Of a stretch of DNA of 64,000 bases, positions 1 to 64,000 are shown piece after piece. Under the pieces are notes generated by a model. The model saw only the letters and a program-made list of their open reading frames with translations. It did no database searches and was not told the origin of the DNA. The stretch is from Oscillospiraceae bacterium. GTDB taxonomy: Bacteria > Bacillota > Clostridia > Oscillospirales > Oscillospiraceae. The translations under genes were made by a program, and so were the position numbers. How positions within the stretch are numbered: position 1 is the first letter of the stretch; every line of letters begins with the position of its first letter. Where the stretch lies: positions 4,232-68,231 of the forward strand of contig JAYFRC010000034.1 in NCBI GenBank assembly GCA_034926415.1. The letters run 5' to 3'.

Positions 1-16
1 TGCCCTTTTCATAACT

Positions 17-838
17 TCACACCCTTTCTCTCAGCTTTTCTATTCCGGCAAACATAAAAAATGCAATAATGTCTGTGACGACAATGCACGCGCCGGTAGG
101 GACGGAACCCAAATAAGATACCGTGAGTCCCACCATAAAACAGGTAATTGACAAAACGGCGGATACCACAATGGTGCTCTTAAATCTCCTGCACACCCTC
201 ATGGCGGTAAGCGACGGAAAGACAATGAGACTTGAAATCAGCAGCGTACCCATCATACGCATGCCAAGAACCACGGTAATTGCGGTGAGAGATGCGATAA
301 CCATATTATAGAAACGCGTTCCGGTTCCTGTGGCGGACGAAAAAGTTTCATCAAAGGTAACCGCAAAAATGCGGTTATAAAAGATGATGTACAAAATGAG
401 CACCGCCGCGCTTAAAAATAAAGACAGGACAACATCGCTGTGGCTCATGGCGAGAATGCTCCCGAACATATAGTTGCACACGTCCGTGTTCATTCCCGTG
501 GTCAATGAGATAGTCATAACTCCGATCGCCAGCGCGCTGCTGCACAGCAATGCCGTAGCCGCATCCCCTTTGATTTTGGAACTGTCCTTCAGCTGAAGCA
601 GGAGAAAGGCGCACACTACGCATACCGGAATGGAAACGGCCAGCGGCGCGGCGCCCATGGCATAAGCCACGGCCAGCGCGGCGAAGCCAACGTGGGAAAG
701 GCCGTCGCCTATCATTGAATATCGCTTCAGCACGAGGCTTGCCCCGAGAAGAGAGGCGCAGAGCGAGACCAGCACACCTACAATGAGCGCGCGTACCAAA
801 AAGGGGTAGGAAAGCATTTCGTACATCGTGTTCAACAT
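17..838 (-). CDS. znuB: Metal (Zn/Mn-type) ABC transporter permease, ABC-3 family
   Basis: 273-aa polytopic ORF (..RYSMIGDGLSHVGFAALAVAY..) typical of ZnuB/MntB permeases. It overlaps the upstream ATPase gene by 7 nt and lies in an operon with a Fur-family regulator. Confidence 0.8.
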   Translation of the reverse strand: MLNTMYEMLSYPFLVRALIVGVLVSLCASLLGASLVLKRYSMIGDGLSHVGFAALAVAYAMGAAPLAVSIPVCVVCAFLLLQLKDSSKIKGDAATALLCSSALAIGVMTISLTTGMNTDVCNYMFGSILAMSHSDVVLSLFLSAAVLILYIIFYNRIFAVTFDETFSSATGTGTRFYNMVIASLTAITVVLGMRMMGTLLISSLIVFPSLTAMRVCRRFKSTIVVSAVLSITCFMVGLTVSYLGSVPTGACIVVTDIIAFFMFAGIEKLRERV

Positions 839-1539
839 GTCGTGCCTCCCAAAAAGCGCGTTCCAATCTCGCTGCGCCTGTAATCTTCCGTTTTTCCATA
901 GAACAATTGCCGGTTGCCAAGATGCAAAACATGGTCGGACTGTTCAATCGCCCCCTGCACATCATGGGAGACCATGATTACGGTAATGCCTTGTTCATCG
1001 TGCAGATTTCGGATGACGCGGTACAGATCCGCAGTCATAATGGGGTCGAGCCCCGTGACCGGTTCGTCGAGAAGCAGCAGCTTTTTTGTGGCGCAGAGCG
1101 CCCGGGCCAGCAGTATTCTCTGCTGCTGGCCGCCGGAAAGGTCGCGGTAACAGCGCCTCTCAAGATCACCCGCGCCGAGCAGTTCCAGCTTTTCCCTGGC
1201 GTCCGCCCTATCGGCGGTTTTGTAAAACGGATGCCATCCAAGACGATTCAACCTGCCCGACAGCACCACTTCCAATACGCTTGCGGGGAAATCTTTCTGC
1301 GCTGCCGTCTGTTGGGGAAGATACCCTATCTCAGCGGGCTTTAGTCCGTCGCCGGTCAATATTTTTCCGCAGGAGGGCTTCTTCAGATGCAGCAGACCTT
1401 TGAGCAGGGTGCTTTTTCCCGCACCGTTTTCACCTACGATACAAAGATAGTCTCCGGTTTCCACGGAAAAATCCAATCCTGACAGCACCGTCGTCCCCTC
1501 ATATGAAAATGCCGCATCCCGGCAGACGAGCAGGCTCAT
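832..1539 (-). CDS. znuC: Metal ABC transporter ATP-binding protein
   Basis: Walker A GENGAGKST, ABC signature LSGGQQQR, Walker B LLLLDEP. Sits between the SBP and permease genes. Confidence 0.85.
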   Translation of the reverse strand: MSLLVCRDAAFSYEGTTVLSGLDFSVETGDYLCIVGENGAGKSTLLKGLLHLKKPSCGKILTGDGLKPAEIGYLPQQTAAQKDFPASVLEVVLSGRLNRLGWHPFYKTADRADAREKLELLGAGDLERRCYRDLSGGQQQRILLARALCATKKLLLLDEPVTGLDPIMTADLYRVIRNLHDEQGITVIMVSHDVQGAIEQSDHVLHLGNRQLFYGKTEDYRRSEIGTRFLGGTTC

Positions 1540-1540
1540 G

Positions 1541-2527
1541 TCAGTTCAGCGCCTCCCTAAGCACGTCTACGTTATGTTCCATCAGGCTCAGGTAGGTCGC
1601 TCCCGCTTTGAAGTCGCTGTCGCTCACATTGTGAACGGCATTGAGAAGCTCGCTCTTTGCTCCGGTCGCTTCGCATATGGAATCGCACATCTGCTCGTTT
1701 GAAAGCTCGATATGAAATACCACGGGAATATCGTCCTCTTTGACTTTATCGATGAGAAACGCCACCGTGGACGCATCCGCTTCCGTATCCGTCGTGCAGC
1801 CGGGAAAAGCGGCATAGTAGGTCAGACCGAATTCCTCGCAGAAATAGCGGAACGGGAAACGGTCTCCGACAACGATTTCCTTTCGCTTGCCGTTTTCCAC
1901 AACATCGCGGAACTCATCGTCAAGTTTCTGAAGCTGGGCAAGATAGTCTTTTGTATTTTCCTTGAAGGTCTCCTGATCGTCGGGGTCGAGCGTGCAAAGC
2001 GTATCGCTCAGTTTCTGTACAATTTTCATGGCGTTTGCCGGCGAGGTCCAGACGTGTTCGTCCATTTCCGGCGCTTCTTCCGATTGGCTGTCGCCGTCAG
2101 ATTCTTCTTCCTCGGGCTGCATCCCCTCGACCAGCTCTTCTTCGACCAGATCAACGCAGTCCATAAGCTTGAACACGTTCATTTTGCTCTGATCCATAGA
2201 ACTGAGAACATCAGCGACCCATTCGTCGGAATCCCCGCCGACATAAATAAACAGGCTGCTGTTTTGAATTTTGATAATATCCTGCGGCGTCGGCTCGTAA
2301 CTGTGGCTCTCCGCGCCGGGTTTAAGCAGCATAGTAACATCCACCTTATCGCCAGCGATCTGACGGGCAAAATCATACTCGGGGAAATTTGTGCAAACTA
2401 CGCTGAGCTTTTCCTCGCTTTCAGTACCAGACGAAACAGCGCTGTCAGACGAGGCGGAGCTTCCGCAGGAAGACAGGGAAAACATCAGCAGAAAACATGC
2501 CACAAGGCATGCGAGCGTTTTTTTCAT
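1541..2527 (-). CDS. znuA: Metal ABC transporter substrate-binding lipoprotein (ZnuA/TroA-like) with an acidic loop
   Basis: Lipobox MKKTLACLVACFLLMFSLSSCG. GGAGG lies 8 nt upstream of the ATG at 2527 (the ORF track starts at 2575). Cluster-9 SBP-like sequence with the insert EEEESDGDSQSEEAPEMDEH. Confidence 0.8.
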   Translation of the reverse strand: MKKTLACLVACFLLMFSLSSCGSSASSDSAVSSGTESEEKLSVVCTNFPEYDFARQIAGDKVDVTMLLKPGAESHSYEPTPQDIIKIQNSSLFIYVGGDSDEWVADVLSSMDQSKMNVFKLMDCVDLVEEELVEGMQPEEEESDGDSQSEEAPEMDEHVWTSPANAMKIVQKLSDTLCTLDPDDQETFKENTKDYLAQLQKLDDEFRDVVENGKRKEIVVGDRFPFRYFCEEFGLTYYAAFPGCTTDTEADASTVAFLIDKVKEDDIPVVFHIELSNEQMCDSICEATGAKSELLNAVHNVSDSDFKAGATYLSLMEHNVDVLREALN

Positions 2528-2561
2528 AATATAATCCTCCGTTAAAAAACAATGTTGACCT

Positions 2562-2637
2562 AAAAAAGAGCGCAAAAATACAAGGGAACCTCGGCAATTC
2601 CCGAATCAGCCTGCCCTTAAGCAGACTCGTCCCTTGT
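2562..2637 (-). terminator. Hairpin plus U-tract between the small membrane-protein gene and znuA (attenuator/processing hairpin)
   Basis: ACAAGGGA (2580-2587) pairs with TCCCTTGT (2630-2637). On the minus strand it is followed by AUUUUUGCGCUCUUUUUU. There is no room for a promoter before znuA, so some read-through is required. Confidence 0.4.
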
Positions 2638-2653
2638 TATATGCGAACATTGT

Positions 2654-2956
2654 TTAATCGGAGAGTTTTACCTTAAGCGAAATGAGCGTGACGGCCACCG
2701 TCTCGCGAAGGTGAACGGCGGGAAGCGCCGTCAAAACCGCAAGCGCTGAAACGAAAACAGTCACGGCCACAACCGCCGTTCCCACTGTGCTTAAAATCTG
2801 TCTGCAAATCTGAATTTCGTGGCAGACCGGACAATTCTCGCCGGTGCAGTCATGGTCCGCTTCTTTTATTATGTAAGCGGTGGAAATGAACATGACGAAC
2901 ATCAGCGCAAAGCACATCACGGCAGCCATGATTCTGATTTTTTTCGTCATATCCAT
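2654..2956 (-). CDS. Small two-TM membrane protein with H-x-C-x4-C-x2-C-H motif, function unknown
   Basis: 100-aa ORF with two hydrophobic segments flanking EADHDCTGENCPVCHEIQIC. Lies directly between the Fur-family gene and znuA. The second ATG (2950) has the better SD spacing. Confidence 0.5.
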   Translation of the reverse strand: MDMTKKIRIMAAVMCFALMFVMFISTAYIIKEADHDCTGENCPVCHEIQICRQILSTVGTAVVAVTVFVSALAVLTALPAVHLRETVAVTLISLKVKLSD

Positions 2957-2972
2957 ACTCCCTACTTACTGA

Positions 2973-3380
2973 TTAAGCATTACCGGCGCACGACAGGCAA
3001 CTGCTGCACAAACCATATAAAACCGTTTTCTGCCGACTTATCTGAAACTCATTTGCTTTATAGACGTCGGCAAGCAGCCGGGCCGTAATCTCACCCTGCA
3101 TATGAAGCGTTTTTCCACACTTGATGCAAATCATGTGAATGCTGCTTTTGCACTGCTCCGTTTGAATATACTGATAAAAAATTTCTCTTGAGCCTTCTTT
3201 TGTGGAGCGATTGATTGCTCCGGCGCTTTCAAGCGAAATCAGGTTCCGGTAAATTGCGCTCAGGCTCATTTTAGGCTCAGGCAGGCTGTCCGCGATCTGT
3301 CTGGCCGAAAACTGCCTGTCGGGATTATGCTGCAAAAAGTCCATAAGGCGCTCACGCTGCTCTGTTTTGTAGGTTACCAT
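2973..3380 (-). CDS. zur: Fur-family transcriptional repressor (Zur-like)
   Basis: Winged-helix N-terminus (FSARQIADSL..IYRNLISLESAGAI) and two CxxC pairs (CIKCGK, CSSC). The start was moved to MVTYK, with GGAGG 7 nt upstream (ORF track starts at 3419). Confidence 0.8.
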   Translation of the reverse strand: MVTYKTEQRERLMDFLQHNPDRQFSARQIADSLPEPKMSLSAIYRNLISLESAGAINRSTKEGSREIFYQYIQTEQCKSSIHMICIKCGKTLHMQGEITARLLADVYKANEFQISRQKTVLYGLCSSCLSCAGNA

Positions 3381-3400
3381 CTCCATGCCTCCAATTCCAG

Positions 3401-3478
3401 ATTTGCGAATCATACGCAAATTATGCTATCACTCAGTCTGTTCTTTGTCAATCAAAATTGCGAACTGATTGCAAATTT
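3401..3478. promoter_or_regulatory. Candidate Fur/Zur operators in the zur / ferredoxin divergent spacer
   Basis: Inverted repeat ATTTGCG-N7-CGCAAAT at 3401-3421, about 20 bp upstream of the zur start. AAAATTGCGAACTGATTGCAAATTT lies at 3454-3478. The core TTGCGAA/TTGCAAA recurs four times in 78 bp. Confidence 0.35.
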
Positions 3479-3646
3479 ATAATTGAACAGCCCTAACTTC
3501 TGTACGTATGCCTTAATTCGGTTCTACCGCAACAGTTTGCGGCTGATTTTCCTCTTTACGACGACCGAAAAACTGTAATTCTGTTATGCTAACGATTTAC
3601 GGTAAGGTATATAATTATTTATTAAAAAGAAAGAAGGTTTTAAACA

Positions 3647-3877
3647 ATGGCTTTTGGCTTTGGACGAAAAGAAGCCGCCGATGGCAACGCGGACAAGAAA
3701 CTGGTGGTAAACAAACATCGCTGCCCGCAGAACCATCCCTGTCCCTCTGTGCGGGTATGCCCCGTCGGCGCGCTGTCCCAGAGCGGATTTTCTGCCCCTG
3801 TGGTGGATCAGGACAAATGCATCAGCTGTGGGAAATGCGTCCGTTTTTGTCCCATGAGAGCGCTCAACCTCGAATAA
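3647..3877 (+). CDS. Small 4Fe-4S ferredoxin-domain protein
   Basis: 76 aa. One canonical CISCGKCVRFCP motif plus an atypical CPQNHPCPSVRVCP motif. Confidence 0.7.
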   Translation: MAFGFGRKEAADGNADKKLVVNKHRCPQNHPCPSVRVCPVGALSQSGFSAPVVDQDKCISCGKCVRFCPMRALNLE

Positions 3878-3950
3878 CTATTAACCTGGAATAACCAGGT
3901 GGGGAAAGCGGCTCCGGCATCATTAAACGAAGCAGGTTTTTAAGTAATTT

Positions 3951-3986
3951 GCGGCATATGTCAATTTAGTTATTGACATATGCCGC
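3951..3986 (+). terminator. Perfect 14-bp inverted repeat: terminator-like hairpin after the ferredoxin gene and/or operator
   Basis: GCGGCATATGTCAA-N8-TTGACATATGCCGC followed by TTTCATTT. The right arm contains the -35 of the next promoter. Confidence 0.55.
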
Positions 3987-4001
3987 TTTCATTTGTATAA
4001 T
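3973..4001 (+). promoter_or_regulatory. Consensus sigma-A type promoter for the DUF134 operon
   Basis: TTGACA (3973-3978), 17-nt spacer, TATAAT (3996-4001), about 50 nt upstream of the DUF134 start. Confidence 0.6.
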
Positions 4002-4050
4002 CCAATATTAAATAACACATGCTAAAATAAAACAACAGGATGTGAAAACC

Positions 4051-4431
4051 ATGCCGCGTCCGAAAAAATGCAGGAAGGTCTGCTGCCTTCCGCCAATCAG
4101 CGAGTTTGTTCCCGCAGGAGAGGGCGTCCCCTGCCGCGAAACCGTCGTGATGACGGTGGACGAATATGAAACGGTTCGCCTCATCGACAACGAGGGCTTT
4201 ACACAGGAAGAATGCAGCAAATATATGAACATCGCGCGCACCACGGTACAGCAGATATACGACGGCGCGCGCAGGAAGATTGCCCAGGCGCTTGTGAAGG
4301 GACTGCCTCTCAGAATCGAGGGAGGCGACTACCATCTGTGCGACGGCAATGAACGCTATTGCGGCTGCGGAGGCTGCCGGAGACACCGGCGCGGCTGTAT
4401 GGAGCAGCTGCAGGAGGAGGAAAATCCATGA
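4051..4431 (+). CDS. DUF134/UPF0251 predicted DNA-binding protein with Cys-rich C-terminus
   Basis: MPRPKKCRKVCCLP N-terminus typical of DUF134. Sigma-70 region-4-like HTH (FTQEECSKYMNIARTTVQQIY). C-terminal HLCDGNERYCGCGGC. ATG at 4051 preferred over GTG at 4042. Confidence 0.75.
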   Translation: MPRPKKCRKVCCLPPISEFVPAGEGVPCRETVVMTVDEYETVRLIDNEGFTQEECSKYMNIARTTVQQIYDGARRKIAQALVKGLPLRIEGGDYHLCDGNERYCGCGGCRRHRRGCMEQLQEEENP

Positions 4432-4784
4432 TAATCGCAATTCCCGTTGATGAGGGAAAGGAAGCCGTATGCGTTTCCTTTGGACGCGCGCCGTATTTCC
4501 TGATTCACAATACCGAAAACGGCGAGACAAACGCAGTAGAAAACCCGGCGGCCGAGGCGCAGGGCGGCGCGGGCATTCAGGCCGCACAGTTTGTTGTGGA
4601 TACCGGCGCGGACGCGCTGATAACGGTTCGCTGCGGGCAGAACTCCGCGGATGTATTCAAAGCGGCGAATCTCAAAATTTACAGGGCGCAGGGCGAAAGC
4701 GCCTCCAAAAACCTCAAATCGCTTGCGGAGGGAAAACTTGAGGAGCTGAACAGCTTCCATGCGGGTTTTCACGGCAAGGCATGA
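4428..4784 (+). CDS. NifX/NifB-C-terminal-like (dinitrogenase FeMo-cofactor-binding fold) protein
   Basis: MIIAIPVDEGKEAVCVSFGRAPYFLI..AQFVVDTGADALIT pattern of the NifX-like family. AGGAGGAGG RBS. ATGA overlap with the DUF134 stop. Confidence 0.75.
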   Translation: MIIAIPVDEGKEAVCVSFGRAPYFLIHNTENGETNAVENPAAEAQGGAGIQAAQFVVDTGADALITVRCGQNSADVFKAANLKIYRAQGESASKNLKSLAEGKLEELNSFHAGFHGKA

Positions 4785-5617
4785 AGGTCTCGGTGCTCAG
4801 CGGAAAGGGCGGCGCGGGCAAGACCTTTGTGTCTGTGAACCTTGCCGCCGCCGCGAAAAGCGCGGTCTACATCGACTGCGATGTGGAGGAGCCGAACGGC
4901 CGCCTTTACTGGAAACCAAACGTCGAGAGCAAAACGCCGGTCGACGTTTTGGTCCCTACGTTCGACGAGGAAGAGTGCAGCGGCTGCCGGAAATGCGTGA
5001 AGTTCTGCCATTTTCACGCTCTGGCTTTTGTCAGGGATCGCCCGATGGTGTTTCACGAGGTATGTCATTCCTGCGGCGGCTGCGCGCTGGTCTGCCCGGA
5101 ACATGCCGTCTCTGAAGCCCCGCGTCAGGTGGGAGCGGTTGAAGAAGGCATGAGCGGTGACGTACGGGTTGTGACCGGAATCCTCAACAACGGCGAGGTC
5201 TCGGCTGTGCCTGTCATAAAATCCGCTCTGCGTGCGGGCGGCGAAGCCGAGTTCACGGTCATCGACTGCCCTCCCGGCAGCGGATGTCCGGTAATGGAAA
5301 GCGTGAAGGCTGCGGATTGCTGCCTGCTGGTGGCCGAACCCACCGCCTTCGGCTTCCACAATTTCAAGATGGTGCATCGGTTGGCCGTGCTGCTGCAAAA
5401 GCCCTGCGGCGTGATAATCAACAAGGCGGATACGCCCTACGCGCCGCTAGAAGAATACTGCGCGGCGCAGGGCCTTCCAATTTTGATGCGTGTCCCTTAC
5501 AGCGCGCATCTGGCCGCTCTGGGCGCGGCGGGAGAAATCACCGTGCAGTATGACGCGGACCTTGCAAAAGCATTTTGCGCTCTGCTGGATGCCGTCCGAA
5601 ATGGGGCGATCCTATGA
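4781..5617 (+). CDS. MinD/ParA-superfamily P-loop ATPase with inserted 2x[4Fe-4S] ferredoxin domain
   Basis: Deviant Walker A GKGGAGKT. CSGCRKCVKFC and CHSCGGCALVCP motifs. DCPPGSGCPV. ATGA overlap with the upstream gene. Confidence 0.8.
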   Translation: MKVSVLSGKGGAGKTFVSVNLAAAAKSAVYIDCDVEEPNGRLYWKPNVESKTPVDVLVPTFDEEECSGCRKCVKFCHFHALAFVRDRPMVFHEVCHSCGGCALVCPEHAVSEAPRQVGAVEEGMSGDVRVVTGILNNGEVSAVPVIKSALRAGGEAEFTVIDCPPGSGCPVMESVKAADCCLLVAEPTAFGFHNFKMVHRLAVLLQKPCGVIINKADTPYAPLEEYCAAQGLPILMRVPYSAHLAALGAAGEITVQYDADLAKAFCALLDAVRNGAIL

Positions 5618-6486
5618 AGAAACTGCTGATTCTAAGCGGCAAGGGCGGCACGGGCAAGACCACCACCGCCGCCGCGTTTATTCGCTTTGCCGCCGCCCGC
5701 GCCTATGCGGACTGCGATGTTGACGCGCCGAACTTGCATCTGGTATCCCCGATAAGCGGCGAGCCGGAGCGATTTGACTATCTGGGCTCGCAGAAAGCCT
5801 CCATTGATTCTCGGAAATGCATCGGCTGCGGGAAGTGCGCGGAGGCCTGCCGCTTTGATGCGATAAGCCGCACGGGAAACATTTTATCAGTCGACGAATT
5901 TTCCTGCGAGGGCTGTGGCGTGTGCGCGGAGCTCTGCCCCGAGGGCGCGGTCTCGCTTTTGGATGACGTGGCCGGAGAGGTGACGCTCTATCGTTCCCCG
6001 GCGGTGTTTGCCACGGCGGAGCTCAAAATGGGGCGCGGCAATTCCGGCAAGCTTGTGTCTGAGGTTAAGCTTGCGCTGGCGAACGCCGCGCGGGACGAGA
6101 ATCTCGCCATCATCGACGGCTCGCCCGGCATCGGCTGCCCGGTGATCGCCTCTATGGGCGGGGTGGATCTTGTGCTTATCGTGGCGGAGCCTTCGCTTTC
6201 GGGGCGCAGCGATCTTGAACGCATCCTGAAAACAGCGGAAATATTCGAGACAAAAGCGGCTGTCTGCGTCAATAAATACGACACAAGCCCTGAAAATACA
6301 GAGAAAATCTATCAATTTTGCGCCGGGCGCGGTATTCCCTTCGTTGGCCGGATTCCATACGACAAGCAGGCGTCCGCCGCCATCAACGCCGGAAAAAGCC
6401 TTGCGGATATAGACTGTGCCGCATCCCGAGCGCTGCACGAAGTGTTTGAGCGCACTATGGATCTGCTCGGAGTCGAAGCAAGTTGA
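5614..6486 (+). CDS. MinD/ParA-superfamily P-loop ATPase with inserted 2x[4Fe-4S] ferredoxin domain (paralogue)
   Basis: GKGGTGKTT, CIGCGKCAEAC, CEGCGVCAELCP, DGSPGIGCPV. The start at MKKLLIL gives an ATGA overlap with the upstream stop. Confidence 0.8.
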   Translation: MKKLLILSGKGGTGKTTTAAAFIRFAAARAYADCDVDAPNLHLVSPISGEPERFDYLGSQKASIDSRKCIGCGKCAEACRFDAISRTGNILSVDEFSCEGCGVCAELCPEGAVSLLDDVAGEVTLYRSPAVFATAELKMGRGNSGKLVSEVKLALANAARDENLAIIDGSPGIGCPVIASMGGVDLVLIVAEPSLSGRSDLERILKTAEIFETKAAVCVNKYDTSPENTEKIYQFCAGRGIPFVGRIPYDKQASAAINAGKSLADIDCAASRALHEVFERTMDLLGVEAS

Positions 6487-6584
6487 AAATCGCATGGCGC
6501 AGTATCAATCTCTGAAAACAAAAATGAAGCAGCTGCATCATCCGCCCTGCGGGCGGATGCCGGCGCTTTGAGGAGGAACACAAC

Positions 6585-7406
6585 ATGAGCGAAGAATGTT
6601 CGCACACCTGCGAAAGCTGCGGCAAGGACTGCAGCGAACGTACAAAAGAAAGCCTGCTGGAAAAGCCCCATGAGGGCTGCCATGTGAAAAAAGTCATCGG
6701 CGTGGTCAGCGGCAAGGGCGGCGTGGGCAAGAGCCTCGTCACCTCCATGCTCGCGGTTATGACCCAGAGAAAAGGCTACCAGGCGGCTATCCTGGACGCC
6801 GATATCACCGGCCCCTCCATTCCGCAGATGTTAGGCCTGCACACCCACGCCTCGGGAACGGAATCCGGCATTTACCCGGTTAAATCCAAGACCGGAATCC
6901 GAGTCATGTCCCTCAATCTGCTTATGGAACGTGAGACAGACCCGGTGGTATGGCGCGGCCCCATTATCGCGGGCACGGTCAAGCAGTTCTGGACGGACGT
7001 AATCTGGGGCGACGTGGACTATATGTTCATCGACATGCCGCCCGGCACCGGCGACGTGCCCCTGACTGTGTTCCAGTCCATCCCTGTGGACGGCCTTGTC
7101 ATCGTTGCCTCCCCGCAGGAGCTGGTGGGCATGATAGTTGAAAAGGCAGTCAACATGGCGGGCATAATGAACATTCCCGTTCTTGCTCTGGTCGAGAACA
7201 TGAGCTATATCGTCTGCCCTGACTGCGGCAGGGAGATCCGTGTGTTCGGCGAAAGCCGGATTGCCGAGATCGCGAAAAAGCATTTCATCGAGAACACCGC
7301 GCGCCTGTCTATCGATCCGAAGCTGGCGGCGGCCTGCGACGCAGGCATGATAGAGCTTTTCGACGGAAACTGGCTGAACGAGATACTCGATACCATTATA
7401 AAATAA
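6585..7406 (+). CDS. Mrp/NBP35/ApbC-family Fe-S cluster carrier ATPase
   Basis: GKGGVGKS deviant Walker A, conserved CPDC near the C-terminus, Cys-rich N-terminus CSHTCESCGKDC. AGGAGG RBS. Confidence 0.85.
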   Translation: MSEECSHTCESCGKDCSERTKESLLEKPHEGCHVKKVIGVVSGKGGVGKSLVTSMLAVMTQRKGYQAAILDADITGPSIPQMLGLHTHASGTESGIYPVKSKTGIRVMSLNLLMERETDPVVWRGPIIAGTVKQFWTDVIWGDVDYMFIDMPPGTGDVPLTVFQSIPVDGLVIVASPQELVGMIVEKAVNMAGIMNIPVLALVENMSYIVCPDCGREIRVFGESRIAEIAKKHFIENTARLSIDPKLAAACDAGMIELFDGNWLNEILDTIIK

Positions 7407-7425
7407 TTAAAAGGAGAAATTTATT

Positions 7426-7788
7426 ATGAAAATTGCGGTTGCCTGCAACGGCGAACAGATTTTTGGCCATTTTGGCCACTGCGAGAATTTTATGCTTTTT
7501 GACGTGGAAAATGGCAAGATTACCGGCGCGAAGAGCGTCCCCAATCCCGGCCACAAGCCCGGCTTCCTGCCGAACTTTCTGGCTGATCAGGGCGCCGGGG
7601 TCATCATCGCCGGAGGCATGGGCGGCGGCGCCGTGGATATTTTCAACGAACGCGGCGTGGAAGTGGTCACCGGAGCGGAGGGCGACGCCCGCCAGGCGGC
7701 GGAAGCCTACCTGCGCGGCGAGCTGAAGTCCACGGGTTCCGTCTGTCACGATCACGCGTTTGAAAGCGAGTGCGGCAGCCATAAATAA
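7426..7788 (+). CDS. NifX/NifB-C-terminal-like protein (second copy)
   Basis: MKIAVACNGEQIFGHFGHCENFMLFDVENGKI..GVIIAGGMGGGA, the typical family signature. Confidence 0.75.
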   Translation: MKIAVACNGEQIFGHFGHCENFMLFDVENGKITGAKSVPNPGHKPGFLPNFLADQGAGVIIAGGMGGGAVDIFNERGVEVVTGAEGDARQAAEAYLRGELKSTGSVCHDHAFESECGSHK

Positions 7789-7861
7789 CAGCGGGCGCAT
7801 TTATACCGATTCAGCTCGTCCGCTTTTTATCGGCTCAAGTTAGGGCGCATACGCATAAACG

Positions 7862-7899
7862 AAAAACCTCCGCGCGTTTTTAACGCACGGAGGTTTTTT
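7862..7899. terminator. Bidirectional intrinsic terminator
   Basis: AAAAA-CCTCCGCGCG-loop-CGCACGGAGG-TTTTTT between convergent genes (the + gene ends at 7788, the - gene ends at 7926). Confidence 0.7.
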
Positions 7900-7925
7900 C
7901 CGTATATGTACCGGGGCTACAGGGC

Positions 7926-9353
7926 TTATTCGCCGAGAACCTCAACGTCGATATTCATCATCTTGCAGATGGTCTTTAGCTCGTCTATATGGTCGCCGTA
8001 TACCGCGTGGGCGTGGTTGGCGTCGAAATTGTCGAGGAATACCTTATAGTCGAAGTGAAGCTTCGCGAAATTGTGCGGCCACTCCTTGTTCGTCAGGGCT
8101 TCGCGCTCCTTTGGAAGCGAGACAAGCTCCGCCGTGAACATGACCATGCGGTATCTGCGCCTGCCGTCTTCGTCCATGGAGCGGCAGAGACGCGCGATGG
8201 TGCAGAGGCCGGGCGCGGTCTGGCAGTTTACATGGCAGCCGCCGCCCGCGTATATGTCGAGGCAGGGATAGAGCGTGACGTTTTTCATGTTCTCGTCCGG
8301 GTCGTCGCTGTGCGCGGCGTACCATGTTGACTCGGAGCCGCAGTTGCAGAACTCGAGCACCTGATTCTCCTCGTCCCAGTGGCGGACGTCCATGAACACG
8401 ACGGGCTCGTGCGTCAGCAGCTTTAAAATCTGCATCGTCATGGCGGCATCGGAATCGGCCTCGCAGGCGTAGACCACGGGCTCCTTCTTTCCGTCCCAGT
8501 CGTAGGGATCGTTCATGAAGGCCGCCGCGATGCACTCCGTGCAGTAATGGCAGCTCATGTCATAATGGCACTTGACGCCGACAAAATCAAAGCCGTTCTC
8601 TTCCTGTATGCGCTTTATCGCCTCGTAATGGCGTATCTGTGTCTTTAGCTTCTCCGGCGTGAGCTTCACGCCGTCGTACTCGATGGACTTGCACTTTTCG
8701 GTCAGCCAATCGAAAGCCTTGTCGACCTGAGCCTGCGGAACCTCCGCGGCAAGGCGGACTATCTCGCTTTCGTCGCAGTGCTCGACGTCGACGCCGAATT
8801 TCTCCTGCCAGTCCTGCATATCGACCGTTGCGCTGTACATTCCGAGCGAGCGGCCGCCGATAAGACCGTATTTCTCGCCGTTGAGCGAGTGGACCACATA
8901 GGCGCATTTTGCAAATGTTATGATGCGCGCGAGGACTTCGGACGAATTGAAGTCGCCGTAGGCGCGGAAGTGGCGCACGCCCTGCTGGTTAAGCGCGCCG
9001 CCCGCGGCGAGCATGGCGACCATGCCAGGCCAGTCCGGGTTGAGCTGGGCTGCGAGAAGATATGGCCCCTGGCCGTATTTCGCCGCGACTGCGGAAAAAT
9101 TAGGCCACGCGAAAACGCCGTAGGAGAATATCGTGCCGTCGACGCCTTTCGCCTTCAGTTTTTCGGCCTCCTCTTTCGCGGATTTGACCGAGGTAACGAG
9201 ATTGTCGGCCGTGATCACGTCAACGCGGCCGTCTTTTTCAAGAGCCGCTTTTATAACGTCGAGCTGATGCTGAACTACGTCCTTGCTTTTTTCATGTACG
9301 ATGGGGTCTCCGTCGGACAGCCCCATAAGGCCGAGAAGAGGTTTTCTGAGCAT
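7926..9353 (-). CDS. L-fucose/L-arabinose isomerase-family protein (FucI-like aldose-ketose isomerase), substrate unknown
   Basis: 475-aa ORF with overall resemblance to FucI-like proteins. Last gene of the dhaK-dhaL-rpiB operon. Confidence 0.65.
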   Translation of the reverse strand: MLRKPLLGLMGLSDGDPIVHEKSKDVVQHQLDVIKAALEKDGRVDVITADNLVTSVKSAKEEAEKLKAKGVDGTIFSYGVFAWPNFSAVAAKYGQGPYLLAAQLNPDWPGMVAMLAAGGALNQQGVRHFRAYGDFNSSEVLARIITFAKCAYVVHSLNGEKYGLIGGRSLGMYSATVDMQDWQEKFGVDVEHCDESEIVRLAAEVPQAQVDKAFDWLTEKCKSIEYDGVKLTPEKLKTQIRHYEAIKRIQEENGFDFVGVKCHYDMSCHYCTECIAAAFMNDPYDWDGKKEPVVYACEADSDAAMTMQILKLLTHEPVVFMDVRHWDEENQVLEFCNCGSESTWYAAHSDDPDENMKNVTLYPCLDIYAGGGCHVNCQTAPGLCTIARLCRSMDEDGRRRYRMVMFTAELVSLPKEREALTNKEWPHNFAKLHFDYKVFLDNFDANHAHAVYGDHIDELKTICKMMNIDVEVLGE

Positions 9354-9435
9354 AACAACATCCCCTTTTTCGAAATTATTATTTATATGTATTTCCGGGA
9401 GCCCGGACGGATATTATCGGCCGAGCCAGAATTTA

Positions 9436-9873
9436 TCAGCGATTTAAGTCATATTCTTTATAACGGTCCACCTTGGGCTGGGACGGGCATCCGGCAGTGA
9501 AATCACTGCCAAGCCAAGTCTTTATAAGTTCCGCCGCCAGCTTCTCACCGATGGTGAACGCGCCGATGCAGGCGATGTTGCTGTCGTTGCTCTTCATCGC
9601 GCGCTCAGCTGAATAAACATCCGATATGAGCGCCGCGTAAGCTCCGCGAACCTTGTTCGCGGCGATGCTCATTCCTACGCCGGTGCCGCAGAGGAGTATG
9701 CCTCTGTCGTATTTTCCGGCAGCGACAGCTTCCGCCACCGCGATGGCGGTATTGGCGTATATTGGATCGTCGCTTCCCATGTCGGTTATCTCATGCCCCT
9801 GAGCCTTGCAGACCTCGATAATTGATTTTTTGAGCGCGGTCGCATTCGGATCGCAGCCTATTGCGAGCTTCAT
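9436..9873 (-). CDS. rpiB: RpiB/LacA/LacB-family sugar-phosphate isomerase
   Basis: 145 aa. MKLAIGCDPNA..LLCGTGVGMSIAANKV signature. Confidence 0.85.
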   Translation of the reverse strand: MKLAIGCDPNATALKKSIIEVCKAQGHEITDMGSDDPIYANTAIAVAEAVAAGKYDRGILLCGTGVGMSIAANKVRGAYAALISDVYSAERAMKSNDSNIACIGAFTIGEKLAAELIKTWLGSDFTAGCPSQPKVDRYKEYDLNR

Positions 9874-9926
9874 GTTTATGTCATTTCCTTTCTTTGTCTA
9901 TATCCGGATTTTCCAGTATATCAAAA

Positions 9927-10583
9927 TCACAGCAGCGGCGCTATACCGTCCGCCATGGCCTGAAGTATAAGGCAGCATGAGCAGGAGCCGGCGTCAAGCA
10001 CGCCTCTCGACCGCTCTCCAAGGCGGCTCGAGCGGCCGTATTTCGCGACCATGTCGTTAGTGCTGTCCCTGCCCTTTTCAGCCGCATCCTTCATATGCGC
10101 GAGCGCTTCCGCGAAAGACGTTCCGGCCTCAGCATCCTTTTGCAGCGACGACGACGCCGGAGCGAGCGTATCGACAAGCGTCTTGTCGCCGGGGCGCGCG
10201 TCTACTATGCCGTAAAGCTCCTCAAGCCCCGCCGAAAGCGCCTTGCTGAACGCGGCGAGGTCTATCTCATCGCTTCCGCTCTCGTCGAGCGAATCGGCGA
10301 TACCCATCATTATAGTACCGTAGATCGGGCCCATGGAGCCGCCTATCTCGTTGAGCAGTATCATCGCAAGGTTGTTCAGGCCTTCGGTGAAGGAAAAATC
10401 CTCAGCGCCGTGGCGGGTCTCAAACATGGTGAAACCCTTGTTCATGTTCGCGCCGTGGTCGCCGTCACCGATGAGACCGTCAACGTCGCCGAGATAAGTC
10501 TTGTTGTCCTGTATGCTCTTTACCATCGCAAGCAGGATTGGCTTTCCAGCTTTATTGGAAAAATATCCCTTCATATCGCTCAC
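9927..10583 (-). CDS. dhaL: Dihydroxyacetone-kinase family, nucleotide-binding subunit DhaL
   Basis: GDGDHGANMNKGF motif, all-helical 218-aa protein, directly downstream of dhaK. Confidence 0.85.
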   Translation of the reverse strand: MSDMKGYFSNKAGKPILLAMVKSIQDNKTYLGDVDGLIGDGDHGANMNKGFTMFETRHGAEDFSFTEGLNNLAMILLNEIGGSMGPIYGTIMMGIADSLDESGSDEIDLAAFSKALSAGLEELYGIVDARPGDKTLVDTLAPASSSLQKDAEAGTSFAEALAHMKDAAEKGRDSTNDMVAKYGRSSRLGERSRGVLDAGSCSCCLILQAMADGIAPLL

Positions 10584-10586
10584 CCC

Positions 10587-11582
10587 TCAGTCCTGCTTGA
10601 AGCCCATGCTGTAAGCGGGCATATCAACGAGCTTTTTAAGTTCATCGTCGAGTTTCATTACTGTCAGCGTCACGCCCATCATTTCAAGCGACGTGAAGTA
10701 GTTGCCTACATAGGCTTTGTGAATGCGTATCCCGGCAGCGGAAATTATTTTCTCTATCTCATTATAAAGCACATACTGCTCCATCACCGGCGTTGCACCG
10801 AGACCGGAAACCAGCACCACGACCTCGTCTCCGGCCGCGAACGGATAATCCGGAAGAACTATGTCGGTCATACGCTTCGCTATGCCGGCCGCGCTCTCAA
10901 GCGGGCAGACTTCGACTCCGGGTTCGCCGTGATGCCCGATTCCTACCTCCATTGTTCCTTCCTGTATCTCAAAGTTCGGATGGCCGACGGCCGGAAGCGT
11001 GCACGGCGTCAGCCCGATTCCGACGCTGCGCGTAGAATCTATGGCTTTCTGAGCCGCCCGTATGACCTCGTCGAGCGGCGCTCCCGTCGAAGCCATGGCC
11101 CCGCCGCACTTCCACATCAGCACCTCGCCCGCGACGCCGCGGCGCTTTCCGCTCTGATCCTTCGGCGCGGACGCGACGTCGTCGTTTGCGACGACGGTTT
11201 TTACCGTCACGCCCTGCTTCGCGGCCATTTTGACCGCCATCTTTACGTTCATATTGTCGCCCGAGTAATTTCCATACAGGCACGCGACGCCGTTTCCGCT
11301 GTCGGCGGCCTTGAACGCGTCCGCAAAGGCCATCGCTGTTGGCGAAGAGAATATCTCGCCGACTGTGACGGCGTCGCAGAGATTCTTTCCGCAGTAGCCG
11401 ACAAACGCGGGCTTATGCCCGGACCCGCCTCCCGTAACTATTCCCACGCGGTTTTTCGTCGGGAACACGGACTTTACAACTCTCGGGTTGGAAGTCTTTT
11501 CCACCATATCAGGGTGAGCTTTCAAAAAGCCCTCAAGCATCTCATCCACGATATTGTCCGGATCATTCATTATCCTCTGCAC
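10587..11582 (-). CDS. dhaK: Dihydroxyacetone-kinase family, substrate-binding subunit DhaK
   Basis: GGGSGHKP and GIGHHGEPG motifs. Probable GTG start at 11582 (GAAAGGA 8 nt upstream). The ORF track extends to a TTG at 11621. Confidence 0.85.
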   Translation of the reverse strand: MQRIMNDPDNIVDEMLEGFLKAHPDMVEKTSNPRVVKSVFPTKNRVGIVTGGGSGHKPAFVGYCGKNLCDAVTVGEIFSSPTAMAFADAFKAADSGNGVACLYGNYSGDNMNVKMAVKMAAKQGVTVKTVVANDDVASAPKDQSGKRRGVAGEVLMWKCGGAMASTGAPLDEVIRAAQKAIDSTRSVGIGLTPCTLPAVGHPNFEIQEGTMEVGIGHHGEPGVEVCPLESAAGIAKRMTDIVLPDYPFAAGDEVVVLVSGLGATPVMEQYVLYNEIEKIISAAGIRIHKAYVGNYFTSLEMMGVTLTVMKLDDELKKLVDMPAYSMGFKQD

Positions 11583-12107
11583 AACAATCTTCCTTTCATA
11601 TCTAAGCGTTTTTCGCTGCAAACGCGATACATTATTTAATTATAACTCTATATTACGGCCGCGGCACTGGGCGCCCTCAGCCTCCGAAATTTGGAAATAT
11701 GCACAAAAGTCACAAATATATTTAATAATGCCAGAGTTCAATTGTCAAGGATTAAATATAAGCGCCGTAATAAATCAGCAACCCCGCAAAAGCGCAGTCC
11801 GGCACAATTTATTTTAGGCCACGCACGGCGCAGCATTTAAATCCGTCATTTCAAACAATTGGCAAAATTTGATGGGAAATGGTCAAAAAGCAGGGCTATA
11901 TCGCCTCGTTTCCGTCACATTGAAGGCAATATAAAAGTGCGTCGCAGCGCCGTTTGAAGCCTTTTTTCCATGTCTATTTTGTCTTGACAGCAATATTCAA
12001 ACGTGCTACTCTTAGTCTAAAAGTTAAAAAAAGCGTCGCAATTAACCGTTTTTTGTTGAAATTACACAAAAATAACCGTACCTTTTGTAAAAGTTCAATG
12101 TTGCGCC

Positions 12108-12122
12108 TTGTAAAAGTTTCCA
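12108..12122 (+). promoter_or_regulatory. cre-like / repeated operator-like motif in the ABC-operon leader
   Basis: TTGTAAAAGTT occurs twice (12085-12095 and 12108-12118). TGTAAAAGTTTCCA (12109-12122) matches 12 of 14 positions of the CcpA cre consensus TGWAANCGNTNWCA as I recall it. Confidence 0.25.
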
Positions 12123-12175
12123 GCTGAGGCGCGGCCCACGGAAGAACGTTTTCCAGGTTTCCTTTTCTGTACAAT

Positions 12176-12196
12176 ACAGCGCTTCGCGCTGTTTTG
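12176..12196 (+). promoter_or_regulatory. Terminator-like leader hairpin immediately upstream of the SBP gene RBS
   Basis: ACAGCGC-TTC-GCGCTGT followed by TTTTGT, 14 nt before GGAGG. Confidence 0.35.
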
Positions 12197-12225
12197 TAAT
12201 AATTAAATTTGGAGGATGAGATCGA

Positions 12226-13353
12226 ATGAAGAAAATGAAGAAGTTTTTGGCATTTGCATGCGCCCTTGCAATGGTTCTCTCCCTGGCGGCCTGCGGCTCG
12301 AAGACCTCGGGCACCACTACCACTACCCCCACAGATTCCAGCAGCGACGTGAAGACGGGCTTTACCTTTGCTCTGCTCGTTCCCACTATGAACCACACCT
12401 ATTTTGAGAACGCAGTCACGTTTGCTCAGAGCGTCTGCGACACCCTCGGCTGCACCCTTACCGTTTACAACGCCGACTCCAGCGCAGATACCATGATAAA
12501 GAACGTCGAAGACGCCGTCAACTCCGGCGCCGACGCTATCATAATCGATCCTTACTATTCTTCGGGCACCAAGTGCGCCGAGGAGTGCAAGACCGCCGGT
12601 ATCCCCATGATAGCATGGGATTCCGACATCGAGGAGTTTGATCCCCAGACTACATATGATTCCTATGTCGGATTCGTCGGCCCTGACGACGAGGATGCCG
12701 GCTACAACATGGCCTGCTATCTTTTCGATCACACCACCGCTTCCGCTGACGGAACCATGTACATCGGCGTCATCCAGGGCACTCCCGGAACCGCTGTCGC
12801 TGCCAACCGTGAAAAGGGCTTCGACAAGGCTTACGACGAGTACACCGCAAAGGGCGTCAAGATAAGCGTTGTCGGCCGTGTCGACGGCGACTTCAACGCC
12901 GAGACCTCTCAGAACGTCACCGAGGACCTCGTTCAGGCTAACCCCAACATCAACGGCATCTGGGCTGCTAACGGCGGCACCGGCACCGGCGTTATGAACG
13001 CTCTTACCAACCTCGGCTACACTCCCGGCAAGGACGTCACCGTCGTTGCAATGGATATGAACCCCGAGAACGTCAAGGCTGTCCAGGACGGCACCCTCGC
13101 TTATGATATCGGCGGACACTGGCTGGTTGCCGGCGACGCTATCATCATGGCGTTCGACTATCTGAACGGCTACCAGCTCACCACTCCCAAGTGGATCATG
13201 AAGCTCCTCCCCATCACTCAGGACAACGTCCAGACCTTCTATGACGATTTCCCGAACAACGTTCCTGTCAACTTTGACATCAAGTCTGCATGCCAGGCTT
13301 ACGGCGGCAGCGCCGACTATGCTTCCTTCGACGTCAACCAGATGCTCGGCTAA
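12226..13353 (+). CDS. Sugar ABC transporter substrate-binding lipoprotein (ribose/CUT2-type)
   Basis: Lipobox LSLAACGS with an S/T-rich linker. Periplasmic-binding-protein type I-like sequence. GGAGG RBS. Confidence 0.8.
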   Translation: MKKMKKFLAFACALAMVLSLAACGSKTSGTTTTTPTDSSSDVKTGFTFALLVPTMNHTYFENAVTFAQSVCDTLGCTLTVYNADSSADTMIKNVEDAVNSGADAIIIDPYYSSGTKCAEECKTAGIPMIAWDSDIEEFDPQTTYDSYVGFVGPDDEDAGYNMACYLFDHTTASADGTMYIGVIQGTPGTAVAANREKGFDKAYDEYTAKGVKISVVGRVDGDFNAETSQNVTEDLVQANPNINGIWAANGGTGTGVMNALTNLGYTPGKDVTVVAMDMNPENVKAVQDGTLAYDIGGHWLVAGDAIIMAFDYLNGYQLTTPKWIMKLLPITQDNVQTFYDDFPNNVPVNFDIKSACQAYGGSADYASFDVNQMLG

Positions 13354-13404
13354 GCGTCCCATCGGCAGATAGTCGCCTTTCGCGACCTATATTTTAATCT
13401 GTAA

Positions 13405-13529
13405 CGAAGGGACCTGTTTAGAATTCAATGTAATTCTTTACAGGTCCCTTCGCAACTAAGGTTCATCGGGCATTACGGAGCTAGCGACATCCGGCACGGA
13501 CAACCGGCTGCGCTGCAGCCGGTTGTCCG
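13405..13529 (+). promoter_or_regulatory. Two strong hairpins in the SBP-ATPase spacer (mRNA stabiliser/attenuator)
   Basis: CGAAGGGACCTGT / ACAGGTCCCTTCG (13405-13452, 13 bp). CGGACAACCGGCTGC / GCAGCCGGTTGTCCG (13497-13529, perfect 15 bp). No clear U-tract follows either. Confidence 0.5.
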
Positions 13530-13598
13530 TATGTCCGATATTTACAGCCTCTGCAATATGTTTTTTCGGAGAATGCGATCTCCCGATTGGAGGAAACC

Positions 13599-15080
13599 AT
13601 GATATTGAGAGCCGAGAACATCTGCAAACGGTTCGGCGCGACCCTTGCGCTTGACAAAGTGACGGCTGAATTCCGCTCCGGCGAGGTCAACGCCCTCGTC
13701 GGCGAGAACGGCGCCGGACAGTCCACGCTGCTCAAGGTCGTCGCGGCCGTTCACCATGCCGACAGCGGCACGATGACGCTGGACGGCAAGCCCTATTCGG
13801 CCGTCAACCCCACCGACGCCGCGCGTCAGGGGGTTGCGATAGTGTTTCAGGAAAGCACAATCAATCCCAGCATCTCGATAGCTGAAAACGTATTTATAGA
13901 CCGTCTTCACCGTTACAGCACGCCGCTTTTCGGAATGAACTGGAAAAAGTTAAAAAAAGACGCGCAGGGCATCCTCGACCAGATGGACGCCGGAATAGAC
14001 GTCAACGGCGACCTGCACAAGCTCGATCTCGGCAAGTGGAAGCTTATAGAGGTCGCGAGAGCTCTGTCCTATAATCCGCAGGTGCTGCTGCTGGACGAAT
14101 CGACGGCGTTCCTCAGCCTGAATGAGTCCAAGGCGTTTATCAAGTCGGTCAAGAATCTCCGCGAAAGCGGACTTGCGCTCGGTTTCGTCTCCCACCATAT
14201 GTCCGAAGTCTTCGAGCTGGCCGATTACATAACAGTCATGCGCGACGGCAAGTTTATCACCGAAATGAAGCGCGAGGACGCGACCGAAGAAAAACTTGAG
14301 GACTGCATGGTCGGTCGTCAGATAGGCGATAAAATGTACCCCGCACGCCGCGCCACTCCCGCAAGCGACGAGATACTCAAGGTCGAAAACATCTCCATTG
14401 AGGGAAAGCTCAAGGACATCAGCTTCACCCTCCACCGCGGCGAGATACTCGGTATCGGCGGGCTCAACGGCTCAGGAGGCGATTCGATACTCGACGCCAT
14501 TTACGGAGCCTGCCCCGTCGAATGCGGAAAGATTACGATGAACGGCGAAACATACCACAAGACCACGCCTGAAAAGAGCATAAAGCGCGGATTGGCGCTG
14601 CTCCCCGGCGAGCGTACGCTTGAGGGGCTGATAGTCAATTTCAGTATCGCAGACAACATCGTGATGTCGGCAGGGCCGAAAAAAGGCCCGCTGCGCGACT
14701 GGAATACCGAGGGCGAGCTCGTCACCAGGTACATCAAGGAAGTCCTGATAAAGACAAATGATCCCAAAAACGCCGCGTCCTCTCTGTCCGGAGGAAATAT
14801 GCAGAAGGTCGTCATAGGCAAGTGCCTGGCTCCCCAGCCGGAAGTCCTGCTTATGAATAACCCGACACGCGGAATAGATATCAGCGCGCGTCAGGAAATA
14901 TATTCGCTGATACGCAAGCTGGCAGACAACGGTCTCGCCATAATAATGCTGACCGAGGATATGCTCGAGCTTCTCGGCATGAGCGACCGCATTATGATAA
15001 CTCGCGATAACAAAATCAGTAAGATCTTCGATGAAAATGTCAATCTGAAAGAAGAAGACCTTATAGGTTACATTGTATAA
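13599..15080 (+). CDS. Sugar ABC transporter ATP-binding protein, duplicated ATPase (RbsA/MglA-type)
   Basis: GENGAGQST Walker A, second-domain LSGGNMQK signature. ATG at 13599 lies 5 nt after GGAGG (the ORF track starts at a TTG at 13587). Confidence 0.9.
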   Translation: MILRAENICKRFGATLALDKVTAEFRSGEVNALVGENGAGQSTLLKVVAAVHHADSGTMTLDGKPYSAVNPTDAARQGVAIVFQESTINPSISIAENVFIDRLHRYSTPLFGMNWKKLKKDAQGILDQMDAGIDVNGDLHKLDLGKWKLIEVARALSYNPQVLLLDESTAFLSLNESKAFIKSVKNLRESGLALGFVSHHMSEVFELADYITVMRDGKFITEMKREDATEEKLEDCMVGRQIGDKMYPARRATPASDEILKVENISIEGKLKDISFTLHRGEILGIGGLNGSGGDSILDAIYGACPVECGKITMNGETYHKTTPEKSIKRGLALLPGERTLEGLIVNFSIADNIVMSAGPKKGPLRDWNTEGELVTRYIKEVLIKTNDPKNAASSLSGGNMQKVVIGKCLAPQPEVLLMNNPTRGIDISARQEIYSLIRKLADNGLAIIMLTEDMLELLGMSDRIMITRDNKISKIFDENVNLKEEDLIGYIV

Positions 15081-15098
15081 GAAGGGAATGAAGCGCAA

Positions 15099-16073
15099 GT
15101 GAGTCCCAGGATTAAATCGGACTGTCCGCAAACAACGGACCATTCCGCCCTGATGCGTAAGCTGTTCGCACCCGCTCTGCTGGTCGCTCTTACCATCGTT
15201 TTTACGCTCTATAACGGCAACTTCCTTACACTGAGGAACCTGCTCACCATCCTTCAGCAGATGGTCGTCACGCTAATCGCCGCATACGGCATGCTTTACG
15301 TCATAGTGGAAGGCGGAATCGACCTCTCCGTCGGCTCGGTCATCGCTCTGTCAGCTATTGCCGTCGCAAACACCGTCGGCACGCTCGGCATCTTCGCCAT
15401 AATCCCGGCCATAATAGTCGGATTGCTATGCGGACTTGTAAACGGCTTGGTCTCCACATACCTAAAGGTCCCCACATTTATCGTCACCATGGCAACGCAG
15501 ACCTCCTTCCGAGGCATAATACTTATTCTGACGGGCGGAGCGCAGATAATGATAACGCGCCAGGACTTCCTGACCGTCTACGGCGGCCGCTCGATAGGAA
15601 ATGTCCCCAACAGCATAATCTTCGGCATCATAGTAACGATAATCATTTGGTACGTTTTCAAGAACTTTGCGTTCTCCCGCGAGGTGCGCGCGGTCGGCGG
15701 CTCCGAAAAGGTCGCTACGCTTGCCGGAATCAAGGTCAACTCCGTCAAGGTCAAGGCCTTTGTTCTTGCCGGCGGACTCGCGGGTCTCGCAGGATGCCTT
15801 CAGGCGGCACGTTCCTACGCCGCCACTCCGACCATGGGCGAAGGTCTTGAGATGGATATCATCGCAGCCGTCGTCCTCGGCGGCACCCCGATGTCCGGCG
15901 GTATCGGTAGCGTCATGACCACCGTGCTCGGCGCACTCATCATCGTCGTCCTTTCAAACGGCATGAATATGATGGGGCTTCCCGCCGACGTCCAGAAGGT
16001 CGCAAAGGGCGTTATGCTTATCGTCGCCGTCTGCGCCACCATCGACAGAAGACGCATCGGAATAATCAAGTAA
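15099..16073 (+). CDS. Sugar ABC transporter permease (RbsC-type)
   Basis: About 10 TM segments with a branched-chain/ribose permease-like sequence. GTG start; the start is uncertain. Confidence 0.85.
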   Translation: MSPRIKSDCPQTTDHSALMRKLFAPALLVALTIVFTLYNGNFLTLRNLLTILQQMVVTLIAAYGMLYVIVEGGIDLSVGSVIALSAIAVANTVGTLGIFAIIPAIIVGLLCGLVNGLVSTYLKVPTFIVTMATQTSFRGIILILTGGAQIMITRQDFLTVYGGRSIGNVPNSIIFGIIVTIIIWYVFKNFAFSREVRAVGGSEKVATLAGIKVNSVKVKAFVLAGGLAGLAGCLQAARSYAATPTMGEGLEMDIIAAVVLGGTPMSGGIGSVMTTVLGALIIVVLSNGMNMMGLPADVQKVAKGVMLIVAVCATIDRRRIGIIK

Positions 16074-16142
16074 TTTTCGCAGGTCCGGCGACGTACGCCG
16101 GAGTCCGAGGGTAAGAATTTTTTATGAAAAGGAGATAAAACT

Positions 16143-16820
16143 ATGAAACGTTCTGAGATAAACCGCAATATCGAGTGGGCTATCGACACATGCAAAAAAC
16201 TTCATTTCAACCTTCCGGCGTTCGCTTTCTGGACGCCCGAGGAATGGAAAAACCGCCGCGCGGAAACGGAACACATGGTCAGCGTCGCCCAGGGCTGGGA
16301 TGTGACCGACTACGCTACCGGAACCTTCGACAAGGTCGGCGCGGTGCTCTTCACTCTGCGCAACGGCAACATATACGACAAGACAAAGGGAACTCCGTTC
16401 TGCGAGAAAATAATCGCGATGAAGGATGGCCAGCTCCTTCCCCTGCACTTCCATTACTCCAAGACCGAGGACATTATTAACCGCTGCGGCGGCATCCTCT
16501 GCGTCACCGTCTACAATTCCAAAAAGGTCGGCGACGATTATGTGATAGACAAGGAGTCGGACGTGCATCTGCGCCTCGACGGCATACCCACCACCATTTC
16601 TGCAGGCGGAACCGTAGAGATAACGAACGGCAACAGCATTACGCTGACCCCTTATATCTATCACAAGTTCTGCGCCAAGGGCGGAGACCTGATAGTCGGC
16701 GAGGTCTCGTCCATCAACGACGACGCCAAGGACAACCATTTCGAGACCGAGCTCAATCTCACCATTGAGGAAGACGAGCCGGTTCGCCACGTTCTCTGCG
16801 GCGGCTACGTCCAGAAATAA
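16143..16820 (+). CDS. D-lyxose/D-mannose-isomerase-like cupin sugar isomerase
   Basis: 225 aa. N-terminus MKRSEINRNIEWAIDTCKK..FWTPEEW and the HFHYSKTEDIINRCGG cupin motif resemble D-lyxose ketol-isomerases. Confidence 0.6.
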   Translation: MKRSEINRNIEWAIDTCKKLHFNLPAFAFWTPEEWKNRRAETEHMVSVAQGWDVTDYATGTFDKVGAVLFTLRNGNIYDKTKGTPFCEKIIAMKDGQLLPLHFHYSKTEDIINRCGGILCVTVYNSKKVGDDYVIDKESDVHLRLDGIPTTISAGGTVEITNGNSITLTPYIYHKFCAKGGDLIVGEVSSINDDAKDNHFETELNLTIEEDEPVRHVLCGGYVQK

Positions 16821-16844
16821 TCCACCGTATATCGGGAGAATGAT

Positions 16845-17486
16845 ATGAATACTCTTAATTGCGTTCAGGTGCGGGAAATGCTGCTTCACACCGCGGCGAA
16901 GATAATCGACAGCAAACCGTATCTCACTGAGGTCGACAGCAAAATAGGCGACGGCGACCACGGTATAGGTATGAGCCGCGGCATGGAAAAGGCAACCGAA
17001 AAGCTCAACTCGCTCACAGAGGCGACCGACGTCTATCAGCTCTTCAGCGAGATGGGAAAGACTCTGCTCATGTCCATGGGCGGAGCGTCAGGCGTCATCT
17101 TCGGTACGATGTTTATGGGCGGAGCAAAGGGCAAGACTCCCACGGCCGAGATAAGCGCCGCTGATTTCACAGCCATGATGAACGACAGCCTCAACGCTAT
17201 AATCGCAAGAGGCGGCGCGCACGTCGGCGACAAGACGATGATAGATGCGCTCTCGCCCGCAGTCGACGCGCTGAAGGCTAACGCTGAAGGCGGCTACGCC
17301 GTCATGCTTCACGAGGCCGAGAAAGCCGCGCGCTCCGGTATGGAAAATACCAAAAATTTCCAGGCGAAATTCGGCAGGGCCAAATCGCTGATGGAGCGCT
17401 CCATAGGCTATCAGGATGCGGGCGCCACCTCGGTATGGCTCATATTTCAGGCCATGAGCGAATATGTCGAGGGGGCGGAGAAGTGA
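16845..17486 (+). CDS. dhaL: DhaL-type nucleotide-binding subunit (second set)
   Basis: GDGDHGIGMSRGM motif, 213 aa. Confidence 0.85.
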   Translation: MNTLNCVQVREMLLHTAAKIIDSKPYLTEVDSKIGDGDHGIGMSRGMEKATEKLNSLTEATDVYQLFSEMGKTLLMSMGGASGVIFGTMFMGGAKGKTPTAEISAADFTAMMNDSLNAIIARGGAHVGDKTMIDALSPAVDALKANAEGGYAVMLHEAEKAARSGMENTKNFQAKFGRAKSLMERSIGYQDAGATSVWLIFQAMSEYVEGAEK

Positions 17487-18475
17487 AGAAGAAAATCATA
17501 AACGACCCTGAAAACTGCGTCAGCGAGACCGCGGAAGGCTTCCTGCTGGCTCATCCGAAGCTGTATGAAAAGGTTCCCGACGTCGCCGGGATAAAGGTGA
17601 AAAATGTCAAGGACAAGACGGCGCTCGTCATCGGAGGCGGCAGCGGACACGAGCCGATGTTCTCCTTTTTCGTGGGCGACAATCTGGCCGACGCCGCCGC
17701 TGCCGGAAACATCTTCGCCTCGCCCGACCCGGGAACCATAATGCAGACAGCCATGTCGGTCGACTCCGGCAAGGGCGTGCTGTTCGTCTACGGAAACTAC
17801 GCGGGAGACAACCTCAACTTCGATATGGCTGCCGAGCTGCTCGGCGACATGGGAGTCGAGAGCAAAACAGTCCGCGTGCGGGACGACATAGCGTCCGCCC
17901 CGAAAGACCGCGCCGATGACAGGAGAGGCATTGCGGGAGATCTGTTCGTAGTCAAGATAGCCGGAGCGGCCACAGCGTCAGGACTCACGCTCGACGAGGC
18001 ATGGCAAGTTACGGCGAAAGCCCGCGACAACACGTTCAGTATTGGCGTTGGCCTCGAGGGCGCAACTATTCCGGGAGAAAGCAAGCCGATATTCACCCTG
18101 CCCGAGGACGAGATAGAATTCGGGCTCGGCATACACGGCGAGCCCGGCGTCCACAGAATGAAGATGATGTCCGCCGACGCTATAGTCGACATGCTCGTCG
18201 AATTGCTGCTCAAGGATTCCGGCATCAAGGCCGGAGACCGCGTATGCACTTACGTCAACGGGCTCGGCTCCACCACGCTGATGGAGCTGCACATAATGAA
18301 CAGGCGGCTCGCTCAGATACTTCGGGAAAAACAGATATCCGTGTACGACATGGAGGTCAATTCCTACGTCACGACGCAGGAGATGGCCGGCGCGTCGATA
18401 ACGCTGTTCAAACTCGACGACGAGCTCCAGAAGTATTACGATATGCCCTGCGACTCCGTGTACTATAAGAAATAA
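17483..18475 (+). CDS. dhaK: DhaK-type substrate-binding subunit (second set)
   Basis: VKKKIINDPEN N-terminus, GGGSGHEP, GLGIHGEPG. GTG start overlapping the dhaL stop (GTGA). Confidence 0.85.
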   Translation: MKKKIINDPENCVSETAEGFLLAHPKLYEKVPDVAGIKVKNVKDKTALVIGGGSGHEPMFSFFVGDNLADAAAAGNIFASPDPGTIMQTAMSVDSGKGVLFVYGNYAGDNLNFDMAAELLGDMGVESKTVRVRDDIASAPKDRADDRRGIAGDLFVVKIAGAATASGLTLDEAWQVTAKARDNTFSIGVGLEGATIPGESKPIFTLPEDEIEFGLGIHGEPGVHRMKMMSADAIVDMLVELLLKDSGIKAGDRVCTYVNGLGSTTLMELHIMNRRLAQILREKQISVYDMEVNSYVTTQEMAGASITLFKLDDELQKYYDMPCDSVYYKK

Positions 18476-18537
18476 AATTTGCCTCTCCCTGTCTTTACGG
18501 CAGGGAGAGCTGCGCATAACCGCGAAAGGAAAGGAGC

Positions 18538-18559
18538 GGATATTGCCGTGGCAATATCC
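18538..18559 (+). promoter_or_regulatory. Perfect 10-bp hairpin inserted between the SD and the start codon of the TIM-like gene
   Basis: GGAAAGGAG (18528-18536), then GGATATTGCC-GT-GGCAATATCC, then 10 nt, then ATG at 18570. Confidence 0.5.
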
Positions 18560-18569
18560 CTGAACGCAT

Positions 18570-19367
18570 ATGGCAAAGCTTGACAAACTGTATCTCGGCA
18601 CCAACACGAAAATGTACAAGGACATAAGCCAGACCGTGGACTTCCTTACCACCCTGCGCGATTACACCGCGGGGATCAGCCGCGATGAGCTCGAACTGTT
18701 CGTAATCCCCTCGTTCACAACGCTCGACCGCGCCCGCATAAGCGTGACGTCGGAAGAGATACATCTCGGCGCGCAGAACATGGGCTGGGAAAGCGAGGGG
18801 CAGTTCAGCGGCGAGGTTTCGCCCCTGATGCTGAAGGAAGTCGGAAGCGAGATAGTGATGATAGGTCACAGTGAGCGCAGGCACGTTCTTGGCGAAACCG
18901 ACGTCATGGAAAACAAGAAAGTGCTCTGTGCGCTGAAATTCGGACTTATTCCGCTGCTCTGCATCGGCGAGACCGGCGACGAGAAGGCGATGGGAATATC
19001 AGACGAGGTGCTCAGGACTCAGCTCAAGATAGGACTGCATGGCGTCGACCTTTCCGCCGGAGGAGAGCTGTGGGTCGCCTATGAACCCGTATGGGCCATC
19101 GGCGTAAACGGCGTGCCCGCGACAAAGGAATACGCCGAAGAGAAGCACTGCGTCATAAGAAACGCTCTCACCGAGATACTCGGGGAGAAATACGGGAACA
19201 GCGTCCCCATATTGTACGGCGGAAGCGTCAACCCCGAGAACGCACCCGGACTCATACAGATGAAAAACATCGACGGCCTGTTTATCGGAAGGAGCGCGTG
19301 GCAGTCTAAGAACTTCAGCGATATCATCAACACCGTCCTCCCGCTCTGGAGAGCTAAATCTGTCTGA
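18570..19367 (+). CDS. Triose-phosphate-isomerase-family protein (paralogue; probably a sugar-phosphate isomerase)
   Basis: Catalytic-type residues are kept (NTKMY Lys, GHSERR His, YEPVWAIG Glu, YGGSV). It deviates from the canonical NWKMN and AIGTG motifs and is embedded in a sugar operon, not a glycolytic one. Confidence 0.75.
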   Translation: MAKLDKLYLGTNTKMYKDISQTVDFLTTLRDYTAGISRDELELFVIPSFTTLDRARISVTSEEIHLGAQNMGWESEGQFSGEVSPLMLKEVGSEIVMIGHSERRHVLGETDVMENKKVLCALKFGLIPLLCIGETGDEKAMGISDEVLRTQLKIGLHGVDLSAGGELWVAYEPVWAIGVNGVPATKEYAEEKHCVIRNALTEILGEKYGNSVPILYGGSVNPENAPGLIQMKNIDGLFIGRSAWQSKNFSDIINTVLPLWRAKSV

Positions 19368-19390
19368 TGTTAAAATGCTGAGCCGCACAA

Positions 19391-19421
19391 CGCGCGTGCC
19401 TTCGGGCGCGCGCGTTTTTTT
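19391..19421 (+). terminator. Intrinsic terminator of the sugar operon
   Basis: CGCGCGTGCC-TTCG-GGCGCGCGCG followed by TTTTTTT. Confidence 0.8.
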
Positions 19422-19481
19422 ACGTAGTTTTCAAAAGCGTCGGGATTGCAGCGTTTTGCCTCCCTAAACGGAGCATATTAC

Positions 19482-19510
19482 TTGACGTAATCCTATGATA
19501 AGAGTAAAAT
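19482..19510 (+). promoter_or_regulatory. Putative promoter with a long (~230-280 nt) leader before the REC-EAL gene
   Basis: TTGACG, 17-nt spacer, TAAAAT. Confidence 0.4.
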
Positions 19511-19740
19511 TAAAATGCTAAATTGTATGTAGTTTTGCGTATTGTAACCGTTTGTCAAACCGGGCGAATCTCCACCCGATTTCAGTCTCTTCAGAACGAA
19601 AAGTCTGAAAATGATGAGTCAGAGTATAAAAACGTTAAGATACCCTTTATAAAAAACCGAGAATTTCATCGCTCTAATGCGTGAATAACACGGCAGTGTA
19701 CGAAAGCGAAAAGCCGAAAAACTCCGGGCAGTAACTCCGC

Positions 19741-21885
19741 ATGAACACACGCGGCGGGACGCGCGGGAAACAGGAGTTGAGTGTTGTGGAAGATACAAAC
19801 AGAGACAGACAGACCGTGCTTATAGTCGAGGACCTCAAGACGAACCGAAAAATTCTGCATAACATACTCGACAGCGAATATAACGTCGTCGAGGCTGAAA
19901 ACGGCGACGCCGCATTTGTCAGGCTTGACGAATGCGGCGATATCACTGCGATACTGCTCGACATAATCATGCCCGTGATGGACGGATACGCCTTCCTCGA
20001 AAAGCTCAGGAACACGTCCTACTCAGCTATTCCCGTCATCGCCGTGACGGGCGATAATGACGCAGGGACCAAGCAGAAGGCGCTTCAGCTCGGAGCATGG
20101 GATTTCGTGTCCAAGCCCTATAGGGCGGACGCTCTTATGCTGTGCCTTAAAAACGTCATCATACGCAGTCAGGTCTATCTCCTAAGCGAGATGCGCCGAA
20201 CCTACGAGTATGACGCGCTGACCGGACTTTTCAACCGTTCCAAATTTTTTGAAGAAACAAAGCGCCTGCTCGAGCACAACAGCGACCTCAGTTACGCACT
20301 GATGTGTTTTGATATCGACCAGTCCCACCTTCTCAACTCCTTCTGGGGCGAGGAGGAGGTCGACAGGTTTCTTAGCTTTATTGCGGACGCGCTCCGGGAA
20401 GTCGCAAAGAGCGCCGCGCCCTGCACTTTTTCCCGCATAAGTACAGACACGTTCTGCATCTGCGAGCCCTACAACACGGATGCGATAGCGCTTCAGGTGG
20501 CCGAGCTGCGCGCAAAATTTTCCGACTACAACAAAAACTATCTCATAGAGCCGTCTTTCGGCGTCTACGTCATAACCGACAAAAACGAAAAGATACAGAC
20601 TATGTTAGAGCGCGCCACGCTCGCGGCCAAGGAATGCAAGGACAAATTCATGTCGTTTCTGCGCTACTACAATCCCGAGATGAGCCTTAAGGCCGAACAG
20701 GAGCAGATGATAGTAAGCGATATGCATAACGCGCTAGAGACGGGCCAGTTCCAGGTTTACCTCCAGCCGAAATATAATCTCAAGACCGAAAAGCCCTACG
20801 GCGCGGAAGCTCTTATACGCTGGCAGCATCCCGAATTCGGACTGCTATTGCCCGGCATGTTCATTCCGATATTTGAAAGAAACGGTTTTATCGGAAAAAT
20901 CGACTATTACATGTGGGAAAAGATCTGCGCAATGCTCCGCAAATGGCTTGACGAGGGCTTGGAACCCGCGCCGATATCGGTAAACGTATCGCGCGTCAAC
21001 ATGTATAATCCGAACCTCGTAAGCCTCATATCGAATCTCGTAAAAAAATACAACATTCCTCCGAGGCTGCTCAATCTCGAGCTTACCGAGAGCGCGTACA
21101 TGGACAACCCCGACATCATGGGCAAGACCGTACTGGCGCTGCAGAAGGCCGGATTCACGGTGATGATGGATGATTTCGGGAGCGGCTACTCCTCGCTTAA
21201 CACGCTGAAGGATATACCGATAAACGTCCTGAAAATTGATATGCAGTTCCTCTCTGGCAACGCGGAAGCTGGGCGAAAGGAATGCATAATGGCCGCCGTG
21301 GTCCACATGGCCAGCTGGCTCGGGATACCCGTTATCATGGAGGGCGTTGAGACATCCCGGCAGGTCAGCTTTCTCAAGAGCATCGGCTGCGGTTACGTCC
21401 AGGGTTATTATTTTGCAAAGCCCATGCCAGTCCCGGAATACGAGGCGCTGGTCAGCGGAGTGCGGCAGGAACCTGTGGAGTCCCTGTCCGTCAATCACGA
21501 GGAGCTCGTCTATACGATATGGTCGTCCGATCCGCACATCGACCTGTTGTTTAACAGCATCAAGCGTCCCGCGGCGGTGTACCAGTTTGAAAACGGATTT
21601 TTTCGCGCTATACGCGTAAATTCCGATTTCATCAAATTCTTTGGATACGGCGAGGAAATAGTCGACACCAGCATACATGGCCGCCATTCTCATCTTTCTC
21701 CCGCCGCGCGGGCAACCGTCGTCGACGCTTTCATGCGCGCCGTGGAAACGCGGGATGAAAGCGCCTGCGAATACGAGCTGAACGACGATTTGGGAGCGAC
21801 GCGGCGGATATCCCTCTCCCTGCGCTACTGGGGAGCGAATGAAAGCGCCAATATCCTCTTCGCTCTGTTTTTCGAGGCCGACTGA
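19741..21885 (+). CDS. Response-regulator receiver + degenerate GGDEF + EAL phosphodiesterase + C-terminal PAS-like domain
   Basis: REC domain (LIVED..LLDIIMP..SKP). GGDEF-like domain with the signature replaced by RISTDTF. Intact EAL motifs (EALIRW, ELTES, DDFGSGYSSL, KID, EGVET, QGYYFAKP). A GTG at 19786 with AGGAG 9 nt upstream is a likelier start. Confidence 0.85.
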   Translation: MNTRGGTRGKQELSVVEDTNRDRQTVLIVEDLKTNRKILHNILDSEYNVVEAENGDAAFVRLDECGDITAILLDIIMPVMDGYAFLEKLRNTSYSAIPVIAVTGDNDAGTKQKALQLGAWDFVSKPYRADALMLCLKNVIIRSQVYLLSEMRRTYEYDALTGLFNRSKFFEETKRLLEHNSDLSYALMCFDIDQSHLLNSFWGEEEVDRFLSFIADALREVAKSAAPCTFSRISTDTFCICEPYNTDAIALQVAELRAKFSDYNKNYLIEPSFGVYVITDKNEKIQTMLERATLAAKECKDKFMSFLRYYNPEMSLKAEQEQMIVSDMHNALETGQFQVYLQPKYNLKTEKPYGAEALIRWQHPEFGLLLPGMFIPIFERNGFIGKIDYYMWEKICAMLRKWLDEGLEPAPISVNVSRVNMYNPNLVSLISNLVKKYNIPPRLLNLELTESAYMDNPDIMGKTVLALQKAGFTVMMDDFGSGYSSLNTLKDIPINVLKIDMQFLSGNAEAGRKECIMAAVVHMASWLGIPVIMEGVETSRQVSFLKSIGCGYVQGYYFAKPMPVPEYEALVSGVRQEPVESLSVNHEELVYTIWSSDPHIDLLFNSIKRPAAVYQFENGFFRAIRVNSDFIKFFGYGEEIVDTSIHGRHSHLSPAARATVVDAFMRAVETRDESACEYELNDDLGATRRISLSLRYWGANESANILFALFFEAD

Positions 21886-22220
21886 GCCGTCGTCCATATA
21901 AATCCGCATACTTAACGGCGCCGCCCGCTCGGCAGCCGTATCGCAGCATCAAACTTAAAAAACAAGTCAATCAAAACCATTAACAAACAAAAATGTATCA
22001 ATGCCGGGATTGATTTTGATGACGGCGGCGCAAGTTTTTGTTTCTCTTCCGATATTATCCTGCATACGCGGAATAATCGGCGCGGCTGAACAGAATACTA
22101 AGCCTGGAGTTTTTTTCGCGGCTATCGTTTATCCCTGATTCTCAGGTGCGGCGCTGCAAAGATGATGAAAAATCCCCTCAAAACAAGCAAAAATATGTAG
22201 TATATTTTTACAAAAAACGC

Positions 22221-22248
22221 TTGATTTTATTGTTTATCATGCTAAAAT
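22221..22248 (+). promoter_or_regulatory. Putative promoter of the GT2 gene
   Basis: TTGATT, 16-nt spacer, (TGc)TAAAAT extended -10. Confidence 0.4.
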
Positions 22249-22327
22249 GACCTCTGGTTGGAAGTAGCACTTAATGAACCGTGTCAGAGGCGCGGCGCAT
22301 AGTGCGGAAAAGAGATAACGATATTAT

Positions 22328-23653
22328 ATGCTCAGAATCTTAACAGACATAAACTTTGTCATATTCGTCCTTATGTCCGCGGCTTATTTTTACCACTTTG
22401 TTTACATGGCCGTCGGTTTCGCCGGGCGACACAAAGTCGACACCACCCCTGCTTCACGCAAACATCGCTTTGCCGCGCTGATCTGCGCAAGAAATGAGAC
22501 CGCGGTCATCGGGGAGCTGGTGGAGAGTCTTAAAAATCAAAACTATCCCTCAGAGCTCCTCGACATCTACGTTCTCGCCGACAACTGCACGGACGACACC
22601 GCATCAGCCGCCGAGCGCGCCGGAGCACGCGTGTTTATACGCTACAACTCCGAAAAGGTCGGCAAGGGCTACGCGCTCGATTATCTGCTCAAAAAGATTA
22701 AAGCCGAATGCGGCTACCGCGCATACGACGGGTACTTTGTCTTCGACGCGGACAATATTGTTGACCGCAATTTTGTCTCCGAGATGAACAGGACCTATTC
22801 CAAGGGCTACGACGTCATCACCTGCTACCGCAATTCCAAGAATTTCGCGTCAAACTGGATAACTTACGGCTACTCGCTCTGGTTCCTTTACGAAGCGCGC
22901 TATATCAACGCCGCGCGCATGGCGCTCAACAACGGCTGCGCCGTATCAGGCACCGGATTCATGGTCTCCTCGCGCATAATAGAAGAAAACAACGGCTGGC
23001 CCTTCCATCTGCTCACCGAGGATATACAGTTCTCCGTCAACTGCGCCGTAAACGGCTGCAAGATAGGCTACTGCAACGGCGCGATAGTATACGACGAGCA
23101 GCCGCAGACTTTCTCACAGTCCTGGGCGCAGAGAATGCGCTGGGCTAAGGGCTTTTACCAGATAGACACCCGCTACCTCGGCAAGCTTGTGCGCGGAATG
23201 TTCATAAACCGCGGAGTACGGATGACCTGCTATGATATATTCATGACCGTCGCGCCGCTCATGCTGTTCAGCGTGATGATAATGGGAGTTAATTTCTTAG
23301 TACTCGGCGCGTGTCTGCTTACCCCCGCGATGAGCGCCGCGTATTCCATGGCGGCCATCACCGCGCGCCTTATTGCCGCCGACACAATATCATTCATTAT
23401 AACCAGTCTTTTATTCGGCTATGTCGGCGTCGTCCTTATGGGGCTAATGACCGTCATCTCCGAGTGGAATCGAATACCGGCAGAGGGCATACATAAGATA
23501 GCCCTGTTGCCCACATTCCCCGTTTTCCTCGCGACCTACGTCCCCATCGCCATCATAGCGCTTTTCGTCAAGGTCGACTGGAAGCCCATCCGCCATTTCT
23601 CTTCCTCCGAAATCCGTGAGCGCGACGCGCTCCCTGTAGGAAGGCGGAGCTGA
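22328..23653 (+). CDS. Membrane-embedded family-2 glycosyltransferase (processive synthase-like)
   Basis: N-terminal TM segment. Motifs CARNE, LADNCTDDT, FDADN and QRMRWAKG (QxxRW). Four or more C-terminal TM segments. No PilZ domain. Confidence 0.8.
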   Translation: MLRILTDINFVIFVLMSAAYFYHFVYMAVGFAGRHKVDTTPASRKHRFAALICARNETAVIGELVESLKNQNYPSELLDIYVLADNCTDDTASAAERAGARVFIRYNSEKVGKGYALDYLLKKIKAECGYRAYDGYFVFDADNIVDRNFVSEMNRTYSKGYDVITCYRNSKNFASNWITYGYSLWFLYEARYINAARMALNNGCAVSGTGFMVSSRIIEENNGWPFHLLTEDIQFSVNCAVNGCKIGYCNGAIVYDEQPQTFSQSWAQRMRWAKGFYQIDTRYLGKLVRGMFINRGVRMTCYDIFMTVAPLMLFSVMIMGVNFLVLGACLLTPAMSAAYSMAAITARLIAADTISFIITSLLFGYVGVVLMGLMTVISEWNRIPAEGIHKIALLPTFPVFLATYVPIAIIALFVKVDWKPIRHFSSSEIRERDALPVGRRS

Positions 23654-23697
23654 CTCGGCGAGTGCCGTCAGACGGCATAAAAATTTTGAAAACAAGA

Positions 23698-23737
23698 AGA
23701 GCAGGCTTTTTCAGAAAGCCTGCTCTTTTTATTTTTT
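23698..23737 (+). terminator. Intrinsic terminator
   Basis: AGAGCAGGCTTT-TTCAG-AAAGCCTGCTCT followed by TTTTATTTTTT. Confidence 0.8.
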
Positions 23738-23871
23738 ACCGACCTTTTATCGCGTCAAAGGCATATATTTTTATATTTACACATATATTGCAGGCCGTTT
23801 ATACTGCGCAATATGAAAGGATTTAACAGCCCGCTCAGAAACGAAAATCGTTGTTACGGCTCCTGCATCTG

Positions 23872-23900
23872 TTGCCACAAACGCTTTCCCGTTGTATAAT
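23872..23900 (+). promoter_or_regulatory. Promoter of the alcohol dehydrogenase gene
   Basis: TTGCCA, 17-nt spacer, TATAAT, about 40 nt upstream of the ATG. Confidence 0.5.
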
Positions 23901-23941
23901 GGATAACCAACTGAATATTCATACAGAAGGAGAGTGTTTTC

Positions 23942-25039
23942 ATGGAGCTTCATTTCTGCCTCCCGACCGACGCTTATTTCGGCAGGAACTGCGTCAAGGC
24001 GCGAGCCGCCGAACTTAAAAAGCTCGGCGGGAGGGCGCTTATAGTCACGGGTGCGCACAGCGCCGAAGCGTGCGGCGCTCTTTGCGACGTTACCTCAACC
24101 CTCTCCGCAAACGGCCAGGACTTTGCGGTGTTCAACGCAATAGCCAGCAACCCGACGATAGACAGCGTCTACGCCGGCGCGAACGCCGCACGGGATGCCG
24201 GAGCGGACTTCGTCATCGGTATAGGCGGCGGTTCGCCTATGGACGCCTCCAAAGCGATAGCCCTGCTGGCCGCGGACGATATCCCTCGCAATGAGCTGTT
24301 CTCCTGCGCGTACAAAAAGCGCATTCCTCTGTGCTGCATCCCTACCACTGCTGGTACCGGAAGCGAGGTCACGCAGTATTCGGTTCTGACAAACGACGCA
24401 GCGCAGTCCAAAACCTCTATGTCCTCTCCATTGCTGTTTCCCGACCTCGCGCTGCTCGACGGGAAGTATCTTGAGAAGCTTCCTGGACGTACGATGATAA
24501 ACACAGTCATAGACTCTCTGTCGCACTCGGTCGAAAGCTGCCTGTCCGTGCGCGCAAACGCGCTCACACGCATTCTCGCCGCCGAAGCCATAGGCACGAT
24601 AGTCCCGCTGTTCGGCTCGCTGCGCGGATGGCTCGACTATGAGTCGCGAGAAAAGCTGCTCTATACCTCAATGCTTGGCGGCATGGTTATAGCCCAGACG
24701 GGAACTACCGCCGTACACTCCATGGGCTATTCGCTTACATATTTCAAGCACATCGACCACGGGCGCGCAAACGGTCTGCTGCTTGCCGCCTACCTTTGCG
24801 TAGTGGCGCAGGAGCGCCCGGATCTCGTCTCTCTTATACTCGCGGCGGCTAAGATGTCGTCCATAGACGATTTCCGCCGCGCGCTCGACGATCTGCTCGG
24901 CGAGAAGGAGCCGCTTACGGCCGACGAGGTCGAAAAATTCACCGACATATCCGCCCATGCCAAAAACATCGCCAACTGCGCCGTCCGCCCCACGGCCTGC
25001 GAAATAGCCATGATATACAAAAAGTCCTTCGGATTATAA
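23942..25039 (+). CDS. Iron-containing (group III) alcohol dehydrogenase
   Basis: GIGGGSPMDASK motif and His-rich metal site (HSVES..HSMGY). 365 aa. Confidence 0.85.
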   Translation: MELHFCLPTDAYFGRNCVKARAAELKKLGGRALIVTGAHSAEACGALCDVTSTLSANGQDFAVFNAIASNPTIDSVYAGANAARDAGADFVIGIGGGSPMDASKAIALLAADDIPRNELFSCAYKKRIPLCCIPTTAGTGSEVTQYSVLTNDAAQSKTSMSSPLLFPDLALLDGKYLEKLPGRTMINTVIDSLSHSVESCLSVRANALTRILAAEAIGTIVPLFGSLRGWLDYESREKLLYTSMLGGMVIAQTGTTAVHSMGYSLTYFKHIDHGRANGLLLAAYLCVVAQERPDLVSLILAAAKMSSIDDFRRALDDLLGEKEPLTADEVEKFTDISAHAKNIANCAVRPTACEIAMIYKKSFGL

Positions 25040-25044
25040 AAACA

Positions 25045-25092
25045 AAAAACGACGCGCTGCAAAAAACGCAGCGCGTCATTTTTATTTTTTTG
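25045..25092. terminator. Bidirectional intrinsic terminator
   Basis: GACGCGCTGC-AAAAAAC-GCAGCGCGTC flanked by A-run and T-run, between convergent genes. Confidence 0.8.
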
Positions 25093-25945
25093 ACTTGAGC
25101 CACTGAAACATTGCTATTATAGCGACGCCAATGATGAAGAAGAGCAAAGAAAACGTATTCCACGTCATAGCGGGCTGTGCGGGACTGAGCGATTCAGGAC
25201 CAACGGTAACCGCGTACAGCGAGCCTATCATCAGGCCGAGGATGGCGTATACGGTCGCCGAGCGGTATTTTTCAAGGCAACGCTTTATGACGCGCACAAC
25301 CGTTACGGCTCCGACCACGGCGCCGAAAACGAACAGGATAAGCGCGGGGGCGGAGGACGCGTCGCCGCCGGTAAGCTGATGAACTCCGGTAATGACCGGA
25401 AGATACAGTCCGAGAATGAGCAGTATGGTCGAGCCGGAGATTCCGGGCAGGAACATTGCGGAGATGGCCGCCATGCCGGAGACGAAAATATACGCGGCCA
25501 GCGGCACGGTCAGGCGGGTTATATCCATCCCCGTCCCGGACGTTGGGTTAAAGTACGACAGTGCGGCAACGAGCGCCACGCCCGCGATGAGAAACGGGAT
25601 ATTCCTGTACTTCCCTTTTATTACATCTTTCTCCTCGATGTATATAACGGGCAGCGCGCCTATTATAAAGCCGAGAAACAGCGAGCTCACGTCGTAGATA
25701 TGCGTGCTGAAGACCCCAGCCAGTATCGTCACCGATATGAGCATGCCGATGACCCAGCCGACGCCGAGGTTAACAAGGAATTTTACGCTGCGTATCTTTC
25801 TGTCAATCTTTCCGAAAAACAGGCCCTCGATGGAGCCGATAAATTTGTCGTAAAAGCCCATTATAAAGGCTATGGTCCCGCCGGAAACGCCGGGGACGCT
25901 GTCAGCCAGCGCCATGCAGAACCCCTGTATCGCGGTAATTATCAT
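25082..25945 (-). CDS. DUF368-family polytopic membrane protein
   Basis: ALADSVPGVSGGTIAF N-terminal signature of DUF368. The start at MIITAIQ has an AAAGGAGAAGG RBS. Confidence 0.75.
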   Translation of the reverse strand: MIITAIQGFCMALADSVPGVSGGTIAFIMGFYDKFIGSIEGLFFGKIDRKIRSVKFLVNLGVGWVIGMLISVTILAGVFSTHIYDVSSLFLGFIIGALPVIYIEEKDVIKGKYRNIPFLIAGVALVAALSYFNPTSGTGMDITRLTVPLAAYIFVSGMAAISAMFLPGISGSTILLILGLYLPVITGVHQLTGGDASSAPALILFVFGAVVGAVTVVRVIKRCLEKYRSATVYAILGLMIGSLYAVTVGPESLSPAQPAMTWNTFSLLFFIIGVAIIAMFQWLKSKK

Positions 25946-26051
25946 GTCCTTCTCCTTTGTTCTCTGAAAAAGCAAGTAATAAGACAGGGTTCAGTATAAC
26001 ACAATATGAAAAATTTTTATAGAAATTATTATAAAGAATCCGTTAAATGTA

Positions 26052-26082
26052 GGGCTGCCGCGTATTGAAAGCGCGGCAGCCC
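26052..26082 (-). terminator. Hairpin downstream of phoR (weak U-tract)
   Basis: GGGCTGCCGCG / CGCGGCAGCCC, 11-bp stem, about 20 nt after the phoR stop. Confidence 0.45.
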
Positions 26083-26103
26083 CGCTGCGTTCTTGAAAAT
26101 GCG

Positions 26104-27759
26104 TCAGAATCTAACCGTGACGCTCGTGCCCTTTCCAGGCGCGCTTTCAAGCGTCACTTCAGCGCCGTGAAGCTCCGCGCCGTGCTTGACTATCGAAAGC
26201 CCCAGCCCTGTTCCGCCTATCGCCTTTGAATGGCTCTTATCCACGCGGTAGAACCTCTCAAACACGCGCTCCTGGGCTTCCTTCGGGATTCCTATTCCGG
26301 TGTCGCTCACGCGGAGCACCGTATGTCCTCCCGACGTGTCGACGCTCACGTTGACCTTTCCGCCGTCCACGTTATACTTGACGGCGTTGTCGCAGAGGTT
26401 GAACACCATTTCCTCAAGCACCGGTCGCACCCCGTACACACATCCCCCGCTGCCGCCGACGGTCATAGCGATGCCGCGCGCACCGGCCGCGTGGGAAAGG
26501 CTCTCGCATGAGGCCCTGGCCGCGGCGAGCATATCGACGTCGCTCTTCTCCATGCCCGCATCGCCGTCGTCGAGCCGGCTCAGGCGTATTATATCTTCGA
26601 CAAGAGCTATGAGGCGCTGCGCCTCGTCGTATATATTTCCGGAAAAGTGCGCCACGTCACCTGGCTTTACCATGCCGTCCTTCATTATTTCGGCTATTCC
26701 GGAGATGGCTGTCAGCGGAGTCTTGAGCTCGTGCGACACGTTGGCCGCAAACTCGCGGCGGAGCTGCTCGCGCTGCTCCTTTTCGGTGACGTCCATCAGC
26801 ACGATTATAGCGCCCTTGACGACGTTTTCGCTCATGGCCGGAGCGGCAAAAACCTGGCAGAATCTGCCGTTGCTCTTCATCATGCGCTGCGTACTCTTTC
26901 CCTTCAGCGCATCCTCGACCGCAGTGCGGAACGCCTCGCTGCGGTTGAGCGTCAGCGCCTCGCTTCCGTCGGCTCTTGAGCCGCGCGGGGCGCCGAGAAG
27001 ACGCAGGGCGCTTTTATTATGGGAAAGCACCGTCTCGTTTTTATCGACGACGATGAAGCCCTCCTCCATGTTATCCGTTATCGTCTCGAACTCCTCTCTC
27101 TGACGGCGGAGCTGAGACATCTGTTCCTCTATCTTTCTGTTCTGGGCTACTATGCGCTCAAGAAACGGCGTCAGCTCATCGTAGGCCTCGGCATTTTCAG
27201 GATGGTCGAGGTCGAGCTCGCCGAGCGGCTTGACAATGCGCTTCGACGCGCCGTAGGCCATAAACAGAGACAGCGTCAGCGCTATAAGCGTCACTCCGGC
27301 CAGCGGCGGGAGCATGCCCACCAGAAGCGCCAGCACCGACGCCCGCGTGTCCGACACGCGGAGCACCGTTCCGTCGCTCAGGCGCATGGCGTAGTTTATC
27401 GTGCGCTCGGAGAGCGTGCTTGAGTATCTTACGCTCGTTCCAGTATCGTTCGTCAGCGCCTGCTTTATCTCAGGGCGGCTGGCGTGATTTTCAAGCGTCG
27501 AGGCGTCCACCCTGCTGTCGTAAAGCACGGTGCCGTCCGCGGCTACCCAGGTTATGCGGCTTGTTCCGGCGTTGAGGCCGTCGAGATAAGTCTGTCCATC
27601 CATCTCGACGCCGCGGGCTACGTAAGCCGCCTGGTCCGCGAGCTGGTTCTCGTTTTGAGTCTCAAAGTGTTGATACAGTACTCCGACGAAAAATATGAAG
27701 CACAGGACTATCGCCGTCATCGCGACGGCCGCCGAAGCCCGGAATATCCTTCCCGTCAT
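26104..27759 (-). CDS. phoR: Phosphate-regulon sensor histidine kinase (PhoR-like)
   Basis: TM-sensor-TM architecture, PAS-like region, H-box SHELKTPLTAI, N/G boxes. ATGA overlap with the regulator gene at MTGRIF. Confidence 0.85.
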   Translation of the reverse strand: MTGRIFRASAAVAMTAIVLCFIFFVGVLYQHFETQNENQLADQAAYVARGVEMDGQTYLDGLNAGTSRITWVAADGTVLYDSRVDASTLENHASRPEIKQALTNDTGTSVRYSSTLSERTINYAMRLSDGTVLRVSDTRASVLALLVGMLPPLAGVTLIALTLSLFMAYGASKRIVKPLGELDLDHPENAEAYDELTPFLERIVAQNRKIEEQMSQLRRQREEFETITDNMEEGFIVVDKNETVLSHNKSALRLLGAPRGSRADGSEALTLNRSEAFRTAVEDALKGKSTQRMMKSNGRFCQVFAAPAMSENVVKGAIIVLMDVTEKEQREQLRREFAANVSHELKTPLTAISGIAEIMKDGMVKPGDVAHFSGNIYDEAQRLIALVEDIIRLSRLDDGDAGMEKSDVDMLAAARASCESLSHAAGARGIAMTVGGSGGCVYGVRPVLEEMVFNLCDNAVKYNVDGGKVNVSVDTSGGHTVLRVSDTGIGIPKEAQERVFERFYRVDKSHSKAIGGTGLGLSIVKHGAELHGAEVTLESAPGKGTSVTVRF

Positions 27760-28427
27760 GGCGCGTCCTCCCTCATCCTGTATCCTACGCCGCGGACAGT
27801 CTCGATATAATCGCCGCATTCACCGAGCTTTTGCCGCAGAGTCCTGACATGCACGTCGACCGTGCGGCTCTCGCCGTCAAAGGAATAACCCCAGACGCCG
27901 CTTAGCAGCTGGTCGCGGGTAAACACGCCTCCGCGGTTTTCAAGCAGGAATTTGAGAAGTTCGTATTCCTTCAGCGTCAGCGCAACTATCTTTCCGTCCG
28001 CTTCCACGCGGTGGCGCGGGGGATAAATCGTCAGCTTTCCGAAAGTGAGCGTGTCCTCCCCGCTCTCCGTGCGGCGGAGAAGCGCGCGTATGCGCGACAT
28101 CAGCTCCATCATGCTGAACGGCTTTGTCACATAATCGTCGGCTCCGCAGTCAAGACCCGTTACCTTGTCGAATTCCGTGTCCTTTGCGGTAAGCAATATG
28201 ACGGGGAGAAAACCCGTTTCGGGCGAAGCGCGAAGGCGTTTGAGCACGCTTATCCCGTCCTCTCCGGGAAGCATCAAATCCAGTACGAGCAGGTCGGGCG
28301 CGCCGGCTTTCATGCGTATCCAGAATTCCGCGGGGGTTTCAAAGCCCTCGGCATCCATGCACGCCGAGGTAAGCGCGTAAACTACGAACTCCCTTATATT
28401 GGCGTCGTCTTCAAGAACGTAAATCAT
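27756..28427 (-). CDS. phoP: OmpR/PhoB-family response regulator
   Basis: REC domain (DLLVLDLMLPG) plus winged-helix domain (TVDVHVRTLRQKL..VRGVGYR). Lies in the pst-phoU operon. Confidence 0.9.
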   Translation of the reverse strand: MIYVLEDDANIREFVVYALTSACMDAEGFETPAEFWIRMKAGAPDLLVLDLMLPGEDGISVLKRLRASPETGFLPVILLTAKDTEFDKVTGLDCGADDYVTKPFSMMELMSRIRALLRRTESGEDTLTFGKLTIYPPRHRVEADGKIVALTLKEYELLKFLLENRGGVFTRDQLLSGVWGYSFDGESRTVDVHVRTLRQKLGECGDYIETVRGVGYRMREDAP

Positions 28428-28446
28428 ATCGCGCCTCCTTTCCCTT

Positions 28447-29112
28447 TCAGATGTCTATCTCTCCGTGGCGGTGCTTTGCGTTTGTTCCAGTTATCGAGTA
28501 CTCCACCCACTCCGCGATATTGACGGCGTGGTCGCCGATGCGCTCGAGATACTTCGCTATCATCAGCATATCAAGAAATTCCTCGCCGTCGCCGGGGTTC
28601 TCGGCTATCAGAGCGATAAGCGCCGTCTTCACCTCGTCGAAAAGAGCGTCGACGCCGTCGTCCTCGGCCATGACCTCGCGGGCGAGAGCCAAGTCCTTTT
28701 TGACGAACGAATCCACGCTGTCCGCTACCATGCGGCACGCGGCCTCGGCCATGGCACGTATCGGGACTCTGTCCCGCACGACTCCGGCGCCGACTATCTT
28801 CGCTATGTCGGCTATATCCGCCGCCTGGTCGCCGATGCGCTCCATGTCGGAAATCATCTTCAGCGCCGACGAAACCGTGCGCAGATCCCGAGCGACCGGC
28901 TGTTGGCGAAGCAGCAGCTTCATGCACAGGTCGCTTATATCCGTTTCCTTCTGGTCTATCTCCCGCTCCGCCGCGTAAGCTTTTTCGCAGAGCTCCTGAT
29001 TGTTTTCGCTCAGCGCCTTTGCGGCCGAGGCTATCGCTTCCTCGCACATCGCGCCCATCGTGATGAGCTCGTTGTTGAGCCTTACAAGCTGTTCTTCAAA
29101 TTTAGTCCTCAT
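28447..29112 (-). CDS. phoU: Phosphate signalling modulator PhoU
   Basis: Two PhoU repeats (ERIGDQAADIA / ERIGDHAVNIA). ATG at 29112 preferred over the TTG at 29124. Confidence 0.9.
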   Translation of the reverse strand: MRTKFEEQLVRLNNELITMGAMCEEAIASAAKALSENNQELCEKAYAAEREIDQKETDISDLCMKLLLRQQPVARDLRTVSSALKMISDMERIGDQAADIADIAKIVGAGVVRDRVPIRAMAEAACRMVADSVDSFVKKDLALAREVMAEDDGVDALFDEVKTALIALIAENPGDGEEFLDMLMIAKYLERIGDHAVNIAEWVEYSITGTNAKHRHGEIDI

Positions 29113-29116
29113 GGCG

Positions 29117-29866
29117 TCATCCAAACCTTCCTGTTATATAGTCTTCAGTCCGTTTGTCCCTCGGCGTTGAGAACAGGTCCACCGTCTTCCCGAATTCGAC
29201 CATTTCGCCAAGCAGGAAAAATGCCGTCTTATCCGAAATGCGCGCAGCCTGCTGCATGTTGTGGGTGACCATAACAATAGTGTAATCTTTTTTAAGTTCC
29301 GTGACAAGGTCTTCTATCTTCGCCGTAGATATCGGGTCGAGCGCCGACGTGGATTCGTCCATAAGCAGGACCTCCGGGCCAACTGCCAGCGCGCGCGCTA
29401 TGCAAAGCCTCTGCTGCTGTCCGCCGGACAGTCCGAGCGCGTTTTTTTTGAGTCTGTCCTTTACCTCGTCCCATATGGCCGCCGCGCGGAGCGATTTTTC
29501 CACCGTCTCATCCAATTTTACGCGCGAGCGCACGCCGTGCGTGCGCGGGCCGTAGGCGATGTTGTCGTATATGCTCATGGGGAACGGATTGGCCTTTTGA
29601 AATACCATGCCGACGCGGCGGCGGAGGACGTTGACGTCCATATTGCCGTATATGTCCTCGCCGTCGAGACGCACGCCGCCTTCGATGCGGCAGCCCTCCA
29701 CGATGTCGTTCATGCGGTCAAGCGTTTTGAGCAGCGTGCTCTTGCCGCAGCCGGAAGGGCCTATGAATGCGGTTATTTCGTTTACCGGTATCGAAAGGTC
29801 TACGTCCTTGAGCGCGTGGAAGTCCGTGTACCACAGATTTAGTTTTTCTATCTCAAATTTATTCAT
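29117..29866 (-). CDS. pstB: Phosphate ABC transporter ATP-binding protein
   Basis: [23 protein letters not shown], and the typical PstB N-terminus. Confidence 0.95.
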
Positions 29867-29881
29867 ATTATCTCGTCCTTC

Positions 29882-30721
29882 TTACCGCGACGCGACGCGT
29901 TTTGCGACCTGCGCGGAAGCCGCATTTATTAACACCACCAAAATCAGCAGTACGACGCCCGTGGCATAGGCCGCCTCCATGTGCAGTCCCTCGTTCCACA
30001 GCGCATACATATGCACCGCGAGCGTGCGGCCGGAGGATGTGAGTCCCGCGACGCCCGTTACCGTACCGGAGGTGAATATGAGCGCGGCGGTCTCGCCGAC
30101 TATTCTGCCTATGGCCAGTATCACGCCAGCCGCTATGCCCGGCATCGCCGAGGGCACGACTATTTTGAATACCGTGCGGAGTCTTCCCGCGCCGAGGCCG
30201 AAGCTTCCCTCGCGGAACATATCCGGCACCGCGAGCAGAGCTTCCTCCGTCGTGCGCAGGATGGTCGGAAGAACCATTATCGTAAGCGTCAGCGTTCCGG
30301 AAAGCAGCGAGTAGCCGAAGCCAAGCGTTATATTGAAAACAAGATAGCCGAACAGTCCGTAGACTATCGACGGTATGCCCGCAAGCGTCTCGGTCGTAAG
30401 GCGTACGAGCTTTACGAGCCTGCTGCCGCGCTTTGCGTATTCGGCAAGGTAGATGGCCGAAAAAACGCCCAGCGGCACCGACAGCGCGAGAGCTATGAGC
30501 GTGACCGTCACCGTGTTTATTATCGCGGGAAGCATCGAGCAGTTATCCGACGTGTACTTCAGCGCAAACAGCGACGGTGTAAGGTTCGGCACGCCCTTTA
30601 TGAGTATATATATAACGAGCGAAGCGAGAACAAACACCGTGACCGCGGCCGACGCAAATACCACGATGCGTATTACAAGCGAACCAAGGTGCGCTTTTGT
30701 TTTTGTTTTTGTCCTGCTCAT
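29882..30721 (-). CDS. pstA: Phosphate ABC transporter permease PstA
   Basis: Six-TM permease with an EAA-like loop. Overlaps the pstC stop. Confidence 0.9.
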   Translation of the reverse strand: MSRTKTKTKAHLGSLVIRIVVFASAAVTVFVLASLVIYILIKGVPNLTPSLFALKYTSDNCSMLPAIINTVTVTLIALALSVPLGVFSAIYLAEYAKRGSRLVKLVRLTTETLAGIPSIVYGLFGYLVFNITLGFGYSLLSGTLTLTIMVLPTILRTTEEALLAVPDMFREGSFGLGAGRLRTVFKIVVPSAMPGIAAGVILAIGRIVGETAALIFTSGTVTGVAGLTSSGRTLAVHMYALWNEGLHMEAAYATGVVLLILVVLINAASAQVAKRVASR

Positions 30722-31572
30722 TTGCTCTCCCCCTTCCTCTTAATGCATGAAAATGAAAGGTTTATAAGCATTATGAACACAAACAGCACAACGCCGGTGG
30801 CAAACAGCGCCTCGCGGTGAAGGTCGGTCGCGTAGCCCATCTCAATGACAATATTAGCCGTCATCGTGCGGACTCCCGAAAGTATTCCCGCCGGCATCGC
30901 GGTCTGGTTTCCGGCGACCATGATTATGGCCATCGTCTCGCCTATCGCGCGGCCCATGCCGAGCACGACGCCTGCCAGCACTCCCGACTTGGCGGCCGGA
31001 AGCACGGAGAAGAAAACGCTTCTCTCTTTCGTCGCGCCGAGAGCCAGCGAGCCCTCGAAATATGCCTCCGGTACGGCGCGAAGCGACGATTCGGCCACGC
31101 CGATTATAGTGGGAAGTATCATTATGCCAAGCAGTATCGACGCGGTCAATATGCTCTTTCCGCTGCCTCCGAACAGTGTCTGCATAAGCGGAACTATGGC
31201 CATCAGTCCGAAAAATCCATAGACTATCGACGGTATGCCTGCCAGGAGATCAACCGCGGGCTTCGCAATCTTATATATTCCCTTCGGGCAAAAGCGAGCC
31301 ATGAACACGGCCGTAAGTATCCCAAGCGGAACTCCGAACACCATGGCTCCGGCCGTGACGTATATGCTTCCGACTATCATCGGGAATATGCCGTAGAGGT
31401 CGCTGTTCGGCTTCCAGACCGTGCCGAAAAGGAATTTGAGTGGACCTATCTCCACTATCGCCGGTATGCCGCTTTTGAAAAGGAAGATGCAGATAACGGC
31501 CACCGCGAATATCGATACGCACGCCGCCACCATAAATATGGCGTGCATGGCGTTTTCCTTGAATGCGTTCAT
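30718..31572 (-). CDS. pstC: Phosphate ABC transporter permease PstC
   Basis: Six-TM permease; assigned by position and sequence. Confidence 0.9.
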   Translation of the reverse strand: MNAFKENAMHAIFMVAACVSIFAVAVICIFLFKSGIPAIVEIGPLKFLFGTVWKPNSDLYGIFPMIVGSIYVTAGAMVFGVPLGILTAVFMARFCPKGIYKIAKPAVDLLAGIPSIVYGFFGLMAIVPLMQTLFGGSGKSILTASILLGIMILPTIIGVAESSLRAVPEAYFEGSLALGATKERSVFFSVLPAAKSGVLAGVVLGMGRAIGETMAIIMVAGNQTAMPAGILSGVRTMTANIVIEMGYATDLHREALFATGVVLFVFIMLINLSFSCIKRKGESK

Positions 31573-31716
31573 AGCTGTTGCCCATTCCTTTCATTTTGTT
31601 CAAGTCACAAAACGACCTCAAAAAAGGATGGTCATAGTGTGAACGTTTTGCTGCCGGCGCGAAAACAGCGTGCAAAACCACCTTGAATCAAATGAGGTTT
31701 GAACTTCTTTCAAACC
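31573..31716 (-). repeat. Copy A of a 3-copy ~140-nt three-hairpin intra-operon element (pstS|pstC spacer)
   Basis: Aligns block by block with 48048-48190 and 55477-55617 (see findings). Confidence 0.8.
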
Positions 31717-31793
31717 TTTTGCCTTGCTCGCGGAACGAGCCCGGGACTCCTGCCCCGGGCGCTCTCCGCTTATATTTACTCTGATGTTTCGCT

Positions 31794-32705
31794 TTACTGT
31801 ATCTCGCTCCAATCGGTCGTCTTGCCGGTGTAGATGTCGCAGACCTGCTCGTTCGTCAGTCCGTCTATCGTGTTGTTCTTGTTCACGATGACCGCGATGC
31901 CGTCCATGGCGATGACCGTGGCGCTGACTCCCGCGGCAGTCTCGCTGTCCTTAAGGGCGCGCGAAGCCATTCCGATGTCGCACAGGCCCTCTGACGTCGA
32001 GGTAACGCCTGTCGTCGAGTCGCTCGTCTGTATCTCGACCTGCGCGTTCTTATTGGCGGCTTCGTATGCCTCGCCAAGCTTCTCCATCACGGGAGAGACG
32101 GAAGAGGAACCCGCGACCGTTATCTTGCCGGACGCGCCGTTTGCGCTGTAAGCGCCAGTGCTGCTCTGGCTGATATAGCCGTTGTCCTCGATGACCTTCT
32201 GTCCATCGTCGCTGAGAATAAAGTTGATAAAGTCCTGCGCGACATCGCTGACGTCGCCCTTGGTCACAATATTGAAGGGGCGCGCAATTTTGTATTCGCC
32301 GCTCTTGATGTTGTCGACCGTGGCCTCGGCGCCGTCTATCTTCAGCGCCTTGACGCTGTCGTCAAGCGATCCGAGGGAGATGTATCCGATGGCCGCGTCG
32401 TTGCCGGCGACGGTTGTGAGCATGACGGCGGTGGAGTTTGTGATTTCGGCGGTATCAATGGTGTTGTCCACCTTGTTGCCGCTCGAGTCCTTCTGCTCGA
32501 CACCGAACAGTTCGATGAACGCACCGCGCGTGCCGGAGCCGTCCTCGCGGGATACTACGCTTATAGCGCCGGTCGTGCCCGAAGCAGTTCCTGAAGTCGT
32601 TCCTGAAGTGCTGCCGCTGCTGCCGCTGCTGCCGCAGCCGGCCAGAAGCCCGATGAGCATCGCGCCGGACATTGCGGCGCAGAGAATTTTTTTAGTATTT
32701 TTCAT
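31794..32705 (-). CDS. pstS: Phosphate-binding lipoprotein PstS
   Basis: Lipobox LLAGCGS, S/G/T linker, PBP-2 phosphate-binding sequence. Confidence 0.9.
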   Translation of the reverse strand: MKNTKKILCAAMSGAMLIGLLAGCGSSGSSGSTSGTTSGTASGTTGAISVVSREDGSGTRGAFIELFGVEQKDSSGNKVDNTIDTAEITNSTAVMLTTVAGNDAAIGYISLGSLDDSVKALKIDGAEATVDNIKSGEYKIARPFNIVTKGDVSDVAQDFINFILSDDGQKVIEDNGYISQSSTGAYSANGASGKITVAGSSSVSPVMEKLGEAYEAANKNAQVEIQTSDSTTGVTSTSEGLCDIGMASRALKDSETAAGVSATVIAMDGIAVIVNKNNTIDGLTNEQVCDIYTGKTTDWSEIQ

Positions 32706-32746
32706 TTTTCAAATTAACTCCTTTCACCTCTCGGTTACAGTTACAT

Positions 32747-32806
32747 TGTAAAATCCGTCTGTAAAATCCGTAACCGCGGTATTGTTAAATCTGTGTAAAA
32801 TTGTTC
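32747..32806 (-). promoter_or_regulatory. Candidate Pho boxes upstream of pstS
   Basis: On the minus strand there are four TT(T/A)ACA hexamers (plus-strand TGTAAA at 32747, 32760 and 32794; TGTTAA at 32783). The first two lie in a tandem 13-bp repeat TGTAAAATCCGTM. This matches the B. subtilis PhoP box core TT(A/T/C)ACA as I recall it. Confidence 0.45.
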
Positions 32807-32849
32807 TGCATTATACGCGCATCGGATTTTGCCAAAATATTATCTTTTC

Positions 32850-32905
32850 TTGCAAAAGAACGGCTTTTCGTCTATACTGTATCCTATTAAATATATACTG
32901 TATCC
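32850..32905 (+). promoter_or_regulatory. metF promoter with a 12-bp direct repeat
   Basis: TTGCAA (32850-55), 17-nt spacer, TATACT (32873-78). TATACTGTATCC is repeated exactly at 32873-32884 and 32894-32905 (21-bp period). Confidence 0.5.
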
Positions 32906-32937
32906 CGCTAATCTGCGAAAGTACGGAGGCGTGAGCC

Positions 32938-33807
32938 ATGAAGCTATCAGAAATACTTAACACTGACCGCATGACGATATCCTGCGAGCTGTTTCCGCCA
33001 AAGGAAGGCTCCGGCCTCGTCGGCGCGCACGACGTCGTGCGCCGTATGGCGGAGCTGCGCCCTGCATATATGAGCATAACCTACGGCGCGGGCGGCGGCA
33101 CAAGCCCGATGACCGTCGATATGGCAAATGAGATACAAAACGTCAACGGCGTTCCGGTGCTGGCGCATCTGACCTGCGCCTCCTCAACGCGCGAGCAGGT
33201 GGAAAGCGTGCTCGACCAGCTCCGCGAAAGAAAGATAGAAAATATCCTCGCCCTGCGCGGAGACATTCCGCAGGACGCGCCCTTCCCGCTGCCGAATCAG
33301 TACCGCCACGCCAGCGAGCTCATGCGCGAGATATCGGCCTCCGGAGATTTCTGCATCGGCGGAGCATGCTATCCCGAGGGGCATCCCGAGTCCGCGGCCG
33401 TGGCCGACGACATAGAAAACCTTAAATACAAGGTGGATGCCGGATGCAGCTTTCTTACAACACAGATGTTTTTTGACAACAACGTCATGTACAACTATTT
33501 GTACAAGCTGCTCAAAGCGGGAATACGCGTCCCGGTCGTCGCCGGAATCATGCCCGTGACGAACGGAGCGCAGATAAAACGAATCTGTGCGCTCTCCGCC
33601 ACAAAGCTTCCCGCGCGCTTCATCGCCATTGTCGACCGCTTCGGCGGAAACCCCGACGCAATGCGGCAGGCCGGAATCGCCTACGCGACCGAGCAGATAA
33701 TAGATCTCGTCGCGAACGGTGTGAACCACATACACATCTATTCAATGAACCGCCCGGAGATAGCCGGGGGTATAATGGATAACCTCTCGGAGATAATCGA
33801 AAGATGA
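32938..33807 (+). CDS. metF: 5,10-methylenetetrahydrofolate reductase
   Basis: ISCELFPPK..ITYGAGG..LRGD motifs. 289 aa. Confidence 0.9.
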   Translation: MKLSEILNTDRMTISCELFPPKEGSGLVGAHDVVRRMAELRPAYMSITYGAGGGTSPMTVDMANEIQNVNGVPVLAHLTCASSTREQVESVLDQLRERKIENILALRGDIPQDAPFPLPNQYRHASELMREISASGDFCIGGACYPEGHPESAAVADDIENLKYKVDAGCSFLTTQMFFDNNVMYNYLYKLLKAGIRVPVVAGIMPVTNGAQIKRICALSATKLPARFIAIVDRFGGNPDAMRQAGIAYATEQIIDLVANGVNHIHIYSMNRPEIAGGIMDNLSEIIER

Positions 33808-34451
33808 TGAAAATTCCAGAAAAGGAAGCGCTCCGCTATTTCGGTCTTTGTGGAGGCGAGGGCGGCGAAGAGGCGCTTTCACTGCTGCGCTCCGTTATCG
33901 CCGAGTACGAAAAAGGCATAGAGCCGCGCTTCGTTATGCGCGAATTCCCGTGCGATGTTTCGGACGGGCGCGTAAGCGTCGGCGGCATGAGCTTTGAAAG
34001 CCGCAGCCTTGCGAAACATTTGGCGGGCTGCGCCCGCGTCGTGCTTTTCGCGGCGACGCTCGGCGCGAAGGCCGACGTCATGGCGCGCGCGTTTTCCGTG
34101 CGCTCGGCCGCAATGGGCGCGGCGGCGCAGGCTGCCGGAGCCGCTATGGTGGAGCGTTTCTGCGACGACGAGTGCAAGGCGCTCGAGAGGAAGTATTCTG
34201 AAGAGGGGCTTCACATTACTCCGCGCTTTTCGCCGGGATACGGCGACCTCGATATAAAATATCAGAGCAATTTCTTCGCCCTGCTCGACGTGACGCGGCG
34301 CATCGGCGTGACGCTAACCGAAACGCTGATGATGGCGCCGTCGAAATCCGTGACCGCCTTTATCGGGATAACCGATTCTCCCGCGCACAGCTTTTCAAAA
34401 TGCCTCGACTGCAAAAATACCGACTGCCCATTCCGGAGGGAATCGCAATGA
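33804..34451 (+). CDS. Stand-alone methionine-synthase reactivation (AdoMet-binding activation) domain protein
   Basis: RFSPGYGDLDI..LTETLMMAPSKSVTAFIGI resembles the MetH C-terminal activation domain. ATGA overlaps with both neighbours. Confidence 0.65.
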   Translation: MMKIPEKEALRYFGLCGGEGGEEALSLLRSVIAEYEKGIEPRFVMREFPCDVSDGRVSVGGMSFESRSLAKHLAGCARVVLFAATLGAKADVMARAFSVRSAAMGAAAQAAGAAMVERFCDDECKALERKYSEEGLHITPRFSPGYGDLDIKYQSNFFALLDVTRRIGVTLTETLMMAPSKSVTAFIGITDSPAHSFSKCLDCKNTDCPFRRESQ

Positions 34452-36832
34452 AAACCGCTTTACTGGAAAAAATCGGAAAGACCGTGCTTGTGCGCGACGG
34501 AGCTGTCGGAACGATGCTGCTCGCCGCGGGGCTCGGCGCGGGCGAGACGCCCGAGAGCTGGGTGTTTTCCCATCCCGATGAGATAACGAAGCTTCACAAT
34601 TCCTATCTCGACGCCGGAGCCGACATAATAACCGCCGTCACCTTCGGCGCAAACCGCGTGAAATGCGCCGGAGCGGCGTTTCCCGCAGTCGACGCCACAA
34701 GGCGCGGCGTTGAGCTTGCACGCGCCGCCGTCGACAAATCGGGACGTGAAGCGTATGTCGGGTTCGACGTCGGGCCGACAGGAAAGCTGCTCCGGCCCTA
34801 CGGCGATCTGTCTTTCGACGAGGCGTACGACGCTTTTGCCGAGCAGATAATTGCCGGGCGAGACGGTTCCGACCTCGTGATGATTGCCACGATGAGCGAC
34901 ATATACGAGGCAAGAGCGGCTCTGCTCGCCGCAAAGGAAAACTGTACTCTTCCCGTTTACGTCACGCTGACTTTCGGCGCTGACGGCAAACTGCTTACCG
35001 GCGCCGACATTGAGACCACATGCGCCGTGCTCGGCGGGCTCGGAGCAGATCTCGTCGGCATGAATTGCGGACTCGGTCCCGACGCCATGCTCGCTCTTAT
35101 CCCGAAATTCATGTCTGCGAGCACGGTTCCGGTCGCGGTGATGCCGAACGCCGGGCTTCCGATAGTAGAAAACGGCACGACACGCTATCCAGTCGGCGCG
35201 GAGGAGTTTGCGCTTTACACCGAAAAATTTGCGGCAATGGGCGTCGGAATGGTCGGAGGCTGCTGCGGCACGACGCCTGAGCACATAAGGGCGATTGCCG
35301 ATAAATGTAAAAATATGGAAGTGACCCCGCATGTCATAAAACGCCGAACGCTCGTCTCGTCGTACACCCACACGGTCGCTTTCGGCGCATCGCCGCTCAT
35401 TATCGGCGAGCGCATCAATCCGACGGGCAAAAAGGCCGTGAAACAGGCGCTGCGAGAAAACGATATGGATTTTCTCTGCCGCGAAGCACTTTCCCAGACG
35501 GATGCGGGGGCGCATATACTCGACGTCAACGTCGGTCTTCCGGAGCTTGACGAAACGAAAACCATGGAAAGCGCGATATTCGCGATACAGTCCGTGTGCG
35601 ACACGCCGCTCCAGATAGACACCTCCGACGCAAAGGCGATGGAACGTGCGCTGCGCATATATAACGGCAAGGCGTTGATAAACTCCGTCAACGGCAAGGA
35701 GGAAACGATGAACGCCGTGTTCCCGCTGGCAAAAAAATACGGGGCGGCCGTGGTCGCGCTAACGCTTGATGAGGACGGCATATCTGAAACTGCGGCGGGA
35801 CGCATAGCCATTGCGGAAAAGATACTCGCGCGCGCTAAGGATTTTGGCCTTGGAGAAAGCGACCTTGTTTTCGACGCGCTGACAATGACGGTCAGCACCG
35901 GCGCGGACAACGCCAACATCGCCCTCGATACGACGGACTATATAAAAAACAAAATGGGCTGCAGCACCGTGCTCGGAGTTTCTAACATATCGTTCGGCCT
36001 CCCCTGCCGCGAAAAGCTCAACTCCGCTTTCTTCATTCTCGCTCTCGGGCGCGGGCTAAGCGCGGGGATAATCAACCCCATGAGCGACGCGATGATGGAC
36101 GCTTACCGCGCGTATCTCGCGCTTTCCGGAAAAGATGCCGGCTGCGCCGGCTACATCGCCTCCTGCGCCGACGGCGCGAAAGATGCGCCGGAAAAGCCAA
36201 AGGAAAACTCGTCACTGACGCTGCGCGGCGCCGTAAGACGCGGACTTTTGTCGGATGCGGCGCGGCTTGCCGAAGCCGCGCTTGAAACCGAAGAGCCGAT
36301 GACGCTCATCGACCGGGACGTTATCCCGGCGCTCGACGAGGTCGGCGCGGGTTTTGAAAACGGAACTCTTTTCCTTCCGCAGCTCCTTATGAGCGCCGAC
36401 GCGGCCAAGGCCGCGTTCGATGTTATAAAATCGCGGCTCGGCGCTGAGGGCGGACGAGAGAGCAAGGGGCGAGTAGTCCTCGCCACGGTGAAGGGCGACG
36501 TGCATGACATCGGAAAAAATATTCTCAAGGTTTTGCTGGAAAATTATGGGTTCTCCGTTATCGACCTCGGCAAGGACGTTTCTGCCGAAGCGATACGCGA
36601 TGCGGTAAAGCGTGACGGCGCGAGGCTCGTCGGGCTGTCGGCGCTGATGACGACCACGGTTTCCAATATGGCGGATGCGATAGCGCTGCTGCGTCGCGAC
36701 TGCCCGGAATGCCGGGTAATGGTCGGCGGAGCGGTACTCAACGAATCCTACTCAAAGCAAATAGGCGCGGACTTTTATTCAAATGACGCCATGGGCGCGG
36801 TAAGATATGCCGAAATGATTTTGGCAAAATAG
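34448..36832 (+). CDS. metH: Cobalamin-dependent methionine synthase lacking the activation domain
   Basis: Hcy S-methyltransferase (GGCCGTTP), pterin-binding and B12-binding domains (GDVHDIGKN, SALMTTT). Start at MKTALLEK. Confidence 0.9.
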   Translation: MKTALLEKIGKTVLVRDGAVGTMLLAAGLGAGETPESWVFSHPDEITKLHNSYLDAGADIITAVTFGANRVKCAGAAFPAVDATRRGVELARAAVDKSGREAYVGFDVGPTGKLLRPYGDLSFDEAYDAFAEQIIAGRDGSDLVMIATMSDIYEARAALLAAKENCTLPVYVTLTFGADGKLLTGADIETTCAVLGGLGADLVGMNCGLGPDAMLALIPKFMSASTVPVAVMPNAGLPIVENGTTRYPVGAEEFALYTEKFAAMGVGMVGGCCGTTPEHIRAIADKCKNMEVTPHVIKRRTLVSSYTHTVAFGASPLIIGERINPTGKKAVKQALRENDMDFLCREALSQTDAGAHILDVNVGLPELDETKTMESAIFAIQSVCDTPLQIDTSDAKAMERALRIYNGKALINSVNGKEETMNAVFPLAKKYGAAVVALTLDEDGISETAAGRIAIAEKILARAKDFGLGESDLVFDALTMTVSTGADNANIALDTTDYIKNKMGCSTVLGVSNISFGLPCREKLNSAFFILALGRGLSAGIINPMSDAMMDAYRAYLALSGKDAGCAGYIASCADGAKDAPEKPKENSSLTLRGAVRRGLLSDAARLAEAALETEEPMTLIDRDVIPALDEVGAGFENGTLFLPQLLMSADAAKAAFDVIKSRLGAEGGRESKGRVVLATVKGDVHDIGKNILKVLLENYGFSVIDLGKDVSAEAIRDAVKRDGARLVGLSALMTTTVSNMADAIALLRRDCPECRVMVGGAVLNESYSKQIGADFYSNDAMGAVRYAEMILAK

Positions 36833-36843
36833 CAAATATGAAA

Positions 36844-36885
36844 ATACCCGACGGAGAAAAATCTCCGTCGGGTATTTTTGTTTTT
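36844..36885. terminator. Bidirectional intrinsic terminator
   Basis: ATACCCGACGGAG-AAAAAT-CTCCGTCGGGTAT followed by TTTTGTTTTT and preceded by AAAA. Confidence 0.85.
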
Positions 36886-36889
36886 ATCC

Positions 36890-37429
36890 TTATTTTCCAA
36901 GCTTGCGTTCGAGCCGTCGTATGGCCGCCGTCAGGCGGGTCAGGCCAACGGTATAGATGAGCGCGGCGAGAGCCGTTATCGCCATAGACACAATGTCGCC
37001 CGCGCCCGTGCATCCCTTGTGCAAAAGCATTTCAAGCGCAAAGGCGGCATATACCGCTATGCCCACAAAAGCATATAATCGCGCGACGCCCCTGACATAG
37101 CGCAGCTTCGATTCCTCGCTCTTGTAAATCGCAAAATCCCCGTCGCGCTGGGATTTGCGGTAGTACGCCCACTGTCCTCCCTCGGCCACCTTAACGGCAC
37201 CGCCAGCCTCGAGCCGACGCAGATACTGCTTCTGGCTTTCGTCACGGCCGGTCTTTTTCATCAGCTCAAGCCTGTAAATATACTCGCGCGGAACTCCAGA
37301 GACAAACGTATACCGGCCTGGGCCGACGCTCTCGAGCTGCCAGCCCTTCTCCGACAAGCGGTTTATCCATTTCTCCTCCCTGTCGAAATCCCATGCGAAA
37401 TACAGGCGGAATCTCGTTATCCGCTTCAT
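36890..37429 (-). CDS. DUF2812-family membrane protein
   Basis: [27 protein letters not shown]-terminal domain plus two C-terminal TM segments. ATGA overlap with the uvrB stop. Confidence 0.6.
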
Positions 37430-39396
37430 TGCTTGTTCTCTCCCCGAAGCTCTATTATGCGGTCGCGAAGTATCGCGGCGTACTCGAACTCGAGCATTTT
37501 GCTCGCCTCGCGCATCTCCTTTTCGAGCTTCGCAATCTCCGCGCGGCGTTCGCTGTCGTTCAGCTTTTTTCTGCGCCCGCCGGACTTTTTGTCCTCGCTC
37601 TCGGTTATCTCGAGTATATCGTGGACAGGCTTGACTATGGTCTTCGGCACTATGCCGTGGGCCTTGTTGAACTTGTCCTGTATATCGCGGCGGCGGTTGG
37701 TTTCATCTATCGCCGCCTTCATCGACGGTGTTGTCGTATCGGCGTACATTATAACCTTGCCGTCGGCATTTCGCGCCGCGCGGCCTATGGTCTGTATCAG
37801 AGACGTCTCGCTGCGAAGGAAGCCTTCCTTATCCGCGTCGAGTATCGCCACGAGCGAGACCTCCGGCATATCCAGTCCCTCGCGCAGAAGGTTGATGCCG
37901 ACAAGCACGTCGAACTCGCCTAGGCGCAGGTCGCGCACTATCTCCATGCGCTCTATGGTATTGACGCCGGAGTGCATATAGCGCACGCGTATGCCGACGC
38001 CGCGCAGATACTCGGTAAGGTCTTCGGCCATCTTCTTCGTTAGCGTCGTCACAAGCACGCGCTCGTTTATCTTCGCGCGCGCGTTTATTTCGCCGATGAG
38101 GTCGTCTATCTGGCCCGCGACCGGCCGCACATCTATCTTCGGATCGAGCAGTCCCGTCGGGCGTATGACCTGCTCGACTATCTGTCCCGAGCGCGAACGC
38201 TCGTACTCCGCGGGCGTGGCGCTTACATACACCACCTGATTTATATGCTTTTCAAATTCGTCGAACGTTAGCGGCCTGTTGTCGAAAGCACAGGGAAGGC
38301 GGAATCCATAATTTATCAGGCTCTCCTTGCGGGCGCGGTCGCCCGCGTACATGGCGCGGACCTGCGGTATCGTCACATGCGATTCGTCGATGAACATCAT
38401 AAAATCCTTCGGCATGAAATCCATCAGCGTCATCGGCGCGCTGCCCTTCGGCCTTCCCGAGATTATGCGGCTGTAATTCTCTATGCCGCTGCAGTGGCCT
38501 ATCTCCTGCATCATCTCCATGTCGTAAAGCGTGCGCTGCTTCAGCCGCTGGGCTTCGACAAGCTTGCCCTGCTCCTCGAACACCCTGAGCTGTTCGCCGA
38601 GCTCTATATTTATCTCGGATATGGCGCGCTTGAGCTTTTCCGGTGTCGTGACGTAGAGCGACGCCGGGTAGATGTTTACATGGCTGCGGCGGCTGAGGAT
38701 CTCGCCCGTCAGCGGGCGTATCTCGCATATTCTGTCTATCTCGTCGCCGAAGTATTCAACGCGCACCGCCCAGTCGCTGGCGTAGGCGGGGTAGATGTCA
38801 AGCGTGTCGCCGCGGACCCTGAACATATTGCGCTCGAACGCGACGTCGTTGCGCTCGTACTTTATCTCGGTCAGGCGGCGCAGCAGCTCCTCGCGCGGAA
38901 ATTCGTTCCCCTCGCGAAGAGATACGACCATGTTGGCGTAGTCCACGGGGTCGCCAAGGCCGTATATGCATGAGACTGACGCGACGACGATAACATCCCG
39001 CCGCTCAAACAGCGACGACGTGGCAGAGTTTCTGAGCCGGTCTATCTCGTCGTTCGTGGACGCGTCCTTGGCGATATATGTGTCGGTATGCGGAATATAC
39101 GCCTCGGGCTGGTAATAGTCGTAATACGACACGAAATATTCCACGGCGTTGTCGGGGAAAAATTCCTTGAACTCGGCGCAAAGCTGCGCCGCGAGAGTTT
39201 TGTTATGAGCCAGGACAAGCGTCGGCCGCTGAAGCTTTTCGATAACCTTGGCCATCGTGAAGGTCTTGCCGCTGCCGGTGACGCCGAGCAGCGTCTGCTC
39301 CGAGAGGCCGAGCCCGACGCCTTGTATGAGCTTTTCAATGGCCTCAGGCTGATCGCCCTTGGCGTCGTAAGGACTTACAAGTCTGAATTCTCCCAT
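37426..39396 (-). CDS. uvrB: Excinuclease ABC subunit B
   Basis: [10 protein letters not shown] Walker A, DESH box, C-terminal UVR domain ([11 protein letters not shown]). Start at [10 protein letters not shown] with an AAAGGAGAGG RBS (the ORF track extends to 39606). Confidence 0.95.
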
Positions 39397-39428
39397 CGTT
39401 CCGTCCTCTCCTTTAATATGGTACCGAT

Positions 39429-39457
39429 ATAATACCCGTTTTGAGCGCAAATTGCAA
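39429..39457 (-). promoter_or_regulatory. Putative uvrB promoter
   Basis: Minus strand: TTGCAA, 17-nt spacer, TATTAT, about 33 nt upstream of the start. Confidence 0.4.
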
Positions 39458-39460
39458 CAT

Positions 39461-39504
39461 ACGGCTGAAGCCGCCGCGCTATGCGCGGCGGCTTCAGCCG
39501 TTTT
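39461..39504. terminator. 19-bp perfect hairpin between the BKACE operon end and the uvrB promoter
   Basis: ACGGCTGAAGCCGCCGCGC-TAT-GCGCGGCGGCTTCAGCCGT. A T-run (TTTT) is present only on the plus strand. Confidence 0.5.
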
Positions 39505-39536
39505 ACAAATCTTTCGAAAGAGGGGTGATACTAAAT

Positions 39537-40385
39537 TCAGCGGTCTATGCCGAGTATCTCGCGGGCCTGAGCCGCGGTCGCGACTTCGCGCCCGGCTACG
39601 GCGCACAATTTCGCCGCACGCTCTACAAGCTGCGGGTTCGTCGCGAGAACGCCCTTGCTGTACATGATGTTGTCCTCGAGCCCCACTCTGACACCGTCCG
39701 CGCCCATGGCCATAGCCGCAAACAGCATCGGAAGATGCGTCTTTCCGATTCCGGTGACGCTCCAGGTCGAGCCCTCGGGAAGCATGTCGTGAAGGAAGCT
39801 GAGGTTTCGGACGCTGCCATCGAGGCCGCCGGAAACGCCCATCACGAACTGATAATGTATTGGAGCTTTGAGCATACCCTTTTTGACATAGTATTCCGTG
39901 TTGCCGATAAAGCCGCCGTCAAAAACCTCAACCTCGGGCTTGATGTCGAGCTCGTTTACGGCCTTGCAGAGCTTTTCGAGAAATCTTGGGTGGTTTTCAA
40001 AAACAAAGCTGTTGCTCCAGTTGAGCGTTCCGGCGTCGAACGAGCACATCTCGGGACGAAGAGCGTAGAGATGCTGAAGGCGCTCGTCGTCGACATAGGA
40101 GCCGCCTGAAGTCGTGAGATTCAAAAGTATGTCTATATTCTCTTCCTTGCAGCGCTTGCGCGTGAGCTCCACTGCGTCCCTGAACTTTTCAAGGGCCATG
40201 GTCTTTTTGCCCTCGTCGTCGCGGACATGGATATGCGCGACGGAAGCGCCGGCTCTCGCGCAGGCTACGATGTCCTCAGCTATCTCCGCCGCGGTCAGCG
40301 GAACCGCGGGGTTCTGGGCTTTCTGGGTCCCCGCGCCGGTAAGCGCGACGGAAATTATAACGGGTTTGTTCGACATGGTGGTCAT
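39537..40385 (-). CDS. Beta-keto acid cleavage enzyme (BKACE/DUF849; 3-keto-5-aminohexanoate-cleavage-enzyme family)
   Basis: [36 protein letters not shown] signature of the family. 282 aa. Confidence 0.8.
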
Positions 40386-40429
40386 AATATGTATTTTCCT
40401 TTCAAGTTTTGATTATAGTCTTACGCGTT

Positions 40430-41626
40430 TCAGCACAGCTCTATAACCGCCGCCATTCCGAGACCTCCGGCGACGCAGAGCGTGGCCGCGCCGAGCTTTT
40501 CGTTCCGCTTAATCATCTCGTGCAAAAGCGTAACGACTATCCGCGCGCCACTGTTGCCGACGGGATGGCCGAGCGCTATCGCCCCGCCGTTGACGTTCGT
40601 TTTCGCCATGTCATCGTCATCGTAGCCGAGAAGCCGCATGCAGCCTATGCACTGGCCCGCAAACGCCTCGTTCATCTCGATGAGTCCAAAATCCTTAAGC
40701 GTCAGGTTCTGGTCGCGCATAACCTTTTGCATCGCGGGGACGGGGCCGAGAAACCACTTCCTCGGGTCGAGCGCTGCGGACGCGACTTCCTTTATAACGG
40801 CCAGGGGCCTGAGCCCCAACTCCGACGCCTTTTCGCGCGTCATTATGAACAGCGCCGACGCGCCGTCGTTTCTGCCGCTGGCGTTTCCGGCCGTAACCGT
40901 ACCGTCGCTGTGGAACGCCGGCTTAAGCTTTGCGAGCTTCTCGGCGTTCGTGGCCTTGGGATATTCGTCGGTATCGAAAACGACGTCCTCTTTTTTCATG
41001 TGCACGGTGACGGGAACTATCTCGTCTTTGAAGCGGCCCGAGGCTATGGCTTTCGCAGCCTTCTCCTGGCTCGCTAGCGCAAAATCGTCCTGCTCCTCGC
41101 GCGAGATCCCTACCTCTCTGCAATAATCGTCGACGGACTGTCCCATATTAAAGCGTCCGTAAACATCCTCGGGCTGTGACTTAAACTGCACCTCGGTCAG
41201 CGAATCGAGGAGCTGAGTGCTGCCTGTGCCGAGTCCGAAGCGGGCACCTCGGATATAGAACGGGGCTGTGCTCATGCTCTCCACTCCGCCGACTATCGCC
41301 GCGTCATAAACGCCTGATGCTATGTCCGACACGCCGCAGCCGAGCGCAGTCATACCGGACGCGCACTGGCGCATCACGGTAAACGCCGGAACGCTCTCGT
41401 CTATCCCGGCCTTGAGCGCCGCTATGCGCGCTATATTGGGATTATCTGACGACTGACGGCAATGGCCGAGTATGACCTGGCCTATACTTTTCGTGTCAAT
41501 TCCCGTCTCTTCAACTATCGCGCGGATGACCGGCGCGGCCAGATCCTCCGGCTGCACGCTCTTCAGCGTGCCACCGAGCTTTCCTACTGCCGTCCTTTTC
41601 GCACTTACTATTACAACCTCACGCAT
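40430..41626 (-). CDS. Acetyl-CoA acetyltransferase (thiolase II)
   Basis: Active-site context [26 protein letters not shown]. Confidence 0.9.
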
Positions 41627-41666
41627 TTTCCGAAGCCTCCGAATTTTTGATTATGATTATGTATTT

Positions 41667-42620
41667 TCAAACCGGGTCGTCCATGAATTTCTTTTCAAGA
41701 GCGAACGCCGAAAAAAGCTGTTTATCGCGCTTGGCCTTAAGCTCCTCAATGTTTTTTCCCGTGTAATCATAAAAGCCCTTGCCCGTCTTAATGCCGAGAT
41801 TGCCTGCGTCGACGAGTTTTCCGAGGGTTTTCGGCATATCGGTCGGAGCGGGCATGGTATAGCTGCGGTTGCGGAAATTGTTCGCTGTCATGTCGACGCC
41901 GCCGAAGTCCATTCTCTTGCAGAGTCCAAGCACCATGGCGCGCGGGATGAACGACGTCTTTACCGCGAGGTCTATATCCTCGGGCGTGCAGTAATCGTTG
42001 TCAAGCAAGTAGAAGACCTCCTGGTTCAGACACTGCTGGAGACGATTCACGATATAGCCGCGGATAAACTTGTGCATGCGGACCGGGGTCTTTCCGCCGC
42101 GGCGCAGAAGCTCCATTACAGAGTCGACGGCTTCCGGACGCGTCTTGTCGTTTCCGACGACCTCGACGAGAGGTATGACGTTGGCCGGCGCGTACCAGTG
42201 CGCGATGAGCGTATCGGGAAGCCGGCGCTCCGGCATTATCTCGAATATGTTGAGCGCAGAGGTATTCGACGCGATTATCACGCCCTCCGGCAGAAGCCTG
42301 TCGAGTTCGGCGTAAACGTTCTCCTTGACCGGCTTCTTCTCAACGACCGCCTCGACGACCATATCGGCGCCCGCGAGGGCTTTTTCAAGGTCGGCCTCGT
42401 ACGAGACCTTTCCGAAAAGCCCCTGTATCCGGTCTTGCGTTATAAGTCCCTCGTCCGCAAACGTATCAAGATTGTTGCGGTAGGTTATCTTCGCTCTGTC
42501 GAGCGCCTCGGCAGCAATGTCGTACATAACGACGTCGGCTCCCGACATCGCCATTATCTGCGCTATACCCGGGCCCATCACGCCCGCCCCTATAAGGGTT
42601 ATCTTTTGAATATCTTTCAT
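41667..42620 (-). CDS. 3-hydroxyacyl-CoA-dehydrogenase-family NAD-binding oxidoreductase
   Basis: IGAGVMGPGIA Rossmann motif and HADH N- and C-terminal domain pattern. 317 aa. Confidence 0.85.
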   Translation of the reverse strand: MKDIQKITLIGAGVMGPGIAQIMAMSGADVVMYDIAAEALDRAKITYRNNLDTFADEGLITQDRIQGLFGKVSYEADLEKALAGADMVVEAVVEKKPVKENVYAELDRLLPEGVIIASNTSALNIFEIMPERRLPDTLIAHWYAPANVIPLVEVVGNDKTRPEAVDSVMELLRRGGKTPVRMHKFIRGYIVNRLQQCLNQEVFYLLDNDYCTPEDIDLAVKTSFIPRAMVLGLCKRMDFGGVDMTANNFRNRSYTMPAPTDMPKTLGKLVDAGNLGIKTGKGFYDYTGKNIEELKAKRDKQLFSAFALEKKFMDDPV

Positions 42621-44032
42621 GATTGCACTCCCTCTTGTTTTGCTGCTAAAGCGGGCGTAAGCATATAGCCCGCAAACATTATTACAACGTCCGCTATTAT
42701 ACCCGCGAACAATGAATCGAATGGAAGGATACCGTCCAGAACGGTTCCGAATATAAGCACAAGCATCGGCCCGATTATTATCGACGCCACGGCGAAGCGG
42801 CGGTCGACTTTACCAGGCGCCCGGAGCAAAAAGCACAGCGGCACAAAAACCACCGCGCCTCGAAGCCCCATAGACATAAACGCAAAGTTAAGTATCGTAT
42901 CGCCGAGCGAGCCTGTCGACATGCAGCAGCCGAAAGCCAGCACCGCGACGATTATCGCTTTCGACAGCGCGCCGTTTTTGCGGGGCTCGTCAAATTTTCG
43001 CGTGAATTTCTGGATTATATCCCTGTTTACTATCGTGGATATGCCGAGCGCGAGTCCAGCGCCCGTACCGACGCTCGCGACGAACAGCGTGCCGAGAACT
43101 ATGCCTCCGAGCAGCGGCGGAAGGTTGTCGAGCGTAAACTGCGTCAGCGCCGTCTTTGCGACAAAGGTCGCGGTATCGGTCACGGAGCGCATGTAAAGTC
43201 CGACGATTATTCCGAACGCGCCTATAGGCGGTATCAGGAACGCGCTTATCAGCGCGCCGTTCCTCGCGGCCTTCTCCGTCTTCCCCGAGATGACGGCCTG
43301 AGCGTAGGTCTGCGTCGTCAAAACGCCAAGTATGAGCGAAAAACACGAGCCGAGGTCCTTGCCCGCTCCGCGGCAGAGCAGGCTGAAAAAATCAGTCCCG
43401 GTCGCAGCCTTCATGCTCTCGACCATCGCTATGAAGCTTCCGCAGCCTCCGGCTTTCGAAAGAGCTATCATGCCGCACGCGGCCATCGATATGTAAAGCA
43501 GGACAAGCTTGAGAACGCCGACTATACCCGCGCCCTTCGTCCCTCCGAACACGACGTAGAGGATCATGAAGGCCGCGGCTATCGCCACCGTCCACAGCGT
43601 GCCCATGGACGGCCACACGACAAGCACGACCGCGCTCGCAGCGAGGAGCTGTGATATTATATTTATGAACGTTCCGACGGCGTTGAGCACCGATGCGGTA
43701 AGCCCGGCCGCCGGCCCGTACTCCCTCCTTATCATACCGACAAGCGTTGGGCACTCCTGTGCCTTGAACGGCTTCACATACACGAGCGCGAGAACGAGAC
43801 ACGCAAGCCCTCCGCCAAGCGTGAACCACCACGCCGACATGCCGTAGTTATACGCCAGCTGCGCCGTTCCGACAGTCGACGAGCCTCCGACGATGGTGCC
43901 CATGATCACTCCGGCTATTATCGCCGAACCGTTCTTCTCGCTTCCGCCTTTTACGCGCATTCCGGAATATATCGCGAGCCCGGCAATAAGCGCGACGGCT
44001 ATCGCCATTCCGACGATTTGAAGCGTATCCAT
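42617..44032 (-). CDS. Sodium:solute symporter-like transporter
   Basis: 471 aa, about 12-13 TM segments, SSS-like N-terminus. Overlaps both neighbours. Confidence 0.55.
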   Translation of the reverse strand: MDTLQIVGMAIAVALIAGLAIYSGMRVKGGSEKNGSAIIAGVIMGTIVGGSSTVGTAQLAYNYGMSAWWFTLGGGLACLVLALVYVKPFKAQECPTLVGMIRREYGPAAGLTASVLNAVGTFINIISQLLAASAVVLVVWPSMGTLWTVAIAAAFMILYVVFGGTKGAGIVGVLKLVLLYISMAACGMIALSKAGGCGSFIAMVESMKAATGTDFFSLLCRGAGKDLGSCFSLILGVLTTQTYAQAVISGKTEKAARNGALISAFLIPPIGAFGIIVGLYMRSVTDTATFVAKTALTQFTLDNLPPLLGGIVLGTLFVASVGTGAGLALGISTIVNRDIIQKFTRKFDEPRKNGALSKAIIVAVLAFGCCMSTGSLGDTILNFAFMSMGLRGAVVFVPLCFLLRAPGKVDRRFAVASIIIGPMLVLIFGTVLDGILPFDSLFAGIIADVVIMFAGYMLTPALAAKQEGVQS

Positions 44033-44688
44033 CAGCCGACCATGCTCCCTATCTTCCCTGGTATGATTATGTCGGCTTCGGTCTTGGCGATAACTTCCTC
44101 GGCCGTGACTCCGGGCGCGAGCTCCTCTAGCACAAGGCCGGTTTCGGTCCTATGCAGGACGCACAGCTCTGTCACTATATAATCAGCCTCGCTCGCGGCC
44201 GTCAGCGGCAGTGTACATTTTTTGAGTATCTTGGGCTCGCCTGATTTCGTGCAGTGCTCCATGGTAATTATTACCAGCTTCGCACCTGCGACGAGATCCA
44301 TCGCGCCGCCCATTCCGGGCACCATCTTTCCAGGGACCATCCAGTTGGCGATATTTCCCTCCTGGTCCACCTCGAGCGAGCCGAGCACCGTCGCATCGAC
44401 GTGTCCGCCGCGGATAAGACCGAAGGACATGCAGCTGTCGAAGCACATTCCTCCCGGCACTATGCTTACCGGCATGCCGCCGGCGTTCACGACGTCCTTT
44501 TCCTCTTTGCCTTTTTCCGGGGCGGGGCCGAGGCCGATGAAACCGTTTTCAGACTGGAGCATGACGTCGACGCCGTCGGGAATATAATTCGCTATTTTGG
44601 TCGGCATGCCTATGCCGAGATTAACAAGGTCGCCGTCGTGAAAAAATCTCGCCGCGCGCGAGACGATAAGTTCTCTTCCGTCCATCAT
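44032..44688 (-). CDS. 3-oxoacid/acetate CoA-transferase subunit B
   Basis: LQSENGFIGLGP with the catalytic Glu motif. Confidence 0.85.
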   Translation of the reverse strand: MMDGRELIVSRAARFFHDGDLVNLGIGMPTKIANYIPDGVDVMLQSENGFIGLGPAPEKGKEEKDVVNAGGMPVSIVPGGMCFDSCMSFGLIRGGHVDATVLGSLEVDQEGNIANWMVPGKMVPGMGGAMDLVAGAKLVIITMEHCTKSGEPKILKKCTLPLTAASEADYIVTELCVLHRTETGLVLEELAPGVTAEEVIAKTEADIIIPGKIGSMVG

Positions 44689-45356
44689 TCCGTCTCCTTT
44701 ACGACCATGTCGACGCAGACTCCCGGCGTCATAACCTCATCCGGGTCGAGCTGTCCGACCTCGACTATTTCCTCGGCCTCCGCTATGACGAAATCCGCGG
44801 CCATGGCCATGACGGGGTTGAAGTTTCGGGCGCAGCGGTGATATACGAGGTTGCCGGACGTGTCCGCCTTCCACGCGTGTATGAGCGCGACCTCGGCGCG
44901 GAGCGGAGTCTCGAGCAGATAATCTTTTTCTCCGACGCTTATCGTTTTTTTGCCGTCCGCTACCACGGTGCCTATGCCGGTAGGAGTCAGCACTCCGCCA
45001 AGCCCCGTTCCGCCGCAGCGTATGCGCTCTGCGAGAGTACCCTGCGGCACGAGCGTCACCTGAAGCTCGCCGCTGTTCATCTGGCGCCCCACCTCCGGAT
45101 TGAGGCCTATGTGCGAAGCCGTGAGCGAATACACTCGCTTTTGGCATATAAGCGTTCCGATGCCGTCCGCATGGTCGTTGCCCGCGTCGTTCGATATGAG
45201 GCGTAATCCGCTGACACCCTTTTCCGTCATCTTTATTATGAAATTATTAGGCGAACCGACGTTGGTGAATCCCGCGATCATTATCGTCATTCCATCATGT
45301 ATCTTTTCAAGCGCTTTATCTGCGCTGACTACTTTCGAACGCACGGCTGCTGTCAC
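44685..45356 (-). CDS. 3-oxoacid/acetate CoA-transferase subunit A
   Basis: IMIAGF..GSP..LISNDAG..GGVLTPTG pattern. Confidence 0.85.
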   Translation of the reverse strand: MTAAVRSKVVSADKALEKIHDGMTIMIAGFTNVGSPNNFIIKMTEKGVSGLRLISNDAGNDHADGIGTLICQKRVYSLTASHIGLNPEVGRQMNSGELQVTLVPQGTLAERIRCGGTGLGGVLTPTGIGTVVADGKKTISVGEKDYLLETPLRAEVALIHAWKADTSGNLVYHRCARNFNPVMAMAADFVIAEAEEIVEVGQLDPDEVMTPGVCVDMVVKETE

Positions 45357-45394
45357 ATCCTCTCGTTTTTTTCGTTTCTTTTTTATTTTTAATA

Positions 45395-45451
45395 GTTTCC
45401 GAAATGGGGGCTCCCCACTGCGGTTTCCGCCCGGGGAAGCCCCTTTCGGAA
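45395..45451 (-). promoter_or_regulatory. Long GC-rich hairpin in the tctC-CoA-transferase spacer
   Basis: Minus strand: UUUCCGAAAGGGGCU..AGCCCC(CA)UUUCGGAAA, about 15 bp outer stem around a CCCC..GGGG inner stem, followed by an A-rich tract up to the RBS. Confidence 0.45.
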
Positions 45452-45485
45452 ATCTTATGCGTAATCCTTTGGTGAGGTAAGGGTA

Positions 45486-46463
45486 TTACTTCATCAGCTC
45501 GCCGTACTCGGCGTACTTGTCTTTTACGATCTGCTCGTAATCGTCGCCGGAGAGATACGCCCATGTCAGATTGCAGTTTTCAAGAGTAGTCTTGTAGGTG
45601 TCGTCATTCGCGGCGGTCTCGAAAGCCGTGCGGAGCTTTTCGACTATCGCGTCGTCCGTGTCTGCGGGAACGCAGATGCCCATGTAGGACAGAAGCTCTA
45701 TGTCGTAGCCCATCTCGCTGAGAGTCTCAACGTCGGGCGCGCTGTCCCAGCGCTGGTCGGTCGCGGAAGCGAGCAGACGCATTTCGCCGGACTCGACATA
45801 GGCGGTGAACGACGCCTGGTCGCACATCGCGCAGGGCAGGAAGCCGCCGAGGATATCGGTTATCATATCAGTCGTGGAGGAATAGTTGACGTAGTTGAAG
45901 CTCGCTCCGGTAGCCTTGGCAAGGTCGTCCATGGCAAAAGGCTGCGGATAGCCCGTCGCGCCGTAGTTTACCGCGCCCGTCTTGGCGGCGGTGATAAGGT
46001 CGTCGAGCGTCTGATAGGGCGAATTGGCGGCGACGATTATGCCGTAGCCGTACTGGCCAAACGCGCAGATATACTTAAAGCTGTCGGGAGTGTAGGTGAC
46101 ATCGAGCTGATAGGGAACGAGCGAGAGCGGAGAGAGCGTCGCAACGCCGATGGTGTATCCGTCGGCCTTGGAGTTTGCAAGCTCGGTGACGCCGACAGTG
46201 CCGCTGCCGCCGGTCAGGTTGGTGATGGTAATGGTGCCGTTGAGCGCCTTGCCCGCCGCGTCAGCGAGAGCGCGGGCCGCGAGGTCGGTGCCGCCGCCGG
46301 CGGAGTAGTTGACGATCATGTTGATGGCCTGATTCGGATAATCGGAAGCAGCATCGGTGCTCGTGCTTCCGCCCGTGCTTGAGCCGTTCGAGCCGCAGCC
46401 CACCAGCGAGAACGCCATTGACGCCGCCAGAACAAATCCGGCGATTGCTCTGATTCTTTTCAT
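45486..46463 (-). CDS. tctC: Tripartite tricarboxylate transporter substrate-binding lipoprotein (TctC/Bug family)
   Basis: Lipobox FSLVGCGS and Bug-family-like sequence. Adjacent to tctA/tctB. Confidence 0.8.
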   Translation of the reverse strand: MKRIRAIAGFVLAASMAFSLVGCGSNGSSTGGSTSTDAASDYPNQAINMIVNYSAGGGTDLAARALADAAGKALNGTITITNLTGGSGTVGVTELANSKADGYTIGVATLSPLSLVPYQLDVTYTPDSFKYICAFGQYGYGIIVAANSPYQTLDDLITAAKTGAVNYGATGYPQPFAMDDLAKATGASFNYVNYSSTTDMITDILGGFLPCAMCDQASFTAYVESGEMRLLASATDQRWDSAPDVETLSEMGYDIELLSYMGICVPADTDDAIVEKLRTAFETAANDDTYKTTLENCNLTWAYLSGDDYEQIVKDKYAEYGELMK

Positions 46464-46535
46464 TTTTTATCCTCCTGTTTTTTTGATTTTTTAATCCGTG
46501 TTCCGCAATTCGCCTGTCGGAACGCAAATTTTTAA

Positions 46536-48047
46536 TTAAAGTCCGTCCTGAAGCTGCTTGTCCTTGCGCTTTCCGCGAAGTATGAGCACCACGGAGATTA
46601 TCGTCGCCGCCCAGAATATCCAGCAAAGCGGCGAGGAGAAGAACGTTCCGACATCTCCGCCCGACAGAACAAGCGCGCGGCGGAAATTCTTTTCAAACAA
46701 AGGCGAGAGTATGAAGCCGATAAGAACACAGGCCATGGGGAATTTGAACTTCGAGAGGATATAGCCGATGACAGCGAACACGAGCATTATCCACACGTCG
46801 GTGAGGTTGGAGTTAAGCGCGTACACGCCGATGATGCAGAACATGACGACGGCCGGGAAAATTATCGTCGTTTCAAGCGAGCATATCTTCTTGAATGCCT
46901 TCCATGTGAGAAGCACTATCGCGACGAGCACGACGTTGCAGAGTATGAGGCCGGCGTAGACATTGTAAACCGTTGCCGGAGACTCCTGGAACACCAGCGG
47001 GCCGGGGGTAAGGCCCTGAACGATGAACGCAGACATGAGCAAAGCCGCGCCGGTGTCGCCGGGAACGCCGATAGAGAGCAGAGGTATCATGTTCGCGCCG
47101 CAGACCGCGTTGTTCGCGCACTCCGCGCCCGCGACGCCCTCTATCGCGCCGTGGCCGAACTCCTCGGGATGCTTCGCGTTCTTGTGCGCGACATCGTAGC
47201 CTATGTAGCACGCAAGCGCGGGCCCGAGGCCCGGAAGCGATCCGATACCGCAGCCGAGGAACGCGGAGGTTATCCAGTGGCGGAGGCAGGTCTTTGCGTC
47301 AGCAAGAGTAAATTTGTTGTCATCCTTGCAGGTCGGCGGAGGAAGCTGAGCCTTGGTATTGCCGAGGGCGACGCTTTCGACCTGCTTGAGAACCTCGGAC
47401 AGGGCGAGGAAGCCGATGAGCATTACCACGAGGTCGATGCCGGACGAGAGCTTCAGCACGCCGAAGGTCAGACGCGGAATGGTAAACGACATGTCCATTC
47501 CGACGCAGCCGAACATCAGTCCGACACAGCCGGCGAGCAGTCCCTTTATCATGGACTTTCCGGCGGCGGAGGCAATTATCGTCAGCGCAAATATCATAAG
47601 CACCGCATACTCCGCGGGGCCGAAGTTCAGGGCGTACTTCGCTATCGGCTGAGCTACGACTATAAGGACTATGCAGCTGAACAGGCAGCCGAACGCCGAG
47701 CTGAACAGCGCCGTCTTAATAGCCTTTCCGGCTTTGCCCTGCCGAGCCAGCGCGTAGCCGTCGGCCACTGTCGCAGCGGCTGCTGGCGTGCCGGGCGTGC
47801 CGATAAGTATGGCCGCGAGCGAGCCGCCAAAGGTCCCCGCGTTATACGCGGCGAGCAGCATTACGAGCGACTGCGTGGGCGTGAGGTAATACGTCATCGG
47901 TATGACGAGCGCTATCGCCATCGTAGCGGTCAGTCCGGGTATCGCGCCGAGGACAAGTCCAAGCGCGACGCCGCCGAACAGGAAAAGGATGTTCATCGGC
48001 ATCAGCACAGCCTCGAAACCGCTGAACAGCATTGAAAGTGCTTCCAT
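46536..48047 (-). CDS. tctA: Tripartite tricarboxylate transporter large permease TctA
   Basis: About 500-aa polytopic protein with the GxxxG-rich TctA pattern. ATG at 48047 preferred (ORF track: 48059). Confidence 0.85.
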   Translation of the reverse strand: MEALSMLFSGFEAVLMPMNILFLFGGVALGLVLGAIPGLTATMAIALVIPMTYYLTPTQSLVMLLAAYNAGTFGGSLAAILIGTPGTPAAAATVADGYALARQGKAGKAIKTALFSSAFGCLFSCIVLIVVAQPIAKYALNFGPAEYAVLMIFALTIIASAAGKSMIKGLLAGCVGLMFGCVGMDMSFTIPRLTFGVLKLSSGIDLVVMLIGFLALSEVLKQVESVALGNTKAQLPPPTCKDDNKFTLADAKTCLRHWITSAFLGCGIGSLPGLGPALACYIGYDVAHKNAKHPEEFGHGAIEGVAGAECANNAVCGANMIPLLSIGVPGDTGAALLMSAFIVQGLTPGPLVFQESPATVYNVYAGLILCNVVLVAIVLLTWKAFKKICSLETTIIFPAVVMFCIIGVYALNSNLTDVWIMLVFAVIGYILSKFKFPMACVLIGFILSPLFEKNFRRALVLSGGDVGTFFSSPLCWIFWAATIISVVLILRGKRKDKQLQDGL

Positions 48048-48190
48048 TTTTATGACCATTCCTTTCTCTTTGGCAGAGTCACAAAATGACCATGAAAAGG
48101 AATGGCCATAATGTGCGTTTTTTTCGGTTGCCGCCCATGCGGCGAGAAAAATGCACTTAAATCAATTAAAGTTTGAGTTTGTTTCAAACT
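48048..48190 (-). repeat. Copy B of the three-hairpin intra-operon element (tctB|tctA spacer)
   Basis: Same block order as copies A and C. The H1 5' arm plus loop can form 15 consecutive pairs with the tctA SD region. Confidence 0.8.
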
Positions 48191-48205
48191 TTTTCTCCTT
48201 CTTTC

Positions 48206-48670
48206 TTACGGCATCCGCAGCGACAGTCCGTAGTGGAAGCTGACATAGATCAGTATCGGCAATACGACGGCCGCAATGACAATCTTTTTCCAGCTCTTCT
48301 GTCCGTAAGCCCATATCAAGAATCCGAGGGTCACGATTGTCACTGGGATGTAGGGAAGGAAGTAAAGCATTATTGTGTAAGCGACCATTACAGCCAATGT
48401 CAAAAGCACAAGTTTTGCTTCCTTCTTACCAAGCGAATACGTTTCCTGATCTGCTCTGTCCTTTTTCTTTCTTCCAAAAACGAACATGCACGCGCCTAAA
48501 ATGATGAACAATACCGCTATCGCTTCCGGGAAAAATCTCGGGGAGTTGAACAGCAGATCGCACTGGACCGCTTTTATCTGCCAAGGTATTATAACCGCCG
48601 CAAACAGCACGCCCAACACAGCAAACACGATACCGATAATCTGTTCCGCCTTGCTCTCTTTCAAGCTCAT
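48206..48670 (-). CDS. tctB: Tripartite tricarboxylate transporter small permease TctB
   Basis: 154 aa, 4 TM segments, positioned upstream of tctA. Confidence 0.65.
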   Translation of the reverse strand: MSLKESKAEQIIGIVFAVLGVLFAAVIIPWQIKAVQCDLLFNSPRFFPEAIAVLFIILGACMFVFGRKKKDRADQETYSLGKKEAKLVLLTLAVMVAYTIMLYFLPYIPVTIVTLGFLIWAYGQKSWKKIVIAAVVLPILIYVSFHYGLSLRMP

Positions 48671-48794
48671 GGAATCACCCTTTCTCTTCAGTCTTTGTTA
48701 GCATTTTTGATGTGTCCAAATACTAATCTCAAAAGATTTATTTATCAATTCGCGGAATAAACAAAGAATTTATTTTATTTTGTTTACAAAACAG

Positions 48795-48809
48795 ATAAAA
48801 TCTATTTAT
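48795..48809. promoter_or_regulatory. Candidate LysR-type T-N11-A box in the AT-rich divergent spacer
   Basis: ATAAA-ATCTA-TTTAT palindrome within the 380-bp AT-rich region between tctB and the LysR gene. Confidence 0.3.
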
Positions 48810-49049
48810 GTTTATGATTTGCAGCTCTTATATTGGCTCTGCAGCGCGGTTTGAGGCTCTTTTTTAACAATTTTTTACCACAATTTTCTATAAATTAAGT
48901 TATTCTTTAAGCAAGTTATTGTTCTAATCTTCTAAAAAAGTTGGAATTTTGATGCTTTTCATTTTCGTTAAATATAAAACAAATAAAATTCACTTGAATT
49001 TAATATAAATTTTTATTATTATCACTTTTAGCATAAGGAGGTACTTTTT

Positions 49050-49970
49050 ATGGGATTCAGAGAACTTGAATATGTATGTGCGCTGGCGGAAAACAAGAGC
49101 ATAACGAAAACGGCAAAGGCGCTCGGGCTCACCCAGCCGGCGCTCAGCATATTTCTTAAAAATCTCGAGGCGGAGACGGGAACCCCGCTCTTTGAGCATG
49201 TCGGGAAGTCGCTTGTGCTCACGTACGCCGGTGAGCGTTATCTCCATTACGCGCGGGAGATACTCATAATGGAAAAAACGATGGATCACGAGCTTTCGGA
49301 ACTCCAGCTCGAGGACAAAGGCTGCCTGAGCCTGACGTGCATGCTGCCGAGAAGCACGTTTATGATCCCCGAGACGATACCCGCGTTCAAGCAGCTTTAT
49401 CCGAACGTGTCGATACAGCTTTACGAGGAGGTTGCATACGACGCGATAGAGCGCAACATACTTGACGGACGCGCGTCTTTAGGAATCGTCAACTATCAGC
49501 CGAAGGATCCTCACATAACGGCGATACCGCTTCATGAGGAGGAGCTGCTGCTGACCGTAAGCGACAACCATCCGATAGCCAAAAGGATGAACGCGCATCA
49601 TGGGGACAAGCCGCGAATCATCGACCTGAACGATTTCAAAAACGATCCGCTCATAATTCCGAAAAATACGCGCACTGCTGAACAGATACAGGCGATAACG
49701 CAAAAGCGCAGGCTCGACCAGCCCGTTTTTCTTGAGACGCGGAACATCGAAATTGCGCTTCGCCTCGCCTCCGAAGGGCTTGGAATCACCTTTCTCTGTG
49801 ACAGTCACATAAATTTCAAATACCTGCCCGACAACCTCGTATTCTTTTCGACCGCCGACCCCGACGCCAAAATGATGCTCTATCTCCTGTACCGCACTAA
49901 TTCCTACATGCCTTCGTATATCCAGAAATACATCGAAATGCTCAAGGATTACGCCTGCGGAAACCTGTAA
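49050..49970 (+). CDS. LysR-family transcriptional regulator
   Basis: N-terminal HTH (LEYVCALAENKSITKTAKALGLTQPALS), 306 aa. Divergent from the tct/BKACE operon. Confidence 0.9.
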   Translation: MGFRELEYVCALAENKSITKTAKALGLTQPALSIFLKNLEAETGTPLFEHVGKSLVLTYAGERYLHYAREILIMEKTMDHELSELQLEDKGCLSLTCMLPRSTFMIPETIPAFKQLYPNVSIQLYEEVAYDAIERNILDGRASLGIVNYQPKDPHITAIPLHEEELLLTVSDNHPIAKRMNAHHGDKPRIIDLNDFKNDPLIIPKNTRTAEQIQAITQKRRLDQPVFLETRNIEIALRLASEGLGITFLCDSHINFKYLPDNLVFFSTADPDAKMMLYLLYRTNSYMPSYIQKYIEMLKDYACGNL

Positions 49971-49974
49971 CAAA

Positions 49975-50015
49975 CCGCCCCTCAAACGTCCTTTACGGTT
50001 GCGTTTGAGGGGCGG
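49975..50015 (+). terminator. Hairpin after the LysR gene (no U-tract)
   Basis: CCGCCCCTCAAACG / CGTTTGAGGGGCGG, 14-bp stem. Confidence 0.4.
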
Positions 50016-50059
50016 ATGCGTTATCATATATCTATCAATTATGCAGGAGGCGTTTTCAT

Positions 50060-50563
50060 GTGACGAGGGACGACTTGCTCTCCGCGCTCGCCGCGCACTA
50101 TGGCGAAAACTATTCAGCGGAAGAGACGGACGCCGGAGCGCTGCCGCTTTCCGCCTTTTACGTCATGCACAGCGTGGATGACAGATACACCCTTTTCCGC
50201 CAGTTCGTTACCGGCAAGGCCGAGTCGAACGACTTCGTGTACGTGTTCACTCCCGACGTCCTGACTCCGGAGCTTGCAAAAAGCTGCGCCCGTTTCGCGC
50301 TCGGCGACGCCTCCGCGCGCATAGACCCCACCGGCGACCATATGTTCTCGCTCATAACCGTTTTGTTTTTCAGCGGCAGCATCGACGCATCAGCCGCATC
50401 CGCGATAAAGAAGGCAAAAATGCACAGGGACTACAAGTCTCCCCAGACCGGATGGGCCGAGCTCCGCACCGCCGCGTTCGACGCAAGCGGAGCGTTAATC
50501 GCCGCCAACTCGATGGGGCGGGACGTGGCCGTCATGTTAAAAAAGGCTATCGCGGCAAAATAA
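50060..50563 (+). CDS. Hypothetical protein
   Basis: 167-aa ORF. GTG start 10 nt after AGGAGG. No recognisable motif. Confidence 0.45.
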   Translation: MTRDDLLSALAAHYGENYSAEETDAGALPLSAFYVMHSVDDRYTLFRQFVTGKAESNDFVYVFTPDVLTPELAKSCARFALGDASARIDPTGDHMFSLITVLFFSGSIDASAASAIKKAKMHRDYKSPQTGWAELRTAAFDASGALIAANSMGRDVAVMLKKAIAAK

Positions 50564-50600
50564 GGCTGCCGCGCGTATTTTCGCATTTGGAGGAAAACCT

Positions 50601-51332
50601 ATGAAAGCAGTTATACTCGCCGCGGGCAAAGGCACGCGGCTTAAGACCAGCGGCGTAAATCTTCCGAAGGTGCTCCGCACCGCCGACGGGAAGCCTCTTC
50701 TCCACTATGTTCTGTCAGCTCTGTCGTTTTTGCCAAAGGACGACGTCATAATCGTCGTCGGCTATAAGCGCGAGATGGTAGAGGAGGCCTTTCCCGGTTA
50801 TAGCTTCGCCGTGCAGGAAAAGCAGCTCGGAACCGGACATGCCGTTGCCTGCGCCAAAAGCCTGCTTCGGGATTACAACGGGCCTCTGCTCGTATGCTGC
50901 GGCGACATGCCGCTGATGACCGAGAAGACCTACCGCGCCATACTCAATACTCACGAGTCAGAGGGCAACGTATGCACGATACTTGCCGCCGTCTGCTCCG
51001 AGGACCTTCCCTACGGCCGTGTCCTGCGCCGCGCGGACGGCACGTTTGACCGCGTCGTCGAGGACAAGGACTGCACGCCGGAGCAAAAAAAGATACGCGA
51101 GCTAAACGCGGGCGTATACGTATTCGACTGTCAGAGGCTCCTTTCGGTGCTTGACCGGCTCGACTGCGACAACGCGCAGGGCGAGTATTATCTAACCGAC
51201 GCGCCCGTGCTTATGCGCGAGGCGGGCGGGAGGATAGGCGTCTGCGCCGCCTGCACCGCCGACGAAATGCTCGGCGTCAACACGCCAGATCAGCTCGAGC
51301 AGGTAGAAAAATATCTGAAGGAGAAAAAATGA
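50601..51332 (+). CDS. Sugar-1-phosphate nucleotidyltransferase (GlmU N-terminal-domain-like, no acetyltransferase domain)
   Basis: MKAVILAAGKGTRL..LPKVL, QLGTGHAV, CGDMPL motifs. 243 aa. Confidence 0.8.
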   Translation: MKAVILAAGKGTRLKTSGVNLPKVLRTADGKPLLHYVLSALSFLPKDDVIIVVGYKREMVEEAFPGYSFAVQEKQLGTGHAVACAKSLLRDYNGPLLVCCGDMPLMTEKTYRAILNTHESEGNVCTILAAVCSEDLPYGRVLRRADGTFDRVVEDKDCTPEQKKIRELNAGVYVFDCQRLLSVLDRLDCDNAQGEYYLTDAPVLMREAGGRIGVCAACTADEMLGVNTPDQLEQVEKYLKEKK

Positions 51333-51333
51333 T

Positions 51334-52155
51334 ATGTCCTTTATCATAGGCATCGACGCGGGCTCGTCCGCCACTAAAATAATCGGCATGAACGCCGAAA
51401 AGCACCTATATCTTCCTCCGCTGCGCATGGATGCGGTCGACGGCGCGGGATTTTTCGGCGCCGCGCTCGACAAATATCTCGACCGCTCGGGCGTTTTAAA
51501 AGACGAAGTCTCTCTCATCTCGATGACCGGCGGGCGCGCCGACGGCGCGGGCGCGGAAATCGATGGCAAACCCGTAAAACGCGTAAAGGAGTTCGACGCG
51601 CTGGCCGCCGGAGCGCTTGAGTTCAGCGGGCAGGAGCGCGGCGTCGTCGCAAACATAGGCACGGGAGCATGCTTCGTTTACGCCGAGAAGGGCAAGAGCG
51701 CCGTGCACATCGGCGGAAGCGGCATAGGCGGCGGAACGCTCGTAGGGCTCTGCTCGCGGCTCGCGTTTGTCGACCGCATAGACGATATAACCTCCATGGC
51801 CGAGAGCGGCGACCTCGCAAATGTCGACATCTCGATCGCGGACATGTCACTCGGTGACCTTAAATCCCTCGACCCCAAAATGACGCTGTCAAATTTTGGA
51901 AAAACAGGCGACGGCGCCACGAGCGCCGACCTCGTGCTCGGCGCGATAAACCTCGTGCTTCAGAGCGTCGGCACGTTGGCGCTGTTCGCGTGCCGCTCCG
52001 TCAACTGCGAAACAGTTATAGTCACCGGCGGCCTCGCGGAGCTTCCGCAGGCTAAGGACAATTTTGAAAACTTTGAAAAGATATACGGAAAGAAATTTAT
52101 CCGCTGCGGGCTTCCGGCGTTTGTCACCGCCGCAGGGACAATACTCTGCAATTGA
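51334..52155 (+). CDS. ASKHA-fold kinase, type II pantothenate-kinase (CoaW)-like
   Basis: IGIDAGSSATKI, EFDA, NIGTGA, GGSGIGGGTLVGL and LSNFG follow the order of Staphylococcus CoaW motifs as I recall that sequence. Starts 2 nt after the previous stop. Confidence 0.6.
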   Translation: MSFIIGIDAGSSATKIIGMNAEKHLYLPPLRMDAVDGAGFFGAALDKYLDRSGVLKDEVSLISMTGGRADGAGAEIDGKPVKRVKEFDALAAGALEFSGQERGVVANIGTGACFVYAEKGKSAVHIGGSGIGGGTLVGLCSRLAFVDRIDDITSMAESGDLANVDISIADMSLGDLKSLDPKMTLSNFGKTGDGATSADLVLGAINLVLQSVGTLALFACRSVNCETVIVTGGLAELPQAKDNFENFEKIYGKKFIRCGLPAFVTAAGTILCN

Positions 52156-52268
52156 CGATAAAGCGCGGCATAAATCAAACCCCCTTTCCAAGGCAGACGT
52201 CCGGGAAAGGGGGTTGATGCCGTAGTAATAACACGGCTTACATGCCATCACCATTCTGACACAGAAAA

Positions 52269-52306
52269 GCAAACGGGAGTGCCTGGCAGCGCTCCCGTTT
52301 GCTTTT
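52269..52306. terminator. Bidirectional intrinsic terminator
   Basis: AAAA-GCAAACGGGAG-loop-CTCCCGTTTGC-TTTT between convergent genes. Confidence 0.75.
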
Positions 52307-52357
52307 ATAAAAAATTGGAAAAAAAATGAAAAAGCGTTAATTCATATCCGGCGTAAA

Positions 52358-53929
52358 TTATGCGCCGTAGCCGCTTGAGTAGCTTCCGCTGTACGAACTG
52401 CCGCTGCCGGTTCCGTTATTGAAGTAATAGCTGTAGCCGTTGCTTCCGTTGCTGCTGCCGCCGTTCTGGGTGGCGCCGCTGGACGTGTCTGGAACCGTGG
52501 TCGTGCTGCTGCTCGTCGTCGAAGCGGGCTCGGCGCCGAAGGTAAAGTTTATGGTAGTTTCCTTGCCGCTGCGGTAAACCGTAAGCGTGCAGCTGTCCCC
52601 GGCCTTATAGGATTTCTTCGCGGTGGTCAGGTCGTCCATTGAGGTAATAGTCGTATCGTCTATCTTTGTTATGATGTCTCCGGCCTGGAGTCCGCATTTC
52701 TCGCCCGCTCCGCCTTCCTCGATGCTGTAAACGTATACGCCTTCAACGAGGTTGTACTGTTTGGCCATGTCGGAGGTCACGGTCTGGGCGGTAATGCCCA
52801 TGTAGGGCTTATTGGTAACATAGCCGTTTTCCATGATGTCCTTTATCATGCTCCAGACAGTACTGATTGGAATAGCGAAGCCCACGCCCTCGACCGTGGT
52901 AGTCGAATAGGAGCTGTACTTGGCGGAAACGATACCGACAACCTCGCCATAGGAATTAAGCAGCGGGCCGCCGGAGTTGCCGGGATTGATGGCGCAGTCA
53001 ATCTGGATCATGTCAAAGGACTGGCCTTCGACCTCTATCGCGCGGTCACAGCTCGAGACGACTCCGGTCGTCAGGCTGAAGGTAAGCTCGCCAAGCGGGT
53101 TGCCGATGGCGTTGGCCTGGTCGCCGACGTTGAGAGCGGTGCTGTCGCCTATAACAACGGTGCTGAGACCCGTGGCGGCTATCTTCACCACGGCAATGTC
53201 GTTTTCTTCGTCGCCGCCGACATAGGAGGCGGTATAGCTCGTGCCGTCATAGGTCGTCACGTTTATGGACGTGGCACCCTCTACAACGTGGTAGTTGGTG
53301 ACTATATATCCGTCGGAGGTGATTATGAAACCGCTTCCGGAGGCCGCGTTCTGAACAGTCTGTCCGAAAATGTTGGTGGAGTTTTCGGAAACGTTGATGC
53401 TGACGACAGCGTTGACGTTGGCAGCATAGACCTCTGCCGGAGTCATCTCGGTCTGTCCATCGACGGAGACCTGATTTACCGTTCCGACCGTGCGGCTGCT
53501 GACCGCCACGCTCGTAGAGTCCCCGCTGCCGTTTATGGCGTACATCGCGCCCGCTCCGACTCCTCCGCCTATAAGCGAGCAGACGAGCATGGCCGCTACC
53601 ATCTGTTTACCAAAGCCAGCGCCGCCTTTCTTTTTGGGCTTTTCATCGGCGCTGCGGGGCGTGCTGTCCTCAAATCGGTGATAACCGGTGTCGGCGTTTC
53701 CGCCCTCCGCGCTTTTCCCGCTTTCCGCATTGCTTTCGGCGGTGCTTCGGCTCTCGCCGGCCTTGGGGGCTTCATAGACGGGCTCCGGCTGGCTGTCGCG
53801 GGTCGAGTGATAGGACGCGCTCTCGGGAGCCGGCTCCCTCCAGCGGTAGCTTTCGTCCCTGTTCGGCGTTTCGCCGCCCGCGTTGTTTATATTTTCATTG
53901 TTCATGTTGTTTTCATTGTTCTCATTCAT
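52358..53929 (-). CDS. HtrA/DegP-family membrane-anchored serine protease with PDZ domain and low-complexity termini
   Basis: Catalytic triad contexts TNYHVV, DIAVVKI, GNSGGPL. PDZ domain. AGGAGG RBS before MNENNENN (ORF track: 54007). S/G/Y-rich C-terminal tail. Confidence 0.85.
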   Translation of the reverse strand: MNENNENNMNNENINNAGGETPNRDESYRWREPAPESASYHSTRDSQPEPVYEAPKAGESRSTAESNAESGKSAEGGNADTGYHRFEDSTPRSADEKPKKKGGAGFGKQMVAAMLVCSLIGGGVGAGAMYAINGSGDSTSVAVSSRTVGTVNQVSVDGQTEMTPAEVYAANVNAVVSINVSENSTNIFGQTVQNAASGSGFIITSDGYIVTNYHVVEGATSINVTTYDGTSYTASYVGGDEENDIAVVKIAATGLSTVVIGDSTALNVGDQANAIGNPLGELTFSLTTGVVSSCDRAIEVEGQSFDMIQIDCAINPGNSGGPLLNSYGEVVGIVSAKYSSYSTTTVEGVGFAIPISTVWSMIKDIMENGYVTNKPYMGITAQTVTSDMAKQYNLVEGVYVYSIEEGGAGEKCGLQAGDIITKIDDTTITSMDDLTTAKKSYKAGDSCTLTVYRSGKETTINFTFGAEPASTTSSSTTTVPDTSSGATQNGGSSNGSNGYSYYFNNGTGSGSSYSGSYSSGYGA

Positions 53930-54074
53930 GGCAAAGTTCCTCCTTGAAAACATATGTGAAGCAAACACGCGGATACATTTCCGCTTCCTGTTTACAATGC
54001 GTATCATAAACTGCCATACTTAATTTAATCTTAAAAATTACAAAATATTTTTTACTTTTTGTAAGCATACTGGC

Positions 54075-54116
54075 AAAGACGCCGTCCCGCGGCGGCAAGC
54101 CCGGGACGGCGTCTTT
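54075..54116 (-). terminator. Hairpin between the two htrA genes
   Basis: AAAGACGCCGTCCCG / CGGGACGGCGTCTTT, 15-bp stem. Confidence 0.55.
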
Positions 54117-54141
54117 ATCATATTAAAATCAGTCCGCAGCC

Positions 54142-55476
54142 TTATGAATAACTTGACTCCGCGTCGAGCACAACGGGAAATTCCATCGTCTCGCCGTCTC
54201 TTAAAACTGTGAGCGTCATAGTTTCGCCGGGGGCGTGCGTGCGGCGCACCTCAAGCAGGTCCTTTGTCGAAGACACTTCCGTTCCGTCGGCCGCGGTTAT
54301 GACGTCTCCCTGACGAAGTCCCGCCGCCTTGGAACAACTGCCTGACTCGACAGAGTAGACGATAAGTCCTGTTTTCCCGCCGTCAAGCGCCACGGGCATC
54401 ACGGTTATGCCGAGTCTGCATTCCGGCAGCACGTAGCCGTATTCAAGTATCTGATTCACCTCATACAAAAATTCCGACGAGGGTATCGCAAAGCCCAGGC
54501 CTTCCACAGTATAGCTGCTCGAGCCCATTTTTATCGTGTTTATGCCGACGACCTGGCCTCTCGAGTTTATGAGCGGACCGCCGGAGTTGCCGGGGTTCAG
54601 CGCGGCGTTTGTCTGTATCAGCGTCATTGAGCGGCCGTTCACGTCCACGTTGCGGTTTATGGCGGAGATTATTCCGTCCGTCAGCGTCCCTCGAAGCTCG
54701 AGTCCGAGCGGGTTTCCTATGGCGTATGCCGTTTCGCCGACTATAAGGTCGTCGCTGTCGCCTATTTCGGCGGGCTCAAGGTCGTCCGCATCGACCTTCA
54801 GCACCGCAATGTCGCGGTCTGTATCGTAGCCGATGAGCGAAGCGTCGAGTTTTTCGCCGGTATAGAGAATGACGGCGCAGCTAGTACCACCATCTATAAC
54901 GTGGGCGTTCGTAAGTATATATCCGCTCTCGGTCAATATAACTCCCGTACCTATGGACGCCGTGGTACTGTCCTGCATGGCGGCTACCGTCACGACCGAG
55001 GGAAGCACCTTGGCGTAGACCTCTGAGGCTGAAAGCTCCTTCGCGCTCTTGTTTTCGCTCATGCCTATACTTACGCCGAGCCCGTGCGCAGCAGCCGCGA
55101 TATGCACCTTGGACGAATCGCCGTTCTCGTCTTCGTTGTACCAGAGTATATCGCCGTCGCCGTGACCGCCGCCGTGCACGACGGAGTAAAAGGGAACGAA
55201 CTTCGCGACCAGCGCGAGTCCTACCGCCGCGGCGCAGAGCGCCGCGAATATGACGACGCCGCGCTTTCCGTGCTTCGGTTTTTTCGGCTCTCTTCGCTCC
55301 TTCTGCTTTGCCTTCTTTACATACATCGGAAGCTTCTCGCCCTCTTGTTTCTTTCTCTCGGCTTCAGAAACAAAATCGCGTTCGTATGTCAGAACTACTT
55401 CCAACGGCAAATACGGACGTTCGTAACTCTCCTGTATCTCGCGCTGGGGCTCCGCATCGTTTCCAATTTTTTCCAT
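54142..55476 (-). CDS. HtrA/DegP-family membrane-anchored serine protease with PDZ domain
   Basis: TNAHVI, DIAVLKV, GNSGGPL. One TM segment. ATG at 55476 preferred over the TTG at 55506. Confidence 0.85.
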   Translation of the reverse strand: MEKIGNDAEPQREIQESYERPYLPLEVVLTYERDFVSEAERKKQEGEKLPMYVKKAKQKERREPKKPKHGKRGVVIFAALCAAAVGLALVAKFVPFYSVVHGGGHGDGDILWYNEDENGDSSKVHIAAAAHGLGVSIGMSENKSAKELSASEVYAKVLPSVVTVAAMQDSTTASIGTGVILTESGYILTNAHVIDGGTSCAVILYTGEKLDASLIGYDTDRDIAVLKVDADDLEPAEIGDSDDLIVGETAYAIGNPLGLELRGTLTDGIISAINRNVDVNGRSMTLIQTNAALNPGNSGGPLINSRGQVVGINTIKMGSSSYTVEGLGFAIPSSEFLYEVNQILEYGYVLPECRLGITVMPVALDGGKTGLIVYSVESGSCSKAAGLRQGDVITAADGTEVSSTKDLLEVRRTHAPGETMTLTVLRDGETMEFPVVLDAESSYS

Positions 55477-55617
55477 AAATATGACCGTGCCTTTCGCTTC
55501 GCTCAAGGTTCAAAATGACCATTAAAAGGGATGGTCATAATGTGTATATTTTCTGTCGCCGCGCAAGCGGCAAAAATGCGTAATTGAATCAAATAAAGTC
55601 TGAACCTGTTTCAAACT
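55477..55617 (-). repeat. Copy C of the three-hairpin intra-operon element (sensor kinase|htrA spacer)
   Basis: Same block order as copies A and B. Perfect 8-bp H1 (AUGACCAU/AUGGUCAU). Confidence 0.8.
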
Positions 55618-55634
55618 TCTCCGTCTTCGCGGTT

Positions 55635-57059
55635 TCAGATCGCGAGCGTCAGTGTGAAGGCGAAGGTCGTGAGTCCGTTTTCGCTCGTGACCTTTATGTC
55701 TTCCCTGTGCTGCCGCAAAATCGTCTTTACAATATAGAGGCCGAGGCCGACGCCGTCCTTGTCCTCGCTGCGGGATTTGTCGCTCTTGTGGAATCTCTCA
55801 AAAAGCAGAGGTATCTCCTCGGGCGATATCGTCTCTCCCCTGTTCTGGATAAAGACGAGCGCCTTGCCGTTTTTGATGCCGATGCCCATCTTCAGCGTCG
55901 AGCCGCGCTCGGCAAACTTGGCGGCGTTTTCCATGAGATTGTATATGACCTGCTGGATAAGATCCGGGTCGCCCATGACGAACACCGAGTCCTCCGGGAT
56001 ATCGGCCTCGACATCGAGGCCGCGGTCGGTTATTTTCATCTCCATCGATATTATCGTGCGGCGCATGCTCTCGCACACGTCGAAACGGCGCTTTTCCTGT
56101 ATGACGTCAGTCGCCTGGAGACGCGATATGTCCAGCATCCTGCGCACGAGGCGCGACATTCTGCGGCTCTCATCCGAGATTATCTGGAGATACTTCTTCT
56201 CCTTTTCGCGCGGTATCGTCCCATCGAGAATTCCGTCGGTATAGCCGGCTATGCTCGTCATCGGGGTTTTCAGCTCGTGCGAGACGTTGGCTATGAACTC
56301 GCGGCGGCGAAGCTCCGTCTGCTGGAGCGAATCGGCCATAAGGTTGAAAGCGTCCGCGAGCTCGCCCATTTCGTCGCTCTGGCCGTTGGGATTAACTCGA
56401 ACATCAAGGTTGCCCGCCGCGAAGCTTCGTACGGCCCTGACCATGTCCTGTATGGGTTTTGTCTGGCGCACGGTGGTGACCGAACAGAGCACTACGGCGA
56501 TGAGCATGACGGTTATCATCGTAAAAAAGAAAATACCGAAAAACGCGCGCCACATCTGCGTGAACGAGCTCATATCGCTCGTCACCAGTATCATGCCGAC
56601 GAGATTTCCGGTATACGGGCTCATCACGCTTTCGCCCACGATATACTGCTTGTGTTCGTATATTCCGCCGAGATTATTCACTCCGGAATATTTCTCACCG
56701 CCGCGTATTTCGGCCGCCGTCGCCTCGGGAATCGAGAGCGAACGGCCCTGAATATCCGAATCGGAAGCCATTATGACGCTTCCGTCGTTATCGCATACAA
56801 GAAGCTGAACGTCCGCTATCTCCGCCGCAAAGGACGCGAGAGTGCGGAACGAGGTGCTGTCTGCAAGGCTTTCGCCGGTGTAATACTGCGTGGCAAGCTG
56901 TGTGACGAGCTCCACGTCCTTTTCCATTCCGGCGCGTTTTTCCGTCGTCACATAGTTGTAGCTCAGTCCCATGAACGCCACGGCGAGCACCACCATGGTA
57001 AGTATTATCATTCCCGCGGTCAGCAGGAACTGTCTCCAATAAAGGCTCTGCGTTTTCAC
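55635..57059 (-). CDS. Sensor histidine kinase (CssS/VicK-like; HAMP-HisKA-HATPase)
   Basis: Two TM segments flanking an extracytoplasmic domain. H-box SHELKTPMTSIAGY, N/G boxes. Confidence 0.9.
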   Translation of the reverse strand: MKTQSLYWRQFLLTAGMIILTMVVLAVAFMGLSYNYVTTEKRAGMEKDVELVTQLATQYYTGESLADSTSFRTLASFAAEIADVQLLVCDNDGSVIMASDSDIQGRSLSIPEATAAEIRGGEKYSGVNNLGGIYEHKQYIVGESVMSPYTGNLVGMILVTSDMSSFTQMWRAFFGIFFFTMITVMLIAVVLCSVTTVRQTKPIQDMVRAVRSFAAGNLDVRVNPNGQSDEMGELADAFNLMADSLQQTELRRREFIANVSHELKTPMTSIAGYTDGILDGTIPREKEKKYLQIISDESRRMSRLVRRMLDISRLQATDVIQEKRRFDVCESMRRTIISMEMKITDRGLDVEADIPEDSVFVMGDPDLIQQVIYNLMENAAKFAERGSTLKMGIGIKNGKALVFIQNRGETISPEEIPLLFERFHKSDKSRSEDKDGVGLGLYIVKTILRQHREDIKVTSENGLTTFAFTLTLAI

Positions 57060-57112
57060 AGGTCAGACGGCCCCTTTTCGTTTACCCCGCGCAGCTATAT
57101 GGCAGGGCGGAT

Positions 57113-57826
57113 TTATTTTGTATTGTCCTGCGCTCCGTCGGTAAGCTCAAATTTATAGCCCACGCCCCAGACCGTCTTCAGCGCCCATTTGTCGCTGACG
57201 TTCTCGAGCTTTTCGCGGAGGCGTTTTATGTGGACGTCAACCGTGCGCGAGTCGCCGAAATAGTCGAATCCCCACACCTCGTCGAGAAGCTGATTGCGAG
57301 TGTAGACTCGGTTAGGCGTCGCCGCCAGGTGGTAGAGAAGCTCGAGCTCCTTGGGCGGCGTATCTATCTTCTGCCCGTCGACGATTAGCTCGTAGGAATC
57401 AAGATTTATCACGAGCTTGTCAAACGTCAGGCGCTTTTTCGTGTCCTCGGGAAGCTCCGTACGGCGGAGCACCGCGTTTATCCTCGCGAGAAGTTCTTTC
57501 ATCTCGAAAGGCTTTATAATATAATCGTCCGCGCCCATCTCGAGGCCCTGTATGCGGTCGAACACTTCGCCCTTGGCCGTGAGCATTATTATCGGAACCT
57601 TCGACGTCTCTCTTATCTTGGCACAGACGCCCCAGCCGTCCAGAACGGGCAGCATGATGTCGAGAAGTATGAGGTCGGGAGCTTCCTTTCTGAACTCCTC
57701 CAGCGCCTTTCCGCCGTCGGCGGCGCGTCGGACGACAAAGCCCTCCTTTTCAAGATACAGACGAAGCAGGTCGGCTATGTTTCCGTCGTCCTCGACCACA
57801 AGTACGTTTCGTGCCAAAATCTCCAC
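57113..57826 (-). CDS. OmpR-family response regulator (CssR-like)
   Basis: VLVVEDD..LILLDIMLP..TAKG REC domain plus winged-helix domain (TVDVHIKRLREKL..VWGVGYK). Non-ATG start; the exact start is uncertain. Confidence 0.9.
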   Translation of the reverse strand: MEILARNVLVVEDDGNIADLLRLYLEKEGFVVRRAADGGKALEEFRKEAPDLILLDIMLPVLDGWGVCAKIRETSKVPIIMLTAKGEVFDRIQGLEMGADDYIIKPFEMKELLARINAVLRRTELPEDTKKRLTFDKLVINLDSYELIVDGQKIDTPPKELELLYHLAATPNRVYTRNQLLDEVWGFDYFGDSRTVDVHIKRLREKLENVSDKWALKTVWGVGYKFELTDGAQDNTK

Positions 57827-57936
57827 ATCCTTCCATGGCGGACATTCCGCCGCCGGCTCTTCGGGGCGGCCGAAAGCCGGTCATTCTTCCCCGATTATAC
57901 TTATATAATGCATTTCATGCTTGAACATTCTGTAAA

Positions 57937-59085
57937 CTATATGTTGACCTCGTTCACCGCGCGAACGCTGTACTTATCATCGCGAAGTCTGGGAAGAAGC
58001 GTCGTCAGCGCCGAGGCGGAAATGTCGTCTCCGGTCATAAGCACGCGGGCATAGGACGTTTTCGCGGCTATGCGCTTTATAACCGCCGCGGCGCGCGAGA
58101 TGCCCGCCGTACCGAGAGTCTGCGCGTCCACGTTCGCCGTAAAGACACAGTAGCCGTCCGAAACGAGCGCGCTCTTGGGATACGTTCCGCCGCTGAGCAG
58201 GATTATGCGCGTCGCGGCTCCGGTATAGGTGCGAAGCAGCGCGTTTGCGCGCTCTATCTCGCGCTCGGCGCGAGCCGCCGAGATCGTGCCGTCCACTGTT
58301 ATGCCGACGGTATGTCCCTCCGCCGCGATACGGCGGAGCAGGTCGTCGGAACCCTCCATTTCGTCGGCGGTAAAGAAAAACGCGGCCTTGAATCCGTAGC
58401 CGGAAAGCCTGTCGAGTATCGCGGAGACCGAGTCGCCCGCCGTGAACGCCATGCACACCGTCACGCTGTTCTTGTTAGTCTCCTCGGGCGTATCATCGGA
58501 ATCGTCCGTCGTCTGCCCGGAATCGGAGCTCGGCGTCTGCTTGCTCTGTATATACTTGTTGTAGCGTGAGGACAGGAACACGTCGGCCTTACTTACAAAG
58601 GCGCTGTCCTGAAACGTCGCATCTGAATTCTTGATGCGTACGAGCGGGATATAGTCCGTTTCAACTATGGTGAAGGACATCGTGAAATACGCGCAGACAA
58701 AGGCGCCGGGGAAAAACACATATCCGTTTTTCGTTATGGCGCTGAACGCGTACGAAACGCCGTTCTGCGTCAGCACGCCGCCGTTTGCGAGATCAAACAG
58801 CAGCGCCGTATTATCGCGGTAGAGCATGGCCTTCTGCTCGCCCGCGCCGTAAGCGTAGGACACGCCGATATTGGAGGATGAGAAGACCGTGCTCGGAACA
58901 TAGAGGTTGCCGCCCGACCAGAAAGGCATCGTCGCGTCGGAAAGCTCGAAGAGGGTATCGTTGACGGCGGTGAAATAGGCCGTTTCCGTTTCCGCTCCCG
59001 CGCGCTCGGTCGAAATAGGCGCCGCGAGGACGAACGTCACCGCGGCCGTGAGCAATATGCAGCATATGCGCTTTATCGGCTTCAC
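57937..59085 (-). CDS. Secreted protein with C-terminal NodB (polysaccharide deacetylase)-like domain lacking catalytic motifs
   Basis: Signal peptide. C-terminal CMAFTAGDS..ILDRL..KAAFFF..EGHTVGI aligns to the TFDDG..ATFF..GHExGxH pattern, but the Asp pair and the second His are missing. Confidence 0.4.
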   Translation of the reverse strand: MKPIKRICCILLTAAVTFVLAAPISTERAGAETETAYFTAVNDTLFELSDATMPFWSGGNLYVPSTVFSSSNIGVSYAYGAGEQKAMLYRDNTALLFDLANGGVLTQNGVSYAFSAITKNGYVFFPGAFVCAYFTMSFTIVETDYIPLVRIKNSDATFQDSAFVSKADVFLSSRYNKYIQSKQTPSSDSGQTTDDSDDTPEETNKNSVTVCMAFTAGDSVSAILDRLSGYGFKAAFFFTADEMEGSDDLLRRIAAEGHTVGITVDGTISAARAEREIERANALLRTYTGAATRIILLSGGTYPKSALVSDGYCVFTANVDAQTLGTAGISRAAAVIKRIAAKTSYARVLMTGDDISASALTTLLPRLRDDKYSVRAVNEVNI

Positions 59086-59173
59086 GGTCCTTTTCCCTCC
59101 TCTTTGCAGCAGATGTTATTACAATTTTTTATTTTATCCGATTCTGTGCCTTTTTGCAAGATGGGCAGCCAGC

Positions 59174-59206
59174 AAAACGGCCGCTCCGGTTTGCGGAGCG
59201 GCCGTT
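59174..59206 (-). terminator. Intrinsic terminator after degV
   Basis: Minus strand: AACGGCCGCTCCG-CAAAC-CGGAGCGGCCGTT followed by TTTG. Confidence 0.65.
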
Positions 59207-59211
59207 CAAGC

Positions 59212-60081
59212 TTATTTTTTCTTTCTGTAGACGAGCGCCACAACGTTCGGTCCGCAGTTTATCGCGATTATGCAGCCGAGATAATAGCTGAGTACCGGCA
59301 GATAGCCAAGCTTTTCCCTGCACTCGGCGTTAAGCTCGTCATTCCTGTCCTCAAGCGCGCCGTGGATGCAGAGATACTCGCTTCCGGGCTCCATCTCATC
59401 TTTCATCATATCGACTATTGCGGGGACGACCGCCTTATCCCCGCGCACCTTGCCGAGGATTTTCGCGCCGCCGTCCTCGAAGCCTATAAGCGGGCGCAGT
59501 CCCAGAGCGTCTCCGATAAACGCTGCGGCGGCGCTGACGCGGCCTGATTTTTTGACGAACTGGAGATTATAGGGCACGAAAAGCACACGCTGATGGTCTA
59601 TCCAATCCCGTATGACGGTGAGCACTTCTTCAACGCTCTTTCCCTCGGCCGCAGCGCGCGCGCCGAGAACGGCCGCATAGCCGTAACCCATGGTGTAAGT
59701 CGTACCGTCGACTACATGGACGGAAAATTTGCCCCCGGCTTCCGGATGGTCTCTGAAAAACGCGTCTCTTGCAATCATCGCGTTCTGGTTCGTGGCCGAG
59801 CCTCCGGCGTTTATAGAAACGTATATCAGATCCGTGCAGCCTTCCGCGAAAGCCCTTTCATAACACTCCAAAAACGTGAATGGCGTGAGCTGCGAATGCG
59901 TAGGCACGGTGGCCGAAGCCTCGAGTTTTCTGTAAAACTCAACCGGTGTAAAATCCACGTTGTCCCTGTACTCCCTGTCGTCCATCGCTATGATGAACGG
60001 AAGAACCTCTATGCCGCAGCTCTTCTGGAGCTCCGCAGGGATATCCGAAGCCGAGTCCGTCATTATTCTGATTTTTGCCAT
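59212..60081 (-). CDS. DegV-family fatty-acid-binding protein
   Basis: MAKIRIMTDSASDIP N-terminus and DegV fold pattern. 289 aa. Confidence 0.85.
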   Translation of the reverse strand: MAKIRIMTDSASDIPAELQKSCGIEVLPFIIAMDDREYRDNVDFTPVEFYRKLEASATVPTHSQLTPFTFLECYERAFAEGCTDLIYVSINAGGSATNQNAMIARDAFFRDHPEAGGKFSVHVVDGTTYTMGYGYAAVLGARAAAEGKSVEEVLTVIRDWIDHQRVLFVPYNLQFVKKSGRVSAAAAFIGDALGLRPLIGFEDGGAKILGKVRGDKAVVPAIVDMMKDEMEPGSEYLCIHGALEDRNDELNAECREKLGYLPVLSYYLGCIIAINCGPNVVALVYRKKK

Positions 60082-60222
60082 ATGTTCCTCCTGCGTCTGC
60101 TTCAGCGGACGTATCGCATATTACGAATTGCTAAATCTCAATTCCATATTATATCATTTATCCGGCATATATGGCAAGTGGAACGAACCCCGTTTTTATT
60201 AAATGCCAAAATGGCGCGGTTT

Positions 60223-61218
60223 CTACTTTTTCGGCGTATATCTGGCTATTTTTACGTCGGTATAGTACCACGTGAGTATCTGCCTGTAATTTTTTCCCTG
60301 CTCGGCCATAACATTGGCTCCGTACTGGCTCATTCCGACGCCGTGGCCGTATCCTGTCACATGAAAAATGATGCTGTCCGCCTCCGTTTCGACAGTGAAG
60401 CACGCGGAGCGAAGGCCGAATATCGTGCGCATCTTTCCTCCGCTGACGCTCACGCCGCCGACGTCCATTGAAGAAACAAGCCCGGAATCGCTGGTTTCCA
60501 CGTTTTTCATCCATTCCGCCTCGTCGTCACCGAAAACCGCGTCGGGATACTCGGCGAGAAACTTCTCCCTGAACTCGTCCGCCTCGACCGTCACGACGCT
60601 GTAATAATTCGGCACCTCGGCGTCGTCCTCCGGGCTGCTGACGCTCTTGAGATACGGGAGCTGCGAGACCCAGACGTCGCCCGAGTTCTGCGTCTTTCCG
60701 GGCGCGGACGAAAAGAAAGCCGCAAATATGGGATCTCCGTCGTAAAGTATCGTCATTCCGTCGGTCCCGCGCACCGCCGTGGCTATCTTAGCGGCGTATT
60801 CATCCGCGTTCTTTCCCCAGTTTTCTTCCGCGCTCTCCGCGGAAAGCCACGCCTGACAGCAGTTTATATCGTCGCATACGTCGGCGTCCGGATGGTTTGC
60901 GGACGGCCCGTTTTCCATCTTGTAGCATGTCTCGGTGCGCGCCGCAACGGCCTGAGCTTTCAGCGCCTCTATTTCAAACGACGCAGGCATCTCCGCTCTC
61001 AGCACGCCCTGAAGATACTCGTCCATCGTCATCTCGCGCACCTCTCCGCCTATGAGAGCTCTCACGGTAACGGAGCTGTCGGTCTTTCCCGGATCCGGTA
61101 TGGAATAACCCGTCTCCCCGCCCTGCGATACTATGTTTTTCACCGCGGGAACGCCTATCCACGCCGCCGCAAAGACTATTATTATAAGAACGATCGCCGC
61201 CGCCGCGCTCTGCTTCAT
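60223..61218 (-). CDS. spoIID: SpoIID/LytB-domain protein (stage II sporulation protein D-like)
   Basis: GYGHGVGMSQYGA signature and an N-terminal TM segment. Start at MKQSAAAA (ORF track: 61317). Confidence 0.8.
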   Translation of the reverse strand: MKQSAAAAIVLIIIVFAAAWIGVPAVKNIVSQGGETGYSIPDPGKTDSSVTVRALIGGEVREMTMDEYLQGVLRAEMPASFEIEALKAQAVAARTETCYKMENGPSANHPDADVCDDINCCQAWLSAESAEENWGKNADEYAAKIATAVRGTDGMTILYDGDPIFAAFFSSAPGKTQNSGDVWVSQLPYLKSVSSPEDDAEVPNYYSVVTVEADEFREKFLAEYPDAVFGDDEAEWMKNVETSDSGLVSSMDVGGVSVSGGKMRTIFGLRSACFTVETEADSIIFHVTGYGHGVGMSQYGANVMAEQGKNYRQILTWYYTDVKIARYTPKK

Positions 61219-61440
61219 GCCCGTCCCACCTTTTTTGCGTTTTCGGGCTATTCTATTTCCGAGCAGAGCCAAATATGACTTCGCCTGCTTCAAAAAACGT
61301 TTCGCGCGCATGGACAAAAAATCTCCCCCGTGTTAATATAAGAATATATATCAGAACTTTATATCGCTTCCCGGCGCGCTCTCCGCTCCGGGCGCTTTTA
61401 ATAATAACATATAAAACATATAATAAGAGGTTTTTCTTAA

Positions 61441-62199
61441 ATGCCCGACAGATTTTCGCTTATTTTCACCTCTGTGTTTACCGGCGCCGCCTGCGCCGCG
61501 CTCCGTGCGCTTCAGTCGGTCTACGGTTTTGACGGAGCGGGGCTTCCCGCCGTCTCTCCCTTCGGCCCGGCCTCCGCCGCATGCGCCGCAGCCTCAGCCG
61601 CTGCTCTCCTCGCGCTGTCACGGCGCGTAAAGCCAGCCACAGGCTTCTTTTCCCCCATGTCCAGGCCATGGGTCATCGTCTCAGCGCTCGGCTCGCTGTG
61701 CCTTGCTCTGTCCGGGATCGGATACATGTTTTCATCTTTAGGCGGCGCGGTCTCGGCCGCGGAGTTCCTTCTCGGCGCGTTCGCCGTGTTCGCAGCCGTA
61801 CTCTCTCCGCTTGCCCGGCGCACCAATCACGACGGAACCCCGGCGCGCGGAAGGCTTTTGTTCGCCCTCATTCCCACATGCTTCTGCGTGGCGTGGATAG
61901 TCGTTTTTTACCGCGACCATGCAGCCGACCCGCTGCTGTGGCACTACTGGTGCCCGCTGCTCGCGATAGCGGCCCTTACCATTTCCTTTTACTATTCCGC
62001 AGGGCTTTACTGCGGACGCATGTTTTTTCGACGGGCCGCGTTTTTCTCGGCTCTTGCCGTCATGCTGTCAATATCCGCGCTGCCCGGAAACGGCGTGACT
62101 CCCGTCTTCTTCTGCATTGCGGGCTGCGCACTGATGCGGCTTGCCGAGCTGCGCATGCTGCTCGCAACGGAAAACAGTCTGTCTTATACACAAGGATAA
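61441..62199 (+). CDS. Hypothetical polytopic membrane protein
   Basis: 252 aa, about 6 hydrophobic segments, weak RBS. No recognisable motif. Confidence 0.4.
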   Translation: MPDRFSLIFTSVFTGAACAALRALQSVYGFDGAGLPAVSPFGPASAACAAASAAALLALSRRVKPATGFFSPMSRPWVIVSALGSLCLALSGIGYMFSSLGGAVSAAEFLLGAFAVFAAVLSPLARRTNHDGTPARGRLLFALIPTCFCVAWIVVFYRDHAADPLLWHYWCPLLAIAALTISFYYSAGLYCGRMFFRRAAFFSALAVMLSISALPGNGVTPVFFCIAGCALMRLAELRMLLATENSLSYTQG

Positions 62200-62346
62200 A
62201 AAACTTTGTATTTTTAATACTTTTTTAATAATTACCCCTATTTTTATTAACATAACGCCTGTATTATCATAATCACAGGGAACGACCAGAACGTCGTTGC
62301 TGCAAGGTACAAATAACTTCTTTTCATCCAATCTTCCAACCCAACG

Positions 62347-62379
62347 GCAAAAGCGGGAACGTAAGTTCCCGCTTTTGTC
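62347..62379. terminator. Bidirectional intrinsic terminator (tadA / membrane-protein gene)
   Basis: AAAGCGGGAAC-GTAA-GTTCCCGCTTT with T-runs on both strands. Confidence 0.8.
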
Positions 62380-62407
62380 GTTTTTGTCTTATCTGCGGGC
62401 GAAATAT

Positions 62408-62851
62408 CTATCTCAACCCTCCGAAAAAATCCGCCAGAAGCGCGGCGCACTCGCCCTCGCACACTCCGCCGACCACCTCTGGCGTATTTGAAAAATCTTC
62501 CATATACATGTTCCACACTCCGCCGACCGCGCCCATGGCACGGTCGCGCGCACCGTAGACCAATCGCTCTATCCTCGCGTTAAGTATGGCTCCGGCGCAC
62601 ATCGGGCAGGGCTCGAGCGTGACGTACATCGTCGCGCCTGAGAGCCGCCAGGAGCCGGTGTTCCCGTTGGCCTGAACGATCGCCTCCATCTCCGCATGGG
62701 ACGCGGCGCTCTGTTTTTCCTCGCGCATATTGCGCCCTCTGCCTATTACCTCGCCGCCGGCAACTATAATGCAGCCGACCGGGACCTCCCCAGCCGCCGC
62801 AGCTTCCCGCGCAAGTGCAATGGCCATGCGCATATATTTTTCGTCGTCCAT
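62408..62851 (-). CDS. tadA: tRNA adenosine(34) deaminase
   Basis: HAEMEAI and PCPMCAGAI zinc motifs. Start at MDDEKYM with a GAAAGGA RBS. Confidence 0.9.
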   Translation of the reverse strand: MDDEKYMRMAIALAREAAAAGEVPVGCIIVAGGEVIGRGRNMREEKQSAASHAEMEAIVQANGNTGSWRLSGATMYVTLEPCPMCAGAILNARIERLVYGARDRAMGAVGGVWNMYMEDFSNTPEVVGGVCEGECAALLADFFGGLR

Positions 62852-62977
62852 ATTCGTTACCGTTCCTTTCGCCTCGCCGCACAAATTAAAATTCGTTTTC
62901 TTGCGCCGAGCGTATAGACAATGGAATATTTGCCCAAAATAGGAATAACGTTAGTAATACAAGGAGTGGAATGTTCC

Positions 62978-63247
62978 ATGGGTGAAAATTCGTCTTTCTT
63001 CAGAAAATCCGCCCGCGAAAGCGAGGAAATGCGCGACCTGCGTATGTCGCTCGAGGAAACCAAACAGCAGATAGCGCGGGTTTACGGCTGGTTCAACTAT
63101 GCCGACGACCCCGACCTTATAGACTCATACGTATATGAAATAAACGCGCTCAGGGCGCGCTACAACTACCTGCTGCGCCGCGTCAAAGACGCCGGGGGCG
63201 AGGCTGTCGCGTGCGGGCGGGGAGGAGATGACAAGCAATGGACCTGA
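62978..63247 (+). CDS. yaaL: DUF2508 (YaaL-like) protein
   Basis: FNYADDPDLIDSYVYEINALRARYNYLL matches the DUF2508 pattern. Immediately upstream of bofA, as in Bacillus. Confidence 0.65.
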   Translation: MGENSSFFRKSARESEEMRDLRMSLEETKQQIARVYGWFNYADDPDLIDSYVYEINALRARYNYLLRRVKDAGGEAVACGRGGDDKQWT

Positions 63248-63504
63248 CTCAGGAGATACTTCTCGCAATAGCCGCGGTGCTCGCCGTGCTGCTTGTACTG
63301 CGGCTGTTCGCGGCCCCGCTGCGGCTTGCGCTAAAGGTGCTCGTCAACACCGCGGTCGGCTTTCTCGCCCTTATCGTCGTCAATCTGACGGCGGCGATAA
63401 CCGGCGTGGCCGTAGGCGTAAACCTGATAAACGCCGTCGTCATAGGCGTGCTCGGCCTTCCAGGGTTTGTTTTGCTGCTTCTCATGCAGTGGATGTTTAC
63501 ATAA
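63238..63504 (+). CDS. bofA: Pro-sigma-K processing inhibitor BofA
   Basis: 88 aa, two TM segments. ..VNLINAVVIGVLGLPGFVLLLL resembles the BofA C-terminal half. Confidence 0.7.
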   Translation: MDLTQEILLAIAAVLAVLLVLRLFAAPLRLALKVLVNTAVGFLALIVVNLTAAITGVAVGVNLINAVVIGVLGLPGFVLLLLMQWMFT

Positions 63505-63521
63505 ATGGCGGTTCGCGCTCC

Positions 63522-64000
63522 CTAAATATTTGTTCCCCAGCCTTGGAGCGGATACCGCTGCATCGCGCCGAATATCTTCTGTTTCAAATCCGGATATTTC
63601 TTCTCGAGTTCGGCCACGAGCTCCTTTATCTCCTGCCTGCGCGTATAACCGTCCGCCGGGCAGGTGTTTTTTACGACCGGCAGCCCAAGCTCCGCCGCCT
63701 GCGCGATTATCTCGCTTTCGCGGATATACAGCATCGGCCGTATCTGCGTTACCTCCATGCGGCTGAGATAAGTCACTGGCGTGAAGCCGCCGAGCCTGCC
63801 CTCGAACACGAGACTCATCAGCATCGTTTCCACAGCGTCGTCGAAATGATGACCGAGCGCCATTTTGTTGTAGCCCCGCTCCTTCATCGCGCCGTTCAGC
63901 GCGCCCTTGCGCATCTTGGCGCACAGAGAGCAGGGGTTTTGTTCCTTTCTGACATTGAAAACGATATCATATATATCCGTGCGGATAATCTCATATGGCA
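63522..64000 (-). CDS. PP-loop ATPase, TtcA-like tRNA thiolation enzyme (N-terminus outside the window)
   Basis: The reading frame stays open to position 64000 (..NPCSLCAKMRKGAL..ALGHHFDD..). The ORF track shows only the part from the internal Met. Confidence 0.7.
   Translation of the reverse strand, partial: PYEIIRTDIYDIVFNVRKEQNPCSLCAKMRKGALNGAMKERGYNKMALGHHFDDAVETMLMSLVFEGRLGGFTPVTYLSRMEVTQIRPMLYIRESEIIAQAAELGLPVVKNTCPADGYTRRQEIKELVAELEKKYPDLKQKIFGAMQRYPLQGWGTNI

Follow-up and report, generated by a model that had tools for sequence, protein, structure and literature searches.

A BKACE operon with a TTT importer in an Oscillospiraceae bacterium resembles the lower half of the anaerobic phloroglucinol pathway

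Which acid is degraded by an operon that joins a BKACE gene to two uptake systems was addressed for the minus-strand operon at positions 39537-48670 of the window (the whole 64-kb stretch of Oscillospiraceae DNA that was analyzed). Open reading frame, Pfam and NCBIfam analyses gave the order tctB-tctA-tctC-CoA-transferase A/B-SSS-dehydrogenase-thiolase-BKACE. All ten genes described in an initial annotation, the divergent LysR gene included, were found at the coordinates and in the order that it gave, as was the AT-rich control region (Table 1). The operon has a GC content of 56% versus 25% for the control region. Overlaps of 1-4 bp at three junctions (dehydrogenase/SSS, SSS/CoA-transferase B and CoA-transferase B/A) support co-translation. 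The hairpin that closes the operon has no U-tract on the minus strand and lies upstream of the promoter of uvrB, an unrelated gene. The same gene order was found in independent metagenome contigs (L005, L088, L084 and L087), showing that the operon is not a chance juxtaposition. The host is a small-genome gut bacterium, and its assembly comprises 110 contigs.

Table 1. Positions of the operon genes and neighboring features within the window
Feature	Position	Strand	Basis
Hairpin closing the operon	39462-39500	-	Perfect, 18-bp, GC; fold -46.9 kcal/mol, z = -8.95
BKACE	39537-40385	-	PF05853, 320.9 bits, full length
Thiolase	40430-41626	-	TIGR01930, 435.9 bits
HAD-family (3HCDH) NAD(P)-dependent dehydrogenase	41667-42620	-	PF02737 + PF00725
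SSS-family secondary transporter	42617-44032	-	PF00474 (SSF), 57.5 bits, weak but significant
CoA-transferase subunit B (AtoA/CtfB type)	44032-44688	-	TIGR02428, 309.6 bits, passes cut-off
CoA-transferase subunit A (AtoD/CtfA type)	44685-45356	-	PF01144
Nested GC-rich hairpin in the 130-bp tctC/CoA-transferase spacer	45395-45451	-	Sequence
tctC, lipoprotein-anchored solute-binding protein of the TTT importer	45486-46463	-	PF03401, 156.7 bits
tctA, large membrane subunit of the TTT importer	46536-48059	-	PF01970, 469.7 bits
tctB/tctA insert, about 140 nt	48048-48190	-	Sequence
tctB, small membrane subunit of the TTT importer	48206-48670	-	PF07331, 78.7 bits
Divergent control region	48671-49049	.	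379 bp, 25% GC
LysR-family regulator, divergent from the operon	49050-49970	+	Pfam HTH_1 + LysR_substrate

Comparison with other genomes linked the operon to the degradation of phloroglucinol, a plant phenol, and pyrogallol. Seven Oscillospiraceae genomes contained BKACE homologs (59-64% identity) in a recurring cluster with the order thiolase, SDR, MerR, cyclase, HAD-family dehydrogenase, BKACE, CoA-transferase A/B and SSS, often with genes for both pyrogallol hydroxytransferase subunits upstream (large, PF21423 plus Molybdopterin; small, Fer4_11). On Desulfobacterota contigs, genes for BKACE, SDR, 3HCDH and cyclase adjoin a pyrogallol-hydroxytransferase-type Mo enzyme. When the Oscillospiraceae cluster proteins were searched against the genome, their best matches were six products of the operon: thiolase (62%), dehydrogenase (58%), BKACE (62%), CoA-transferase A (58%), CoA-transferase B (68%) and SSS (52-56%). 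The same search with the cluster SDR, cyclase and cupin gave 29%, 27% and nothing, respectively. We therefore favor, with moderate confidence, the reading that the operon is a free-standing lower half of anaerobic phloroglucinol degradation, coupled to a TTT importer under LysR control that would import (S)-3-hydroxy-5-oxohexanoate (HOH) or triacetate (3,5-dioxohexanoate) for conversion to acetyl-CoA.

The enzymes at the end of the predicted pathway match those of the canonical clusters. The thiolase contains the Cys/His/Cys motifs, is 54-62% identical to canonical-cluster thiolases and is predicted to split acetoacetyl-CoA into two acetyl-CoA. CoA-transferase A passes the cut-off of TIGR02429, falls short of that of NF007394 (285 versus 315), and is 55-58% identical to subunit A of the Oscillospiraceae phloroglucinol clusters and 71% identical to that of L093. 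CoA-transferase B, which carries a SENG motif whose catalytic Glu is residue 47, is 65-69% (maximum 79%) identical to the canonical-cluster subunit. Together, the two subunits probably convert acetoacetate to acetoacetyl-CoA.

The dehydrogenase reached the cut-off of no NCBIfam equivalog. Carnitine dehydrogenase models were far below their cut-offs, and the analogy to carnitine drawn initially is thus not supported. Two residues that contact CoA in Hbd, Lys56 and Asn221, are replaced by Leu and Ile, so that the enzyme is unlike Hbd and like TfD, the characterized (S)-3-hydroxy-5-oxohexanoate dehydrogenase, which also lacks both residues (PMC10470551). Phylogenetic analysis grouped the operon enzyme and its three closest relatives in a clade (SH-aLRT 99) that is sister to the seven Oscillospiraceae phloroglucinol-cluster dehydrogenases (SH-aLRT 99), and both are inside a clade that also holds Desulfobacterota cluster dehydrogenases (SH-aLRT 99). 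True Hbd was placed elsewhere in the tree. An Hbd-type role on CoA esters was rejected, given the changes at residues 56 and 221 and a separate, true Hbd paralog on contig C52; the operon enzyme is predicted to act on a free (S)-3-hydroxy acid, as TfD does.

These results bear on an alternative raised in the initial annotation, a plain acetoacetate/3-hydroxybutyrate (butyrate-type) module with 3-hydroxybutyryl-CoA as the dehydrogenase substrate and an inactive or incidental BKACE. A CoA-transferase, a thiolase and an HAD-family enzyme do resemble an acetoacetate/butyrate toolkit, and the best PDB matches of the dehydrogenase include Hbd structures (about 142 bits). However, such a module is very improbable in view of the missing CoA-contact residues, an Hbd-model score of only 172 where 408 is required, the distance from Hbd in the tree and the paralog on C52. 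The BKACE is also 87-88% identical in a sister species and retains all metal and catalytic residues: H51, H53, E153, R233, E237 and D238 align with H46, H48, E143, R226, E230 and D231 of Kce, the BKACE of lysine fermentation.

Whether the operon BKACE is itself Kce, with its partner genes elsewhere, was a second alternative raised initially. Kce is the best match by score in both NCBIfam (288 bits) and PDB (211 bits), but the former falls short of the NF052387 equivalog threshold (382), and Gly19 aligns with Kce Glu14, which binds the 5-amino group of the substrate (PMC10470551). In addition, Glu14 is present in a paralog (C15:12022-12846) that falls with Kce in the tree (SH-aLRT 99) and adjoins a kdd-like dehydrogenase gene, making a Kce role for the operon enzyme scarcely credible. 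The active-site residues, a check proposed in the initial annotation, thus set the BKACE apart from Kce.

The operon BKACE clade was sister to a clade of 13 BKACEs (SH-aLRT 99; joint node support, 91). Phloroglucinol/pyrogallol clusters were the setting of 12 of the 13; the other (L076) was seen only with a CoA-transferase and SSS. The two clades share 117 of 282 columns as conserved and identical, only six conserved columns differ, and the motif regions are nearly identical. Against the favored reading, the characterized CsTAL belongs to a separate BKACE clade and has Trp at the Kce Glu14 position where the operon enzyme has Gly. Also against it, on the NCBIfam model for 3,5-dioxohexanoate:acetyl-CoA transferase the operon BKACE scored 179.5 against a cut-off of 430, and a canonical-cluster BKACE (P0061) also failed this model (164.4). 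The BKACE is predicted to be triacetate acetoacetate-lyase-like, converting a beta-keto acid and acetyl-CoA to acetoacetate and an acyl-CoA.

The operon BKACE clade is sister to, and not nested within, the cluster-linked clade and has its own fixed substitutions (T16, Q21, G157, V181, S196 and T211), so a shift in specificity is possible. Gln21, two residues past the Glu14 position, replaces the Lys/Arg of the sister clade, and Gly157 replaces a Thr found in all sister-clade members but one. The dehydrogenase and BKACE could thus have shifted to another beta-hydroxy acid after loss of phloroglucinol reductase (PGR) and the ring-opening cyclohydrolase (DPGC), with the TTT system importing the new substrate. 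Candidates include 3-hydroxyhexanoate (giving butyryl-CoA), 3-hydroxyvalerate, 3-hydroxyadipate (giving succinyl-CoA), and 3,5-dihydroxyhexanoate or 5-hydroxy-3-oxohexanoate; the acyl-CoA product would need no dedicated enzyme. The new regulator, the added importer and the about nine BKACE modules in the genome, each with an acid transporter, which suggest a lifestyle on several such acids, are consistent with such a shift. A second carboxylate, as in 3-oxoadipate, is disfavored by the Gln replacement and by a score of 217.7 against a cut-off of 350 on the 3-oxoadipate-type model NF053568. The near identity of the motif regions, the nesting of the dehydrogenase among cluster dehydrogenases and the L087 operon all argue against a shifted substrate, which we consider possible but rather doubtful. 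L087 is truncated and TTT-bearing like the operon studied here (TctC, 71%; CoA-transferase, 80-82%; SSS, 72%; dehydrogenase, 79% identity), but its thiolase and BKACE are of the canonical-cluster type, the BKACE being 76% identical to that of L072 and 58% identical to the operon BKACE. The two BKACE types are therefore interchangeable in this setting.

PGR and DPGC were absent from the operon, the 64-kb window and the 94%-complete assembly. The SDRs of the genome were at best 29-32% identical to cluster PGRs, and the sole cyclase-family gene (C63:8710-9501), which adjoins another BKACE, was 27% identical to cluster DPGC. All complete clusters seen had PGR and DPGC at most a few kb away from the dehydrogenase and BKACE genes, whereas the L088 operon has neither gene within its 10-kb flanks, and the truncated, TTT-bearing form is kept in at least two other lineages (three in all), one of which is L087. 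These observations make it unlikely that the operon still degrades phloroglucinol, with SSS importing the phenol and unlinked, non-orthologous or assembly-missing genes performing the upper steps, even though the assembly is fragmented and incomplete, a cyclase-family gene is present and an SSS ortholog occupies the same place in complete clusters. Under the favored lower-half reading, the absence of PGR and DPGC means that the host would depend on a ring-opened acid from community members or another source. No account of HOH or triacetate occurring extracellularly in gut samples emerged from a literature search, which counts against this reading.

TctA is 83-85% identical in L005 and L084, where the tctB/tctA spacer is only 18 bp, consistent with an insertion in the present operon. 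TctC has a lipobox in its N-terminus (MKRIRAIAGFVLAASMAFSLVGC). Stand-alone tctBAC operons in other genomes carry TctC homologs (63-69% identity), so TctC may recognize a commoner acid than HOH or triacetate. The SSS is an ortholog of the transporter encoded after ctfB or tfd in canonical clusters, with identities of 52-56% to L073 and L083 and 63-69% to L090-L104. With its position kept, it might import the phenol, as is possible in complete clusters, which also counts against HOH or triacetate. The hairpin between tctC and the CoA-transferase genes may be a processing or attenuation site. Alignment of the control region with the L005 and L084 spacers revealed a block (about 48738-48814) conserved in three species that contains the invariant sequence GCGAATTGA as well as a T-N11-A dyad (TGTTTACAAAACA, 48781-48793). 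Promoter-like hexamers are present on both strands, and the region is probably regulatory. L005 has a LysR gene in the same position, with 62% identity in the product.

From these comparisons we infer the enzymatic activities, the transported molecule and the ecology as follows. A C6 3,5-dioxygenated hexanoate, most likely HOH although triacetate is also possible, would enter via TctABC and/or the SSS permease. The TfD-like dehydrogenase would oxidize HOH to triacetate with NAD(P)+, and the BKACE would move the acetoacetyl part onto acetyl-CoA, giving acetoacetate and acetoacetyl-CoA. Acetoacetate would be activated by the CtfAB-type CoA-transferase and both acetoacetyl-CoA molecules cleaved by thiolase, for a net reaction of HOH + NAD+ + 2 CoA to 2 acetyl-CoA + acetate + NADH. 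As read from gene content, the operon has no gene for any acyl-CoA other than acetoacetyl-CoA, and triacetate would fit as substrate. If the C6 skeleton is right, the acyl-CoA product is acetoacetyl-CoA, which would explain the thiolase gene adjoining BKACE. The sequence of import, oxidation, BKACE cleavage, CoA transfer and thiolysis proposed initially agrees with every test run, but the accompanying view that the substrate was not deducible was too pessimistic, as the gene neighborhoods in other genomes indicate the C6 skeleton of the lower phloroglucinol pathway.

In C. scatologenes, TfD and TAL are biochemically established (PMC10470551), which supports the favored reading. Relative to canonical clusters, the TTT importer is an addition, and the regulator is a LysR where the recurring Oscillospiraceae cluster has MerR; it is not orthologous to the MerR/LysR regulators of canonical phloroglucinol clusters (best match, 22% identity). 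A C6 lower half without the ring enzymes and joined to an importer would be a variant of the known phloroglucinol route, and suggests that the host feeds on the ring-opened acid of its neighbors and not on phloroglucinol itself.

The genes and coordinates given for this locus in the initial annotation were confirmed by the ORF list and by Pfam and NCBIfam matches, and they are collected in the table together with the other BKACE (DUF849 enzyme) genes of the source assembly. Three gene junctions within the operon overlap by 1-4 bp each, and a promoter and terminator scan, from which nothing decisive emerged, found no internal terminators. The operon ends 3' in a perfect 18-bp GC hairpin (39462-39500; -46.9 kcal/mol, z = -8.95), beyond which lies an unrelated uvrB gene that has a separate ribosome-binding site and promoter-like site. 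Translation of uvrB most likely begins at the ATG at 39396 (window 39396-39461), with AAGGAGAGG and the promoter-like TTGCAA-17-TATTAT upstream of it; the alternative start at 39606 (longest ORF) would run into the BKACE gene. The spacer between LysR and the operon is 379 bp long and has a GC content of 25%, compared with 56% for the operon. TctA, TctB and TctC, encoded together and with full-length Pfam matches, belong to the tripartite tricarboxylate transporters (TTT), and the TctC N-terminus is a lipoprotein signal (…SLVGC). Both subunits of the CoA-transferase are present, with the catalytic Glu of the family I 3-oxoacid type in the SENG motif of subunit B.

Genes of the operon and its regulator in the window, and BKACE genes on other contigs (C) of the source assembly
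Feature	Position	Strand	Match or remark
tctB	48206-48670	-	PF07331
tctA	46536-48059	-	PF01970
tctC	45486-46463	-	PF03401
CoA-transferase A	44685-45356	-	TIGR02429, above cut-off
CoA-transferase B	44032-44688	-	TIGR02428, above cut-off; SENG at residues 46-49
SSS permease	42617-44032	-	ORF list, Pfam, NCBIfam
3HCDH-family dehydrogenase	41667-42620	-	ORF list, Pfam, NCBIfam
thiolase	40430-41626	-	ORF list, Pfam, NCBIfam
BKACE	39537-40385	-	PF05853
LysR	49050-49970		divergent from operon
BKACE, full gene	C48:16899-17747
BKACE, full gene	C15:12022-12846
BKACE, full gene	C33:1-845		runs on to C43
BKACE, full gene	C96:12566-13414
BKACE, full gene	C18:23533-24393
BKACE, full gene	C102:26586-27578
BKACE, gene end	C16:72999-73160
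BKACE, gene end	C63:11586-11747
BKACE, gene end	C14:2-139

The BKACE matches PF05853 over the whole profile (320.9 bits, positions 1-274 of 274). Its residues H51, H53, E153, R233, E237 and D238 align with H46, H48, E143, R226, E230 and D231 of Kce, the lysine-fermentation BKACE; these correspond to the zinc ligands and catalytic residues. Since all of them are kept, an inactive ('G7'-type) BKACE was ruled out. The catalytic Glu and Arg have been discussed for BKACE15 (PMC11961710). Kce was the best structural-database match (211 bits), and the PDB sequence search gave family-level matches only. A Kce role, which the initial annotation had entertained as an alternative, is essentially excluded: the BKACE scored 288.1 bits against the NF052387 cut-off of 382 and has Gly19 in place of Glu14, with which Kce binds its lysine-pathway substrate at the 5-amino group (PMC10470551). 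As that annotation had stated, the partner genes of lysine fermentation are absent here, none of kamA, kamDE, kdd and kal being found in the operon or its flanks. Glu14 is present in a BKACE encoded on contig C15, which falls with Kce in the tree (SH-aLRT 99). A kdd-like dehydrogenase gene and the genes of a DctPQM TRAP transporter flank it (C15:10954-16206), likely in a lysine-fermentation or related 3,5-diaminohexanoate module, so that a lysine-type enzyme exists elsewhere in the genome.

No NCBIfam equivalog was reached by the dehydrogenase, whose best score (191 bits) was to a pyridoxine-pathway free-acid dehydrogenase. The score for 3-hydroxybutyryl-CoA dehydrogenase (Hbd) was 172 against a cut-off of 408, and alignment to C. 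butyricum Hbd (4KUG) showed Lys56 replaced by Leu and Asn221 by Ile. Exactly these two CoA-contact residues are missing from TfD, the (S)-3-hydroxy-5-oxohexanoate dehydrogenase of C. scatologenes, which is a free-acid enzyme (PMC10470551). The genome also encodes a true Hbd paralogue (contig C52), which clusters with 4KUG in the dehydrogenase tree. An Hbd-type enzyme, the other alternative raised initially, is thus not what the operon encodes, and a plain butyrate module is likewise essentially excluded, because the Hbd residues are absent and the true Hbd lies elsewhere. Carnitine and dehydrocarnitine were rejected as substrates, since carnitine dehydrogenase models gave 99-125 bits against cut-offs of 414-592 and there were no betainyl-CoA genes.

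The closest relatives of six operon genes were found in predicted clusters for the degradation of phloroglucinol or pyrogallol. BKACEs 65-68% identical to that of the window (homologues P0014 and P0026, the latter in locus L007; loci L019 and L020; Desulfobacterota) have as neighbours a PF04199 cyclase, an SDR, a 3HCDH enzyme and a pyrogallol-hydroxytransferase-like Mo enzyme. Seven Oscillospiraceae genomes (L072-L075, L081-L083) and the metagenome contig L098 have a recurring cluster with a BKACE homologue in the order thiolase, SDR, MerR, Cyclase, HAD dehydrogenase, BKACE, CoA-transferase A/B and SSS, usually preceded by two transhydroxylase subunits. In composition, these clusters match the phloroglucinol cluster of C. 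scatologenes (PGR, DPGC, TfD, TAL, thiolase and CtfAB; PMC10470551), where PGR is the SDR, DPGC the cyclase and TAL the BKACE acting as triacetate acetoacetate-lyase, together with a pyrogallol entry step. When the cluster proteins were searched back into the source genome, the thiolase (62%), dehydrogenase (58%), BKACE (62%), CoA-transferase A (58%) and B (68%) and SSS (52-56%) all found their best matches in the operon. For the SDR, cyclase and cupin, the best matches in the genome were 29%, 27% and nothing.

This kinship makes it moderately likely that the operon is a lower pathway of phloroglucinol degradation, which imports 3-hydroxy-5-oxohexanoate or triacetate (3,5-dioxohexanoate) and degrades it to acetyl-CoA. 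The TTT and/or the SSS permease would import (S)-3-hydroxy-5-oxohexanoate, or triacetate, and the dehydrogenase would oxidize the imported acid to triacetate. The BKACE would then convert triacetate and acetyl-CoA to acetoacetate and acetoacetyl-CoA, the CoA-transferase would activate the acetoacetate, and the thiolase would yield acetyl-CoA. Such a pathway uses every gene and explains the lack of an enzyme for another acyl-CoA. All of the activities and the transported species are predictions from gene content, relatedness and residue patterns. The interpretation offered in the initial annotation was sound, and the cluster kinship and the trees add to it the proposed assignment to the phloroglucinol lower pathway.

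Neither PGR nor DPGC was found in the window or in the assembly, where the best SDR had 29-32% identity and the best cyclase 27%; the sole cyclase-family gene of the assembly, on contig C63, is of another type. The assembly (2.03 Mb, 110 contigs) is a draft and 94% complete, and the SSS permease is kept in its canonical position, both of which favor the view that phloroglucinol itself is still used and that the upper enzymes are unlinked or unrecognised. Given the results of the search, we regard this as improbable.

Phylogenetic trees were computed for the dehydrogenase and the BKACE. The operon dehydrogenase falls together with its three nearest relatives in a clade (SH-aLRT 99) that is sister to the seven dehydrogenases of the Oscillospiraceae clusters (SH-aLRT 99), and a wider clade (SH-aLRT 99) adds those of the Desulfobacterota clusters, so that the window enzyme is nested. 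Bracketing by cluster dehydrogenases points to descent from a TfD-type ancestor. The operon BKACEs (window gene and P0002-P0007) form a clade that is sister to a clade of 13 (SH-aLRT 99), of which 12 were encountered in phloroglucinol/pyrogallol clusters. Support for the joint node is 91, and the operon clade is not nested. The biochemically characterized CsTAL type, with Trp at the Kce-Glu14 position in the C. scatologenes enzyme (PMC10470551), is a separate clade that includes Lacrimispora and C. boliviensis loci (L030-L039) and several other BKACE paralogues of the source genome. The window BKACE has Gly at this position and the cluster-context BKACEs have Gly or Ala. The BKACE fell below the cut-off of every direct NCBIfam name (Kce, 3-oxoadipate type and 3,5-dioxohexanoate type). 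The model for 3,5-dioxohexanoate:acetyl-CoA transferase, NF053538, gave 179.5 against a cut-off of 430, and it also rejects a BKACE from a canonical Oscillospiraceae cluster (P0061, 164.4), which indicates that the model covers another lineage.

The operon and sister BKACE clades share 117 of 282 columns that are conserved and identical, and six conserved columns differ. One of these is Gln21 versus Lys/Arg, two residues past the Glu14 position and probably facing the same pocket; another is Gly157 versus Thr in all but one member of the sister clade. A shift of the operon to another beta-hydroxy acid would fit the separate BKACE clade, the known promiscuity of BKACEs, the addition of the TTT system and the presence of a new LysR where canonical clusters have MerR. 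In view of a BKACE exchange found among the relatives of the operon, we consider this explanation rather unlikely.

The operon recurs as a unit in other genomes. A mouse-gut contig (L005) has the same ten genes in identical order, with identities of 87% for the BKACE, 79% for the dehydrogenase, 79% for the thiolase, 83% for TctA and 62% for LysR. Contigs L088 (which has 10-kb flanks), L089 and L107 are of the L005 lineage, and L084 and L087 represent a third (TctC, 71-78%; CoA-transferase, 78-82%; SSS, 72%; dehydrogenase, 79%). The flanking genes vary between lineages, so the block behaves as a single selected unit. L087 has the truncated, TTT-bearing layout, yet its thiolase and BKACE are of the canonical-cluster type, the BKACE being 76% identical to that of the canonical cluster L072 and 58% identical to that of the window. 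Both BKACE types can therefore serve the operon, and this swap is the strongest indirect argument that the predicted BKACE reaction would be the same as in complete phloroglucinol clusters.

The control region is partly conserved. A block in its tctB-proximal half (about 48738-48814) is kept in all three lineages, with GCGAATTGA invariant, and in the window the block contains a T-N11-A dyad, TGTTTACAAAACA. The spacer between tctB and tctA (window 48048-48190) is about 146 bp long here and 18 bp long in L005 and L084, which is consistent with a small inserted element. A contig with a BKACE 77% identical to the window's (L008:3-6223) encodes a sigma-54/PAS activator, dehydrogenase, thiolase, BKACE and an AcetylCoA_hydro-type single-chain CoA-transferase; no TTT, SSS, PGR or DPGC was seen on it.

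The SSS permease is only 44% identical to its counterpart in L005 (5652-7163), while the enzymes are 75-87% identical, and it is 72% identical to that in L084 (8502-9932). Canonical clusters have one of two distant SSS types in the same slot (23-28% or 52-69% identity), and the transporter slot seems to have been exchanged repeatedly. The TctC homologues with 63-69% identity are encoded by stand-alone tctBAC operons in housekeeping surroundings, which counts slightly against a very specific TctC ligand. The literature was also searched for 3-hydroxy-5-oxohexanoate or triacetate outside cells; this gave only citations of 1987 work on E. oxidoreducens and no measurement.

The source genome is rich in BKACE genes. 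The assembly has 11 BKACE matches, which represent seven full genes and end fragments, or about nine genes in 2.0 Mb. Of 151 Oscillospiraceae genomes sampled, 69 had BKACEs, usually in 1-5 copies; only a 2.9-Mb genome in this sample had more matches (12), and a 4.3-Mb genome had an equal number (11). Most copies adjoin a carboxylate transporter (AtoE/SCFA_trans, SSF or TRAP) and a dehydrogenase, thiolase or CoA-transferase, which makes the window operon one case of a repeated design, and several are under sigma-54 activators.

Related genes also occur in other combinations. In four loci (C63:8710-11747, L024:2467-4082, L027:8300-10843 and L028:8225-10825), a cyclase-family hydrolase of another type, 27-28% identical to the DPGC-like one, is paired directly with a BKACE; no SDR adjoins, and a dehydrogenase, where there is one, lies no closer than 7 kb. 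A possible product of these clusters is a beta-keto acid, formed when a cyclic precursor is hydrolyzed directly. Lachnospiraceae have a gut cluster that is very widespread (L001-L004:8489-15633; P0060, indexed in 1488 assembly blocks) and consists of thiolase, BKACE, cupin, SDR, Creatinase_N/Peptidase_M24, MFS and HAD dehydrogenase; pta/ack and the gene of a sigma-54 activator are close by. Its M24-fold protein lies where a cyclase-family ring hydrolase would be. Three metagenome loci (L090:7533-12720, L101:6244-11668 and L103:2021-7218) have the order MerR, Cyclase, dehydrogenase, a 107-aa ORF and SSS, and L093:41-7360, titled human gut, has MerR, Cyclase, dehydrogenase, CoA-transferase A/B and SSS; no BKACE, thiolase or SDR adjoins in these four. 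In L097:3354-7138, the only genes of this kind are those for the dehydrogenase, CoA-transferase A/B and SSS. Gut Oscillospiraceae have the phloroglucinol genes reshuffled into several partial modules.

Phloroglucinol is a common funnel for the anaerobic breakdown of flavonoids and tannins, and its pathway, solved only in 2023, has been treated as a trait of single organisms. The proposed lower-pathway assignment and the conserved truncated form with new importers are new here. We suggest tentatively, as a scenario that is possible though on balance doubtful, that the ring-opened intermediates 3-hydroxy-5-oxohexanoate or triacetate are exchanged in the gut, and that a small-genome lineage of Oscillospiraceae shed the ring enzymes, gained a LysR-controlled high-affinity TTT and scavenges these acids from primary polyphenol degraders, the operon being one of about nine BKACE modules of a specialist fermenter of beta-hydroxy and beta-keto acids. 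In that case TctC would be the first receptor known to bind a product of polyphenol ring fission. If the operon truly covers only the steps after ring opening and includes an importer, the phloroglucinol pathway would be split between community members, and counting only complete PGR-DPGC-TfD-TAL clusters would miss organisms that benefit from dietary polyphenols. The operon is a testable entry to the ligand of a Gram-positive TTT binding protein and could give a function to a BKACE clade widespread in gut Clostridia; if the substrate is another acid, it is still a compact system for finding a new BKACE reaction.

The operon shares the lower-pathway families and logic of the C. scatologenes cluster (Zhou et al. 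2023, PMC10470551), including an adjacent thiolase and two-subunit CoA-transferase, a dehydrogenase without the CoA-contact residues and a non-acidic residue at the Kce-Glu14 position. In contrast, it lacks the phloroglucinol reductase and the cyclase-family cyclohydrolase, the BKACE is of another clade, with Gly rather than Trp (53-54% identity to the Trp-type BKACEs of Lacrimispora and C. boliviensis), uptake involves TTT and SSS genes instead of MFS, and the LysR is different. The closest kin of six operon genes are in the Oscillospiraceae (L072-L075, L081-L083, L098) and Desulfobacterota (L007, L019, L020) clusters (dehydrogenase, 55-59%; BKACE, 59-68%; thiolase, 54-62%; CoA-transferase, 55-69%; SSS, up to 69%), in which the local order of dehydrogenase, BKACE, CoA-transferase and SSS or thiolase is similar. 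These clusters add an SDR (PGR-like), a Cyclase (DPGC-like), MerR and often a Mo transhydroxylase, but have no TctABC.

Among characterized BKACEs, Kce resembles the window enzyme in fold, in its Zn and catalytic residues and in reaction type; the window enzyme differs in lacking Glu14 and kam/kdd/kal neighbours and in scoring below the equivalog cut-off. BKACE15 of Paracoccus denitrificans (PDB 8RIO, 8RIP, 9HNF), whose catalytic base corresponds to Glu153 here, has been shown to accept 3,5-dioxohexanoate and similar beta-keto acids of C5-C6 (PMC11961710), but this 310-aa protein is of a distant lineage (118 bits in two stretches) and a proteobacterial aromatic-degradation context. The oxidative deoxyribonate pathway (Price et al., bioRxiv 10.1101/205583) has the same logic, in which a 3-hydroxy acid is oxidized to a beta-keto acid, cleaved by BKACE with acetyl-CoA, and the acetoacetate passed to CoA-transferase and thiolase; its acyl-CoA product is reported to be glyceryl-CoA, and mutant fitness assays in three bacterial genera led to its discovery. 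Compared with the TctABC/Bug family, the operon has all three components and a lipoprotein binding protein, as expected in a Gram-positive, and here the TTT is joined to a BKACE catabolic operon.

What the first reader, a model, noticed from the sequence alone, without database searches (positions are those of the whole stretch)
48048..48190. Copy B of the three-hairpin element: strongest anti-SD:SD complementarity (tctB|tctA)
Minus-strand reading: AGUUUGA-AACAAAC-UCAAACU, then UUAAUUGAUUUAA. Next is GUGCAUUUUUCUC-GCCGC-AUGG-GCGGC-AACCGAAAAAAACGCAC. Then AUU-AUGGCCAU-UCCUUUUC-AUGGUCAU-UUUGUGACUCUGCCAAAGA, then GAAAGGAAUGGUCAU-AAAA-AUG (tctA). AUGGCCAUUCCUUUU can pair with GAAAGGAAUGGUCAU over 15 contiguous positions. 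It can alternatively form the local 8-bp H1 with AUGGUCAU, extended by CACA/UGUG. The SD-region sequence is thus a duplicate of the H1 3' arm. This is the layout expected for a switch between SD-sequestered and SD-free states. It would set the TctB:TctA ratio or respond to a trans factor.
Basis: seen in the sequence. Interest (0 to 1): 0.6.

Follow-up and report, generated by a model that had tools for sequence, protein, structure and literature searches.

The report
Mobile element that replaces ribosome-binding sites
The structured 142-base spacer between tctB and tctA is not a tct-specific switch but one copy of a small mobile DNA element, found in uncultured Oscillospiraceae-type bacteria, that lands between a gene's ribosome-binding site and its start codon and brings a replacement site that can fold away on itself.

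Summary
All the quoted hairpins are at 48050-48191 (minus strand). The anti-SD:SD helix is 15 contiguous pairs, and 17 with the flanking UU/AA. It excludes the local hairpin H1.

I recovered 86 copies of a ~142-nt repeat in 20 Oscillospiraceae/Clostridiales MAGs, plus three in this window. Nearly all lie in one orientation, and about 77% have ATG exactly 4 nt after GGTCAT, in front of unrelated genes. A displaced native SD lies just upstream of most copies.

Five orthologous tctB|tctA junctions (TctB 62-75% identical) are only 14-41 nt long, each with its own SD. Only the >=94% lineage carries the element, so it was inserted between the native SD (AAGGAG, 48195-48200) and the ATG (48047).

The element has no outer inverted repeats, no detectable target duplication, no conserved ORF and no Rfam match. 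Hairpins 1 and 2 covary strongly. The SD-sequestering fold is favoured in 54 of 64 copies, and most strongly in copy B (-9.1 kcal/mol).

Whether this damps translation or serves transposition is untested. The closest known behaviour is IS900-type IS110 elements, which target translation-initiation signals. No transposase partner was found.

The parts
48050..48191 (-). Copy B of the ~142-nt SD-to-ATG-spacer element (AAGTTTGAAAC ... GAAAGGAATGGTCATAA)
   Evidence: A family profile built without the window copies matches 48191-48051 at 119 bits. Copy B is 86% identical to the family consensus, against 73% for copy A and 79% for copy C. Information content rises sharply at AAG and falls after CATAA.
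48195..48200 (-). Displaced native tctA Shine-Dalgarno (AAGGAG), now about 150 nt from the ATG
   Evidence: Sequence. Empty orthologous junctions have AGGAGG, AAGGAG or AAGGTGG 6-10 nt before the same ATG. A GGAG/GAGG core lies within 16 nt upstream of the element in 41 of 64 copies, against 5 of 64 in a control window.
48169..48191 (-). Hairpin P1 (AAGUUUGA-loop-UCAAACUU); the element's 5' end is its 5' arm
   Evidence: Present in the MFE fold. Across 64 copies 87.7% of cells are paired and 7 of 9 pairs show changes on both sides. The termite subfamily has TAGTATGAA/TTCATACTA.
48113..48156 (-). Hairpin P2, three stacked helices (GUGC/GCAC, UUUUUC/GAAAAA, GCCGC/GCGGC); not a terminator
   Evidence: 86%, 92% and 90% of cells are paired, with many compensatory changes such as UA to GC in 20-22 copies and GC to CG in 19. 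The termite subfamily replaces the whole sequence but keeps the hairpin. No terminator-like site was found.
48086..48109 (-). Local hairpin H1 (AUGGCCAU-UCCUUUUC-AUGGUCAU); its loop carries the anti-SD UCCUUU
   Evidence: 98.4% of cells are paired, and variation is almost only to G.U (52 G.U against 4 A.C cells). This figure is partly biased by my search pattern. RNAalifold keeps this helix.
48095..48111 (-). 5' arm of the long helix P4 (UUAUGGCCAUUCCUUUU), the anti-SD arm; overlaps the H1 5' arm and loop
   Evidence: Pairs 17 of 17 with 48050-48066 in copy B. 95.2% of cells are paired across the family.
48050..48066 (-). 3' arm of P4, which is also the element's 3' end (GAAAGGAAUGGUCAUAA); contains the replacement SD GAAAGGA (48060-48066)
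   Evidence: At least 90% conserved at most positions, although it was not part of the search pattern. Kept even in 5'-truncated relics.
48045..48049 (-). Two flanking bases (AA) plus the tctA start codon ATG (48045-48047)
   Evidence: ATG lies exactly 4 nt after GGTCAT in 67 of about 87 copies and 2-5 nt after it in 12 more. The ATGGAAGC start is conserved in empty orthologues.
46536..48047 (-). tctA (503 aa)
   Evidence: Pfam TctA, E = 9e-141.
48206..48670 (-). tctB (154 aa)
   Evidence: Pfam TctB, E = 6e-22.
31576..31717 (-). Copy A of the same element (phosphate-binding protein gene | ABC permease gene), decayed
   Evidence: 86 bits. H1 is favoured and the long helix is reduced to 12 pairs.
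55479..55618 (-). Copy C of the same element (histidine kinase gene | htrA), decayed
   Evidence: 85 bits. The long helix has 14 pairs and H1 is slightly favoured.

Best explanation
Window 48050-48191 (minus strand) is one copy of a ~142-nt non-coding mobile, or formerly mobile, DNA element of Oscillospiraceae/Clostridiales-type bacteria.

Shown:
- The element integrates in one orientation into the few bases between a gene's Shine-Dalgarno sequence and its start codon. Its last conserved base lies about 2 nt before the ATG.
- At this site it separated tctA from its native SD (AAGGAG, 48195-48200) by about 150 nt.
- Its 3' end supplies a substitute SD (GAAAGGA, 48060-48066).
- It is very probably transcribed through as part of the tctB-tctA mRNA.

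Inferred:
- tctA is now translated from the element's SD.
- As RNA the element can adopt two exclusive folds. The local hairpin H1 can form first during transcription and leaves the SD free. The 17-bp helix between the anti-SD arm and the SD-bearing 3' end is 9 kcal/mol more stable in copy B and buries the SD.
- The likely consequence is a damped or time-limited translation of tctA relative to tctB, as a side-effect of the element's design rather than a tct-specific adaptation.
- The enzyme that moves the element is unknown. The absence of outer inverted repeats and target duplications, the strict orientation and the site preference point to a site-specific recombinase of the IS110/IS1111 (IS900-like) kind or another non-DDE system acting in trans.
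For: Family and position:
- Three copies lie in the window between unrelated gene pairs.
- 86 profile-confirmed copies were found in 20 assemblies, all Oscillospiraceae/Clostridiales/Eubacteriales MAGs.
- ATG lies exactly 4 nt after GGTCAT in 67 of about 87 copies, followed by long unrelated ORFs.
- Flanks are unrelated on both sides and conservation has sharp edges.
- A native-type SD lies within 16 nt upstream in 55 of 64 copies, against 13 of 64 in a control window.

Insertion at this site:
- Junctions are empty in L113 (TctA 85% identical), L115, L120, L121/L122 and L123 (TctB 62-75% identical). They are 14-41 nt long, each with its own SD and the same ATGGAAGC start.
- Junctions are filled only in the 94-100% lineage and in relatives about 93% identical at the DNA level.

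Independent insertions: the pst operon has the element at different gene starts in the window and in L030.

Reliance on the element's SD: 5'-truncated relics always keep the SD end next to the ATG, and 3'-truncated copies are almost absent.

Structure:
- Covariation supports P1 and P2.
- The long helix is favoured in 54 of 64 copies, with a median of -5.8 kcal/mol. In copy B the values are -50.3 against -41.2.

Transcription: a metatranscriptome contig spans tctA, the element and tctB without a joint, and there is no promoter or terminator pattern.

Multi-copy nature: assembly word depth jumps from about 7 to 50-127 inside the element in rumen metagenomes.

Precedent:
- IS900 'targets translation initiation signals' (Doran 1997, title cited in PMC8141618).
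- Mini-IS110/IS1111 constructs move with transposase and seekRNA supplied in trans (PMC11187229).
Against: - No recent presence/absence polymorphism was found at this site or at a rumen site, so current mobility is not shown.
- No autonomous parent or transposase was found in the fetched DNA. There were no hits on plasmids, phages or viral contigs.
- The copies were collected with a pattern inside the anti-SD arm and H1, so conservation of those two segments, and part of the G.U excess, is ascertainment bias.
- The long helix shows true compensation in only 1-2 copies per position, and 10 uncompensated C.A mismatches at one pair. RNAalifold's own consensus keeps H1 rather than the long helix. 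RNA-level selection for SD sequestration is therefore unproven.
- The SD-to-ATG distance (GGA, then 12 nt, then ATG) is long if only AGGA is counted.
- The RNA contig could derive from contaminating DNA and carries no strand information.
Confidence: 0.8

Rival explanations
1. The element is mobile as described, but its helices, including the 17-bp anti-SD:SD complementarity, serve only DNA-level mobility. They would act as recognition or guide segments that pair with the element's own ends in single-stranded DNA or in a guide RNA. Under this reading the effect on tctA translation is incidental and small.
For: - Both termini of the element are complementary to internal segments: the 5' end within P1 and the 3' end within P4.
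- P1, P2 and P4 show no G.U over A.C excess once the consensus terminal U.G pair of P4 is set aside, so selection is not visibly strand-specific.
- The P4 arms are conserved in sequence rather than by compensation.
- Older copies A and C have lost the long helix while keeping the SD.
- seekRNA and bridge-RNA systems of IS110/IS1111 use such internal complements (PMC11187229; otherwise my own knowledge).
Against: - The H1 core varies almost only to G.U (52 against 4), which fits sense-strand or RNA selection, although this is partly ascertainment bias.
- The element is transcribed within operons, so a helix of about -25 kcal/mol over the only SD can hardly be without effect.
- The outermost P4 pair covaries between subfamilies (UU..AA against AA..U), which either reading explains.
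Confidence: 0.35
2. The three-hairpin spacer is a dedicated translational switch of the tct operon that sets the TctB:TctA ratio or senses a trans factor.
For: The bistable layout is real and is strongest in copy B. Copy B is the best-preserved copy in the window.
Against: The same sequence precedes unrelated genes in 20 genomes. Five orthologous tct operons lack it. There is no Rfam family and no conserved ligand-pocket-like unpaired core.
Confidence: 0.05
3. This rival applies to copy B only. Ribosomes would start at the TTG (48187) 6 nt after the stranded native SD, translate a 45-codon frame through the whole element, melting all helices, and stop at TAA (48050-48052) 2 nt before the tctA ATG. 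tctA would then be made by termination-reinitiation coupling.
For: ORF 48050-48187 is listed. The geometry is native SD, 6 nt, then TTG, with the stop 2 nt before the ATG. The frame is intact in the 94% relatives.
Against: The frame is not a family feature. The TTG frame reaches the gene start region in only 3 of 64 copies, and no frame is open in most copies. The TTG lies inside the P1 stem. The relatives differ by only 3 substitutions, so preservation of the frame there is uninformative.
Confidence: 0.1
4. The family is a dispersed cis-regulatory RNA (a regulon leader) bound by a common protein or small RNA. It would have spread because it confers coordinated control, and mobility would be secondary.
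For: There is strong structural covariation in P1 and P2 with free sequence replacement in a subfamily. Orientation is always sense to the downstream gene.
Against: Downstream genes have no common function. Copies decay in place to bare SD relics. Head-to-tail relic-plus-full-copy junctions indicate repeated insertion rather than regulation. No candidate factor was identified.
Confidence: 0.1

Closest known systems
IS900 / IS901 / IS902-type insertion sequences (IS110 family, DEDD recombinase)
   Same: They insert in one orientation between the ribosome-binding site and the start codon of host genes. Doran et al. 1997 is titled 'IS900 targets translation initiation signals' (cited in PMC8141618). 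The family has no terminal inverted repeats and usually no target duplication, as observed here. Mini-derivatives with intact ends can be moved in trans (PMC11187229).
   Different: The known elements are 1.4-1.5-kb autonomous elements of Actinobacteria that encode their recombinase. This one is 142 nt, has no ORF, occurs in Clostridia, and carries a replacement SD for the host gene. No DEDD gene with matching ends was found, and no bridge-RNA or seekRNA family matched. Membership is therefore untested, and only the behaviour is alike.
ERIC/IRU and Correia (NEMIS) elements: transcribed intra-operon MITEs of enterobacteria, Yersinia and Neisseria
   Same: They are about 120-160 nt, non-coding and multi-copy. 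They are co-transcribed with flanking genes and fold into long hairpins that alter mRNA processing or expression (review PMC10969869).
   Different: Those elements have terminal inverted repeats and TA-type duplications, occur in both orientations, and lie anywhere in intergenic DNA. This element has no outer TIR or TSD, a single orientation and a fixed position before the ATG. The 2024 MITE review does not mention ribosome-binding sites, Shine-Dalgarno sequences or start codons at all.
Anti-SD hairpins of translational riboregulators (RNA thermometers, expression platforms of translational riboswitches)
   Same: An internal CCUUU-type anti-SD pairs with the SD, and an alternative upstream helix frees it.
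   Different: There is no sensor domain, no Rfam match and no gene-family specificity. The helix is 17 bp, far too stable for a thermometer.
IS200/IS605-derived palindrome-associated elements (PATEs) and REP/RAYT repeats
   Same: They are small, hairpin-rich and TIR-less, leave no target duplication, are strand-specific and can form head-to-tail arrays.
   Different: Those insert 3' of a fixed tetra- or pentanucleotide and carry similar hairpins at both ends. Here the flanks share no fixed word and the two end hairpins are unrelated.

Membership tests
Classical MITE (cut-and-paste, DDE-derived) | Terminal inverted repeats at the outer ends | tested here: not met
   The 5' end AAGTTTGAA and the reverse complement of the 3' end (TTATGACCATT) are unrelated. 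The 17-nt inverted repeat is internal-to-terminal, not terminal-to-terminal.
Classical MITE (cut-and-paste, DDE-derived) | Target-site duplication flanking each copy | tested here: not met
   I scanned systematically for k = 2-5 at all offsets around both junctions in 64 copies. No excess over shuffles was found (best case 8 against 5.5).
Classical MITE (cut-and-paste, DDE-derived) | Short, non-coding, multi-copy, with empty sites in relatives | tested here: met
   The element is 142 nt. 86 copies lie in 20 assemblies. No ORF is conserved. Empty orthologous sites exist.
IS110/IS1111 family (as a miniature, non-autonomous derivative) | DEDD recombinase gene (PF01548/PF02371) in a full-length relative with the same ends | tested here: inconclusive
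   No ORF with GIDVSK and PGIG motifs occurs in the window or in about 0.8 Mb of fetched loci, and there are no orphan element ends.
IS110/IS1111 family (as a miniature, non-autonomous derivative) | Orientation-specific insertion at a defined target, without TIR or TSD | tested here: met
   All copies are sense to the downstream gene. ATG lies 4 nt after GGTCAT in 67 of about 87 copies. There is no TIR or TSD.
IS110/IS1111 family (as a miniature, non-autonomous derivative) | Bridge/seekRNA with loops complementary to target flanks and to the element's ends | tested here: inconclusive
   Internal segments are complementary to both termini (P1 and P4). However, target flanks share only an SD at variable distance and an ATG, and no Rfam model matched.
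Known cis-regulatory RNA family (Rfam 15) | Match to a curated covariance model | tested here: not met
   There were no matches at gathering score in the whole window. Only noise (E = 0.085 and 2.6, far below gathering scores) appeared at E <= 10 on 47900-48350.
ERIC/IRU | 127-nt consensus with imperfect terminal palindrome, enterobacterial hosts | tested here: not met
   The hosts are Clostridia. The termini are not palindromic to each other. No sequence family match was found. I did not make a direct alignment to the ERIC consensus.
Intrinsic terminator / promoter cassette | GC hairpin followed by a U-run, or -35/-10 hexamers | tested here: not met
   No promoter-like and no terminator-like site was found in 47950-48300 on either strand. 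P2 has the T-run upstream and the A-run downstream, and these pair with each other.

The most novel reading that the evidence does not exclude
The element would be a self-guided miniature mobile element that homes to translation-initiation regions. Its internal 17-nt segment (UUAUGACCAUUCCUUUY) is complementary to its own right end. That end looks like a compressed initiation site (AAAGGA followed directly by AUG). The segment would act as a guide, like a bridge RNA or seekRNA or a single-strand guide, for a trans-acting recombinase. This would explain why copies land about 2 nt before ATGs behind an SD. Once inserted, the same complementarity would work as a portable RBS-plus-attenuator, so that a selfish element rewires the translation efficiency of dozens of genes per genome. 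Similar start-codon-seeking mini-elements noted elsewhere in this scan (Bacteroidales, Omnitrophota, other Clostridia) would then form a broad, undescribed class.
Probability: 0.2. Interest if true: 0.85.

Novelty: new variant of a known kind. Interest (0 to 1): 0.65.

Why it matters
If the element really targets the SD-to-ATG spacer and substitutes its own self-pairing SD, it is a mobile element whose insertions are tolerated because they rebuild the initiation site they disrupt. They would also change translation efficiency gene by gene.

- **Annotation.** Gene callers already misplace the tctA start in filled alleles. 'Conserved leaders' in front of unrelated genes can be mistaken for regulons or riboswitches.
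- **Evolution of translation signals.** Relics show that host RBSs are permanently replaced by element-derived ones.
- **Mobile-element biology.** This would be a non-autonomous counterpart of the IS900-type preference for initiation signals, in a different phylum and with a possible guide-like internal complement.
- **Tools.** A site-specific, orientation-specific, cargo-free insertion module with a built-in tunable RBS would be of practical interest.

Tried and rejected
I therefore have no census of the window's own genome, no replication-strand analysis and no genome-wide search for a transposase partner.

Searches that found nothing:
- Rfam at gathering and permissive thresholds gave nothing.
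- Plasmid, phage (blastn, distant mode) and viral-contig pattern searches found no match.
- I looked for presence/absence polymorphism in public runs. At tctB|tctA the element is present in the identical strain and in relatives about 93% identical, with no skipping joint. At a rumen site (L053) contigs simply break in the repeat.
- An exact-protein look-up of the window's TctB was not on record.
- A search of the fetched loci for orphan 5' hairpins or split ends flanking a gene found none.
- An IS110 motif scan of six-frame ORFs found none.
- Literature searches for MITEs at SD or start-codon positions found no description. The 2024 MITE review lacks the terms altogether.

Ideas rejected:
- A conserved small ORF or leader peptide: the frame from the 5'-arm ATG ends after 11 codons in 25 copies and varies otherwise. 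The TTG frame is not conserved.
- A target-site duplication, including 'AA': there is no excess over shuffles. The terminal dinucleotides instead belong to helices P1 and P4 and covary by subfamily.
- A promoter or terminator role.

A caveat I had to accept:
- I first read the G.U against A.C asymmetry as strong evidence for RNA-level selection on H1. I then realised that my search pattern fixed one partner in two of the three variable pairs. Only the T2:A7 pair (23 U.G against at most 2 others) is unbiased.

Full report
**1. The observation**

The features, in order, are:
- The tctB stop (TAA, 48206-48208).
- GAAAGAAGGAGAAA, which contains a good SD (AAGGAG, 48195-48200).
- Hairpin P1 (48169-48191).
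- A 12-nt linker.
- The composite hairpin P2 (48113-48156).
- AUU.
- H1 (AUGGCCAU-UCCUUUUC-AUGGUCAU, 48086-48109).
- UUUGUGACUCUGCCAAAGA.
- GAAAGGAAUGGUCAUAA (48050-48066).
- AA, then the tctA AUG (48047).

AUGGCCAUUCCUUUU pairs with GAAAGGAAUGGUCAU over 15 contiguous positions. With the neighbouring UU and AA the helix has 17 pairs. The 166-nt spacer folds to -52.1 kcal/mol (shuffles -32.7 +/- 3.9, z = -5.0), and the MFE contains the long helix. Pfam confirms TctB and TctA on either side.

**2. It is a repeat, not a tct leader**

The window holds three copies, all on the minus strand. Each lies between co-directional genes of a different kind:
- A phosphate-binding-protein gene and an ABC permease gene (copy A).
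- tctB and tctA (copy B).
- A histidine-kinase gene and htrA (copy C).

A degenerate core pattern scanned over one genome per prokaryotic species gave 112 loci. A profile built from the three window copies confirmed 86 copies in 20 assemblies. All of these are Oscillospiraceae, Clostridiales, Eubacteriales or Limivicinus MAGs from rumen, termite gut, other guts and bioreactors. The 33 loci with no profile hit include all the pattern matches outside Clostridia, plus three Clostridia-type loci (L032, L049, L061). Two MAGs hold 24 and 19 copies even under my strict pattern. The window's own genome was not among the loci. Runs holding its sequence come from groundwater, bioreactor, sludge and digester metagenomes.

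**3. Position and boundaries**

The 5' flanks are unrelated. The conserved element runs from AAGTTTGAAAC to GAAAGGAATGGTCATAA. Two variable bases, an ATG and unrelated coding sequence follow it.
- ATG lies exactly 4 nt after GGTCAT in 67 of about 87 copies and 2-5 nt after it in 12 more. It almost always opens a long ORF.
- Information content jumps at AAG and drops after CATAA.
- Within 16 nt upstream of the element, 55 of 64 copies have an SD-like tetramer (control 13 of 64), and 41 have GGAG or GAGG (control 5).

The element therefore lies between a native SD and the start codon. There are no outer inverted repeats and no target duplication above shuffles. The terminal dinucleotides belong to helices. 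The 5' AA pairs within P1 and the 3' AA pairs with the UU before AUGACC. A termite-gut subfamily has UA...UA in P1, and AA before AUGACC with U after GGUCAU.

**4. Insertion at tctB|tctA**

Relatives were found through metagenome contigs and the protein collection. Their junctions read as follows:

| Locus | Junction between tctB stop and tctA ATG |
|---|---|
| L113 (TctA 85% identical) | TAA-aggaggggaacgcaaaca-ATG |
| L115 | TAA-aggagtgagtatta-ATG |
| L120 | 34 nt ending AAGGAGGTAAAAC-ATG |
| L121/L122 | 26 nt containing AGAAGGAGG |
| L123 | 41 nt containing AAGGTGG |

All of them start tctA at the conserved ATGGAAGC/ATGGATGC. Only the 94-100% TctB lineage (L114, L117-L119) has the 142-nt element, with three substitutions. 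Contigs of relatives about 93% identical at the DNA level also run through it. The element therefore entered after the split from the 75% lineage. It stranded the native SD about 150 nt from the ATG.

**5. Further signs of mobility and of reliance on the element's SD**

- In the pst operon the window carries the element before the permease gene. MAG CAYQMY01 carries a full copy two genes further on, where the window is empty.
- At the permease junction that MAG keeps only ...aaaaaggaatggtcatatat|ATG, the last ~16 nt of an element.
- Other 5'-truncated relics likewise keep the SD end flush with the ATG. The only two copies lacking the 3' end are one interrupted by another repeat and one cut by the end of its locus.
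- Two loci show a relic followed head-to-tail by a full copy (GGTCAT|AAGTTTG and GGTCAT|TAGTTTG), which means re-insertion at an element-derived RBS.
- In rumen metagenomes, contigs break inside the element, and word depth rises from about 7 to 50-127.
- I found no recent empty allele, no plasmid, phage or viral copy and no parent element or IS110-type ORF in the fetched DNA.

**6. Structure across the family** (64 full-length copies, alignment A2)

| Helix | Cells paired | Variation |
|---|---|---|
| P1 | 88% | changes on both sides in 7 of 9 pairs |
| P2 outer / middle / inner | 86% / 92% / 90% | abundant compensation (UA to GC in 20-22 copies, GC to CG in 19) |
| H1 core | 98% | almost only to G.U (52 G.U against 4 A.C cells) |
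| Long helix P4 | 95% | both arms nearly invariant; genuine compensation in 1-2 copies per position; 10 uncompensated mismatches at one pair |

- The termite subfamily replaces the whole P2 sequence but keeps a hairpin.
- My search pattern fixed one partner of two of the three variable H1 pairs, so only one pair (23 U.G) is an unbiased witness for the G.U excess.
- P1, P2 and P4 show no strand asymmetry.
- RNAalifold on its own keeps P2 and H1.
- Constrained folding favours the SD-sequestered state in 54 of 64 copies (median -5.8 kcal/mol). In copy B the values are -50.3 against -41.2 kcal/mol. Window copies A and C have decayed towards H1.
- The central GCAC (48113-48116) can close either P2 or the outer stem of H1, which is a second pair of exclusive helices.

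**7. Transcription and other roles**

- There is no promoter-like or terminator-like pattern. The T-run and A-run flanking P2 pair with each other, so P2 is not a terminator.
- A 420-nt contig of an anaerobic-digester metatranscriptome (about 97% identical) runs from tctA through the element into tctB without a joint. This is consistent with read-through transcription, though DNA carry-over cannot be excluded.
- No small ORF is conserved.
- Copy B alone has a 45-codon frame from a TTG 6 nt after the stranded SD to a TAA 2 nt before the tctA ATG. I keep it as a minor rival.

**8. How it most likely works**

Shown: an orientation-specific insertion between SD and ATG, a displaced native SD, a conserved SD-bearing 3' end, and two exclusive folds with the sequestered one more stable.

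Inferred:
- tctA now initiates from GAAAGGA. This sequence is complementary to the UCCUUUC of the Firmicute-type 16S 3' tail (my own knowledge). Its aligned spacing is about 10 nt.
- H1 can form first during transcription and leaves the SD open. Refolding to the long helix would later close it, so tctA output is probably lowered or time-limited relative to tctB.
- The alternative is that the complementarity exists for mobility, as a guide-like pairing with the element's own end, and that its RNA effect is incidental. The data do not separate these two readings.

**9. Comparison with what is known**

- The behaviour matches IS900-type IS110 elements, which target translation-initiation signals in one orientation without TIR or TSD (Doran 1997, cited in PMC8141618). 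Mini-IS110/IS1111 constructs can be moved in trans (PMC11187229).
- Membership is unproven, because there is no recombinase partner, no bridge-RNA match and a different phylum.
- The element resembles ERIC and Correia elements in being a transcribed, hairpin-forming intra-operon repeat, but it fails the TIR and TSD tests.
- The 2024 review of prokaryotic MITEs does not mention ribosome-binding sites or start codons.
- Earlier notes of this scan reached the same reading for copy A, and they describe analogous start-seeking mini-elements in other phyla. I used these as leads and re-derived the evidence independently here.

**10. Verdict**

The feature is a copy of a start-site-homing, RBS-replacing mini-element, which is a new variant of known kinds (IS900-like targeting, MITE-like size). 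Interest is 0.65. The mobilising enzyme and the RNA-level consequence remain open.

Noticed in passing
L034 (~oriented 1796), L074, L111, L054 (~6506): A second, unrelated repeat in MAG CAYQMY01 (GCGCAGGGAATACTTTGTGTATTTCCGAGCATTTTTGGACGATTTGG..., ending ...CGGTGTTGCCTTAAGG) has interrupted or replaced the 5' part of several copies of the SD-homing element. It is probably another mobile family.
   Followed up: no
L117:1240, L118:1017, L119:761: In alleles that carry the element, the gene caller of the source collection places the tctA start 15 nt downstream of the conserved ATGGAAGC start used in all empty orthologues. The unusual RBS evidently misleads start prediction.
   Followed up: partly
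window 48050-48187 (-): A 45-codon ORF runs from a TTG 6 nt after the stranded native SD to a TAA 2 nt before the tctA ATG, spanning the whole element. The frame is not conserved in the family (3 of 64 copies).
   Followed up: yes
L030:~1650-1673; L063:~5485-5528; L054:~1487-1529: These are relic footprints. Only the last 16-45 nt of the element (AAAGGAATGGTCAT + NN(NN) + ATG) remain and serve as the gene's RBS. L030's relic sits at the orthologue of the window's copy A site.
   Followed up: partly
L054:~7888-7910; L105:~4920-4940: Head-to-tail junctions of a relic 3' end with a full copy (GGTCAT|AAGTTTG and GGTCAT|TAGTTTG). Only one terminal dinucleotide lies between the two units.
   Followed up: partly
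window 48113-48116 with 48153-48156 or 48080-48083: The central GCAC can close either hairpin P2 (with GUGC) or the outer stem of H1 (with GUG). Both alternatives persist, with shifted registers, in the GGCA/UGCC subfamily. This is a second pair of mutually exclusive helices.
   Followed up: partly
window copy C 55479-55618 and the WQWL01 loci (L003, L052, L105): A subfamily has AUCCC in the anti-SD arm and GGCA(U/C) in the SD arm. This gives a central C.C mismatch in the long helix, so both sides changed without restoring a pair. It may be a weakened-helix variant.
   Followed up: no
L117, L120, L123 (upstream of tctB); window ~49050-49970 (+): A divergent LysR-type regulator gene precedes tctB in all relatives, as in the window. 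The operon's transcriptional control is therefore conserved whether or not the element is present.
   Followed up: no
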